DNA of 36,604 nt from Octopus bimaculoides (lineage: Eukaryota). The stretch's first letter is position 1, and every line of letters begins with the position of its first letter. Under the pieces are notes generated by a model. That model was not told where the DNA came from, searched no databases, and saw only the letters and a program-made list of their open reading frames with translations. The translations under genes and the position numbers were made by a program. The DNA is taken from contig NC_068991.1 in the NCBI RefSeq assembly GCF_001194135.2, positions 47,995,865 through 48,032,468 of the forward strand. Direction: 5' to 3'. Positions 1 to 36,604 of this stretch are shown here, in pieces.

Positions 1-392
1 TTTTTCTTTCATTTGTGTATGTTGTATCCTATCTAGTTCATTGACTCCTAAATACTTGTATGGTTGGCTTTCGTCTAGTTCTTTTATTTCATTGGCTTTA
101 TCTAGTGTTATATTGCTACTTTTAACTAATTTTCCTCTTTTCAGGGTTGCTTTGGCACATTTTTCTAATCCGAATTTCATATCTATTTCCTTGGTAAAGC
201 CGTGTACTGTCTGTAGTAGTGTTTCTAGCTCTTTGTCATTTTTAGCATATAATTTTAGGTCATCCATATATAGAAGGTGGCTGACTGTTTTTCCGTAGCA
301 TTTGTAACCGCATCCAGTTCTATTTAGCAATTCAGTTAAAGGTGTGAGTGCCAGACAGAACTTGAGTGGAGAGAGCGTGTCTCCCTGGAATA
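1..392 (-). mobile_element. R4/Dong-clade non-LTR retrotransposon, 5'-truncated RT fragment (runs off window start)
   Basis: The minus strand translates to GIFQGDTLSTQVLSGTHTF with a small frameshift to consensus LSPLLFCLALTPL, then LLNRTGCGYKCYGKTVSHLLYMDDLKLYAKNDKELETLLQTVHGFTKEIDMKFGLEKCAKATLKRGKL...YKYLG. The QGD and YMDD motifs are present. It closely resembles the + strand copy at 25137-25530. Confidence 0.9.
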
Positions 393-450
393 TTCTTCTT
401 CTTCTTCTTCTTCTTCTTCTTCTTCTTCTTCTTCTTCTTCTTCTTCTTCT
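393..450. repeat. (TTC)n/(GAA)n microsatellite
   Basis: About 19 perfect TTC units directly abut the LINE 5' truncation point. Confidence 0.97.
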
Positions 451-660
451 ATAACTGTTCAATATTTGGTAGATTGAGGCAAATTTCTACTGCATCACAT
501 GCTACACCTCCCTGTTGGTGGGGTGTATGCAGCATTGTGTGTTCTCTGCTGTTGGGAATGTGCGAACTCTTCCCGGTACTGTATTGCATTAGCATTTTTT
601 CCTTGAGGTGTAGTGCTGTCTTTTGTTGTGTTACTGCTTGTATTGTGTGTTGAGCGTGTA
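451..660 (-). mobile_element. Possible degenerate 3' end of another R4-like LINE with (GAA)n tail
   Basis: The minus strand gives QKTAL..L.EKML, resembling the R4 C-terminal QKTALLGTARILRKVL seen at 25790-25850. The following caatacagtac and terminal tattgaac resemble the 3' UTR at 18840-18950. Similarity is weak. Confidence 0.3.
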
Positions 661-1309
661 ATGCTTTGGCTCAAAGATAAATTTTTAGCTTGCATAAGAA
701 AAGTGAAACGATTTGAACGAAAAATCGAAACTCAATTCTGAATCTCGCTATTTCGCCATCTTAACTCTTCACTATTGTAATCATTATTTTGTACGTGTGA
801 TAATGGTGGTGCACAATGTTATCCTGGATATACAAAAGGATGAGCTAGTAACAGCAAGAATATCCTTGGCTATAAATCTCAATTAAGACTCACTTAGCGT
901 TAGGTGAACTTGACTGTTGACAACACATCATCAAAAATAGGAAACAAACCCTCATATTTTTTAAGGGACAACAAAATGGAAAGTTGTGATATCTATGCCT
1001 CTCCAGGGTAAGAGTGTTAATTACACGAGTGAAGTGAAATATTTTGCATGAAATATCGAAATTCGATTGTGATTTTCGATACTCTACTGTCTTATTTCTT
1101 CTTCACTGTACTCATTATAGTCTACACATTATAGTGGTGGTCGTGATAAATCCCAGTTAGACTGAGGAGTTGGGAAACACAACCATCATGTAATGTATCT
1201 AGACTTGATACTTGAGGAGTTTCACAGTTGGACTTCTAATTGTAGGTACTGTCTCGAGTCCTAGTACTAATAAGGTCAGCTATTCAATTTCAATAGGCTA
1301 TAAGTGACT

Positions 1310-1480
1310 GAAATGTCAAAACTCTCCATGAACAGGACGCCAGTCCGTCTCATAGCTACTCATTTATAGCTGAGTCAACTGAGGGAACGTAAGATGAAGT
1401 GTTTTGCACTTCCGGGAATCGAAACCATACTGTTGCCATCATGTGCTCAACAACCATACAACTAGACTACGCGCCTTCAT
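1310..1480 (-). mobile_element. tRNA-derived SINE, degenerate (same family as 9561-9820)
   Basis: The reverse complement reads gaaggcgcgtagtctagt...ggtttcgattcccgg (B box)...aaaacacttcatcttacgt...aaatgagtagc...ggactggcgtcc. Confidence 0.65.
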
Positions 1481-1649
1481 GGAGCTCTGATGACTGGTGC
1501 GAAACATTAAGCAGCGGAAGAATGAAACACCCTGTTCAGTGACAGACCGTGGACCCAGTTTCCACTCCAGGAATGAATAAGCTCCGTAATATCTCTTATA
1601 TTGATAGAATCCAACATATGTAAAAATATGTATGTATACTCACATATGC

Positions 1650-1679
<30 letters not shown>

Positions 1680-1680
<1 letters not shown>

Positions 1681-1912
1681 CAATTGCAGCGTGGAAGGTG
1701 TTTATAAGCCATTTAAAATAACACACAAAAGCCGTCAGATTCACTTCAACATTTAAATTTAATTTGTCAAAATATTTTCGTCGTTTTGAGACCGCGACCT
1801 GTTCACTGAGCAGCACAATTTTTTCAGTGAACAGGTCGCGGTCTCAAAGCGACGAAAATATTTTGACAAATTAAATTTAAATGTTGAAGTGAATCTGACG
1901 GCTTTTGTGTGT
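1680..1912. mobile_element. Inverted pair of Penelope-like terminal-repeat segments (89-bp arms 1721-1809 and 1824-1912, 1 mismatch)
   Basis: The inverted repeat is read directly, with a 14-nt spacer. The Penelope assignment is inferred from the embedded hammerhead-like fold and the head-to-head arrangement. Confidence 0.6.
1817..1872 (+). ncRNA. Type I hammerhead-ribozyme-like motif with G3-C8 variant core
   Basis: Elements in order: stem I 5' strand ttttca (one mismatch); GTGAACA 1827-1833; an extra G; stem II GTCGC/GCGAC 1835-1839/1849-1853; GAAA 1854-1857; palindromic AAAATATTTT stem III; stem I 3' strand tgacaaa 1864-1870. Confidence 0.5.
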
Positions 1913-2889
1913 NNNNNNNNNNNNNNNNNNNNNNNNNNNNNNNNNNNNNNNNNNNNNNNNNNNNNNNNNNNNNNNNNNNNNNNNNNNNNNNNNNNNNNNN
2001 NNNNNNNNNNNNNNNNNNNNNNNNNNNNNNNNNNNNNNNNNNNNNNNNNNNNNNNNNNNNNNNNNNNNNNNNNNNNNNNNNNNNNNNNNNNNNNNNNNNN
2101 NNNNNNNNNNNNNNNNNNNNNNNNNNNNNNNNNNNNNNNNNNNNNNNNNNNNNNNNNNNNNNNNNNNNNNNNNNNNNNNNNNNNNNNNNNNNNNNNNNNN
2201 NNNNNNNNNNNNNNNNNNNNNNNNNNNNNNNNNNNNNNNNNNNNNNNNNNNNNNNNNNNNNNNNNNNNNNNNNNNNNNNNNNNNNNNNNNNNNNNNNNNN
2301 NNNNNNNNNNNNNNNNNNNNNNNNNNNNNNNNNNNNNNNNNNNNNNNNNNNNNNNNNNNNNNNNNNNNNNNNNNNNNNNNNNNNNNNNNNNNNNNNNNNN
2401 NNNNNNNNNNNNNNNNNNNNNNNNNNNNNNNNNNNNNNNNNNNNNNNNNNNNNNNNNNNNNNNNNNNNNNNNNNNNNNNNNNNNNNNNNNNNNNNNNNNN
2501 NNNNNNNNNNNNNNNNNNNNNNNNNNNNNNNNNNNNNNNNNNNNNNNNNNNNNNNNNNNNNNNNNNNNNNNNNNNNNNNNNNNNNNNNNNNNNNNNNNNN
2601 NNNNNNNNNNNNNNNNNNNNNNNNNNNNNNNNNNNNNNNNNNNNNNNNNNNNNNNNNNNNNNNNNNNATACAACTAGACTACGCGCCTTCATGGAGCTCT
2701 GATGACTGGTGCGAAACATTAAGCAGCGGAAGAATGAAACACCCTGTTCAGTGACAGACCGTGGACCCAGTTTCCACTCCAGGAATGAATAAGCTCCGTA
2801 ATATCTCTTATATTGATAGAATCCAACATATGTAAAAATATGTATGTATATATGTATGTGTGTGTGTGTATGTAAACACATACACGAAT

Positions 2890-3053
2890 GAATTCCACAC
2901 AGTTTCCACCTACCAAATTCACTTAGAAAGCGTTAATTAGTCCGGCCGAGGCTATATCAGAAGGTACCGACCCAAAGTGCTACGCAATGAAACTTAACCC
3001 GAAATTTCGTGGTTTCGATGCGAACTTCTTAACCACACAGCTATATCTGCGAC
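2890..3053 (-). mobile_element. 5' half of a tRNA-derived composite SINE (family of 13044-13535 and 35233-35664)
   Basis: The segment cagtttccacctaccaaattcac...aacttcttaaccacacagc aligns with the head of the other copies. Confidence 0.75.
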
Positions 3054-3298
3054 TAATATCTAATTATATATTTCCATTTTAATATTCAAATTACACTCGT
3101 TTTAAAATCACTGTAATATTTTCTCTTTATATTCAGCTTCCATATCTCTATTCTATATTAATTAATTTCTTATGGAATTATTTTTTTTTCTCAATCATCC
3201 TAATGTTAATCTCGGTATTTGTTCGATTGTCCAGTGTGGAATGTATTAATTATTGTCTCAAGCACGCAGCCTAAAATCTTTAGAGGAGAGAGAAAGAC

Positions 3299-3299
3299 A

Positions 3300-3378
<79 letters not shown>

Positions 3379-3414
3379 TACTATATGTGTATGTATATAT
3401 ATATATATATATAT

Positions 3415-3487
<73 letters not shown>

Positions 3488-3498
3488 GAGAGAGAGGA
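3299..3498. repeat. Compound microsatellite (ATCT)n-(TA)n-(AG)n
   Basis: Read directly. Confidence 0.95.
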
Positions 3499-3585
3499 GA
3501 GGCATAATCGATTTAAATCAGATGCTGTTACTTCAGTTTTATTGTATCGAACTAATGCCAGGGCCTCTCTACGATCGGTATCTCT

Positions 3586-3778
3586 GCTAGAAGTTGCAGC
3601 CAAATGTCTCTCAGACTCCATCAGTCCTCTTAGAAAAGGAAGGGTACATAAGATAGTGTAGTCTTAAATACACTATCTACACATTCTAAAAATTAGATGG
3701 AATAGTCATGGTTGGAATGCTTCTGATCATTGGCTTGCTTGATTCGGACCAATCTTGTGCTACATAACAACAACAACT
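3586..3778 (+). mobile_element. SINE 3' part ending in (CAA)n
   Basis: gcagccaaat...aaaaggaagggtacat...ggttggaatgcttctgatcat...ctacataacaacaacaac; a related tail lies at 19170-19260. Confidence 0.55.
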
Positions 3779-4461
3779 GGTATTTGCAATTTCGATGACA
3801 TTTGAACTCACAGGTAATTTTAGATATAAATGTAGCAGTTATAATTTTACTTTTTTCAAATTTCATGGTTTTTATACAAAATACTGAAGTGAATACTAAT
3901 TTCCAAATTAAATCTATTTAAATTAAATATATATTGAAAAAGAAAACCGTTGGAAAACAGTTTATAGCAGAGACTCCAGCTAAGAAGATCTGAAGAAGGA
4001 ATTGTAATTCCGAAATGTCATCGGACTATAGATAACCATATTACAACAGGTATATAGTCCATTTTTTTTGTTTTATAGTGCATTGTTGTACCATTCTAAA
4101 CTTTTTATTCTTTACAAACAATACACAATGCTTCAAGCGAACTACAATATTCTCCTAAATCTATCTATTAAACTAAAATAAAATTTAAACAAATTCCTGA
4201 TTTACATTTTTGTTCCAAATATAGGTTATTGATAACAATGATACTGTTTACCAGTTAATTACATATGTAACATTGTTCGATGTTACTAACAGTAGCGAAA
4301 GTATATTCCCAACATTAACTTTGACAATTAACTCTCTAGTTTACATATAATAACCAAGGGAGATAAATCCAATAATTTCAAAGATACATTTCTTTATGGG
4401 GATGGACAAACAGATGGAAGCAATACTGTCAATTATATTAATAGATATTGAAATTTCTTAC

Positions 4462-4602
4462 ATCGTCCTTGTAACATTCACTGCAGTAATAAAGACAAGC
4501 ATCTACAGGACTGATGTCATTGGAATTTGGTCTAATCGCTTCCGCCGTTGACATCATGCAAGCTTCTAATGCAAGCAGTACTGTGAGAATTGTTAAACTC
4601 AT
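4462..4602 (-). CDS. Coding exon of a secreted Cys-rich peptide precursor, eclosion-hormone-like (partial; the exon spans 4628-4462)
   Basis: Acceptor ttttcttatttactattttcag ends at 4629 and a phase-0 donor GTAAGA starts at 4461. Translation: MSLTILTVLLALEACMMSTAEAIRPNSNDISPVDACLYYCSECYKDD. It has a hydrophobic signal peptide ending in A-E-A, then C-x3-C-x2-C, the N-terminal Cys spacing of eclosion hormones. The frame is open back to the acceptor, so an upstream ATG is possible. Confidence 0.65.
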
Positions 4603-4849
4603 TCTGGATTTGGATATATATTCACTGTCTGAAAATAGTAAATAAGAAAATTACAGAAACAACGACAACAACAACAACAAACATTGCAGATAAACTTTTA
4701 TTTTTTATACAGGAATTTGTGAGACAAGGAAGGGTTCATGACCTTTGCAGGTAAGCGATTGCCGTTCAAGCAAACCGTGAAAACACGTGTTATTGATAGA
4801 TGTTTTATGTTTGCTCTGCGTTGTTATAAAGTCTTTCGTAAGCGTAATA

Positions 4850-5100
4850 TAGCTGGTTAGGAACTTCCTTTCCCAACCACGAGATATCTAGATCGATCTC
4901 ATTGCATACCATGTTAGGCTAATGCCATTTATTTTTTTCGACCCGTATCTTGTGAGGGAAATAGGGTAGACGGCTGGATTGTACCAGTAATTCTAATGGT
5001 ACAGTCTTGTCACGTACTCTAGAATTACGTTAATGGTACAGGTATCTATGGAATGTTCAGCCACTTAAATGTTAATTCATGAGCATGTTTGGTCGATTGA
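4850..5100 (+). mobile_element. Degenerate SINE (tRNA-like head plus tail shared with the 32339-32724 family)
   Basis: Head ggttaggaacttcctttcccaaccac; tail cttgtcac...agaattacgttaatggtaca...atggaatgttcagccactt. Confidence 0.5.
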
Positions 5101-6034
5101 ATATTTTGATATTTTGATTGACTATTTCACTCTTCATCGACGTACGACAGAGATCTACATTAACCCTCTGCCTGTCCTGTATATCACATGTGATGCACAG
5201 GAGATAATTCCCTGGTATCCATGTATCATATATGCATATGATACAGATTCCCAATTTTTCCATGCACCAGAGTAATTTGGGACTTATGAAGAGAAAGCTT
5301 TATAATTACTCAGAACGTATGAAACATGGGTTAACTAAAAGGACAAACTTATGAAAATGCTTTGGACAGGCAAAGAGTTAAAATTCTTTAGTTCTATACA
5401 CGGTAGAATCCGTTTATGAAGAGAAAAAGATAAGGAAAATTATTTACACATTGCAGCAGGTTCATTCTTGAGATTTACCATTTCCAACATTTTACACAAA
5501 GCATGATGTGATTTTGAAGACATAGGAATACCATTTGCAAATGCTATTTGCTTATACCTTGAATCAGAATTACTATTCTGACTCACAAATCGTCTGTTGA
5601 ACGAGGTTTACTTCAATAATTTTTTTCTTTTATATGATCCAATTAAATAAAGTTGAAATAATTGTTAATTTTGTTTTTCAAAATGTATAAACAACTGTTT
5701 TTAGATTTATGACAATATACATACAAATACATGCATTTTAAAGTTTATCTGTACAGATTTTCTATAGAATTCAGAGCCAGCGCTGGAAGTTAGGACGTTT
5801 CGTATACGAATACGTCTATGTAAATAATGCGGAAGAAAAAACAATAAGTGATGGGTGTATATGCATACTACAGGAGTTCTTGTTCCTTCTTCAGCACTAC
5901 ATCCAACCTACTGACTATCAACAAATACATTGCTTAAATAGTCACTAAAGTTAGCAATATGTTTAATATGTAAATTGTTACATATTAAACACATGCCCGG
6001 CAACTGATACGTACCAGAAAAGCCTACCAGCAAT

Positions 6035-6277
6035 AATATATGCATATACATCCTTACATAAAGACGTACATACATACATACATACACACATACATACATG
6101 CATACATACATACATGCACACATACATATATGTGTATATATATATATATGTATACACATACACACACATATGTTTGTATCTATTGATACACATATACGTA
6201 TTTAACATATACATATATATGTATGTATGTATGCATGTATGTACATACTTGTATATTTATGTATGTATCTCTCTCTC

Positions 6278-6315
<38 letters not shown>

Positions 6316-6346
6316 TATGCATATGTATATATATACGTATATATAA

Positions 6347-6404
<58 letters not shown>

Positions 6405-6440
6405 CTGTATGCATATATATCTATACATGCACACATACAC
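6035..6440. repeat. Compound (TACA)n/(TA)n/(TC)n microsatellite tract
   Basis: Read directly; it is the source of several spurious ORFs. Confidence 0.95.
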
Positions 6441-6814
6441 ACATCTAATGATGCACGGTTAAACATCCATTAATGCTATATCACCTAAAGGAATGAATCT
6501 ATGAAGATGTTCTTCTCGATGCCCACGGATACTACGGACTACGCTGTAATCATCTCAGGAATATGCACTGTAATCTTCAGAGACATGTGATCTATGGAAA
6601 CCCGCATAGCGATGCATTAAAATATTTATATTCCATCCAAGGATTATTGTCATTATTAGTATATTTATCCTGCATTATATTGGTACAGCTTCGTGCAAAT
6701 CCCCAAAACTGGTTCACCAGTCAGCATCATTAGACTGTAACCCGCATAATGGCATAGAAGCTTTATTTGTGTATATATCCTTATATATGCATATATTATA
6801 TATATACGTTTATG

Positions 6815-6855
6815 GTGTGTGTATGTGTGTGTGCGTGCGTGTGTGTGTGTGTGTG

Positions 6856-6924
<69 letters not shown>
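6815..6924. repeat. (GT)n microsatellite
   Basis: Read directly. Confidence 0.95.
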
Positions 6925-6926
<2 letters not shown>

Positions 6927-7649
6927 ATGAGTGAGTGTGTGTCTGTGATTTCATATCTGAAACGCTGTGATATTGGAATCGACAGCTTTTATGGTAGTTT
7001 AGTTCTATAAAGGTCAACTTCAGGTTAAATAACAACAATATAACTGGCATGGAGTTAAGCAACAACTACGGCAATTATAGAAATAATGGAATTCTGTCGT
7101 TTCATATAAATATAAAACTCCGTTATCTTCAGCTCTACGGCTTAGCGACTCCAAAGCCTGTTTGAATTATTTATTTAACAATAACATTTCGGAATATATA
7201 TTAACTAGTTACTATGTTCACCATGCAATTATACATGCCTATACACGCAGACATACAAAAGCGCAAACGTTCATATAAACAGGCACAGTCAATGAGTTTG
7301 TGTATGTATATATATTTGTGAGTGTATATATGTGTACGTGTGCATGTGTATTTGTGCGTGCGCATGCGTGTTTAGTAATTTAAGCTTGAAACTTATGCGT
7401 AAAGTCCCGTAACGTTTAATGCATTTGTTGGGTACGTGGCTTTGCAATAAATTAGCTAATTTTCCGAAGAAGATTAGTGTTAGCGTCGAATAAGACATAT
7501 TGTGTGATGTGTCACATATAGGCCTGAAATCCTATCAAACATACACACGTACACACACACAAGCAATCACTAATACCACTTTTCTTTCAGATCTTCCAGA
7601 AACATGTTCAAGCGCTACGCATACACACTCTCAATCACACACACACACA

Positions 7650-7692
<43 letters not shown>

Positions 7693-7769
7693 GTACTTAC
7701 TTGCTTAATACATTTAAAGCTAATGCATTCACACACATATGTCAAGCACAATATAGTCGAATAGTTATG

Positions 7770-8035
7770 AAGTTCGCTTAGCAACTACGAGGCAAGGGTT
7801 CGATCTTATTGCCTAGCATTTTGAACAAATGTCATATACTATATTCTCGTGTTGACCCATACCCAGTGAGAGAAATTGGGTTGACAGAAACTGTATAAAA
7901 GCCTGACAAAGTAGATTGTTCTTGTAATTCACTAGGTACAACCTTGTCATACATAGTATCACGCTGATTCTGCCCGAAAATTACGTTACGGTTACACATG
8001 TCTATGGAATACTCAGCCACTTATGCGTTAACTCT
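7770..8035 (+). mobile_element. Degenerate SINE remnants
   Basis: 7920-8035 (ccttgtcatacatagtatcacgctgattctgcccgaaaattacgttacggttacacatgtctatggaatactcagccactt) matches the reverse complement of 32390-32510. Confidence 0.55.
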
Positions 8036-8076
8036 CATCTTCAAACGACAGAGATTCACCACCATTATCATCACAA

Positions 8077-8120
<44 letters not shown>

Positions 8121-8402
8121 ACACATGAGTTACTGTATTTGCATCTGAATGAACAGAAGTGCTATTTAGTAATACAAACGAGAGTCAAACGGCTAATATG
8201 AATATTTAATTCCACCTCATGCAGAGTTTCAAGTCACATACAGTCGTTCACGTAATATTAAAATTAATACAAAACTCTACAGCATAATATTTTGGTAGTT
8301 TATTGTATAAAATGTCAAAATACGTTCTAGAATTTTATCGGTAGGTATAAGACGAAATAATTCTTTTTTGGAATATTTCGACTCACAGACAAAGCTATAA
8401 AT

Positions 8403-9050
8403 AATCCTTTCTACCATAAGTACAACTCCTGAAACTTTGGGAGATTATATCGACCTCAGAGTTCAACTGGTTCTTATTTTATTGACCCTGAAAAAATTCC
8501 TCGGTGGAATATGAACTTAAAGCGTAAACGCCGAAGAAATGTCGCTAAGCATTTTTGTCCGGCATGCTAACGATCCAGCCAGCTTGCCGCCTTACATAAA
8601 AAAAGTTATAAATAAGGATTTCAATTTTTTGCACAATGCCAGAAATTCCGGGCAAGGGTCTAGTCGATTACACCTACTCCAGTACATGACTGATGCTTAT
8701 TTTATTGACTTGGAAAAGATGAAAGCCAAAGTCTATCTTGGCAGATTGACGAAATACTTAAGCATTTTGTCCGGCGTATTAACTATTCTGCTAATCCGCC
8801 GCCTTACATAAAATAAAAAAATAAAAATAAAAAAAAAATAATGCCAGAAATAATCCTTACTACTATAGGCACAAGGCCTGAAATTTTTGGGGAGAGGACT
8901 AGTCAATTATATCGACCCCAGTGTTTCATTGGTACTTGATTTATCGACCAACCCCGAAAGGAGGAAAGGCAAAGTCCGTCTCAGTACGTAAGGACGGACG
9001 AAATGCCACTAAGCATTTTGCCCGGCGTGCTAACGATTCTCCCAGAAAAT
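8403..9050 (-). mobile_element. Three head-to-tail copies of tRNA-derived SINE family A (about 8403-8593, 8625-8807, 8853-9045)
   Basis: Each copy has variants of ggcacaaggcctgaaattt, atatcgacc, gaaaggcaaagtc and ctaagcattttgcccggcgtgctaacgattc...gccgcct. Confidence 0.9.
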
Positions 9051-9414
9051 CGCCATAAATGATAGCATGTAAATATTAGGTTGAAAAGCACCTTTTGGAT
9101 AGAAAAAGTCGAAAGCTGCCCGTAGGTCACGAACCAGCAATGAAACAAATTTAATGTAACTGTATATATGTGTGCTTTAAATGATTACCACAACTCTTTT
9201 ACAGAGTAATTCGTAGTGGTAGATTTCGTCGTTCAACGATAAGGGTTCAAGTTCTTAATCAATTGAAAAATCTACTCCTGAATTAATGTGTAAGTGGTCG
9301 AACATTTCACAGAACATTTATCTTTAACGTAATTCTTAAGTAGAATCAGAATCAATGTGACACAGTATGTAAAAAGCTAATACCATTTCAATTACAGATA
9401 CACATTACCCGATA

Positions 9415-9558
9415 GGTTGCTATATAGTTTCCGTCCGCCCAAATTCACTTACAAGAAAGGGATTAACTCGAGGTTAGAGAAAATGAAAACAGCCTGCCAC
9501 GCGGTGGTATCGAAACTAGGAACCTAGAGGTTGTGAAGCGAATTTCGGATATACTACA
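9415..9558 (-). mobile_element. Degenerate head of composite SINE
   Basis: agtttccgtccgcccaaattcacttacaag...gccacgcggtggtatcgaaact matches 35520-35630. Confidence 0.6.
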
Positions 9559-9560
9559 CG

Positions 9561-9820
9561 GTGGAGGCGCGTGTCTTAGTGGTTAGGGTGTCAGCATCAT
9601 GATCGTAAGATTGTGGTTTCGATTCCTGGACCGGGCGACGCGTTGTGTTCTTGAGCAAAACACTTCATTTCACGTTGCTCCAGTCCACTCAGCTGGCTTA
9701 AATGAGTAACGCTGCGATGGACTGGCGTCCCGTCGAGCTGGGGAACACATACGCCATTGAAACCGGGAAACCGGGCCCATGAGCTTGGCTAGGCTTTGAA
9801 ATGGCGTATTTATTTTATTT
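9561..9820 (+). mobile_element. tRNA-derived SINE with CORE-like central domain
   Basis: A box ggcgcgtgtcttagtggttagg; B box ggtttcgattcc; centre gttgtgttcttgagcaaaacactt...aaatgagta; T-rich tail. Confidence 0.85.
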
Positions 9821-9854
9821 TTACACCTACACGATGTAAGTTTATACATATACA

Positions 9855-9894
<40 letters not shown>

Positions 9895-10102
9895 TATATA
9901 TTTAGAAGAATAAAATGGGATTTAAAAATCTTAATAGATATCAAGTAAGCACGCAGTATAAAGGTATAAGTTAAAATTTCCAACGAGTAAGATACCAGTA
10001 AATGGATGTAGAATACAAATGCCAGGTAAAAAGTCCTCATGTATCGCAGGTAACTCCAACAATCCTTATACAGAATTTTAAGAAATCCAGTGTATTAACA
10101 AT

Positions 10103-10174
10103 AATCAATAATATGTACGAAAAAAAATCATATCTTTATTGTAGATCACACCTTAAAAATCCAACAATTGTTTC

Positions 10175-10209
<35 letters not shown>

Positions 10210-10297
10210 ATATTATTAAAATGCAATTGAAATAACTGTTTGATTTTTAAGGTGTGATCTAAAACAGATATGATTTTCTTCGTACATATTATTGATT
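10103..10297. mobile_element. MITE-like foldback element (about 75-bp imperfect inverted arms, (TA)n-containing spacer)
   Basis: aatcaataatatgtacgaa...agatcacaccttaaaaatc...tttcaatt (10103-10178) is mirrored by aattgaaa...gatttttaaggtgtgatct...ttcgtacatattattgatt (10225-10297). Confidence 0.8.
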
Positions 10298-10368
10298 GTT
10301 ATATATATAAACGCGCGCACTCTACCCATCCCTCTCCACCCCCTCTCTCTCAAACACACACACATATA

Positions 10369-11622
10369 CCTGGTTGAGTAAACAGTTTTCTCAGATTTTC
10401 ACAGTTGATTTTTGGAAGCTTGTATTTCCATGTTATATCATTAATTTGATACTTGTCCAGTCGATGCTAAATTGTTTGTTCTTTATTTTCATATATAACA
10501 TATAAGCATTAATTGTTTATTATTTACTTTACACCTTTGATAATGAGTGGTGAAAAAATTGCAATTAGAGTCATTTTACGCTACCAGTATGAAAAAGGGC
10601 TGAGTGAAAGGGAGTGGTAAAAGAAATTAATAAGGTGGAAGTCCCAGGAACTGTCAATGAACATGTGACACAAAACTGGTTCAGACGTTTCAAGGAAGGT
10701 GACATCAGACTTGAAGAAAAACCAAGGACAGAAAAATCTTCTGTTACGGAAGATGTAATCTTGTTTGAAATGGTTGAACAACAGCTAAATACAAGCACTC
10801 CTGCATTGTCATCAGAATTTGGTCCTTCACAAATCACCATCATTTGACACCTTCATAAGCCCGGCCTTGTGAGCAGATGCCGTCAAGAAGCTGCTCATGA
10901 ACTGACCAATGATAAGGCTCAATGACGTGAACGTTTGCAAACAATTGTTGGCAAATCCTTGAGACGCCCGTTTTTGGCGTCGAATTGTAACTGGGGATGA
11001 AAAATGGATCTATTTTCGTAAACATAATTAGAGAAATCAGTGGCGTCGTTCCGGCCAGGCTTCAGAACCTGTTTGAACCAGAATGTCATGTTGTGTGTTT
11101 GGTGGAATTTCGATGGAGTGTTGCCCTTTGAATTTGTCCCAGACGTTCATGCTGTGAACGCTAAGCTTCATATTCAACAACTACAGCGAATATATGATAG
11201 TTTGAAAGCCAGCTACCCAGGACTGGCCGACTGCATACATGCACTTCTACAGCATGATAATGCCCCAGTACAGACAGCCAATGTGACAAAGTGCAAACTT
11301 GAGGAACTAGAGGGATAGAGGTACTGCTTCATCCTGCCTATAGTCCAGACCATGTACTATCAGATTGCCACTTTTACCGAGTCATGGCTTATTTACTGCA
11401 CGGACGGAGGCTCAATAGTGCTGATGAGTTTGAAAACGGGTGCAGTGAGATTTTCGCTCCTAAACCAGTCAAATGCAATAAACATGGTATTGAGCTTCTA
11501 GTACAACAAAGGCAAAAGACAATAGAATATGACTGGATATATTTTGATGAATAAACACTTTTCGCATGTGATTTGTTTGAACTAATAAAGATTGAAATAC
11601 GAAGAAACTTTTGACTCAAATT

Positions 11623-11624
<2 letters not shown>
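10369..11624 (+). mobile_element. Mariner (DD34D) DNA transposon, near full length, decayed
   Basis: About 1.26 kb. Degenerate TIRs are ggttgagtaaacagttttctcagatttt and aaatacgaagaaacttttgactcaa, with TA on the left and a transposase remnant inside. Confidence 0.9.
10543..11554 (+). pseudogene. Mariner transposase pseudogene (frameshifts and stops)
   Basis: Motifs: MSGEKIAIRVILRYQYEKG, NWFRRFKEGDIRLEEKPR, AHEL (WVPHEL variant), RIVTGDEKWIYF, MLCVWWNFDG, LLQHDNAP, YSPDHVLSDCHF, YFDE*. Confidence 0.9.
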
Positions 11625-11664
<40 letters not shown>

Positions 11665-11675
11665 CATACATACAT

Positions 11676-11711
<36 letters not shown>

Positions 11712-12741
11712 TCATATATATACGTGTGTGTGTGTATTGGTTTAAGATACATCTTGTGGATGTATCGTCAGTGATGTTTCTGGGGTCTCAGATAATTTCG
11801 GATCTTTCAACATCAGACTTCTTCGACCAGTTGATCCAGCCGGGGTTGATCAAGTCCCAGCTTGTATCCACCCAATAACAACAAACCATTGGTCTACCCT
11901 CTCTATTCAAAGTCACATAGTGGCCTTCTCTGCAGATTCATTGATAGAATAGCTTTCCTCTTGCTGCAACAGTACTCTGCTTCTAACTTAAGCTACCCTA
12001 TGACCATCTTCTTCCTCCCTCCTCAGATACATTTGAATAGTACCTCTTGTGACCCATCGTCTCTGTATGTAAACTTTCCACCGAATTCATGTACAGATAC
12101 CTCCATCAGTTATTCACATCCTTTATGCAGCCATCCCGTCACACATCTGTGACATCTACTACACTCAGTCTCATCAATTACTTTTCTTCTTTATTAGCCT
12201 CTTTAAGCTATTTTGGACTATAAGCTTTAAGTACACCCAAATCGTCATCCTTTACTACAAAGATGGACAATTGATCCCAATTTTTCTTCCTTTCTTTCTT
12301 TTATTTTTTCTCTCGTCCTTTCCTTGCTTTCTCTGTCCCCTTCGTCCTCTCTTTCACTCTCTTTCTCTCTATCCTGATTCTCCTTCCTTCTGTTCGTTGT
12401 TCCTATCAATTTTTTAAAAAACTCCTCCTTTCGTATAAATTATATCATAAAACAAAAATAAAACGTTCGTTTAATTTACAACTCTTGTGCATACATAACT
12501 TCTACCCATTCCGAGTTATTTTTATTTTATATTGATATGCATCGATATAACTACCATTTGACTTCTCTCGTATGAAGTTTATCGACTTTCTTTGATATTT
12601 ATCAATTTGTATTATCCAAGATTATTTAAATTCATGTGTTCCGACAATAGACATTCACATATTCTAAGATATTTATAATAACTAGGGCCATGCCATTAAG
12701 AAAAAAAATCAGCCAATCAGAGATTAATCTAATTGATAGCA

Positions 12742-12968
12742 GTTTCAATTTTTGGCACAAGGCCAGTACGTTTTTGGGAGAAGGGAGACCGTTAGTTGAA
12801 TTATATCGATTCACAGTGATTAGCTGATATTTTATTCTATCGAGCTCGATAAAAGGCAAAGAGATGAAAGGCAAAGTTGAATTCGGCAGGATTTGAACAC
12901 AGATCGTAGGGAACCGGAAGAACTAATGCTAAGCATTTTGTCCGACGCGCCAATGATTTCTGCTAGGT
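12742..12968 (-). mobile_element. SINE family A, diverged
   Basis: tttttggcacaaggccag...gatgaaaggcaaagttga...ggatttgaacacag...ctaagcattttgtccgacgcg. Confidence 0.85.
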
Positions 12969-13043
12969 CAGGAAAACAACTTAATAGCGTCCATTTCAAT
13001 ACTTAGTTTAAAACTATTTTTTAGGAATAAATTTTATATACAT

Positions 13044-13215
13044 AGGTGCAGACATAGTTGTGTGGTTAAGAAACTCGATTTGCAACCACGTAGTATCAGG
13101 TTCAGTCCCACTGCACTGCGCCTTGAGCTTTTACTATAACTTCAGGTCGACCAATGTCTTGTGAGTGAATTAATTTGGTGGGCAGAAACTGAGTGAAAGC
13201 TCATTGTGTATGTGC

Positions 13216-13246
<31 letters not shown>

Positions 13247-13535
13247 CTATAAGTGTGTGTGTGTGTGTGTGTATCGATCTGTGTGCCGTGTATCTTTGTA
13301 CCTAAGTTCATCTCTCTGCCCCCAACATTGTTTGATAACCGTTGTTGGTTTGTTTATGTCCCCGCCTTAGCAGTTCGGCAAGAGGAGCCGTGAGACTGAG
13401 CATCAGCCTTAAAACATTTTTTAAAAAATAAACATAAGTATAGGGGGCGATTTGTTCGACTAAAACCCGTCAATGCGGTGCTTAAGCATGGGCGCAGTCC
13501 ACTGATTGTAACAAGTAACAGATAAAAGAGAAAAG
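13044..13535 (+). mobile_element. Full composite tRNA-derived SINE with internal (TA)n(GT)n
   Basis: Head gttgtgtggttaagaa...ggttcagtcccactgc, then an internal microsatellite, then cttagcagttcggcaa, gatttgttcgactaa and gcggtgcttaagcatgggcgcagtc. Confidence 0.88.
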
Positions 13536-14260
13536 ACAGTGAAGATTATATTTTTTGCTGATATGCATTTTGTACAACTACAAATATGATAAAAGAAAGG
13601 AAGCTGGACTTCGATAATTATGATTCATTCCAATGAACTTAATTGATTAAACTCATTTAGCATTGGTGGTTTGTAAAGCATGAAATAACGATTTACTGTC
13701 ACTGTACCTTATGAAATGGAAGATTCCAGAATATCCTATTCATACCAAATAAAATATTCACTATTTGTCCAGGGAAAAAATCGCAGTTCTATTATGCAAT
13801 GAACCAAAATTATTTGTTTTCGTTCATGTAGTTAAGTGGACAAGCCCACATAGATTTGATTAAGTAATTGAATTATCTAATAATCTAACATTTAATTTAG
13901 CAAAGTCGTTTGTATTAATGCATATACATACATATTTATATGTATGTATGTATGTATGTATGTTTGTATGTATGTATGTATGTATGTACATATGTATTGC
14001 GAACGCGATGAAGAAAAAAAAAAGAAAAAAAGACAACAGTGGCGCGACAAATTTGAACAAATATTGTATTAGTCTAACGCTCAGAAAGGAAAGGAAAGGA
14101 AAAGCTTAGCGTTTCAAACGTTTCTCCTTCCTCAGAAGAACAGTGAAAAAGAAGAAAAGTAAATGAGTGTGAAAAGAGGAAAAAAAAATGGTTGAAAAGA
14201 GAAGAAAGAAACGGATGAGGTGTTAGGAGTTAGGTGGAACATATATATATATATATATAC

Positions 14261-14291
<31 letters not shown>

Positions 14292-14502
14292 AGTGTGTGT
14301 GTGTATGCATAAAGTGTGTGTATATGTGTCAAGTGAAAGTATGTATATTATGTGCTAAAACAAGTGTATTTATATACGCGCACACGTGTATATATATATA
14401 TATATCCGCACATACAGACTCACGCGTATGTATGTATCCACAAACACACACACCCGTGTACGCAAACACACACATACATCTACACTCAGCGACACGGAGA
14501 CA

Positions 14503-15010
14503 CACGCACGCGAGCACACGCGCACGCGAGCACACGCGCACGCGAGCACACGCGCACGCGAGCACACGCGCACGCGAGCACACGCNNNNNNNNNNNNNNN
14601 NNNNNNNNNNNNNNNNNNNNNNNNNNNNNNNNNNNNNNNNNNNNNNNNNNNNNNNNNNNNNNNNNNNNNNNNNNNNNNNNNNNNNNNNNNNNNNNNNNNN
14701 NNNNNNNNNNNNNNNNNNNNNNNNNNNNNNNNNNNNNNNNNNNNNNNNNNNNNNNNNNNNNNNNNNNNNNNNNNNNNNNNNNNNNNNNNNNNNNNNNNNN
14801 NNNNNNNNNNNNNNNNNNNNNNNNNNNNNNNNNNNNNNNNNNNNNNNNNNNNNNNNNNNNNNNNNNNNNNNNNNNNNNNNNNNNNNNNNNNNNNNNNNNN
14901 NNNNNNNNNNNNNNNNNNNNNNNNNNNNNNNNNNNNNNNNNNNNNNNNNNNNNNNNNNNGCACGCGAGCACACACGCACGTGAGCACACACGCACGCGAG
15001 CATACACGCA
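14503..15010. repeat. CpG-rich 16-bp minisatellite (CGCGCACGCGAGCACA)n spanning an N-gap
   Basis: About 5 units lie before the gap and degenerate units after it. Confidence 0.9.
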
Positions 15011-16786
15011 CACAATCACACATAATCACATACACAAACACACACACACACACATACGCAGACAGACAGACAAACAGATAGACAGAAACACACACACACA
15101 CACACACACACAAATCAAGGAATACAATTTAATTGGCATATATGATACATTCCGAACTTATCAAAATTTCTTTCCGAGTAGGAGAACAAACAACCATAGC
15201 GGCAATCGAATTAGTGGGTTGGCTAGTTGATCGAAAAATTAAATACTCCATCGTCGAAACTGCCGGAGATCCATTTTAACGTACGTACGTGTGTACATCT
15301 AGGCTGATGGGAATTGCTACTGGTACCATGAAGGATGGTGTCTGGACACCCAGTAGGACTAAAAACAAGATTTTTCGAAGAAAGGATGAACTCCTTGTGG
15401 GCCAATTGACATACAGTTGGAGAAAGCAAGGGCAAACAACTCCATTATTTCTGCTATGAAAACACTATGAAAAAGTCAGAACGAAGTAGCACTATGGCGT
15501 TATCTGATGAGAGAAACGGCGCTTCACCCGAAAGACTTTTAGTTGCAGTGTCATCAACGCGTTGCAAAGGAGTACGATACATGACACCTACAACAATCCA
15601 TATATATNNNNNNNNNNNNNNNNNNNNNNNNNNNNNNNNNNNNNNNNNNNNNNNNNNNNNNNNNNNNNNNNNNNNNNNNNNNNNNNNNNNNNNNNNNNNN
15701 NNNNNNNNNNNNNNNNNNNNNNNNNNNNNNNNNNNNNNNNNNNNNNNNNNNNNNNNNNNNNNNNNNNNNNNNNNNNNNNNNNNNNNNNNNNNNNNNNNNN
15801 NNNNNNNNNNNNNNNNNNTATATATATATATATATATATATATAACATGAGAGAGATAGGGGTTGAGGGTTCAACCCACTAAGGGATAGTATCTATCCAG
15901 TATACTGCTGGGAGGGTACCCAATTATTGCTACACTAGTGCTATACTAGGTGCAATCAATGGGAGCGGGTAAAAGTGGAGGTTTTACCCAAAATTTGTGT
16001 AACAATTAGAAAATGGAGGATAATATGCTGAACCCAACTACTTGAAGACGGTGTATCCCGTTGAATTCATTAATTTAATTCATAGCAAAAGTGACAAAAA
16101 AGGAATATATATATATAGTGTATTGTTCAGTGATGGTAAGATAAAAGAAAGTAGCTCATCTTGTGAGAGATAAATATTAATTAATAAACACAATATATGT
16201 TTTTATGTGCTACTAGTCTCATGTAGTGAGAACATTGTTTTATAATAAGTCAGGTGTCCCAGCACAATCATCAGACACTGCCCACATGGCATAATGAACT
16301 AAAAATGGGGCGACATATATATATATATATATATTCATAAACATGCATGCATGTATTTTATTTTGCATAGGAGTATATGTGTGCGCCCATATATCTGTAT
16401 GGTATGGTGTAGTGTGGTGTTGGTGGTGGTGTGTGTGTCTGCTGAATTCACGTACATGATTGTATGTATGTTCATTCTACGAAATTTAAATAGAGAGTCC
16501 CTGGAATGCATTATGGATCTGCTTTGTACCACTAAACGATTGGATTCGGAAGGGGAATGCAAGTCACAAAGCGCTGACATTCATATCTTCTGAAGTATGC
16601 ATATATATATGCATATATGCATATATAAATATTTAAATATTCTTTTGCTATTTAACTTTACCAACTGCACCAACGCATGACCATTGTCACCAATTCTGTG
16701 ATAATTGTCAAATTTGTCATTGGAAATACACAAACTATTGATATCCATGTATGTATGTATGTATGTATGTATGTATGTATGTATGT

Positions 16787-17065
16787 CATTAAAGGCCTGT
16801 GATATGCAGGACACTGACTGGGAGAACAATGACTGTCATCACCACAGATGGAGGAAGCAGGTTAAGGAGGGAATCGACACGGCTCGTATAGTGAATGGGG
16901 AAAGCTTGGTCTGCAATGCTTGCAGTCGTGTATGCTTGTCAAGAGTAGGGCTCATTAGCCACCAACGGAGCCGCAAATGCAAAATATAAGTTAGTCCTAC
17001 AGCGCACAATGTTCCTGAAGGTCAGCAATGGTCTTCCTCGCTCACGAGTGGACGGCCATCATGAA
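16787..17065 (+). mobile_element. RTE-clade LINE 3' end embedded in (GTAT)n
   Basis: LKACDMQDTDWEN...RWRKQVKEG...LVCNACSRVCLSRVGLISHQRSRKCKI* carries the typical RTE C-terminal C-x2-C...H zinc motif. The 3' UTR ends gacggccatcatgaatgtatgtatg. Confidence 0.85.
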
Positions 17066-17706
17066 TGTATGTATGTATGTATGTATGTATGCACCCCACC
17101 ACCGNNNNNNNNNNNNNNNNNNNNNNNNNNNNNNNNNNNNNNNNNNNNNNNNNNNNNNNNNNNNNNNNNNNNNNNNNNNNCACACCCATCCCCCCACACT
17201 ATATATATGTATATATTTTCTATTTAATCGCCAGAAATAACCATGTGGCTTACATGCTGAGAGTTTCGTACATTGGCTCTTATACATTAGGCTTGTGCTA
17301 GCATACGTATGTGCGTGTATACGTGTGCATGTATGTATGTATGTATGTATGTATGTATGTATGTATGTATGCATGCATGTATGTATGTATATATATGTTT
17401 GTATGCAGGTACGTACCTACGTATACGTTGATGTATGTATGTGGTCGTGCCATTGGTGACTTAACCAGTAACCCTACCGAGCCTACTTGGTACGAAGGGT
17501 GGTTTTCGTTTGACTTATGTATGCGTACATACACACATACATATGTCTGAATGTCAATACTTGTGCACATTAACACATCGCAAGCTAAACATAAATATTT
17601 TGCATATTTTCGCACCTTCATCAATTATATTTTATTGTTATTTCATAACTAGCCGTGTCCTTTCTCGTTTTATAATACACAATTTTTCATGATTTGTGTG
17701 GATGTA

Positions 17707-18051
17707 TAGGGTGGTCCAAAAGTCTTGCCACCTCCTGTAAATATTGTTTTAATTTTCTATTATCAAGTTTCACAAGAGCAATACCAGAATACCCAACAGT
17801 TGAAAGGCGCTGTTTCGGCAGCCTTTGCAACAATCACCAAAGCATAGCTTCGTAAAATATCACACAGGACATGACGCCGCATCATTTTGTGTCACGAAAA
17901 TGATGGTGCTCATACAGACCTCGATGTGTGACAGTGTCAGTGTCAATGAAAGTGAATATACTAAAGCCAGTACGTGTTTGACATTATTATATTGTTCCTC
18001 TATTGTTCTTATTAGTTTTCGGTAGGATAGGGGGACTTTCGAACCACCCTA
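17707..18051 (+). mobile_element. Internally deleted Tc1/mariner-superfamily DNA transposon (345 bp)
   Basis: TIRs tagggtggtccaaaagtc and gactttcgaaccacccta, with TA on both sides. The interior encodes a transposase C-terminus: QQLKGAVSAAFATITKA*LRKISHRT*RRIILCHENDGAHTD. Confidence 0.8.
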
Positions 18052-18221
18052 TAGTTAGTTATATTACCAGTTCAAACAATAATTACAGTTATATACTTAA
18101 ATAGCTATTCTGGGTTTAGTGTTTGTTCAATTTCTATTTTTTCTGTCCTAGATCATTATACCTATCTTGCTTAAATTTTACAGGATTTTCAGGGAACATT
18201 GTATCAATATTCGTTAATATT

Positions 18222-18247
18222 ACAACAACAACAACAACAACAACAAC

Positions 18248-18307
<60 letters not shown>
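18222..18307. repeat. (ACA)n(ATA)n microsatellite
   Basis: Read directly; it abuts a LINE 5' junction. Confidence 0.95.
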
Positions 18308-18308
<1 letters not shown>

Positions 18309-18950
18309 TTATCTCTGGCTGCCCAGTCCTGGCTGCCCAGTCCTGGCTAAGAAGGAATATATTCACAGACACGACAGAGCTGGGACCAACATACACTGGA
18401 AGCTATGCCAACACTATGGAATAACAACAGAAAAAAGATGGTATAAACACACGCCAGAAAAGGTCACAGAAAACGAGAAAGCAACCATACTCTGAGATAT
18501 GCCAATACACACAGATAGAGAAATTAAGGCAAATGGACTAGATATAGTTGTCAAAGAGCATGAAGAAAAAAAATGCTTTCTAATTGATGTATCAATACCA
18601 GCAGATGACAACGTTTCTCTAAAAGAAATGGAAAAACCTTCAAAATACAAAGACCTGGAAATAAAGGTAACTCGAATGTGGAATCTAAAAACAGAAACAA
18701 TTCCTATCATAGTAGGCGCCTTAGGTATAATAAAAAAATATTCAGACAAATACATAACAAAAACACCAGGACTTACAAATATATATAACACAGAAAATTG
18801 CACTACTGGGCACTGCACACATCCTACGCAAAACACTTTCAATACAGTAACCATAAGAGCACCACAGCAAACCACAGCACATACCCAAGGCGCACAGAGC
18901 TGCGCTCGGTAGTGAAGTGAAAGCACGTTATAAAAATAAAACTACTGAAC
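18308..18950 (+). mobile_element. R4/Dong-clade LINE 3' fragment (RHD, restriction-like endonuclease, 3' UTR) flanked by (AAT)n
   Basis: ISGCPVLAKKEYIHRHDRAGTNIHWKLC...IL*DMPIHTDREIKANGLDIVV...LIDVSIP...KYKDLEI...IPIIVGALG, then frameshifted QKIALLGTAHILRKTLSIQ*, then an (AAT)n tail. Confidence 0.93.
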
Positions 18951-18969
18951 AATAATAATAATAATAATA

Positions 18970-19135
18970 TTCTACTCAATATTCTGCTCAATACCACAGA
19001 TTTGCTTGTCAGTTGTTATGATGCATGTGCCTGGTGTACCCTTATCAAACGGGTAGTCACGATGGGCATACTGAGCTTGGTATATTTTACCCCATTGTCA
19101 CTTTGATGGCATGCACTGCTCTCTCACTCAATAAT
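18970..19135. mobile_element. Fragments of interspersed repeats or SINE tails
   Basis: attctgctcaataccacagatttgcttgtcagttg is shared with 23165-23200, followed by a SINE-like tail ending ctctctcactcaataat. Confidence 0.55.
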
Positions 19136-19828
19136 ATAACAACCTTATAAATACATTGGCTAAAGTAATTTGAAAGAAAAAGGCTAGGCCGTTACGGACT
19201 GATTACCTTTGATCATAGAATTGCTTGATCACGTCTGGCATGAGGGCTAAATGACGAGAACAGTATCCATTTAAATTATGTTAACTCACTGCGAAGTATT
19301 TCATCATAGGTTTCCTACTCCAGAGCTAACATGGGGAGGAGCTGGGAGGCTAAATGACAACAATAATGACGACGACAACAACAACAATAACAAAATCAGT
19401 ATGCAACACATTACGATCGATTCAGTCGCTTAGAAGCAAAAGTCCATACCTATTTAGTGTAAAGTCAGCGTTGATTAAGACTTTACATTTCGCTTGACGG
19501 CTTATTCGTCCAGTCCGGCGAAACTTAAGGTCCAAGTCAACTCTAATTTTACAATGAATTTAACTCGACTGTCAGTGTTGAGTCGCTTCCTGTCAGTAAA
19601 TGTCCTGTTGTTATTCTTAAACTTGCAATAAAATAATAACCACTGTTTAAAATTAAATCCCACTCCTACAAATTTATGAGTCGGTGAAAAATGTAAAATT
19701 ATTACAAATTGTTTCAACCGACGGAAGCTATTATACATAGTCTGATAACTAAGGTATTTTAAATTACTTTGAACTCGCGTATATTTGTGTGAATGCATTT
19801 ATTTGTGAATTTGAATGTATTCATTTAA

Positions 19829-19860
<32 letters not shown>

Positions 19861-19944
19861 CCCACCTCTCTCTGTGCATCTACCCTCTTTCTGTTTCTCT
19901 GTGTTTGCTGATGTAGAACTTTCAGTTAAATGTGTAAATCTATG

Positions 19945-20287
19945 GGAAAGCAGCGAATTGACGGAATCATTACAGCGTCGGAGGAATGCTCCTGCTATTT
20001 GTTCCCTCTCTTGGCGCTCTGAGTTCAAATCACGCCGACGTCAAATAGCAATTGCTGCAATACTCAGCGGCACAAATAGATGATGCTATGCATTGCAGCG
20101 ACCGTCCGAATCCGACTGTTTTTTGGACTGTCTCCAAATAACGATGGTTGACCTTTTTACTGATCAAAATTATCAATTTACCGAAGTCAACTTTGTTTCT
20201 ACCCTTTCTCAGAACGCAGAGAACCGGGAAAAATGTCGCTAAGTATTTTGTCAGAAACACTATCGATTCTTCCAGCTCACCGCCTTA
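19945..20287. mobile_element. Two convergent partial SINE-A heads (+ about 19945-20045; - about 20140-20287)
   Basis: + strand: gcagcgaattgacggaatcatta...ctctgagttcaaatcacgccgacgtc. - strand: ctcagaacgcag...gctaagtattttgtc...ccagctcaccgcct. Confidence 0.65.
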
Positions 20288-20445
20288 ATAATAGTAATAG
20301 TTGTTGTTGTAGTAGTAGTAGTAGTAGTTCCGTTATTGGCCACAGGGGCCACAAAAGGAATTCAGCGACAAAAGACAATGGAGATTTGCATAAACACGTA
20401 TAAACAATAACAATCAATTCACAAACTGGAGGGTCAACCTTAGGA

Positions 20446-20730
20446 ACGAGAAAATGTCTCCACTGTACCGAATCTGTAATAGAGTTGACGAAACCATTGC
20501 CCATATCGTGAACGAATGTCCCAGACTTTCCCAGGGTCATTATAAGTTGTGCCGACACGACGAGGTAGCGCAGAAGTGCTACATTGGAAACTGTGTGAAA
20601 AGTAGGGTCTAGAGAGATGCAAGACGTAGTATGAGCATAAAGTAGAAAGAGTGGCGAAGTCGGAGACCTGCAATATCCTGTGAGATTTCTCAATACAAAC
20701 GGACCAGATGCTAGAGTACAACAAGCTCGA
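20446..20730 (+). mobile_element. R4-clade LINE fragment (zinc knuckle to start of endonuclease), separate subfamily
   Basis: ENVSPLYRICNRVDETIAHIVNECPRLSQGHYKLCRHDEVA..LHWKLCEK*GLERCKT*YEHK...IL*DFSIQTDQMLEYNKL. Confidence 0.88.
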
Positions 20731-21513
20731 GCGTGATCGGTTTGGTCGCTTGGGTGAGACATGTGACTTTCTGTAGTATATCCATATTATACAGTTCAGT
20801 GCCCTTAGCAGCCGTTGCTGCGAATGTATTGTTGTTGTTATTGCTGTTGATGTTGTTATTCACGTTCGAAATATTATTGCCATTTGTGTTGCCGAGATTA
20901 TTTTTGTTTTTGTTTTTGTTTTTTCCTTCTATCAGGATTTTTGTGGTTGCAGTGGTGGTGGTGATAGAGATCGTGATATCCGTGTCCGTGGTCGCATTGT
21001 TGTCGCTGTTAGTTGATGTCTGTGGTATTGTCCCTTTTATTTCAGGAAGTCAACTTCATAGTTAGAATTAAATTACTTTGCTGTGTTGTTATAGTTGTTT
21101 CTGTTAGTTGCCATAGTGTGGTCCTTTGGACTTTGAACCTGTGTCTCCTTCTATTTGAGGGGTGAAGGTGGAGGACTCTAACATTTATTATAACTCACTA
21201 TAAGAGCTACCTCTGACATGCGCACTCGCGTCTCTGAGCAGGGTGGACATCGTTATGTTTGTTTTTAAAGTTATTTTTTTCCATAACAAAATGAAAATTT
21301 TCTTTTCGAATTTTAGCCCCTAAAGGAGTACAAACAAGCAAACCAAGCAGACCTATACAATGCTGGTGGTTTCAAGATTAACAATATTAAACAATCAACA
21401 ACTTTTGGAGGCAAATATAAACAGATAAAAATTATGAGCTATTCGATACGCGTCCAGCCAATACGAAAATAATATTACTACTACTACTACTAATAATAAT
21501 AATAAATTTGACA

Positions 21514-21577
<64 letters not shown>

Positions 21578-21613
21578 GCAATAATAATAATAATAATCAT
21601 GATAATAAAAATT

Positions 21614-22140
21614 AGGAATTTGACAAATATAAGGAATTTGACAAATTGAGGAATTTGACAAATTGAGGAATTTGACAAATTGAGGAATTTGACAAATTGA
21701 GGAATTTGACAAATGAAGTAAATATAAGGACCTGGAAATTGAAATACGAAAGATATGGCATCTTAAAGCGACAACTGTTCCTGTTATTGTTGGTGCCCTA
21801 GGTATGATAAAAAAGGGATGTCAGAAACATCTAGATAAAAAAGGGATGTCAGAAAGATCCCAGGAGAACCATGTCACAGAGAAATCCAAAGATTGTGCTG
21901 ACAAGTACTGCCCACATCCTTAGAGAGACCCTATCCATTTAAATGTCCGTGTTGTATTACATGAAGATATTTCTTCCTCTCCCCAAGCTTTCTTCTCCCC
22001 TGTCACTCCCCCTCCCCCGCCACTTCCCCTCCCCAAGCTTTCAGCCATACTGTAACATATCTCATCCTTCACACGCCCTAGGACGCCGGATGTGTCTCGG
22101 CAAGTGATTGTAACAAACATGCAGATTAAAAGTAAAAAAT
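21614..22140 (+). mobile_element. R4-clade LINE 3' end with six-fold tandem 17-bp unit at its 5' junction
   Basis: (AGGAATTTGACAAATTG)x6 at 21614-21715, then KYKDLEIEIRKIWHLKATTVPVIVGALGMIKKGCQKHLDK...IVLTSTAHILRETLSI* (stop at 21940-21942), a 3' UTR and aataat. Confidence 0.9.
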
Positions 22141-22145
22141 AATAA

Positions 22146-22287
22146 TTATTTCAAATTTTTGCACAAGGTCTGGAATTTTTGTGGGAGGGGTCTAGTCGAT
22201 TACATCGACTCCAGTGTTTCACTGGTACTTAATTTATCGACCCCGAAAGGATGAAAGGCAAAGTTGACGTAGGCGGAATTTGAACTC

Positions 22288-22288
<1 letters not shown>
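22146..22288 (-). mobile_element. SINE family A lacking its head beyond the B box
   Basis: The body is complete up to ggcggaatttgaactc, then (AAT)n and a LINE fragment follow. Confidence 0.9.
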
Positions 22289-22346
<58 letters not shown>

Positions 22347-22363
22347 GGATAATAATAATAATA

Positions 22364-22955
22364 AATGTAACGATTCTTTGGGACTTTCTAGTATGTACAG
22401 ACCAGACCATCAATGCAAATAAACCAGATATTGTTGTGAAAGATCAAAACAATAAAGTCTGTTTAATGATTGACATGAGCATACCTTGTGACCATAATAT
22501 CTTGGCAAAAGAATTTGGTAAGTTCAGAAAAATTAAAGATTTGGTAATCGAAATCGAAAAGATGTAGCATCTTAAGAAGGTTACAATACCAGTGATTGTA
22601 GGAGCAACTGGAATGGTCAAAAAAGGAACTGAAAATTATTTAAGAATAATTTCTGGCTTACCCTCCATGCATGAAGTGCAAAAGATTATCTTAATTGGTA
22701 CGTCACAACTACAGAGAAGAGCATTGTCGATGTGAATTTTCTTTCCCTTTTTCCCTTTTATTTCCTTTGTTTACTTTTTAATTTTTAATTTTTTCCTTTT
22801 TCTTTCTGTCGTTCTTCCCCCTTTTCTCTATTACACGACTTTGTAAATGAACAGTCTGGTGTGTATATTTTAATGTCCTACCAATGTAGACTGTGCATTT
22901 CTCTGCCCTAGCTGCCAGGAAGACACTAAGCAAGAAATGGAAAGAGAACTGAAAG
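22364..22955 (+). mobile_element. R4-clade LINE 3' fragment (endonuclease PD..D motif plus 3' UTR)
   Basis: NVTILWDFLVCTDQTINANKPDIVVKDQNNKVCLMIDMSIP...TIPVIVGATG...VQKIILIGTSQLQRRALSM* (stop at 22733-22735). The UTR ends gaaatggaaagagaactgaaagatgataat. Confidence 0.92.
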
Positions 22956-22999
22956 ATGATAATGATCATAGCAACAACAACAACAACAACAACAACATT

Positions 23000-23043
<44 letters not shown>

Positions 23044-23072
23044 TGATGATGATGATGATTATGGTGATGATG

Positions 23073-23495
23073 CAGTACCAGGCAGTTGCTCTCATGGTTT
23101 CTGATCTTAACTGATTGGAAGTGTTATCATGTACATTGTTTTGTCTTGGTATAAAAGATGGTCTATTCTGCTCAATACCACAGATTTGCTTGTCAGTTGC
23201 TTGACCATAACCAGTTGAGCATGTCCCTTAGTAGCTGACGATATGTGCATCTCTGATCATGAGCAGAAGTAGTAAGGGAGCATCATAGCCATGTGTTGAG
23301 AGGAATTCTTTGGGGTTTGGATAATTCACCTTTGGAAACATGGTTATTTTGTTCAACATCCTTGAACAATCCTTATTCAGGGACCTTTTGAGCGGGATAG
23401 GCTACTCAACCTGAAGAAAATTCTAAGTGGGTCCTACTTGCAAGGTCATAACAGCTGACACTGTAGTACATTTCCAGCGTAAGATGCTTTGCAAA

Positions 23496-23497
<2 letters not shown>
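23073..23497. mobile_element. Unclassified interspersed repeat between (GAT)n and (AAT)n arrays
   Basis: A partial second copy lies at 18978-19015. I recognise it as a recurrent cephalopod repeat but cannot assign the family. Confidence 0.55.
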
Positions 23498-23557
<60 letters not shown>

Positions 23558-23558
23558 T

Positions 23559-23715
23559 AAACCTTTCTACTATGATAAACCTTTCTACTATAGGCACAAA
23601 GTCTGAAAATTTTGGGAAGAGGTAAAGTCGATCACATCGACCCAAATATTTGACTGGTACTTAATTTATTAACCTTGAAAGTTGACCTCGGCGAAATTAG
23701 TAATGATGATGACAC

Positions 23716-23774
<59 letters not shown>

Positions 23775-23777
23775 TTG

Positions 23778-23839
<62 letters not shown>

Positions 23840-23872
23840 CTTTTCTACATATAGGCACAATATAACAACAAC

Positions 23873-23907
<35 letters not shown>

Positions 23908-24455
23908 CAATTATAATAGCTTTTGATTTCGGTATTAGATCAGCAATTTTGAGAGAGAGGAGCTTAGGCAATACTGTCCACTCTGAAACTTGATTGGTAC
24001 TTGATTTTATCCACCTCAGAAGGATGAAAGTAAATTTGATAATAACAAAAATGGTTCTTAATTTAATCACTAGGTCAGTAGTTTTGGGAGGAAAGGGTTA
24101 GTCGAGGCCCTCGATAACAGTACTTGACTGGCACCTTATTTTATCGATTCTTGAGGGATGAAAAGTAAGATTGATCTTTTTGAGAGAAATATCACAAGGC
24201 ATTTTTCCGAAGCTCTAACAATTCTACTAACTCATTGCCCTTATCATAATAATTCTTTCTATTATAAGCATAAGGCCTGAAATTTTATGGGGAGAGGCTA
24301 GTCGATTATATCGACCCCAGTACTCGACTAGTACTAATCTTAACGACCACGAAGGACTGAAAGGCAAAGCCGACCTCGGCGGAAATTAAACTCAGAACGT
24401 GAAGACGAACAAAATGCTGCTAAGCATTTTCCTGGCGGACTAACGATTCTGCCAG
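23559..24455 (-). mobile_element. Cluster of about 4-5 SINE-A copies or fragments interleaved with (AAT)n
   Basis: Copies start near 23559, 23840/23930, 24070 and 24251, each with ggcacaa/tcgatta/ctggtactt/gatgaaag motifs. Confidence 0.85.
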
Positions 24456-24479
24456 AAATGGAAACAAAATTGAAAGAAG

Positions 24480-24543
<64 letters not shown>

Positions 24544-24551
24544 TAATAATG

Positions 24552-24605
<54 letters not shown>

Positions 24606-24608
<3 letters not shown>

Positions 24609-25960
24609 GGTGGACGTTATTCCTCATGTCCCGCAAATAAAATTAAAAAAAGCATAAATAGACACTTGAGGAATATATTTCAATCCTACACGCTTATTTT
24701 AAAGCAGTGCTCTACCCACAGCACGAAAATACAACAACAAATACATATAAAATCTGGAAGAAAAATAACCTAGATAAAGATCTGGTTACAGCAATGAACC
24801 CTAATAAACTAGCTAACATACGAAGATATATTATTCTCAAAAAAAAAAAAAAAATCAGAAATAGAACACTTAAAAGGAAAAAAAATACATCGGGAAAACG
24901 TAGATAGTAACCACACAGCAATCCCAAATAATATCATAAGCACTGGGACTGTAAAATACGAAGACAGACGTAACATTTCCAACAAAAACGCAGTAAACAA
25001 CGAAAGACAACAAACTCAGACCATAGGAATGTATAATGATGAGCAAAATGTTCCAAACCAGAACACCCCAGACAAAAATATGAACGGGAAGGAATACGAA
25101 GCAAATCTAAAACATGGAAACAGCCATCCTCATTAGAAGAGGAATATTCCAAGGAGACACGTTGTCTCCACTCCTTTTCTGCTTGGCACTGACACCTTTA
25201 TATGACAAGCTAAACAGAAATGGATGTGGATACAACTGTCACGGCAAAGCAATCAGCCATCTGTTGTATATGGATGATCTAAAACTGTACGCTACAAATG
25301 ATAAACAGCTGAAAACGTTACTACAGACAATACATGGATTTACCAAAGAAATAAACATGAAATTTGGCTTAGAGAAATGTGCCGAAGTAACCTTGAAAAG
25401 AGGAAAACTAGTCAAGAGTAGCAACATCACACTAGATAAAGCAAATGAAATAAGAGAGTTAGACCAAAGCCAGATATACAAATACTTAGGAATCAATGAA
25501 CTAGATACGATACAAGACACACAAATGAAAAAGAAGACATAAAAGGAATACTATAGACGAGTTAGATTAATACTGAAAACAGAGCTCAATGCAAAAAACA
25601 AGATAATAGGTATCAACACTCTAGCCGTCTCAGTTATAAGTTACAGTTACAATATTCTTAACTGGACTCTAAATGAACTAATCAAAATAGACAAGAAAAC
25701 AAGAAAAATAACAACAGGATTTAGGATGCACCGTTGGTAAAAGGTTGAAATGCATGGCTTGGGAAGGTAGGAATTACCATCAGGATGGGATTGTCGCAGA
25801 AAACAGCTTTGTTGGGAACAGCAAGGATCCTAAAGAAGGTGTTAGAAAGCTGAAGAAGGAATGACCCAAGGGAACCTTTGACCATTGGATATGGCTCGCA
25901 ATTTTAGTATTGTGTCGGTATAATATCTAGCGGAGCAAAAGCGACACATAAAATTATAAT
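24606..25960 (+). mobile_element. Mosaic R4/Dong-clade element: ORF N-terminus, RT core and a 3' end, with large internal deletions
   Basis: N-terminus: KHK*TLEEY..AYFKAVLYPQHENTTTNTYKIWKKNN..AMNPNKLANIRRYII. RT: IRRGIFQGDTLSPLLFCLAL...YMDDLKLY...YKYLGINE...KTELNAKNKIIGINTLAVSVISYS...GFRMH (to about 25732). C-terminus: GITIRMGLSQKTALLGTARILKKVLES* (stop at 25851-25853). Confidence 0.9.
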
Positions 25961-27612
25961 AATATTAATAACGTCAACTTCAATTTGCTTATGATGGTAA
26001 GTTTTGGATGAAATCTTTCCGACAGTAGTAACCTGTTGATAACACGAAGCAAAAGATACAAAACTACCAAGACGTTTAATTCAATTAAGCGGATAACGCT
26101 TAATTTAGTTTAACCCTTCGTGGCCGGCGGGGTTGGAATGACACAAAAGCCCATTGAGATCCTGAGGGACCCCCTCTTATTTTTGTGCATTTCCGCACTA
26201 TCCATAAAATAATATTTGTTTAATCTTGCATATATGTGTGAGTGCATGATACAGAACAAGAAATTTCGCACTTTACAGAAATATATTTGTAATTATTAGC
26301 GTTTAATGGAGGGGGAATTGAAATATAATTTATTGACCGAAAAAATAACCTTTACTGAAAGAAATCAACATTTTTTATAGTTTTATAAACTATACATATA
26401 GCACTAAATATAAAATAAAACAAAAATATTTAGTATATCGGTTCATAACGGTAGAAATACGAAGAAAATTGATTTGGAGTTCATCAGAATATCTGAAAAA
26501 AGAACAGAAAAAAAATGCACAGAAAGCCAATGGAGTCCAGTTGGACCTCAATTACCTTATTTTATGCTTTAACATCCATATGACTGGACATTTTTAACAC
26601 AAAATTTGTATGTGCATACATAAACTATTGACAATAAAAGTAATGAGGTATAAAAATTATTTAAACAAAAAATGTAAAACTTGCATACCTTTTAAAATTT
26701 GCTGTGGTGCCAAGCGACCTCACCAGCCCACGAAGGGTGAATTATGGAGTTCAAATACCACTCATCTTGAGAACAATAATCGGTTCATAACGTTATCATT
26801 GATCATGAACAAAAAAAAAAAAAAGGTTGCTCTACACGTATATGCAGAAATTCCGCCGGTCACGCTGGCCAAACTTAGCACACCAGTAGCCACACCCCAC
26901 CTCACTTCACTACTCTTTTACAAAAACCAATACCACCGTCACCATCGCCACCACAACCGCCGCTACAAATGCCGCCGTTTCTCCATATGTTTCTTTTAGT
27001 AGCCAGGGGTGTTTTTGTTTTAATCTCTGTAGTCATTACAGAGTTTGGGAAGCGGATTACTCGAAAAATCCGAAGCTTTGAAAACCAGTTNNNNNNNNNN
27101 NNNNNNNNNNNNNNNNNNNNNNNNNNNNNNNNNNNNNNNNNNNNNNNNNNNNNNNNNNNNNNNNNNNNNNNNNNNNNNNNNNNNNNNNNNNNNNNNNNNN
27201 NNNNNNNNNNNNNNNNNNNNNNNNNNNNNNNNNNNNNNNNNNNNNNNNNNNNNNNNNNNNNNNNNNNNNNNNNNNNNNNNNNNNNNNNNNNNNNNNNNNN
27301 NNNNNNNNNNNNNNNNNNNNNNNNNNNNNNNNNNNNNNNNNNNNNNNNNNNNNNNNNNNNNNNNNNNNNNNNNNNNNNNNNNNNNNNNNNNNNNNNNNNN
27401 NNNNNNNNNNNNNNNNNNNNNNNNNNNNNNNNNNNNNNNNNNNNNNNNNNNNNNNNNNNNNNNNNNNNNNNNNNNNNNNNNNNNNNNNNNNNNNNNNNNN
27501 NNNNNNNNNNNNNNNNNNNNNNNNNNNNNNNNNNNNNNNNNNNNNNNNNNNNNNNNNNNNNNNNNNNNNNNNNNNNNNNNNNNNNNNNNNNNNNNTATAT
27601 ATATATATATAT

Positions 27613-27647
<35 letters not shown>

Positions 27648-29699
27648 TGCGAGTGCAAGTGTTTGAGTGAGTTTGTATGATTGCGTCTATTAAATTAATT
27701 ATCATTGTTTTTATTCCTTACTTCCGTCCTCTCGTTAACCTGCAGGTGTCTTAGATAATAGGCACAATTTAACATCTAATAATGGTTGTTTGTCCATCCA
27801 GACGTACATAAAAGGAAATACAATTACAGCCTAATTGCATACACAAAGACCACACTAATATAGAATACAATGCAGTGAGTTATTGGGTGGGCGGGACAAC
27901 CAGAGACCTCTGCCGTATGAAAATTTAATAGTAAAATGGGCGATAGCGTACTTGAGGCAGTACACTGAAAAATTAATTTATTTTTAATTAAAATTTCAGT
28001 GTCCTATTTTTTCTATTTTTACCACAAATTTAACATTTACGTAATGATGTGTTTTCTTCATTGTGTAATTTTAATTAATTAGGTATTTTGTAATTAATTA
28101 AAATTTCTTGGTTCACTACATATTGTGATGCTAGTGTCCACTTTAATACACATACTCATATTTTAAAGAGAATATAAAATGGTGTGTTCGTTCATCCATA
28201 CGCAACGGTTGTACCAAACATAATTAAAAAATGGGCATTAATTGACAGAGGTCATTCAAATTGCACAGGATGGTAGAGTGAACAAGGGAGATTAGGAAAT
28301 AAGAAAGAGACAAACAAGTAAATAAAATATGAAGTTAGATAAGTAAAATATGTGCTGTTGAAGAAGCGTCGGAATATGAAACGAAAGTATAAGACTCAAA
28401 GAATGTGTACAATGAATATAAATGTGTATAATGAAACCAATTAAGCCGAATGAAAAGGACCGGAAATGATCTAACGTTTTGGGTTATACACTTCACCAAA
28501 GAGAAATAAAAGGAATAAGCGTTGTAGAAGAAAAAGAACAGAGCGATATAGATTTTCGACCACTGTTTACATGGCAAGCTTGGTACAAAAAGGAAGTTGA
28601 AGAGTGTAATATAAGGACCGGAAATGGGGACACCACCTTGGTCATAGTGACAATAAGTGGGAACTAGAGCAGCTGCTGCACAGACGCAAACATAACTAAA
28701 GGAAGTTTATTTAGCTGATTGGCAACGATTCATTCATTAATATGCTTCAACCAGTGAATTAAAGACAGCAGTTTCTTATTCCTACATCTTTATTTCATCA
28801 TGCATCTTCAGTCCCCCGTTCCCCCAAACTATTTATCTACATTTTTCTTCTTGATTCAACCATCTTTCTCTGTCTGTCTGTCTGTCTGTCAGTCTGACTA
28901 TCTATCTATCTATCTTTCCTTTCTTATTGTATTTTATTCCGCAGATCCCAGTCACCCACCTACAGTAATGCATCATTCTGGAACACCCTTTTCACGTTTT
29001 TCATCTATATTTCTACCTACAAGATAATTATCTCATCCCATCGACTTCACCACTCCACAAGAATTTGAAAAATTCGTAGACATTTCCATTTCTGTGACAA
29101 TAATGTTAACATTTATCGTTGGTGGTGGTACATAACACTGCAGCAGAAATCAGAAAACAAAATAAAACAAAACATAAAACAATAAGATATTTTAGAGTTC
29201 TGACGCTGCACACAATCACTCATCCACATTAACGTGACGCTATAGATATGGGGCTCTAAGATGAAATCTGAACTGATACTTGTGATTTTTCTGCTTCTCA
29301 GATACAGAGATATCACAGGTTAACAGTCATAATACGTTCTTGTTTTCACTTTAGGATGAATTCTCGTCGGAAACATCGAATGCAGAAGGGATGATATCAT
29401 GTAATGTTGAACATTGGCAGAATTATTCCCTACAATTAACACAAAATGGATGATGATTTTTAAATATTTATATATCGCATTTGAGAAAGGAAAGAGACAT
29501 AAACACAGATATAACCGATAATGCAAAACCCAGTTAGTCACGGGTAAGTGGTTGCATTCTCGTAAAGAGATTGTTACGCTCTTTTGATCATAAACACGCA
29601 TGTACACATACACACATACACCTATCTACGCACATACACATTCCCGCTCATATACACACACATTCATTTTCACACGCATGCACGCATAACCATTCAATA

Positions 29700-30235
29700 A
29701 TCGACCTGCCTCTGGGTAGTAGTAGACCTTTCACTAAGTTTAACGCTACCACCTGGCATTTTAGGTGACATAAATTCTATTGCTTACATTCGGATTAAGC
29801 TTCTGATTTGAAAACGACTTCCGTCCTTCCCACCAATAATCTAAGAGGTCCTGTAGAGGGTCATGGGCACTGATTTCCTTCTAACTAAAAGGTAGTAAAA
29901 TAAAAGACGATCTTGTGAACTGTTTAGATTTACCTAGTTCTTTTAACTTCTAAATGAGTCTAGTCACGTTAAATTTCCCTTATCAATGCATTCACAAGAT
30001 GAGCTGAATTTAACCTTACAATTTGTCCAACCACAGTTGTTCCTACCCACTTGCACTTTTTTTAACAATTAAGTGAACTTAAGTGTCTTACCCCATAAAG
30101 GACAGACTACCGTCGAAAGGATGCGACCAGACGACTTACTGATTGATTGTTCGGTCTCCTATTCACTCACTCTGCCCTTATATATTTTCCTCCTCCTCTC
30201 ATGCACACTAAACACATGCACACAATATATGTATG
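29700..30235 (+). repeat. About 0.5-kb unclassified dispersed repeat, copy 1
   Basis: Colinear with 34632-35232 through shared blocks such as tttaacgctaccacctg, tgcactgatttcc, acttctaaatgag, ttgttcctacccacttg, acaattaagtgaa, gaaaggatgc and tactgattgattg. Confidence 0.85.
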
Positions 30236-30245
30236 AATACATACA

Positions 30246-30278
<33 letters not shown>

Positions 30279-30984
30279 NNNNNNNNNNNNNNNNNNNNNN
30301 NNNNNNNNNNNNNNNNNNNNNNNNNNNNNNNNNNNNNNNNNNNNNNNNNNNNNNNNNNNNNNNNNNNNNNNNNNNNNNNNNNNNNNNNNNNNNNNNNNNN
30401 NNNNNNNNNNNNNNNNNNNNNNNNNNNNNNNNNNNNNNNNNNNNNNNNNNNNNNNNNNNNNNNNNNNNNNNNNNNNNNNNNNNNNNNNNNNNNNNNNNNN
30501 NNNNNNNNNNNNNNNNNNNNNNNNNNNNNNNNNNNNNNNNNNNNNNNNNNNNNNNNNNNNNNNNNNNNNNNNNNNNNNNNNNNNNNNNNNNNNNNNNNNN
30601 NNNNNNNNNNNNNNNNNNNNNNNNNNNNNNNNNNNNNNNNNNNNNNNNNNNNNNNNNNNNNNNNNNNNNNCACAATTCATTACTCTGGGTTTCTCGTTTT
30701 CTATTTTCCGACGATTGTGAACAGTAGAACATATAAAAGATTTCTTTTAGAAGGCACAGTGGAAATATTTGAATGCATAGACAAGTTTTGATTCAGAAAG
30801 ATCAAAACGAAAGGATCTTATTCGTTGACCGTGTAACCATTATGTATAAAACAAATGGAAGAATGGGGTTGGAGATTTACTGACTTCGGAGAAGAAAAGG
30901 GAGGAAAGAAAGAAAGAGGAGTAGGTGAAGACGAAATACAAAAGAATCAGTATAAACTTATATGTTGAAAGTAATAAAAATATT

Positions 30985-31043
30985 GCGGTGCTCCACCATG
31001 GCCACAGACAAATGACTGAAACAAGAAAAAGAATAAAAGAATA
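30985..31043 (+). mobile_element. Isolated 3' tail of composite SINE
   Basis: gcggtgctccaccatggccacagacaaatgactgaaacaagaaaaagaataaaaga. Confidence 0.8.
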
Positions 31044-31044
31044 T

Positions 31045-31470
31045 AGCTGTACAGAATCCTTGCTTTTAGTTGTGTTACTGATAGGACTGTGGCTATACAG
31101 GTTTCCTGCCTTCACTGATTTTAGACATGGGACTGTAGCTATAAATTGTCTCCACCTTCAGTAGTTTCAGTCAGGTGCTAATGACAATTCAAGGTCACTA
31201 CCTTAAGTAGTTTCAGTTATAAGACTGTGGTTATACAGGTTCTCTACCTTAACTTGTTTGTGTCACATAGCAGTGATTATGCAGTGTCACAACCCTCACT
31301 GGTTTCAGTCTTATGATTGTGGCTATACAGAACAATCGATTTCAGTGGTTTCTCTCATATGACTTTGATTATACGAGGTCAATACCTGTGATCTTACAGG
31401 TTTTCCATCTCCATTGGTTTCATTTATAGGACTGTGGCTCTACAGACCACCGCTTTAAGTAATTTTAGGT
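31045..31470. repeat. Degenerate minisatellite, about 45-bp unit, about 9 copies
   Basis: Recurrent gactgtggctatacagg...ccttcagtggtttcagtcat, with units starting near 31084, 31129, 31222, 31314, 31360 and 31429. Confidence 0.75.
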
Positions 31471-32338
31471 CTGGAAAAGTTTACTTGACTAAAACAGTTT
31501 GGGTATATTAAGCACACCCAAAGAACTTGGGAGCCTTTTATTCAATGTCTCAGACTCTAGTCAAACCCTGATTAATGTGTCCTTCGACGCCCAAATCACT
31601 AATTAGTTATTTTAAACTAAGCCTAAAATTTTGTCTGACTATTTGCACCCCACAGTCAAAGAAGTCATAATGTTTGGGAAGTGAAAATTCCAAAAATGTC
31701 CCCAGTAGCAAAAATAGTATCTCATAAGACAAAATTGTTGCTTGGGGTACTTTGGACTTTGTCTTTACAAACTCTGTCATGATGCTCCCAGAGTGAGTCT
31801 GTCCCAGCGAGCGGAGAAAGGAACTGCAGTACAAGACTGATGATTGGCAGAGGGTCTACAGGGAGGTACCTATAAATGAGAAGGAGCCATCAGTTGGCTA
31901 ATTCCGTCTGATAGCTCTTCTCAGTATAGATAATAAAGTATTCTATGGAGTGCTGGCAAAAAGGATATCAAGGCCCCAGTAAAAATGAAAAAATGCCTTT
32001 AGGTTGTCTGACTCGGAAAGCATATATAGATTAGTTCTTCATGCGTGTATAAACAAACTTCTGCATTTTGATTTTGCATTCCAGAATGTTTGAGGAAAAT
32101 TTCTGCTGTGGTACTTTGGATCAATAGTTTTGAAGTTTACCATGAAACAGTTCTCCGCCAACTGACAGACACTAGTGATAGCCAACGTGATGGGGTTACC
32201 GTTCCTCTACTTCTCTTCATGATGGTTATAGGGTTGGCATTGAGTGAGGCAAGACGTTACTCGGAGAAAATGAAGATCGGATAGCTCTTGGAACTGCCAC
32301 AGGAGCTAGTTTTTATGGACGACATTACAGCCATTGTG

Positions 32339-32724
32339 TTGTTGTTGGCACTCCGCTGCTTACGACGTCGAGGGTTCCAGTTGATCCGATCAACGGAACA
32401 ACCTGATCGTGAAATTAACGTGCAAGTGGCTGAGCCCTCCACGGACACTTGTACCCTTAACGTAGTTCTCGGGGATATTCAGCGTGACATAGTGTGACAA
32501 GGCTGACCCTTTGAATTACAGGCACAGTAGAAACAGGAAGTAAGAGTGAGAGAAAGTTGTGGTGAAAGAGTACAGCAGGGTTCGCCACCATCCCCTTCCG
32601 GAGCCTCGTGGAGCTTTAGGTATTTTCGCTCAATAAACACTCACAACGCCCGGTCTGGGAATCGAAACCGCGATCCTATGACCGCGAGTCCGCTGCCCTA
32701 AACACTGGGCCATTGCGCCTCCAC
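32339..32724 (-). mobile_element. Full-length tRNA-derived SINE with (CAA)n tail inserted just after the FMDD motif
   Basis: The reverse-complement head is gtggaggcgcaatggcccagtgtttagggcagcggactcg...ggtttcgattccc. The TSD is acagccattgtg (32327-32338) / acaaccattgtg (32723-32734). Confidence 0.92.
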
Positions 32725-33671
32725 AACCATTGTGACAATAGAGAAAAAAGCAAACCTCTCATATTGCGATTGATTTAGTAATTCCAACAATGTAAACTAC
32801 CCATCAACCACCAAGTTTCCACCAATCCACAATGTGGCTTAATTTAAAGAATTATTTCATTTTGAGACTGAAGAGGAATTGAATCTAATAACCAAGGAGC
32901 AGGTGACTTAGAGCTTTGGCCGTATCTACACAGAACCATTAAGGAACCCTTAAAATAATGTAAAGATGGGTATCAGCACTGAGGTCAAGTTACAACAAAG
33001 ATTAACTGCCAATTCCAATTCCGATTTGGCCGGAACGTTTAAAATAGTGTTAATAAACACGGCCGTTTGTCAAGGTTCTTGTGGTTACATCAAATGCTTG
33101 AAATTAACAAGAGTGGAAAGCATTGACAATTGTGTTAGTAAGTTCATATGAAAATGACTCGGTTCCTCGCTATGCTTTACAGGAATTTAACTATTATAGT
33201 GCTACTACAAAAGTGCAACTGTCTGTAATGTTTCCGGTGGACGAGATTAAATTAGCAAAAGCTTATTGCCAAAAGAGCAGTGAATCTTGGTGGATTTCAT
33301 AGTTTTTGGTTCTCATGTTGACAAGAACATGTGGAAAACTGTTGTGGTGGCGGTAGAAGCCAATCTAGTGGGAAACGAAAGAGCTTTTTTGCTACAGAAT
33401 ACATGGATTGGAGTGAGAATACTGAACAAAGTGGATATCTTACCAGAATAACAAAAGCGAGATATTGAGAGAAAATAAATTGGTCATGTAGATGAGGAGA
33501 ATCGTGTGATTGTAGGATACAGGTTAGAAAGTCGATACATATTCGCAACATGAGAGACAGCTGAGCAAAGAAAACTACCGCGGATTATGTTGCTGAAAAA
33601 TGGAACCTACTCAGATACGATTCCTCCTGAGAGCGATATAGTTCCGTCCTCGGTCAATATTTGATGATGAC

Positions 33672-33800
33672 CCGCCGAGGTCGACTTTGCCTTTTATCCT
33701 TTCGGGGATGATAAATTAAGTGCCAGTTGCGTACTGAGGTCGATCCAATCGACTGGCCCCCTCCCACCAAATTTCGGACTTTGTGCCTAGAATAGAAAAG
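33672..33800 (+). mobile_element. 5'-truncated SINE family A with perfect 16-bp TSD
   Basis: ccgccgaggtcgactttgcc...ttgtgcctagaatagaaaag, flanked by aatatttgatgatgac at 33656-33671 and 33801-33816. Confidence 0.93.
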
Positions 33801-34631
33801 AATATTTGATGATGACACACTTGACTGCTACCAGTGTGGAGATTATACATCGTGGGAGCATGTTCTGACAGCATGCAAGTGAGAACTGAGGTATTAAGTA
33901 TCCTCGCTGATATACAAAAACAACGATGAGGTAGCGTCAATGAAATGACAGTGGAGGTCTGCACAATATTACATCTTGTATCCCTCATGGATGATGAGAA
34001 ATGATAACAACACAGAAGCGTAAAAAAATGGGAAAGCGGAAACATAAACTTTTGAATGGTGCTGCAAGGATTTTAAAGTACCATTCATATTTCCGAGCTA
34101 TATTGCGATATTGAAGCAGTACCTTGACTTTAGAGTATGGTTTGATTTGTTAAAAAGATCCTGATTGTTGAATTGACGGTGCCTCGGGTAAGTAATTCGG
34201 AGAGGACACAGCAAGGTAAAGGCTTAAAATGTAAAGGGACCTGAGAATCATGTGAAGCACGAGGTTGCCATGTATGATAGTTGAAGTATGAGTGGAATGC
34301 TGAAGGTTTGTAGCTGGGTTCAGTGTGTCCTGTCAGGCTGCCACTGAACTTGAGAAAGACTGCAGAGATGTGATTCAAGAAACGAAGCGGCAAGCAGGAA
34401 CTGTTCCATCACGAATATGGCAGAGCTATGTTAGTGAAAGACCATCATAAATAAAATAAAATATTTGATGCATGGCTGGAATGATTAGAGCTGTATCCGG
34501 TTTCGTATGGTGGGTGAATGGATGAGGGAGAGGAAAAGCATTGATACCTTATAGACAGAATGATCTTCGTTGATTGGCAAAACTGGAGGGGCGATACTGC
34601 AGACAGTTGCCGATATTATTGTCATCTCGAG

Positions 34632-35232
34632 CGACCTGCTTCTAGGTAGTAGTGGTTATAATCCTTGGGGAGTAGACAATCTCACCAGGTTTAACGCTAC
34701 CACCTGACATTTTAGGTGCCACAAACCCTTACGGTTTGAGTATAACTCCCGTCCTTTCTTCCAGTAATGTAGGAGGTCCTTTAAAGTGTCATGTGCACTG
34801 ATTTCCCTCCTGACTAAAAGGTGGTTAAAATAAAAAAAGAAAAAGACGACCTTGTAAAGTGCTTGGATTTTCAGAGGCAGTTATATCAACCAAAGGTTTA
34901 CCTGGTTCTGTTGACTTCTAAATGAGACCAGTCAGGTCAAATTTCTTTTCGTTGCGTTCACTTGATGAGTTTGATTTAACCTTACAAGTTGCCCAACTAC
35001 ACTTGTTCCTACCCACTTGTACTTATTTACAATTAAGTGAAATTAAGTGTTTTACCCATGAAGCTCAGAGTACCAACGAAAGGATGCAACCAGATGTGTT
35101 ACTGATTGATTGTCTGGTCGTCTATTCACTCATTCTGCTTTTCCCTATTTCCATTCCTCCTCTTATTTTCACATAAACACATGCACACGCGTACACACAC
35201 ACGTACCCACACCCACACAATATATGTATGGA
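34632..35232 (+). repeat. About 0.6-kb unclassified dispersed repeat, copy 2
   Basis: Direct-orientation homologue of 29700-30235 with internal insertions. Confidence 0.85.
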
Positions 35233-35435
35233 TTCTTTTATTCTTTTCAGTCATTTGGCTGCGGTCGTGCTGGAGCACCGCCTTGAAGAGTTTTAGTCGA
35301 GCAAATCGACCCCAGGACTTATTCCTTAAGCCTAGTACTTATTCTATTGCTCTCTTTGCCGAACCGCTAAGTTACGTGAAAGCAAGCACACCAAGACCGG
35401 TTGTCAAGCGTTGGTGGGGGACAAACACAGACACA

Positions 35436-35484
<49 letters not shown>

Positions 35485-35664
35485 GTATATATGTATACAT
35501 ATATGCGACGGGCTTCTTTCAGTTTCCGTCTACCAAATTCACTCACAAGGTTTTGGTCGGTTCGAAGCTATAGTAAAAGACACCTGCCCGAGGTGCCATG
35601 CAGTGGGACTGAACCTGAAACCATGTGATTGGGAAGCAAACTTCTTACTACCCATCCATACCTG
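35233..35664 (-). mobile_element. Full composite tRNA-derived SINE with internal (CA)n(TA)n
   Basis: Reverse-orientation homologue of 13044-13535; tail gctggagcaccgcctt, head gcagtgggactgaacc...gaagcaaacttcttac. Confidence 0.9.
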
Positions 35665-36122
35665 ATTTGTTAATTATTCTAAACTTCAAATAAAGTATAC
35701 ACTTGTCAGGCAAATGATCTGATCTGAGACCGCGTGTTGAAACTCAAAGCACAAGTTAGCCATCCGGAAACGCACAAAAATTGTTAGCTTCATTTAAACA
35801 TTTATTATTTGGTGTCAAAATTTTCATCGTTCCAACTGCGAAATAGTCGCTAACCTAAATCCAACGCATCTTCGTAAGGGTCAACTGAAAAAGTGAAACT
35901 CAGACAGAGCGTAGGGTTGGCTGCAAATTAGATACCTGAAAGGTTGATTATTTACAGAAAACAGATATTAAAGCCGTGTAGTAAGCATGCATGAAAGGTA
36001 TGGTAACCCTGAATATTTGGAAATAAATTTAACTTACGGCAATTCATAACGTATATTTATTGTAGAGTAGCAAAACGTTAAGATAAGAAATAACATTTTT
36101 ATCTTTATTCACAAACTCTGTA

Positions 36123-36159
<37 letters not shown>

Positions 36160-36269
36160 NNNNNNNNNNNNNNATACACACACGCACACGCACACGCACA
36201 TCACATATATATATGTTTCTACATTATGTATATATACATAGATATATACATGTATATTCACAAATACAG

Positions 36270-36440
36270 ATATTCTCAGGAACGTGAAATATTCTCAGGA
36301 ACGTGAATATTCTCAGGAACGTGAAACAGCTTTTGTTATATTTCTGTTGTTTTTAAATAAAGCATATTACTCTACCTCTGGTATTTGAGTACTCTATTTT
36401 CTACCTTGTTTCACATTTATGTGCTTACTCCGGTATATAC
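36270..36440 (+). mobile_element. Interspersed repeat (possible Penelope terminal-repeat remnant) with triplicated 18-19-bp 5' unit
   Basis: (ATATTCTCAGGAACGTGA)x3 at 36270-36325, followed by cagcttttgttatatttctg...aataaagcatattactctacctctgg. The family assignment is from memory only. Confidence 0.45.
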
Positions 36441-36452
36441 ATATATGAACAC

Positions 36453-36501
<49 letters not shown>

Positions 36502-36547
36502 TGTATGTATGTATGTATGTATCTATCTATCTATCTATCTCTCTCTC

Positions 36548-36589
<42 letters not shown>

Positions 36590-36604
36590 TATATATATAT
36601 ATAT

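Follow-up and report, generated by a model that had tools for sequence, protein, structure and literature searches.

Which peptide is encoded by a short exon on the minus strand of a repeat-rich stretch of Octopus bimaculoides DNA, and does it belong to one of the known hormone families? The question arose from an earlier note on this stretch of 36,604 nt (hereafter the window), which had described a hidden exon at positions 4462-4628 encoding an eclosion hormone (EH)-like neuropeptide precursor or, as a fallback, another secreted disulfide-rich peptide. It is this fallback that is favored by the evidence compiled below. With a probability of about 90% the segment represents exon 2 of the gene LOC106870833 and contributes to a secreted six-cysteine peptide of an apparently octopod-restricted family, for which a hormone- or neuropeptide-like ligand would be the likeliest role and which is no demonstrable EH.

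Exon 2 and the gene model of LOC106870833

Direct reading of the sequence as well as tblastn with the RefSeq and UniProt proteins placed the exon at window positions 4462-4628 on the minus strand. Its first 26 nt (4603-4628) are part of the 5'UTR and the remaining 141 nt (4462-4602) are coding sequence with the product MSLTILTVLLALEACMMSTAEA/IRPNSNDISPVDACLYYCSECYKDD. The 3' splice site of intron 1 (4629-4690) carries its AG at 4629-4630 behind a long pyrimidine-rich tract (ttgttgttg...ttttcag), giving the acceptor ttttcAG/ACAGTG at 4629/4628. The 5' splice site of intron 2 (GTAAGA, 4456-4461) forms the donor GAT/GTAAGA at 4462/4461, which coincides with a codon boundary (phase 0). That canonical splice sites bound the exon had been recognized in the earlier note, and the exon boundaries given there equal those of the annotated gene. 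Unspliced, the reading frame opens with the ATG at 4602, reaches a stop at 4438 and consists of MSLTILTVLLALEACMMSTAEAIRPNSNDISPVDACLYYCSECYKDD followed by VRNFNIY and the stop codon; its measured length of 54 aa agrees with the short ORF of about 55 aa mentioned before.

A phmmer search with the 47-aa exon product against 1.84 billion representative proteins retrieved A0A0L8HG85 (94 aa, 100% identity over residues 1-47, E 8.5e-23) and GAB1601385.1 from Argonauta hians (93 aa, 53% identity, E 1.7e-6). The former is listed in UniProt as “Uncharacterized protein” of O. bimaculoides and has a 105-aa RefSeq form as cluster mate (XP_014772543.1 / XP_052827744.1, LOC106870833); the latter is annotated as a hypothetical protein. 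The exon can therefore not be called hidden, being already contained in RefSeq and UniProt (LOC106870833, A0A0L8HG85), and judged by sequence identity window positions 4462-4628 are coding exon 2 of the annotated gene LOC106870833. Exact look-ups with the 54-aa unspliced ORF and the 94-aa UniProt form matched no called gene; loci were obtained with the RefSeq form of 105 aa (L001, Octopus) and with the Argonauta protein (L002, Argonauta), and on these the exons were located by tblastn with the XP and UniProt proteins. Along 32,668 bases the reverse complement of the window shows 0 mismatches to L001 (O. bimaculoides GCA_001194135.2, chromosome CM046611.1), and exon 2 is identical to L001 28041-28207.

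The splice sites of LOC106870833 are canonical throughout. Intron 2 comprises 9111 nt and leaves the window at its left edge, and the last exon (ctactttcAG/GGTAAGAAA...TAA), which codes for GKKMMQCANGVCPHASTSAHDFLQLLNNNDCSVDVVSNRLYRQNYFQ up to the stop codon, is situated outside the window, about 4.65 kb past its position 1. Joined to exon 2 it gives the 94-aa precursor. The prediction of a downstream exon adding three further Cys in C-x3/4-C spacing was borne out by this last exon, which contributes exactly three (C-x4-C-x18-C). When the minus strand was scanned for stretches free of stops and containing two or more Cys, a candidate second exon had come up inside the window, at about 3696-3800 on the minus strand (gtgAG/FKCHRNCKYQLLLLC...). 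Behind the AG this stretch translates as FKCHRNCKYQLLLLCSTRL... up to a stop, contains three Cys (C-x3-C-x8-C) and would be in frame if spliced to exon 2. It was dropped, as the real last exon lies 9.1 kb downstream and outside the window; the stretch is unused in the annotated gene, shows no conservation and illustrates how a plausible-looking “second exon” can originate by chance.

The RefSeq model additionally includes an exon 1, whose coding part (ATGGAGG) covers window positions 22662-22668 on the minus strand and is followed by the donor GTAAGC (22656-22661). It supplies the N-terminal extension MED-SEYISKSR (MEDSEYISKSR) of XP_014772543.1, which is not conserved. Exon 1 is probably a 5'UTR exon and does not provide the true start. 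In Argonauta the homologous ATG is preceded by an in-frame TGA at a distance of 9 nt and by the acceptor at a distance of 26 nt, the latter equal to that in Octopus; for these two reasons the methionine of MSLTI (window 4602) is regarded as the conserved start. On the opposite strand, a retroelement ORF at about 22280-22700 (plus strand, ...IPVIVGATG...EVQK-type) overlaps exon 1 and its start codon (22662-22668, minus strand) with its C-terminal tail. The ORF at 18499-18912 is similar to it, and so is one sequence of the Argonauta locus. It may be that the 5' exon of LOC106870833 is TE-derived and species-specific. That the gene is transcribed and spliced in the described manner is suggested by the public gene models and by conservation.

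The Argonauta orthologue and the predicted precursor

Loss of the Cys frame in related cephalopods had been named as an outcome that would speak against a genuine peptide gene. In A. hians the frame is kept: all six mature Cys occupy positions identical to those in Octopus, the mature chain comprises 72 aa in each species, and the two proteins are 52% identical. In Argonauta an intron of about 620 nt makes for a compact gene, whose donor, also gtaaga, falls on the homologous codon boundary in the same phase 0. When both loci were compared, only the two coding exons stood out as matches at the gene itself. The Nei-Gojobori method gave a pN of 0.28 and a pS of 0.67 between the orthologues, with a dN of 0.35; the resulting dN/dS of about 0.21 indicates purifying selection on the protein. 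A 93%-identical stretch of 114 nt in the 3'UTR of both species was rejected as a further match, as it is just a (TG)n microsatellite. This microsatellite follows soon after the stop codon in either species (L001 37530-37640, L002 11050-11160, outside the window). Synteny with the AAA-ATPase gene downstream of the Argonauta gene was not seen within the 10-kb octopus flank.

These comparisons bear directly on the suspicion that the exon might be a chance ORF or a gene-prediction artefact of intergenic, repeat-rich DNA. Microsatellites, retroelement fragments and assembly gaps abound in the surrounding 36 kb, and reading frames of such length are common there: 65 ATG-ORFs of at least 54 aa were counted in the window versus about 48 in composition-matched simulations, so that ORF length by itself is no proof of coding. 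The combination of a signal-like N-terminus with C-x3-C-x2-C, a criterion chosen post hoc, occurs once in the window versus 0.005 times expected per simulated window. A chance origin is, however, hard to reconcile with an orthologue from another octopod family in which the Cys, the position and phase of the intron and the UTR acceptor are all conserved and dN/dS is 0.2, and with the phmmer E value of the Argonauta match against 1.84 billion proteins. As far as these sequence data go, the orthologue effectively refutes the chance-ORF explanation, to which we assign hardly any probability.

The start codon and a predicted 22-aa signal peptide (MSLTILTVLLALEACMMSTAEA) are encoded by positions 4537-4602 of the minus strand, and positions 4462-4536 encode the first 25 mature residues (IRPNSNDISPVDACLYYCSECYKDD) with Cys14, Cys18 and Cys21 (C-x3-C-x2-C). 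That exon 2 contributes the signal peptide of a secreted disulfide-rich peptide, and with it the first three Cys, is in line with this predicted hydrophobic leader and the Cys pattern behind it. The h-region of the leader has a mean Kyte-Doolittle score of 2.8. Cleavage was assigned by rule to AEA/IRP, where the residues at -3 and -1 are A-x-A in Octopus and T-x-A in Argonauta ([AT]EA/I[RK]P). The mature peptide of 72 aa contains Cys at positions 14, 18, 21, 32, 37, and 56, corresponding to a spacing of 3-2-10-4-18 in both species. It has a mass of about 8.2 kDa in Octopus and is acidic to neutral (pI 5.4 in Octopus, 6.9 in Argonauta). Dibasic sites are not conserved between the two species (GKK in Octopus vs. 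RTK in Argonauta, KR in Argonauta vs. NR in Octopus), and a single intact chain is for this reason the likeliest product. AF2 on the two-sequence alignment placed helices at residues 32-43, 48-55, and 66-74 in a weak model with a mean pLDDT of 57. Altogether the generic features of a secreted disulfide-rich peptide precursor were found, namely a predicted signal peptide, an even and conserved number of Cys, a short mature chain and purifying selection.

We propose that translation would start at the ATG at 4602 and that the 22-residue signal peptide would direct the chain to the ER, where it would be cut after AEA (Ala22). The 72-residue product would then fold into a small, mainly helical domain with three disulfides, and the chain of about 8 kDa would probably be secreted intact and act extracellularly.

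Comparison with eclosion hormone and other peptide families

EH is ligand of a receptor guanylyl cyclase and has the disulfide connectivity C1-C5, C2-C4, C3-C6. Its occurrence in molluscs, mentioned in the earlier note, is documented (PMC6425005; PMC6660194; PMC8398477 section 2.4.2). The EH ligand set in supplementary file 18 of PMC6660194 includes two proteins of O. bimaculoides: Ocbimv22037767 is the bona fide octopus EH (...RCLFECQVCYDMYGYHFDSNKCGNNCVETAGKSIDVGC...) and derives from a gene separate from LOC106870833, and Ocbimv22024629 is an eight-Cys EH-like peptide. The LOC106870833 protein is absent from this set.

The profile search recommended by the earlier note did not support an EH-like assignment: with E<=10 as the limit, the Pfam Eclosion model (PF04736) matched neither the 47-aa exon product nor A0A0L8HG85 nor GAB1601385.1. 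The negative result is informative because the same model detects the EHs of octopus (Ocbimv22037767, 28.7 bits), Idiosepius (25.3 bits), Gadila (22.2 bits), and Musca (119.8 bits). Three sets of sequences served to build custom HMMs: 34 published EH domains, their lophotrochozoan subset and the eight-Cys group. With the EH models the mature peptides scored 4-7 bits, values reached by 5-26% of Cys-preserving shuffles; over all three sets the scores were 0.4-6.7 bits, and 5%-49% of the shuffles scored as high. When the two-sequence family was compared with 26 EH domains by hhalign, only 15 columns were aligned (DACLYYCSECYKDDG vs. YRCLFECQVCYDMYG) with a probability of 22% and a pairwise E of about 1e-3. 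BLASTP against the octopus EH returned 5/9 identities with an E value of 0.076.

The arrangement of the Cys residues points in the same direction. All 35 EH domains considered (35/35, from 27 proteins) show the spacing 3-2-(12-18)-3-(10-14), whereas the LOC106870833 family has 3-2-10-4-18. The distance between C3 and C4 is thus x10 versus at least x12 (mostly 12-13) in EH, that between C4 and C5 is x4 versus x3, and that between C5 and C6 is x18 versus 10-14. Moreover, in the EH alignment A2, made up of 26 domains, glycine G33 never varies; it follows C5, lies before C6 and is missing in the Octopus peptide; the Argonauta peptide has a Gly between C5 and C6, at an offset different from that in EH. 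The conserved [YF]G/[FY]xG stretch which follows C3 in EH is missing in the LOC106870833 peptide as well.

Could LOC106870833 nevertheless be a strongly diverged EH paralogue, i.e., a third octopod EH-type gene with the EH fold and receptor guanylyl cyclase signalling? Both peptides share the same design, in that a signal peptide and a mature part of about 70 aa make up a secretory precursor of about 95 aa, with six Cys and predicted helices, and the predicted 22-aa leader and 72-aa remainder agree with the organization of EH precursors (signal peptide, single mature peptide of about 60-75 aa). In either case C-x3-C-x2-C opens the Cys-rich core, and the first Cys is precursor residue 36 in A0A0L8HG85 and in the octopus EH. 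Cys14, Cys18, and Cys21 are positions occupied by Cys in Manduca EH as well. The motif CL[FY]xCxxCY is common to cephalopod EHs and the LOC106870833 family, and it is the N-terminal ACL[YF]YCxxCY, resembling RCLFECQVCY of cephalopod EH, that accounts for the hhalign columns and the BLASTP identities. That three further Cys with C-x3/4-C spacing were foretold and then found also fits a diverged EH. On the other hand, the Pfam model is silent on the peptide at E<=10 while true cephalopod EHs score 25-29 bits, the HMM scores are reached by 5-26% of the shuffled sequences, the hhalign alignment does not extend past Cys3, three of the five Cys distances deviate, the invariant Gly between C5 and C6 is missing in Octopus, and the species already possesses a bona fide EH. 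We therefore consider a diverged EH paralogue unlikely. LOC106870833 is not a demonstrable eclosion hormone; as judged from the sequence comparisons, its likeness to EH is limited to the general design and the motif of the first helix and does not amount to family membership, though the two may share a very remote origin.

Unlikely as well is the idea that LOC106870833 and its argonaut orthologue founded an undescribed, octopod-specific hormone family by duplication of EH and radical divergence, in the course of which the N-terminal CLxxCxxCY helix would have been kept and the C-terminal half remodelled. If this is true, the EH-type ligands of cephalopods would number three, and the third might have a new receptor specificity. 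The knowledge on EH itself is left unchanged by our results, since the octopus already has a recognized EH.

Two further groups were considered. Like the LOC106870833 protein, the members of the eight-Cys EH-like group (Ocbimv22024629) are small, secreted, Cys-rich cephalopod peptides of similar size with CLxxCxxC. They differ from it by eight Cys, a CC doublet and the conserved DDGP and CDPR elements (CDPR...CLxGCLxC...CCxDC...DDGP), and the HMM of this group assigned 4.0 bits to A0A0L8HG85 and 0.4 bits to GAB1601385.1, values within the shuffle noise. The CHH/ITP/MIH family (PF01147), known from ecdysozoans, consists of secreted hormones that are helical, measure about 72 residues and have their six Cys joined in three disulfides. 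Its Cys spacing, C-x15-C-x2-C-x12-C-x3-C-x8-C, differs from the 3-2-10-4-18 of the LOC106870833 peptide, and the Pfam model Crust_neurohorm (PF01147) gave no match at E<=10 for LOC106870833 or the Argonauta protein. The family has been proposed to be a distant relative of EH (PMC8398477 section 2.4.2).

Range of the family, likely role and genomic surroundings

The exhaustive phmmer search was queried with the 47-aa half of the protein, and all remaining homologue searches were word-based. Of the latter, those with the 47-aa product returned nothing, and those with the full protein and the two-sequence alignment returned only the two known members. Sequence searches of Pfam, NCBIfam, and PDB, and a Foldseek search of the PDB with the low-confidence AF2 model, gave no meaningful match; the PDB contained no solved EH structure with which the model could be compared. 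A literature search for the gene, protein and UniProt identifiers found no paper that mentions LOC106870833, and none of the motif strings turned up in the supplements searched, which belong to surveys of mollusc neuropeptides and prohormones. Based on these sequence comparisons, LOC106870833 and the Argonauta protein would constitute an undescribed family of secreted six-cysteine peptides that is apparently restricted to octopods. Two species are known to carry it, and the octopod restriction may also arise because small genes are poorly annotated and searches with so short a protein are of limited sensitivity. The gene model is public in RefSeq and UniProt, yet the protein is covered by no family model, and LOC106870833 is one among many small secreted orphan genes of cephalopods.

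The function of the peptide is deduced entirely from the features described above, and the likeliest role would be that of a hormone-like or neuropeptide-like ligand. Signalling of this kind is preferred because of the dN/dS of 0.2, the single-copy gene and the non-cationic peptide. In view of the lineage-restricted distribution, a serious rival would be a secreted effector (a salivary or venom-gland, immune, or reproductive or egg-associated octopod peptide) in place of an endogenous signal; we regard this as a possible reading, which is less probable than hormone-like signalling. Small Cys-rich secreted proteins which are lineage-restricted and evolve fast are typical of such settings, and the present orthologues share 52% identity with a dN of 0.35. 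In addition, relatives in conserved neuropeptide families were not found, and the peptide was not encountered in those published sets of mollusc neuropeptides and prohormones that were searched. An effector role is less compatible with the pI values of 5.4 and 6.9, as most antimicrobial peptides are cationic and not acidic to neutral, and with a dN/dS of about 0.2, which denotes constraint, whereas diversifying selection is common in venom and immune peptides. Furthermore, the gene is single-copy, with no paralogues in either locus.

From mollusc neuropeptide surveys it has been argued that cephalopods are devoid of lineage-specific peptide innovations (PMC6425005). If the preferred reading as a hormone-like peptide holds true, an octopod-restricted member of this kind would be a small counter-example to that view, and if it were expressed in the brain or the optic gland it would be of some interest for cephalopod neuroendocrinology. 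A real small-peptide exon was in any case picked out by eye from 36 kb of repeat-rich octopus DNA.

The statement that this exon is the only convincing host coding sequence in 36 kb holds, as the window contains no further host CDS exon of any size. Neither tRNA genes nor Rfam families at gathering score were found in the window. The longest protein-like ORFs are repeat-derived: LINE-type reverse-transcriptase fragments (...YMDDLKLYA...GLEKCA...) lie at 1-400 on the minus strand and at 25114-25542 on the plus strand and represent the same domain in opposite orientations. Microsatellites are dense (3300-3500, 6114-6404, 14234-15230, 23669-24070, and many more) and comprise (GATA)n, (CT)n, (TA)n, (CA)n, and homopolymer-like tracts. 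The window contains seven N gaps with a total of 2327 N. One of them, at 1913-2667 within intron 2, is flanked by a 183-nt direct repeat of 100% identity (1456-1638 and 2668-2850) and adjoined by an 89-nt inverted repeat with 99% complementarity (1721-1809 / 1824-1912). The repeats around this gap look like a gap-closure or fold-back artefact of the assembly and not like biology.
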